This document shows, piece by piece, positions 1 through 14,345 of a stretch of DNA of 14,345 nt. Every line of letters starts with the position of its first letter. Positions within the stretch are counted from its first letter, which is position 1. The stretch is from Candidatus Wukongarchaeum yapensis (GTDB lineage Archaea > Asgardarchaeota > Wukongarchaeia > Wukongarchaeales > Wukongarchaeaceae). A model generated the notes under the pieces. The model ran no database searches. It had not been told where the DNA came from and saw only the letters and a program-made list of their open reading frames with translations. The translations under genes and the position numbers were made by a program. Location: positions 1 through 14,345 of the forward strand of contig JAEOSI010000033.1 in assembly GCA_016840425.1 (NCBI GenBank), written 5' to 3'.

Positions 1-455
1 CAAAGCATATGCTCCTTCAAAGAAAACTGATCCATAAAATCCCTCAAAGTTTCTTCATCGACCTTATTCTCAAAATCAATTTTTGTTCCGACAAGCAACT
101 CGTAAGGGCTTTTTTGCCCTTTCAAAATAAAGAACTCTCTTGCTTTTTCAATCCATTTATTTAGCTCAAAAAGGGACAAAGGATTGGCCACATCATACAC
201 ATAAGCTATGCCCATAGTACCAGTAAGAAATGTTTCAGCAATAGACCAAAACTGTTTTTGACCTCCAAAATCCCACAAAGACAAAATTATCTTTTGTGAG
301 TCAACTTTAATCTTTTTAATCGCAAAATCAATACCTAAGGTCATCTCATATCCACTATTCAACGTTTGATCAGTAAAAGCTTTCAACAACGTACTTTTAC
401 CTACTCCCCCATCACCCAATAAAGCGATTTTAACAAAAAAACGGCCCTGATTCAT
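1..455 (-). CDS. Rab/Ras-like small GTPase (3' end truncated by window edge)
   Basis: Manual translation from ATG at 455: MNQGRFFVKIAFIGDGGVGKSTLLKAFTDQTLNSGYEMTLGIDFAIKKIKVDSQKIILSLWDFGGQKQFWSIAETFLTGTMGIAYVYDVANPLSLFELNKWIEKAREFFILKGQKSPYELLVGTKIDFENKVDEETLRDFMDQFSLKEHML... It has G1 GDGGVGKS, G2 MTLGIDF, G3 WDFGGQ and G4 GTKID. An in-frame TGA upstream (519-521) bounds the frame. There is no stop inside the window, which is why the ORF track omits it. Confidence 0.93.
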   Translation of the reverse strand, partial: MNQGRFFVKIALLGDGGVGKSTLLKAFTDQTLNSGYEMTLGIDFAIKKIKVDSQKIILSLWDFGGQKQFWSIAETFLTGTMGIAYVYDVANPLSLFELNKWIEKAREFFILKGQKSPYELLVGTKIDFENKVDEETLRDFMDQFSLKEHML

Positions 456-829
456 CTGTTCCTGTCTCTTTTTACCTGATAATTTTTTAACTGCGACAGC
501 AGACAAAATATACGCCTCTCAAATGTCTGAATCTTCTAATTCCCAACCGAATACCATAGAAATAAATTCTAAAACCGACTTCTAATGCAAATCTACTAAG
601 ATATATTAGGGAAAGATATTTAATCTCCCCTAATCTACAAAGAAGTACACCACCTAACTTAAAACCCCAATCTCCCCGGCTTAAAATCATTCAAATGAGA
701 GCATTTTTATCGTTCTCCACATAAATTAAACCGATAAGGTTTTAATAATAAAATGAACCAAAGGTTAATGAAGAATTTTTCATCCCTACAAACTATAACA
801 TCTAAAAATCGTTAAAGTAGGAGAGTAAA

Positions 830-1684
830 ATGGTATTCTTTGAAAGCATTGTAAAGGACTATTTGCCTCCTACCGGAGGTGAAGATACCGAATTTTTATT
901 AATTAAACTATTTTTATGGACCCTTCTAATCGCAATCGTCATTTTTGTCGCCGTAACACGGTTTTTACTGATACCCAGCTACACCGGAAGAGAACTTCCT
1001 GAAAAAGTTGAAAAAGTAGGTCCTCCTCTCAAAACCATATCCTCATTAAAAGCAGAATCAAAAGAAATTATCTCTGTTTTAAACGTAGAAAAACATGCGA
1101 TAAACACAGGTATAATCGCGGTAGAGCAGGTATATAAAAATGGTGAAATAAGTAGTGATGTATACGAAGAAATGAAAAATATATATACCAAAAGAATTCA
1201 AGAACTGGAAGAGGAGCTCCAGAAACGTTTAGGAGCGGCAGAAATTCGCAAATTAGAAGAGGAATTTGATAAAGTGCGCCTAGGTTTCATGGAACCATTA
1301 AAAACAATCGCTCCCGGTGAAGAAGGTGAAATAACAGAAATAAGTGAACCAGAAACATTGATTGAAGGAATAGAAGAACTTTCAACTATTGAAGAAGAAT
1401 TAACACCAGAAACAACTCCCTCCCCTCCTCAAGAAGAAGAGATCCCATCAGCAGAAGAAGTTGTTGAACGTGCCGAAGTTGAAGAAGAAATAATCGAAGA
1501 AGAAAAACCAGAAATAGAAGAACCCTCGCCTATATCCCCCCCTCCCGAGCTTAAAGAAGAAGAAATAGTGACTGAAGCAGAGAAAAGCGAAAAAATGTTT
1601 GCAAAATCAACAAGCATAGCAGAATTAAGATCAGAAATGCTAAAAGCGCTAAAACGATTAAAAGGCTTTATGGAAACAGAATGA
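830..1684 (+). CDS. Hypothetical single-pass membrane protein (TM helix, coiled coil, Glu/Pro-rich linker, C-terminal amphipathic helix)
   Basis: 284-aa ORF with SD-like GGAGAG at 820-825. Hydrophobic stretch FLLIKLFLWTLLIAIVIFVAVTRFLLI, predicted coiled coil (KRIQELEEELQKR...IRKLEEEFDK), low-complexity E/P linker and basic terminal helix SIAELRSEMLKALKRLK. Confidence 0.85.
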   Translation: MVFFESIVKDYLPPTGGEDTEFLLIKLFLWTLLIAIVIFVAVTRFLLIPSYTGRELPEKVEKVGPPLKTISSLKAESKEIISVLNVEKHAINTGIIAVEQVYKNGEISSDVYEEMKNIYTKRIQELEEELQKRLGAAEIRKLEEEFDKVRLGFMEPLKTIAPGEEGEITEISEPETLIEGIEELSTIEEELTPETTPSPPQEEEIPSAEEVVERAEVEEEIIEEEKPEIEEPSPISPPPELKEEEIVTEAEKSEKMFAKSTSIAELRSEMLKALKRLKGFMETE

Positions 1685-1737
1685 GAATAAAAAAATCTAA
1701 AAAAAGTAGTTATTTATGGAATTTAAACCATAGGACT

Positions 1738-2436
1738 CTATTTTTGAGTTTTTATAAGTACTTTTTGAGGCGTTGTAATTAGCGCGCGGCTTGCCATCCC
1801 GATGAAAAGTCCATTTTCAATAACGCCGGGTATCATGTTTAATTCTTTCTCCAAGCTTTTCGGATCCTTTATCTTATGAAACTTCACATCCACTATAAAG
1901 TTACCATTATCTGTTATTACAGGGCCAACTTTTCCCGTATTTGCAACCCTTAACACTGGTTTCCCGTCAATACTTTCTATTCTCTTAACTACATGGCCCA
2001 AGGCAAAAGGATGTACTTCAACAGGTATTGGATTTTTCTCTCCTAATCGTCCTACTAACTTACTTTCATCTGCAATAACTATAAACTCTTTTGCAGCGTC
2101 TGCAACTATTTTTTCTAAAAATAAGCAACCTCCTCCTCCTTTTATAAGGTTCAGATCCGGATCTATCTCATCTGCTCCATCCACTGCCAAATCCAAATTT
2201 GGATGTTCCTTCAACGTAGTTATTTTTACCCCTTTTTCTACGAGTTTAAACTTAGTATCATATGAAGATGGAACCGCTAGAATCTCCAAATTATCTTTAC
2301 TTACCAACTTCCCTAACTCTTCTATAAAATAGGTTATCGTCGTGCCACTTCCTACCCCCAAAACCATACCATCTTTTACATATTTTATGACCGCTTTGGC
2401 AGCCTTTATCTTAAGCCTAACTTGTAGATCGTTCAA
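1738..2436 (-). CDS. rpiA: Ribose-5-phosphate isomerase A
   Basis: Signature motifs LGVGSGTT, DLAVDGADEID, LIKGGGG, EKIVA, FIVIADESK and VITDNGNFIVD. TTG start. Confidence 0.97.
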   Translation of the reverse strand: MNDLQVRLKIKAAKAVIKYVKDGMVLGVGSGTTITYFIEELGKLVSKDNLEILAVPSSYDTKFKLVEKGVKITTLKEHPNLDLAVDGADEIDPDLNLIKGGGGCLFLEKIVADAAKEFIVIADESKLVGRLGEKNPIPVEVHPFALGHVVKRIESIDGKPVLRVANTGKVGPVITDNGNFIVDVKFHKIKDPKSLEKELNMIPGVIENGLFIGMASRALITTPQKVLIKTQK

Positions 2437-2488
2437 ATCTAATCATCTAGCGTTTTTTCTTTAATAAAAGAAAATATAAAAGAGTTTT

Positions 2489-5203
2489 TTAGTTTTTCTT
2501 GTTTTTTAGTGTTGCATGAGCTGCTGCCAATCTTGCAACAGGAACCCTGAACGGTGAACAGCTAACATAATCTAGTCCAACTTGGTAACAGAGCTCTATA
2601 CTTTCAGGATCGCCTCCTTGTTCACCGCAAATTCCTACCTCAAGCTTCGGATCGGCAGCCCTTCCTTCATCAACACACATCTTCATTAGTCGACCTACAC
2701 CATCCTTCTCTATCGTGACAAAAGGATCTGCTTTGAGAATCCCCTTTTTAATATAGAAAGGCAAAAATTTCCCAACATCGTCCCTACTAAATCCCATGGT
2801 CATTTGGTGTAAATCATTCGTTCCAAAAGAGAAGAATTTTGCCCCAGCTTCCACTATTTCACCAGCAGTAAGTGCAGCCCTTGGAACCTCAATCATAGTA
2901 CCTACGAGATATTCAAACTCCACACCTTGCTCCTCCATAACCTCCTTAGCGATCCTATCAACGATCTCTTTTGCCATCGCAAATTCTTTGACCATGCCTA
3001 CCAAAGGTACCATAACTTCAGGAAAAACCTTTTTACCCGCTTTTACATGCTCTATAACCGCCTCAAAAATCGCCCTCGCCTGCATCTCTATGATCTCAGG
3101 ATAAAACAAACAAAGCCTTACTCCCCGAAATCCAAGCATCGGATTAAACTCTTTAAGAGCCCGAACCTTTTCAAGCATAACCAACTTATCTCTCAATTCT
3201 TCATCCGTTTTACCTTCAAGTTTCGCTTCATAGATCTCAGTAACCAAATCAATCTCACTTGGCAAAAACTCATGAAGCGGCGGATCAATCAGCCTAACAA
3301 TCAAAGGCTTATCCCCCGTCTCCTCAAAATTCCCCTTAAAATCTTCCCTTTGAAAGGGCAAAAGCTCCATTACCGCCTTAACCCGTTCCTCCTCATTTTC
3401 AGCCAAGATCATTCTTTGAACTATCGGCAACCTATCTGGCCCAAAAAACATATGCTCAGTCCTACATAATCCCACACCAGTAGCCCCGTAATTCATGGCA
3501 TTCCTTATCTGCTCTGGAATATCTGCATTCGCCTTAACTCCAATCTCGGCTACCTCGTCACACCACTCCAAAAGCACTACTAACTCTTTCGGAAGTTCTT
3601 CAGGAACAAAAATAGGCAGCTCTCCCACGTATACTTTACCAGTAAAACCGTCTAAAGTTATCCAGTCCCGCTCAAAAACCTCTATACCGTTCTCAGAAAC
3701 AAGAACTTTTTGTCCCCCTTTTTTTGTTAACTTCATACCAGACGCTTCAGCTCCCACGATACATCTCTTCCCTATTTGACGTGCAACCAATGCAGCATGA
3801 GAAGTCATTCCTCCTCTCATAGTCAAAATTCCTTTCGAAGCTGCCATACCATGGAAATCATCTGGAGACGTTTCAGGAGCTACCAAAATAGTAGGTAACC
3901 CTTTTTCCTTCGACATCCTTTCAGCAGTATCCGCGTCAAAAGCAACCATGCCCACCGCAGCACCAGGCCCTGCAGGCAACCCTTTACCCAAATAAGTAGC
4001 CGTTAACGTTTGATCACCATCCATATACCGAGCCTTTTCCTCATCTTCCCACGGTATCGCAGGAAAAATACAGTTTTCAATATCCTCAGGAGTTACTCGC
4101 ATAATTGCTTCTTCTTTAGTTATTATTCGCTCCTGATGGAGATCGTGTGCAATTTTTATAGCTGCTTTTCCAGTACGCTTACCACTCCTTGTCTGTAATA
4201 TGTAAAACTCGCTTCGCTCAACTGTAAACTCTATATCTTGAACGTCTTTATAGTGCTTTTCTAAAATCTTACTTGCATTAACTAGTTGTTCATAAACTCT
4301 GGGCATATCACTTGATAATGCACTTACTGGTTTCGGAGTTCTGACACCTGCCACTACGTCTTCTCCTTGTGCTTTAGGCAAATATTCTCCAAAAAATTCA
4401 TCCTCGCCAGAAGCTGGATTACGTGTAAAAACTACGCCGCTAGCACTATCGTTACCCATATTACCAAAAACCATGGCTTGAACGTTTACAGCAGTTCCTA
4501 AATCATGGCTGATCTTATGATAATTCCGATAAGCTATAGCTCTAGGATTATCCCAACTTTCAAAAACAGTCTTAATCGCGGTTTCCAACTGTTCCCAAGG
4601 ATCCTCAGGAAACGGTCGCCCCGTCTCCCTCTCACACAGCTCTTTAAACTCCTTAACAACCTTTTTCAAAACAGCTACAGGCATTTCATGATCATACTTA
4701 ACCCCAACTTCGTCTTTATACTTTTCAAAAATCTCATCAAACTTCTCTCTCTTAATGCTTAAAGCCACATCTCCAAACATCATAACAAAACGACGATAAA
4801 CATCGTAAGTAAATCTTTCATCCTTAGTCTGCTTAAACAAACCCATAACAGTTTCATCATTAAGACCCAAATTCAATATAGTATCCATCATTCCAGGCAT
4901 AGAAATAGCAGCACCACTCCTCACAGAAACCAATAAAGGATTCTCCGCATCTCCAAAAAGTCTACCAAGCTTTTCTTCAACCTTATTCATAGCACTCCTA
5001 ACTTCATTCATCAACCCTTCAGGAAGCGCTTTATTATTATATTCTTTACAAACCTCAGTAGTTATGGTAAAACCAGGAGGTACAGGCAAAGCCAACTGAG
5101 TCATAGTAGCTAAACCAGCCCCCTTACCTCCTAACAATTTCTTATTGGTACCATCACCTTCCTCAAAAAGATAAACCCGTTTTTTTGTTAACTCCTTTTC
5201 CAT
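2489..5203 (-). CDS. ppdK: Pyruvate, phosphate dikinase
   Basis: Motifs LLGGKGAGL, PVPPGFTITT, LVSVRSGAAISMPGMMDTILNLGLN, phospho-His motif GGMTSHAALVAR, GLCRTEHMF, FSFGTND and catalytic-Cys loop GICGE. I placed the start at ATG 5203 because GGAGG (5212-5216) lies just upstream; the ORF track starts at 5218. Confidence 0.97.
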   Translation of the reverse strand: MEKELTKKRVYLFEEGDGTNKKLLGGKGAGLATMTQLALPVPPGFTITTEVCKEYNNKALPEGLMNEVRSAMNKVEEKLGRLFGDAENPLLVSVRSGAAISMPGMMDTILNLGLNDETVMGLFKQTKDERFTYDVYRRFVMMFGDVALSIKREKFDEIFEKYKDEVGVKYDHEMPVAVLKKVVKEFKELCERETGRPFPEDPWEQLETAIKTVFESWDNPRAIAYRNYHKISHDLGTAVNVQAMVFGNMGNDSASGVVFTRNPASGEDEFFGEYLPKAQGEDVVAGVRTPKPVSALSSDMPRVYEQLVNASKILEKHYKDVQDIEFTVERSEFYILQTRSGKRTGKAAIKIAHDLHQERIITKEEAIMRVTPEDIENCIFPAIPWEDEEKARYMDGDQTLTATYLGKGLPAGPGAAVGMVAFDADTAERMSKEKGLPTILVAPETSPDDFHGMAASKGILTMRGGMTSHAALVARQIGKRCIVGAEASGMKLTKKGGQKVLVSENGIEVFERDWITLDGFTGKVYVGELPIFVPEELPKELVVLLEWCDEVAEIGVKANADIPEQIRNAMNYGATGVGLCRTEHMFFGPDRLPIVQRMILAENEEERVKAVMELLPFQREDFKGNFEETGDKPLIVRLIDPPLHEFLPSEIDLVTEIYEAKLEGKTDEELRDKLVMLEKVRALKEFNPMLGFRGVRLCLFYPEIIEMQARAIFEAVIEHVKAGKKVFPEVMVPLVGMVKEFAMAKEIVDRIAKEVMEEQGVEFEYLVGTMIEVPRAALTAGEIVEAGAKFFSFGTNDLHQMTMGFSRDDVGKFLPFYIKKGILKADPFVTIEKDGVGRLMKMCVDEGRAADPKLEVGICGEQGGDPESIELCYQVGLDYVSCSPFRVPVARLAAAHATLKNKKN

Positions 5204-5279
5204 AACCCTAGCCTCCAAGAAAAATAAAATAAATAAAGTATAAATAAAAGAATTATTTTATTAAATTTGTGCTTTTGGG

Positions 5280-5354
5280 AGGGGGCAAGTCGGAACTCAA
5301 GATCCCCTTCATCAATAGAATTCAGAGGGGTCAGAATCATCATTCATGCCCCCT
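5280..5354 (-). ncRNA. Box C/D small guide RNA (predicted tRNA-Leu(CAA) C34 2'-O-methylation guide)
   Basis: Minus strand reads AGGGGGCAUG-A-AUGAUGA-UUCUGACCCCU-CUGA-AUUCUA-UUGAUGA-AGGGGAUCUUGAGUU-CCGA-CUUGCCCCCU. Box C is at 5337-5343, D' at 5322-5325, C' at 5309-5315 and D (CCGA variant) at 5290-5293. A perfect 8-bp GC-rich terminal stem (5280-5287/5347-5354) stands out in an otherwise very AT-rich spacer. Confidence 0.88.
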
Positions 5355-5422
5355 AAAAATATTAAAAATAAAAAATCAAATAAAAATTTTGGCTTTAAAA
5401 CCTTTTACTTTTACTTAAGTTT

Positions 5423-7489
5423 TTAAGGGCGATCCAATTTTTCTAAAAACCGGTTTATTTCATCTTTGGCATTTGCTTCCTCATACTCTATAATGAAAAA
5501 TTCTAACTCTTCCGTTTGTTTGTTCTTTTTTACGCGTCCTCTAAGTATGAACTCTTTTCCGAGAAAAGACTGCATAATATCCAAAAAGTTTTCATATGAC
5601 TGTGACCTTTTAATACTTTCATTTGCTTCTTTTGCGGTTATCCCTAAAAGCTTCTCACCAACATCTCCCGTAAAAATAGCCCGTATTCTACCTTTTCCAT
5701 CATCTAAAACTACTGCAAATAGCATTCTTGGATTTGGATCAAGAACTTTTCCATGTTCTCTGCAAACAAATCCTCCTTGCTCTTCCTCTTCAACTTTTTT
5801 AAAACACTGATCACACGCTAGATATACAGGACTCCTATCAAAAACTCTAATTAAGGTGCCTCTTATTTCGCCGAGAACCCCCTCAGACAATTCCGCTATA
5901 GAACCCCTCTCCATCTCCCTACTCTCCTCTTTTTCACTAATAAGCTCTTCAAGCCCAGGTATCTCGCCTCCTTCTCCCTCACTTAACCGTTTAATTTCGC
6001 TAAAATCTCCCAAATGAACCTCAACCATCATGGCCCCTGCTTTCATATACCCGTGGCTTACCTCCAATATGTCGCCTTCTTTCATATCCAATAACTTATC
6101 CACCCAGTCCCCCCAAGCCACTAATCTAGCAACCCCTGTCTCATCGCCAATTTTTAAACTGAAAACCTTTCCCTCCGAACCATCTGCCCTAACAAACTCC
6201 CTTACATCGAAAATTTCCACCACCCTACCGATAAGATTCACATCCTCTGCTGTAGTTCCAATCTCTCCTATCTTAACCATTCTCAACGGCTCTACATCCA
6301 AATCCTCAGAAACAACCTCTATCTCACACCGACCCCCCACACGAACCTCCAAACCCATAAACCCCTCCCTCACATAAGCACCTTTCAAAACAACAACATC
6401 CCCCTCTCCAACATTAAATTCCCCTATCTTATCCCCCCAAACAGTCGCCTTAATAATCCCTGTATCATCACCAACAAGCGTACTAAGAACTTGACCTGAA
6501 CTTCCATCTTTCCTATGAAAAACTCTTTCATCTCCTCTTTTTAACACTTTAAATTTCAATTCCACCCCATTCATCCCCTCTTTCAAATCACAAACCTTTA
6601 CCCGACCAACCCCCATAAAAGTTTCAGGCGCTTCAACTATTCTCCCCAAAACTATTTTATCCGTTTTGCTAACCCTAGTCCTCTTACCCACATGAATCTC
6701 AGTAGAATCTCCTAAACCACTACGCGTATAACCCCCCTCGATTAAAACAGTATCTCCTTCCTTAAAATCGAAAATTTCATCAACACGCTCATCCCAAAAA
6801 GTTACCCTAACAATCCCCGTCTCATCCCCTATCCTAATCGAAGCAACTCGCCCCATAGAACCGTCCTTCTTAGTATAACTTGCAACCTTGCCTATTTCAG
6901 TAACCTTGCCCACAGTATCAATATCCCGCATACCAGGATCTAAATCCACAACCCTATAACCCCTACCCGGCTCAGGAAACTTAGACACATCGACATCTTC
7001 AGGATTATGCTCAATACTCCCCGAACTACCCAAATGTATCTCCAAAACCCCCTCTCTGCCCTCCCTAGTCACCCCCGAAACTACCCTCACTATATCCCCT
7101 CTCTCAAAACCTTCTATCCTCCTAACCTGCTCATTCCACAAAACCAAAACTGCTTTCCCAGAATTATCCGCCAATAAAATATTAGCAACAACCCCCAATC
7201 CCCCATCAGACCTCGCAAAATATACAGGCGCATAAATTTTCATAATACGTGCTTCAACAGTTATATTACTTAAACCAGGCACCAAATCTCCCATTTTTAA
7301 ACTTTCAGAAACACTTCCCAGTATATCTACACCCAACTCTTGAGCGACAATATGGGCAGCACCATCCTCAGAAACTAACTCATTAAGTTCCTTCCTTTTC
7401 TCCAAAATCAACTCCCAAACCTCATCCTTAGACTTCCCAGTTTTCTCACAAATCTTCCTTATTTTTTCCTCCAAATCAGGATCAGTCAA
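5423..7489 (-). CDS. rpa: Replication protein A (multi-OB-fold ssDNA-binding protein with Zn-binding OB)
   Basis: 688 aa. Short N-terminal helical domain followed by five OB-like repeats (DNSGKAVLVLWN, DETGIVRVTFWD, DDTGIIKATVWG, DETGVARLVAWG, DDGKGRIRAIFTG). The last repeat carries CDQC-x13-CREH. TTG start with SD-like GGTGGTGG. Confidence 0.92.
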   Translation of the reverse strand: MTDPDLEEKIRKICEKTGKSKDEVWELILEKRKELNELVSEDGAAHIVAQELGVDILGSVSESLKMGDLVPGLSNITVEARIMKIYAPVYFARSDGGLGVVANILLADNSGKAVLVLWNEQVRRIEGFERGDIVRVVSGVTREGREGVLEIHLGSSGSIEHNPEDVDVSKFPEPGRGYRVVDLDPGMRDIDTVGKVTEIGKVASYTKKDGSMGRVASIRIGDETGIVRVTFWDERVDEIFDFKEGDTVLIEGGYTRSGLGDSTEIHVGKRTRVSKTDKIVLGRIVEAPETFMGVGRVKVCDLKEGMNGVELKFKVLKRGDERVFHRKDGSSGQVLSTLVGDDTGIIKATVWGDKIGEFNVGEGDVVVLKGAYVREGFMGLEVRVGGRCEIEVVSEDLDVEPLRMVKIGEIGTTAEDVNLIGRVVEIFDVREFVRADGSEGKVFSLKIGDETGVARLVAWGDWVDKLLDMKEGDILEVSHGYMKAGAMMVEVHLGDFSEIKRLSEGEGGEIPGLEELISEKEESREMERGSIAELSEGVLGEIRGTLIRVFDRSPVYLACDQCFKKVEEEEQGGFVCREHGKVLDPNPRMLFAVVLDDGKGRIRAIFTGDVGEKLLGITAKEANESIKRSQSYENFLDIMQSFLGKEFILRGRVKKNKQTEELEFFIIEYEEANAKDEINRFLEKLDRP

Positions 7490-7556
7490 AAAACGCCACC
7501 ACCATTAAAACAATAAACTCTCAATATCTAATAATATACACGACTATTTTTAAAAA

Positions 7557-8495
7557 TTAGACCACGGTGAGAGAGAAAAACGGCTTCCTAGCCGCAATAC
7601 AGACCTCTAAAAGCTTTTTTAGCTCAGATTTACTCGCCCCATTTTTTAAAGCAGTTGATACATCAATAACATCGTTTGTCATAAGACAGGGTTTAAGTTT
7701 GCCATCCCAAGTTAAACGAATCCTAGGACATTTAGCGCAAAAAACAGAATTATGCATCGGACGAACAACCTCTATAACCCCCCCATCCTTAAAATAATAT
7801 TTAGGCCTACCCTGCATCTCCCTAAGATAATAACCAACCGCCTTCTCCCTCAAACCCCCCTCCACTTCATCCATATCAACCCTAAATTCCCCAAAAACAT
7901 CCCCTCCTTTATTAGCATCAACAAGCTCGATCAACTGAAGTACCACACCATGATTCCGCGCAAAATCAAACATATCCCAAATTTCCCCATCATTTAACCC
8001 CTTAAGAAGAACCATATTAATCTTAACAAGTGAAAAAACCTCAGCACACATAATCAAACCATTCACAGCTGCCTCAAACCTCTTCGATCGGGTAATCTTC
8101 TCATAAACCTCTTCCCGAAGACTATCCAAACTAACATTAGCACGCTTCAAACCACCTTCATGCAAAGCTTCAACAATTTTATCAGAAAAAAGCGTCGCAT
8201 TAGTCGTCATCGAAATATCTTCAATACCATCAGTCGAAGAAATCGCCCAAACAACATCCACCAAATCCTCCCTAAGCAACGGCTCCCCTCCCGTAATTTT
8301 CACCCTCCTAATCCCACACTCACTAGCAGCCTCAACAACGCTCCGAATATCCCCAACACCCAACAAATCTCGGAAAGACTCCCTCGCACAACCAGAAGAA
8401 TAACCCTCAGAATGACAATAAATACAGTTTTGATTACAACGCCCAGTAACCTGTATCCTCAAATCATAAACATCACGCCCATAAGGATCCCTCAT
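7557..8495 (-). CDS. moaA: GTP 3',8-cyclase MoaA (radical SAM, molybdenum/tungsten cofactor biosynthesis)
   Basis: N-terminal DPYGR..DLRIQVTGRCNQNCIYCH (CxxxCxxC), ITGGEPLLR, SMTTN, VKINMV and C-terminal auxiliary cluster FCAKCPRIRLTWDGKLKPCL. Confidence 0.95.
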   Translation of the reverse strand: MRDPYGRDVYDLRIQVTGRCNQNCIYCHSEGYSSGCARESFRDLLGVGDIRSVVEAASECGIRRVKITGGEPLLREDLVDVVWAISSTDGIEDISMTTNATLFSDKIVEALHEGGLKRANVSLDSLREEVYEKITRSKRFEAAVNGLIMCAEVFSLVKINMVLLKGLNDGEIWDMFDFARNHGVVLQLIELVDANKGGDVFGEFRVDMDEVEGGLREKAVGYYLREMQGRPKYYFKDGGVIEVVRPMHNSVFCAKCPRIRLTWDGKLKPCLMTNDVIDVSTALKNGASKSELKKLLEVCIAARKPFFSLTVV

Positions 8496-8530
8496 CGCAG
8501 AAAAAACCCCCCAAAAAATAAAACTTACAT

Positions 8531-8656
8531 TTATTCTTTTTCCCTTTCCTCCACCTCTTCTTCAATTTCAAACTCAGAATGAAATATGAGCAAAAGTAAA
8601 GCCGTCAAAATCCCTATCAACACTAAAATCGTATACACAGTATAATGAGAAACCAA
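8531..8656 (-). CDS. Putative 41-aa single-TM microprotein (not in ORF track)
   Basis: TTG start at 8656 with SD AGGTGG 6 nt upstream. Translation MVSHYTVYTILVLIGILTALLLLIFHSEFEIEEEVEEREKE ends at TAA 8531-8533. BRE/TATA-like AAAAGG-TTTTATAT about 40 nt upstream. Confidence 0.72.
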   Translation of the reverse strand: MVSHYTVYTILVLIGILTALLLLIFHSEFEIEEEVEEREKE

Positions 8657-8694
8657 AAATACCCACCTGCAAAAACAAAAAATAAATCGAAAAA

Positions 8695-8708
8695 ATATAA
8701 AACCTTTT
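8695..8708 (-). promoter_or_regulatory. Putative BRE-TATA promoter for the microORF-moaA unit
   Basis: Minus strand AAAAGGTTTTATAT about 40 nt upstream of TTG 8656; back-to-back with the tRNA promoter. Confidence 0.5.
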
Positions 8709-8723
8709 AAACACCAAAGGTGG

Positions 8724-8738
8724 CAAAAGATTTAAGCA
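8724..8738 (+). promoter_or_regulatory. Putative BRE-TATA promoter for the tRNA-Thr/tRNA-Pro transcript
   Basis: CAAAAGA-TTTAAG at 8724-8736, about 50 nt upstream of tRNA-Thr G1. Confidence 0.5.
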
Positions 8739-8784
8739 TTTTCATTAAAGTTTTTCATACACCTCTAAAACTTTTCATACAAAT

Positions 8785-8880
8785 GCCGCCGTAGCTCAGT
8801 TGGTTAGAGCATCTGCCTTGTATAAAACCACAACGAAAAAAGAAAGCAGAGGGTCGAGGGTTCGAATCCCTCCGGCGGCT
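8785..8880 (+). tRNA. tRNA-Thr(UGU) with 22-nt intron at 37/38 (intron 8823-8844)
   Basis: Acceptor GCCGCCG/CGGCGGC, D arm GCTC-AGTTGGTTA-GAGC, anticodon stem TCTGC/GCAGA, loop CT-TGT-A|A, T arm GAGGG-TTCGAAT-CCCTC, discriminator U73. CCA is not encoded. Confidence 0.95.
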
Positions 8881-8909
8881 TTACAACCCCTACCCTCCAT
8901 GACGCTAGT

Positions 8910-9034
8910 GGGTGAGTAGTCTAGATTGGTATGATGCCAGCCTCGGGAAATCCATCTTCCACTCCCTATTTTTAAAAAATAATAGGATTCGGGTAAGCTG
9001 GTGGTCGTGGGTTCAAATCCCACCTCACCCACCA
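8910..9034 (+). tRNA. tRNA-Pro(CGG) with 48-nt intron at 37/38 (intron 8948-8995), CCA encoded
   Basis: Acceptor GGGTGAG/CTCACCC, anticodon stem CCAGC/GCTGG, loop CT-CGG-G|A, T arm GTGGG-TTCAAAT-CCCAC, A73-CCA. Strict BHB: CTCG/CGGG central helix, two 3-nt bulges and outer helix AATCC/GGATT. Confidence 0.95.
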
Positions 9035-9336
9035 ATTTGTTTAGTTAAAAAATTGAGTTAAAAAACCACACTTGTAACTCTTACAATGACAAAAAATATT
9101 CTTCATAAGAACCCGTACTAAATTAGCATATTTTGGGCTAAAATACTAAATCCCGTATTTAGTGACTAGATGATATAAAAAAAGCCCCTCATCGCGTTAC
9201 AAATAAAATATATATTTTTATAGAGATAGAGTATTATCACATATTTTACTCCTTGTTCTTCTAAACTTTAATTTGGAAGACACGAGTTTATCTCAACCAA
9301 TTAAGAATACGGTTATTTTGAAAGGTGTTTACGAAA

Positions 9337-11592
9337 ATGCGCGTATTTCCACGAATCAGTAAGTTAGTCGTAAAAAACTACAAAGCAGTAATTCTCATCT
9401 GGCTAGCCATTGGAATATTTGGATTTATGGCATCACAAAGATTAGCCGACGTTCTCCTTTACGAAGAGGAAGGCGGCTATGAAGGGCTAGAAAGCGTTCA
9501 AGCCAGTGAAATAATCGAATCAGAATTTCCTGGAAACGAAGGAGGAAGCATGATCATAATAGTACACGTAAACGATAATCACACCATATCCGCTCTTTAT
9601 GATTACACGTTCGCCTTAAAATCGTATGTTGAAAATAATGAGATTGTTGAAAGTACCATTTTTAACCCAAGCGACCCTCAATTTGCAACAAACCACACCT
9701 ACCTGCTAATGGTATATCTTAAAGTTCCAGACGATGATGATAAAGCCTATGATCTTGTTAGAGACATTCGTAGCGAAGCAGAAGGGCTTCAAAAAGACCC
9801 CTCTCTTGTCCCCCCTGACATGATCGATGATTTGACTACCTATGTAACTGGTGCAGCAGCTATGAGCACAGATACACGGGAAGCCTCACAAGAAGACCTT
9901 CAACGTATAGATACAATCACTATAATCCTTGTAGCTATCGTTTTAATAGCCATCTTTAGAAGCGCTGTTTCTCCCCTTCTCCCCCTAATCTCTATAGGAA
10001 TAGCAATAATAGCAACACGAGGAGTTCTATGGTTCATAGCAGAAAATATAACCGATATACCTTACGAAGCTCTACACTTTCTCACTGTGATAGTCATGGG
10101 CATAGGAGCTGACTATTGTTTATTTTTCCTTTCACGCTTTAAAGAAGAGTTGATGAAAGGCGCTTCAAAAGAAGAAGCAGTAACCATCGTTGTTGAACGT
10201 ACAGGAAAAACGATTGTAAGTTCAGGCATCACAATAGCTGTGGCTTTTGGAAGTTTTATGATAAGCGACATGACATTTCTACGTGGAATGGGATTGACAT
10301 TAGCCATTGGTGTAATCCTTGGAACCCTTGCTTCCTTAACCTTTATACCTGCCCTCTTCATGCTCTTAGGCATAAAAGTTTTCTGGCCCAGAAAAATCAC
10401 AGCAGAAGAGATAAAAAACCATGATGAAAATCAACTCGGCATTCTAGGAAGAAGAACCCGATGGGTAATGAGACACGCACCAGCAGTACTCATAGCAAGC
10501 CTAGTCATATGCTCGCCACTCATATACCAAATGGTACTCTTTGACCCATCCCATGACTTTTTCGAAATGATGCCCGAAGACCTAGAAAGTATCCAAGGAT
10601 TTAACGTTTTAACAGACGAATGGTCTGCAGGAAAAATCCTCCCAACAACAGTCGTACTCCAAATAAACGGCAACCTAACAGAAGAAGAAAACTATGAAAA
10701 AGCAGAAACCATATGGTACAAACTAAACGCATCATCCGACACAAGCTTTGTCTACGGGTTTACAGCCCCAGAAGGACAACCCTTAAACTACACCGTTTTT
10801 TCACATCTTCCCCAAGAAGACAAAACAGCAATCCTTAACCAGTATGTAAGCGCAGATCACGATACAGCAAAATACATCGTAGTCCTTGCTTATGATCCCT
10901 ACTCAAACGATGGAATGGACGCTATAGACAACCTAAGAAACAGCATTGAAGAAGTTAAACAAAATGAAAACGGTCTTGAAAACTTTGAAATCCTCGTAGG
11001 CGGTCCCACTGCAGAAATGTCCGACGGCAGTAGAAAAGTCTTTGAAGAGTTCGAAACCATGCAAATAGTTCTCATAATCGCAATATTACTAATCCTAATC
11101 ATTTTACTGGGCAGCATAACCCTATCAGTAAAACAAATCCTAACCATACTTCTAAGCGTAGCCATGACAATAGGAATAGTAACCCTAGTCTTTCAAACCC
11201 TCCAAGACCAACCAGTAATCTTCTTCCTCGAAATAATGATCTTCCTCGTACTCATGGGCTTAGGGACAGATTACAACATTTTCCTACTTTCAAGAGTACG
11301 CGAAGAATACGACCGAGGCAGAGAAGAATTAGAATCCATGGTTTACGGCGTAGACAAAACAGGGATAGTAATAACATCCGCCGCAGCCATCATGGCAGCA
11401 GCCTTCGGATCACTAATGCTCAGCAACCTTTTAATGATGCGCGAATTCGGCTTCGCCCTCTTCGTAGCGGTAATCATAGACGCAAGCTTCGTACGCCTAA
11501 TCTTGGTACCTGCTATATACCGCTGTCTTAAGGGATACAACTATTGGCCAAAATACCTCAGCGACAAATTCAAATTTATATCCCACGAATAA
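9337..11592 (+). CDS. MMPL/RND-family membrane transporter
   Basis: Two internal repeats, each with one TM, a large extramembrane loop and about 5 TMs. Conserved GIGADYCLFFLSRFKEE and GLGTDYNIFLLSRVREE (paired Asp-Tyr motifs). I prefer ATG 9337 over GTG 9325 because AGGTG (9323-9327) is placed as its SD. Confidence 0.92.
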   Translation: MRVFPRISKLVVKNYKAVILIWLAIGIFGFMASQRLADVLLYEEEGGYEGLESVQASEIIESEFPGNEGGSMIIIVHVNDNHTISALYDYTFALKSYVENNEIVESTIFNPSDPQFATNHTYLLMVYLKVPDDDDKAYDLVRDIRSEAEGLQKDPSLVPPDMIDDLTTYVTGAAAMSTDTREASQEDLQRIDTITIILVAIVLIAIFRSAVSPLLPLISIGIAIIATRGVLWFIAENITDIPYEALHFLTVIVMGIGADYCLFFLSRFKEELMKGASKEEAVTIVVERTGKTIVSSGITIAVAFGSFMISDMTFLRGMGLTLAIGVILGTLASLTFIPALFMLLGIKVFWPRKITAEEIKNHDENQLGILGRRTRWVMRHAPAVLIASLVICSPLIYQMVLFDPSHDFFEMMPEDLESIQGFNVLTDEWSAGKILPTTVVLQINGNLTEEENYEKAETIWYKLNASSDTSFVYGFTAPEGQPLNYTVFSHLPQEDKTAILNQYVSADHDTAKYIVVLAYDPYSNDGMDAIDNLRNSIEEVKQNENGLENFEILVGGPTAEMSDGSRKVFEEFETMQIVLIIAILLILIILLGSITLSVKQILTILLSVAMTIGIVTLVFQTLQDQPVIFFLEIMIFLVLMGLGTDYNIFLLSRVREEYDRGREELESMVYGVDKTGIVITSAAAIMAAAFGSLMLSNLLMMREFGFALFVAVIIDASFVRLILVPAIYRCLKGYNYWPKYLSDKFKFISHE

Positions 11593-11613
11593 ACCAAAAA
11601 CTACCCTCCCTAC

Positions 11614-11649
11614 TTTTTTTATATATCTATTAAACATGCCCCTATGGGG
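11614..11649. terminator. Convergent termination region between MMPL and PhzF genes
   Basis: T7 tract right after the MMPL stop (+), and a CCCC-TAT-GGGG hairpin (11639-11649) just after the PhzF stop (-). Confidence 0.4.
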
Positions 11650-11654
11650 GAACA

Positions 11655-12548
11655 TCATAAAAATTCGCCTTTGGCAATCATTACAACTCTTCCCCCTACA
11701 AACACATGAATTTTCCCTTCCCTCTCTTCTGCTCTCAAAAGAAGCAACGAAGGTCTTCCAATTTCATACCCTTGTTCAACTTTAATGTCGACGAGGTCTT
11801 CTCCGAAATACTGGTGGTGTGCTAAATAACCCGCTAAACAGCCATTTCCACTACCTGTTGCCGGGTCTTCAGGAACGCCATAATAGTCTGCAAATACTCT
11901 AACATTCAAATCATTTTTTTCAGAATATGTTTCAGGGCCGAAGATGAGAATTGCTTTAGCTTCCCTCTCCTTAATCAGTTCAAAATATTTATCTCTATTA
12001 GTTTTACTCCGTTTAATAGTGTTCAAAGTCTTCAAAGGCACGATAATAAAAGGCAATCCTGTCGAAACTTCTTGCACTGGAAATCTAACATCGATATCAT
12101 CCTTTTCCAATCGCAATACTTCTGAAATTAAACCAGGATCAATGGTATCGCCAAATGTCGGATGTATTTGCCTCATCCATAACACATCCACTTGTTCACC
12201 AATACAATCGAACATAACTGGAATTTGCCCCACTTTAAGATTCAACAAGATTTTTTCGACACGTGATCTTACGATCTCTCTTTGAATCACATAAGCGGTC
12301 CCTAGTGTCGGATGACCTGCAAAAGGTACTTCTTTCTCAGGCGTGAAAATACGAACATCAAACCCCCCTTCTCTTTCTTCATCCGACAAAATAAAAGTCG
12401 TCTCCGAGTAATTCATCTCTTTCGCAATTACCTGCATTTCGCGATCTGAAAGCCCTTTTGTGTCTCTAAAAACCGCTAACTGGTTTCCCGCATATTTCTC
12501 TTCAGCAAACACATCTACAATATAAAATGGCCAAGTTCCCATTACCAA
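11655..12548 (-). CDS. PhzF family isomerase/epimerase-like protein
   Basis: Motifs IVDVFAEEKYAGNQLAVF, EMNYSETTFI, VRIFTPEKEVPFAGHPTLG, EDPATGSGNG and VEQGYEIGRPS. Alternative ATG start at 12542. Confidence 0.93.
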   Translation of the reverse strand: MVMGTWPFYIVDVFAEEKYAGNQLAVFRDTKGLSDREMQVIAKEMNYSETTFILSDEEREGGFDVRIFTPEKEVPFAGHPTLGTAYVIQREIVRSRVEKILLNLKVGQIPVMFDCIGEQVDVLWMRQIHPTFGDTIDPGLISEVLRLEKDDIDVRFPVQEVSTGLPFIIVPLKTLNTIKRSKTNRDKYFELIKEREAKAILIFGPETYSEKNDLNVRVFADYYGVPEDPATGSGNGCLAGYLAHHQYFGEDLVDIKVEQGYEIGRPSLLLLRAEEREGKIHVFVGGRVVMIAKGEFL

Positions 12549-12609
12549 ACCTTCATCCCTAAAATAGGTTTCAAAAATTACAATTTTATAATGACGAGCC
12601 TATATTATG

Positions 12610-12626
12610 TTTATAAATCCCTTTTT
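12610..12626 (-). promoter_or_regulatory. Putative BRE-TATA promoter of the PhzF gene
   Basis: Minus strand AAAAAGGGA-TTTATAAA immediately downstream of the rps9 stop. Confidence 0.5.
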
Positions 12627-12633
12627 GTGGTGT

Positions 12634-13032
12634 TTACCGATAGCTTTTTTGAACCTTTGCCCTTGCGCTTCTTCCTCCCCACTTTTTAGGCTCTGTTCTT
12701 CGTGGATCTCCTGCTAGCATATATCGGTCTTCATCTATAAATTTCCGTCTAAGTTCTTCGCTTTCTGTAAATTTAACAAGTCCTGAAGCAACCGCCATTC
12801 TTGCAGCTTCAGCTTGACTTACCCATCCTCCTCCTTTCACTTTAACCGAGATATCTAGGTTTTTGACAACATCCGCCGCTAATCTCAACGGATCCAATAT
12901 TTTCAAACGCGCTATCTTAGGCTCATAAATCTCTATAGACACCCTATTTACCCTAACCCTTCCTTTCCCCTCTTTTACGACTGCCCTTGCAATAGATGTC
13001 TTACGCTTCATACTATTAACAACAATTTTCAT
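12634..13032 (-). CDS. rps9: 30S ribosomal protein S9 (uS9)
   Basis: KRKTSIARA, GKGRVRVN, VKGGG..SQAEAAR and C-terminal DPRRTEPKKWGGRSARAKVQKSYR. ATG 13032 has a GAGGAG SD; the ORF track starts at 13047. Confidence 0.97.
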   Translation of the reverse strand: MKIVVNSMKRKTSIARAVVKEGKGRVRVNRVSIEIYEPKIARLKILDPLRLAADVVKNLDISVKVKGGGWVSQAEAARMAVASGLVKFTESEELRRKFIDEDRYMLAGDPRRTEPKKWGGRSARAKVQKSYR

Positions 13033-13067
13033 ATTTTCTCCTCTCATTAATTCTTTTCATTAATTTT

Positions 13068-13550
13068 TTAATAAAATCCACCTCTAATCAACTTACTTGG
13101 ATTCTTCCATCCCAGCTCCTCAGCTATCCTTTTTACACTCGTTCTTTTACATTTGAGTTTTATTGCCTCTGCTTCAGAAATTTTTTCAAAAACCTCTTTC
13201 TTATCTACATATTCCTCGGGAACACCTATGTAAACCCTTAATCTTTTATAAGCTTCTCTCCCCCTCATCTTATATCTCGGAAGCATACCCCGTATCGCCC
13301 TTTTAACAAAACGATCCGGTTGTTTTGGCCAAAAAGGCCCTCTCCTAGGATTTGTTAACGTACGTTTTTGATGTTTTCCTCTATAAATCTCTATAACTTT
13401 TGCAGGATCTCCTGACACTACAACTTTTTCAGCATTAACTATCACTATTCTCTCGCCACATAACAACCTTTTAGCCACCTTGCTTGCCAACCGCCCTAAA
13501 ACCGCATTTTCGCCATCAATTATCGTTACTTCTTCCACAGTTTCTTCCAT
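13068..13550 (-). CDS. rpl13: 50S ribosomal protein L13 (uL13)
   Basis: IIDGENAVLGRLASKVAK, IVNAEKVVVSG, GPFWPKQPDRFVKRAIRGMLP and RLRVYIGVP. Confidence 0.97.
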   Translation of the reverse strand: MEETVEEVTIIDGENAVLGRLASKVAKRLLCGERIVIVNAEKVVVSGDPAKVIEIYRGKHQKRTLTNPRRGPFWPKQPDRFVKRAIRGMLPRYKMRGREAYKRLRVYIGVPEEYVDKKEVFEKISEAEAIKLKCKRTSVKRIAEELGWKNPSKLIRGGFY

Positions 13551-13569
13551 CTTTCTATCCTCCCATCAA

Positions 13570-13932
13570 TTAAACCATTATTTTGATACCTTTTCCCTCA
13601 GGGTTTATCTCTAATAACTCCTCGATAGTCATACATTCCCCGCCAACAGTCCTAATTTTCTCAACAGCCCTCTCAGAAAATGATAACGCTGCAACTCTCA
13701 CCTTACAATTTATATACCCCGAAGAAAGCACCTTACCCGGCACCACCACTAAATCTCCATCCTTGCAATGCCTGTTTACCTTGGATAAATTAACCACAGG
13801 CCTCAGTCTTCTAGGCTTTGATAAACAACGATATAACGCCTTCCAAACTTTCCTATCACCCCGAGCACGCCTTCTAAGCTCCGAAAGCAAAGCAATAACA
13901 GTAGGATCAGTCGGACCCGTAGATTTTGTCAT
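13570..13932 (-). CDS. rpl18e: 50S ribosomal protein L18e (eL18)
   Basis: KSTGPTDP, VWK..L..PRR.RPVVNLSKVNR, VVVPGKVLSSG, VAALSFS..A.EKI..GG and NPEGKGIKI. SD GGGGTG upstream. Confidence 0.96.
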   Translation of the reverse strand: MTKSTGPTDPTVIALLSELRRRARGDRKVWKALYRCLSKPRRLRPVVNLSKVNRHCKDGDLVVVPGKVLSSGYINCKVRVAALSFSERAVEKIRTVGGECMTIEELLEINPEGKGIKIMV

Positions 13933-14140
13933 ATTTACACCCCTAAGAAATCCTTAAATATCCACCTTAAACTTCAAAAAGACAATCTCAAACGCAACTA
14001 ATACTCAATAAATATCACAAAATTTTACCTGGTTTTATTTAATCATTTCCCTATAACCGTTTTATAAATCTAAACACGTTTTTAAAGCAAGCATATTAAG
14101 CGAAATAGGTCAAATACTTAAAAGTTTCGCAACAAAATAT

Positions 14141-14156
14141 AAAAAAAAGAAAAAAA
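14141..14156 (-). terminator. Oligo-T terminator downstream of rpoD
   Basis: Minus strand T7-C-T8 about 27-42 nt after the rpoD stop codon. Confidence 0.55.
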
Positions 14157-14182
14157 CAGAGCTAACGTAACACTAAAAATTT

Positions 14183-14345
14183 TTACGCGCTCATCGTCTT
14201 CATCTGTTCTTCTAACTCTTGAGATTTTTTAATAAGTATTTGAGCAGCTTGTCTTACAATACTTTCTGGAGATATACACCCTAACCCTTCTACCGTGAAA
14301 ATAAACTTCGTATCATCCTCCTTAATTTTTATAGCATCAAAATCA
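14183..14345 (-). CDS. rpoD: DNA-directed RNA polymerase subunit D (Rpo3), C-terminal fragment
   Basis: Manual translation ...DFDAIKIKEDDTKFIFTVEGLGCISPESIVRQAAQILIKKSQELEEQMKTMSA* (TAA 14183-14185) matches the Rpo3 C-terminal FIFTVE..G...PEEIV..A..IL pattern. It also sits in the conserved position upstream of rpl18e. Confidence 0.88.
   Translation of the reverse strand, partial: DFDAIKIKEDDTKFIFTVEGLGCISPESIVRQAAQILIKKSQELEEQMKTMSA

Follow-up and report, generated by a model that had tools for sequence, protein, structure and literature searches.

The sRNA Gene and Its Surroundings

The window analyzed here, a stretch of 14,345 nucleotides from the Candidatus Wukongarchaeum yapensis genome (G000), contains a 75-nt element with the layout of a box C/D sRNA gene (5280-5354, minus strand), flanked by an RPA-like multi-OB gene (5423-7489) and the pyruvate phosphate dikinase (PPDK) gene (2489-5218), all on the minus strand. 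The product of the RPA-like gene, 688 amino acids long, combines multiple OB folds with a C-terminal Replication factor-A domain and resembles the eukaryotic RPA large subunit. The element occurs once in the genome and scores 62.2 bits with R1, a sequence-only covariance model built from the sRNA.

Read along the minus strand, the element begins with the 5' strand of a terminal stem (AGGGGGCAUG, 5345-5354), which pairs with the 3' strand (CUUGCCCCCU, 5280-5289) over 10 bp with one U-U mismatch. An unpaired A (5344) separates the stem from box C (AUGAUGA, 5337-5343), the TGA..GA core of which is invariant or nearly so in the alignment of homologues; A5344, A5343 and U5342 form a 3-nt K-turn bulge. 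Then follow the 11-nt D' spacer or guide (UUCUGACCCCU, 5326-5336), whose core UGACCC(C) is kept across the phylum, box D' (CUGA, 5322-5325), a conserved block of columns in the alignment, a K-loop from D' to C' (AUUCUAU, 5315-5321), which differs among homologues in length and sequence, and box C' (UGAUGA, 5309-5314), read from the sequence and the alignment. The 15-nt D spacer (AGGGGAUCUUGAGUU, 5294-5308), with a core GAUCUUGAGU complementary to plus-strand positions 5295-5304, leads to box D (5290-5293), read from the sequence as the variant CCGA, which differs from CUGA by a U-to-C change at position 2 and retains the GA.

Direct reading of the minus strand from 5354 to 5280 confirmed the original prediction in that the four boxes stand in the correct order and the K-turn stem contains one U-U mismatch and an AAU bulge; the D'/C' K-loop that it had proposed (CUGA-AUUCUAU-UGAUGA) is present as well and is kept in the alignment. 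Box C (of the RUGAUGA type, close to the 5' end), box D (close to the 3' end), the 3-nt bulge and the closing stem together provide the K-turn characteristic of archaeal C/D sRNAs. Spacers between the box pairs of these RNAs are usually about 12 nt long. The D' spacer fits this length. The D spacer exceeds it, here and in most homologues, with a 12-nt reading permitted in family f4; its pairing with tRNA is confined to the 3' 10-12 of its 15 nt. At its 3' end the D' spacer has CCCCU, complementary to the AGGGG that opens the D spacer, and pairing between the two would lengthen the helix beside the K-loop (5309-5336, minus strand); such pairing is also possible in the f10 and f16 homologues, most others lacking it.

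A strict C/D grammar gave two matches over the 2.16 Mb of the genome; the reversed sequence, used as a control, gave none. The other site (G000:C165:9008-9056, minus strand) has the structure AUGAUGA-14 nt-AUGA-GAU-UGAUGA-11 nt-UUGA and lies upstream of the 16S rRNA gene at a distance of about 4 kb. In Rfam, no family scored above threshold, the best match being snoZ266 with 26.6 bits (E 0.32) against a threshold of 43, so the sRNA falls outside every curated Rfam family; matches at its exact coordinates, all sub-threshold, came from C/D-box families only (snoZ266, snoR26, SNORD125, and sR23).

Host Genome, sRNP Proteins and tRNA Genes

The Wukongarchaeum genome comprises 277 contigs with 38% G+C and contains archaeal 16S and 23S rRNA genes, intron-rich tRNA genes, and a full-length actin gene (444.6 bits). 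The host proteins of a C/D sRNA are encoded: fibrillarin (PF01269, 321 bits) and Nop5 (PF01798, 228 bits) are adjacent on contig C172, and L7Ae (PF01248, 90.7 bits) is on contig C125.

Standard tRNA finders miss or misname the tRNA-Leu genes of this genome. As ARAGORN with introns misread or missed most tRNAs, these genes were located by pattern search; the tRNA-Leu(CAA) gene, for instance, was called tRNA-Arg by ARAGORN and was missed by the Rfam tRNA search. All five tRNA-Leu genes carry introns (C89:3462-3613; C189:13116-13260; C70, minus strand, about 4090; C268, minus strand, about 11243; C123, minus strand, about 15207), with four of the genes sharing an intron position in the D loop; tRNA-Leu(CAA) is interrupted once more, in the variable arm. 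Two intron-bearing tRNA genes are also found in the window itself (8785-8880 and 8910-9031, plus strand), interrupted around the anticodon by introns of about 24 and 52 nt; they score 65.4 and 53.3 bits with the Rfam tRNA model, and neither was found by ARAGORN without the intron option. Two copies of tRNA(CAU) are located 750 nt apart at locus L221 (G000:C259:9500-10700; genes at about 9611-9758 and 10360-10507), with introns on both sides of the anticodon loop (after A31/C32 and after A38). The second copy differs in its 5' part and may be degenerate or split.

Distribution of the sRNA Family

BLAST comparison of the region with relatives yielded a copy of 90% identity in the same genus and, less strongly, matches spread over many of the phylum's families. 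The R1 search extended the family to 128 of the 151 sampled genomes of the phylum, representing 48 of 52 genera, usually with one copy per genome, and gave nothing significant in five non-Asgard archaeal genomes of the Thermoplasmatota/Methanosarcinales type. Invariant blocks of the alignment are box C, the D' guide core, and the 10-nt D-guide core GAUCUUGAGU. Box D occurs as CUGA, CCGA, UUGA, AUGA, AGGA, or CGGA, the final GA being constant. The terminal stems diverge in sequence and retain pairing, with a mean of -10.7 kcal/mol for a gene's own flanks vs. -5.7 for mismatched partners.

The element is flanked on both sides by minus-strand genes, with 77 nt separating it from the PPDK start codon downstream, and its fold is only mildly better than that of shuffled sequences (z = -1.98); both features would suit a structured leader of the PPDK mRNA, or a terminator belonging to the RPA-like gene upstream, rather than an sRNA gene. 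Such an origin is highly improbable, as homologues occupy 28 other loci with neither PPDK nor RPA alongside, the conserved parts are the four boxes and both guides and not a hairpin, and fibrillarin, Nop5 and L7Ae are all encoded in the genome. Syntenic homologues, which the original prediction had proposed to look for, were found as far as the same-genus genome is concerned, which shares the PPDK/RPA neighborhood, and not at the other loci. Since this context is shared only within the genus, the sRNA appears to be an independent gene and not a leader or terminator. The boxes and the occurrence in 128 genomes thus confirm, at the level of sequence comparison, that the element 5354-5280 is a genuine, previously unannotated, stand-alone box C/D sRNA gene, and the actin gene together with the archaeal rRNAs agrees with the assignment of its host to Asgard archaea, both as originally predicted.

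D Guide and the Wobble Base of tRNA-Leu(CAA)

In archaeal box C/D sRNAs, the guide forms about 9 or more base pairs with a stable RNA, and according to the rule for these RNAs the modified base pairs with the fifth nucleotide upstream of box D or D' (N+5). The plus strand at 5294-5308 reads AACTCAAGATCCCCT, with 5298 being the fifth base from box D; both had been given correctly in the original prediction, which took this complement of the D guide for the anticodon loop of tRNA-Leu(CAA). The tRNA-Leu(CAA) gene of the same genome (G000:C89:3462-3613) does carry the string ACUCAAGAUC within an unbroken anticodon arm, CCAGA-CUCAAGA-UCUGG. It forms 10 contiguous Watson-Crick pairs with the D guide, from A31 to C40, extended by G.U pairs at positions 30 and 41, and the G at 5298 faces C34, so that the wobble base is placed at N+5. 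A match of at least 10 contiguous nucleotides around C34 had been set beforehand as the test of the target. The arm foretold, GGGGA-CUCAAGA-UCCCCU, differs from the actual one and turned out to be that of Pyrococcus. ACUCAAGAUC is present in the tRNA-Leu(CAA) genes of four other genomes as well, with introns elsewhere.

The statement that the guide could act only on intron-less or already spliced tRNA does not apply here: the two introns of tRNA-Leu(CAA) are non-canonical, being inserted in the D loop and the variable arm, and with none at 37/38 the D-guide target is contiguous in the precursor. In genome G016 (L031), the tRNA-Leu(CAA) gene has an intron directly after position 40/41, immediately 3' of the 10-nt target, which stays contiguous. 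Covariation of the guide with its tRNA among homologues, another expectation, was not seen for the D guide, because both sequences are invariant.

By its boxes and the host proteins, the sRNA would assemble with L7Ae, Nop5 and fibrillarin into a trans-acting archaeal box C/D sRNP, whose D guide would pair with positions 30/31-40/41 of tRNA-Leu(CAA) and direct 2'-O-methylation of the wobble C34. The prediction of Cm34 follows from the N+5 rule and from the experimentally characterized sR47 of Pyrococcus abyssi, reportedly described by Clouet-d'Orval in 2001 and Nolivos in 2005. The Pyrococcus precedent given in the original prediction proved correct, as sR47 methylates C34 of tRNA-Leu(CAA) in vitro (PMC3413156, PMC5558902, PMC7994747). 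The tRNA-Leu(CAA) C34 site is also listed for P. furiosus (PMC7668247), and Pyrococcus has four wobble sRNAs, for Leu-CAA, Leu-UAA, Met, and Trp (PMC7994747).

The Wukongarchaeum sRNA resembles sR47 at the level of guide and target, both being stand-alone C/D sRNAs with a D guide directed at the anticodon loop of tRNA-Leu(CAA) for C34, with the identical target string ACUCAAGAUC as in the sR47 substrate oligonucleotide (PMC3413156). It even has a GGGG 5' of GAUC that matches the UCCCC of the Pyrococcus arm. It differs from sR47 in belonging to the Asgard phylum, in the CCGA variant of box D, and in the 15-nt D spacer. The predicted task of the D guide is thus already known in archaea, and is here extended to the Asgard phylum, where it is nearly universal.

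Candidate Partners of the D' Guide within the Genus

As the D' core UGACCC(C) is conserved phylum-wide, a target is to be expected for it as well. A genome-wide list of D' complements in G000 that allowed G.U pairs comprised 185 matches and was too noisy for direct use; after filtering for a non-coding, G+C-rich context, two tRNA-Leu introns and a 23S rRNA site were left. Two non-coding loci (G000:C7:3389, plus strand, and C91:2141, minus strand) share a repeat of about 100 nt ending in AGGGGUUAGAG and resemble copies of a mobile or repeated element. A target in the D loop, T arm or anticodon stem of mature tRNAs was ruled out on sequence, and no D' target was found in 16S rRNA.

In pre-tRNA-Leu(CAA), the D' guide forms 9 bp with GGGUCAGAA in the D-loop intron (intron 1), 18 nt upstream of the D-guide site, and in pre-tRNA-Leu(UAA) it forms 8 bp with GGGUCAGA in the homologous intron. 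Among the five tRNA-Leu genes of the genome the motif is restricted to these two, the introns of the other three lacking it. Pairing with the tRNA(CAU) intron of the same genus (GGGGUUUAGA) is interrupted, consisting of 6+3 bp with a one-base bulge. A G-to-A change in the D' guide of the same-genus genome G001 disrupts the duplexes with the two tRNA-Leu introns and adds one pair to that with the tRNA(CAU) intron. To judge from these duplexes, the relationship between D' guide and introns is looser in the genus of Wukongarchaeum than elsewhere in the phylum.

The 23S site is the hairpin loop CUCGGGUCAGAACUCCGAG of domain V (about 2421), where the D' guide of G000 would methylate the G before U. 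The loop sequence CGGGUCAGAA does form 9 contiguous Watson-Crick pairs with the G000 guide, and the hairpin sequence GGGUCAGAA recurs in f3, f7, and f18, giving 8-9 bp with the guides of these families. However, a site matching the genome's own guide is lacking in G013 (f13), G025 (f4), and G074 (f6): the hairpin reads GAGACAGAA in G013 and GGGACAGAA in G025, and none homologous to it was located in G074. The G013 guide stays UCUGACCCC despite the altered hairpin; guide and 23S rRNA do not covary; a C of the 23S rRNA stands opposite the conserved fourth C of the guide; and the change in the G001 guide breaks the pairing while the 23S rRNA is unchanged. The absence of matching sites in the three genomes led us to reject 23S rRNA as the conserved target of D', and we regard it as an unlikely one in G000.

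The D' guide of G000 might also be an orphan, the tRNA-Leu intron and 23S matches being chance occurrences or relics and the D guide alone being functional. The disruptive G-to-A change in G001 and the bulge in the pairing with the genome's own tRNA(CAU) intron would agree with this, as would the Pyrobaculum sRNAs targeting tRNAs, which usually have one orphan guide according to PMC7994747, citing PMC6009581. It nevertheless appears improbable: two of the 14 genomic copies of GGGTCAGAA fall in stable-RNA genes, which make up about 0.2% of the sequence, the motif sits precisely in the CAA and UAA tRNA-Leu introns, and the guide covaries with introns phylum-wide (see the next section). The orphan reading was first suggested by the exact 10-mer target GGGGTCAGAG, since its matches in f3 and f13 were just the sRNA gene itself and coding sites.

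Covariation of the D' Guide with tRNA Introns

A 9-mer search of three complete or near-complete genomes located GGGGUCAGA in the D-loop intron of tRNA-Leu(UAA) in an f7 genome and in the intron after A38 of tRNA(CAU) in f7 and f3. The latter tRNA is probably the elongator tRNA-Met, the anticodon CAU alone leaving tRNA-Ile2 as an alternative. A phylum-wide pattern search with ACUCAUAAUC...UCYGG then revealed the tRNA(CAU) intron across many families, the motif being similarly placed within it, and the D-loop intron of tRNA-Leu(UAA) carries the motif in f1, f7, and f18. In tRNA-Leu(CAA), which matches the D guide perfectly, the motif is absent outside the genus of Wukongarchaeum. The motif thus sits in two non-homologous introns, in the D loop of tRNA-Leu(UAA) and at position 38/39 of tRNA(CAU). 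Among eight tRNA(CAU) loci taken together with their flanks, the Rfam tRNA model recognized five (f4, f13, f17, and two of f19) as tRNA genes, each with a long insertion located at the anticodon arm.

Guide and intron change together from family to family. The pair UCUGACCCC/GGGGUCAGA (guide/intron) is found in f3, f7, f13, and f18. Family f9 has UCUGACCCAA/UUGGGUCAGA, where CCCAA faces UUGGG, and also CCCAU/AUGGG; f19 has GUCUGGCCUU/AAGGCCAGAC; f17 has UUCGGCCCU/AGGGCCGAA and AGUCGGCCUU/AAGGUCGACU; f6 has AAUGACCCC/GGGGUCAUU and UAUGACCCC/GGGGUCAUA; and f4 has UCUAGCCC/GGGCUAGA, UCUAGCCCUUU/AAAGGGCUAGA, and UCUAACCC/GGGUUAGA. The f19 guides pair best with f19 introns (10-12), with which the majority guides pair poorly (4-6).

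When the 5' part of each sRNA was compared with the tRNA(CAU) intron of its own genome, the longest complement fell inside the D' spacer in 33 of 35 genomes, a count that treats related, non-independent genomes as separate and draws on a biased intron sample, as the searches required either the ACUCAUAAUC...UCYGG exon context or, in f4 and f6, the expected motif itself. The D'-spacer duplexes end 0-2 nt before box D' and consist of 7-12 contiguous bp, with 9 bp reached in 27 of the 33. The two exceptions are genomes of Wukongarchaeum's genus, in which the best-scoring runs are spurious and fall elsewhere than in the D' spacer. Taking the best runs of all genomes, 29 of 35 reach 9 bp vs. 2.9% of shuffled introns, and 24 distinct guide/intron duplexes occur. 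The D' guide hence tracks a tRNA-intron motif of 9-12 nt through many compensatory changes in at least ten families, and this compensatory covariation indicates that the predicted D'-intron pairing is under selection.

Predicted Docking on Unspliced Precursors

The pairing of the D' guide with an intron points to action on the precursor. The nucleotide at N+5 of D' always lies opposite an intron nucleotide, which is not the homologous one in f4, f17, and f19, being shifted there relative to the majority; this suggests that what is conserved is the pairing and not one particular methylated position. In tRNA-Leu(UAA), the anticodon loop ACUUAAGAUC matches the D guide with a G.U pair at position 34, and that of tRNA(CAU), ACUCAUAAUC, matches it at 8 of 10 positions. 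The wobble bases of tRNA-Leu(UAA) and the elongator tRNA-Met are C/D-guided in Pyrococcus (PMC7994747).

We therefore consider docking the most likely function of the D'-intron pairing. The D' guide would dock the sRNP on the intron motif of unspliced pre-tRNA(CAU) and pre-tRNA-Leu(UAA), and also of pre-tRNA-Leu(CAA) in Wukongarchaeum's own genus, bringing the D guide onto the imperfectly matched anticodon loop of tRNA-Leu(UAA) or tRNA(CAU). One sRNA could then serve three wobble sites that are handled by three separate sRNAs in Pyrococcus, and methylation would be ordered before splicing. From the layout of the sRNA, a single precursor strand could reach both guides, with a linker of roughly 6-20 nt around the C'/D' end for tRNA(CAU) and of 17-18 nt around the C/D end for tRNA-Leu. 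Docking needs a D guide that works with a G.U pair at N+5 (Leu-UAA) or with two mismatches (tRNA(CAU)), contrary to the Watson-Crick pair that published work requires at N+5, as cited in PMC6009581. Crude searches of G000 found neither a separate sRNA guiding Leu-UAA nor a guide perfectly matching the CAU loop.

Possibly, though with clearly lower probability, the D' guide acts canonically, 2'-O-methylating an intron nucleotide, or holds the intron as a chaperone or splicing timer, with no role at the wobble position of tRNA(CAU) and tRNA-Leu(UAA). In every family the N+5 rule does place the target nucleotide within the intron, and by opening the intron hairpin a bound D' guide would be in competition with the splicing fold, as read from the sequences of L204 and L268; besides, dual guides binding close to each other have been proposed as rRNA folding chaperones (PMC7994747, PMC4644070). 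Yet the non-homologous N+5 nucleotides of f4, f17, and f19 do not fit a canonical target, and the presence of the motif in two non-homologous introns of precisely those tRNAs that have D-guide-like loops and are C/D-guided in Pyrococcus (PMC7994747) would be left unexplained. Overall, the sequence evidence is best explained by an sRNA that guides Cm34 of tRNA-Leu(CAA) and pairs through D' with a tRNA-intron motif, likely for docking, and we hold this reading with good confidence.

Relation to Known Systems

In Euryarchaeota, a box C/D RNA formed by the intron of pre-tRNA-Trp (Haloferax, Pyrococcus sR50) guides the formation of Cm34 and Um39. There, as predicted for Wukongarchaeum, wobble methylation of the precursor is linked to a tRNA intron and a C/D RNP, and the guide duplex excludes the splicing fold, as it would in the Asgard precursors. 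Unlike the pre-tRNA-Trp intron, which is itself the guide, the Asgard intron would be the target or docking motif of a guide encoded elsewhere. According to reviews, the intron of tRNA-Trp is the sole one in archaea that takes part in modification (PMC4090602, PMC11408192). Introns used as landing sites by a trans-acting guide would, if true, add a second and different case.

Wobble methylation of elongator tRNA-Met is guided by sR-tMet in Haloferax volcanii (Joardar 2011; listed in PMC4033218), which produces Cm34 on the intron-containing precursor, and by SNORD97/SCARNA97 in humans (PMC6601510). These guides pair across C34, whereas the Asgard D' duplex is intronic and follows the anticodon loop at a distance of roughly 6-20 nt. 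A second duplex formed with one substrate, regarded as helping its binding or folding, is also known from the accessory pairing of eukaryotic box C/D snoRNAs and from archaeal dual guides binding within 100 nt on rRNA (PMC4644070, PMC6009581); in contrast to these rRNA cases, the second site in Asgard archaea is a tRNA intron that is later removed. Archaeal sRNAs targeting tRNAs are described as having one orphan guide (PMC7994747). In the literature on tRNA introns and archaeal C/D sRNAs we found no description of a second guide pairing with tRNA introns, and nothing on such pairing by the D' guide of sR47.

The new part is thus the co-evolution of the D' guide with a tRNA-intron motif, the task of the D guide being known. 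Why archaeal and eukaryotic tRNA genes retain introns is a long-standing question. The co-evolution hints that introns may be landing pads for modification machinery, and we tentatively propose that Asgard tRNA introns contain a motif under selection for docking of the sRNA's second guide and might be kept for recruiting this machinery, although we rate this as rather less than an even chance. The finding is relevant, too, to elongator tRNA-Met of humans, in which C/D-guided Cm34 has persisted (PMC6601510).

In several genomes the genes for the sRNA, a motif-bearing tRNA(CAU) and/or a motif-bearing tRNA-Leu(UAA) are located within 0.5-8 kb of each other on one contig, for example at G050:C193:3596-3644 and 4091-4129, and also on G027:C356, G046:C104, and G069:C110.
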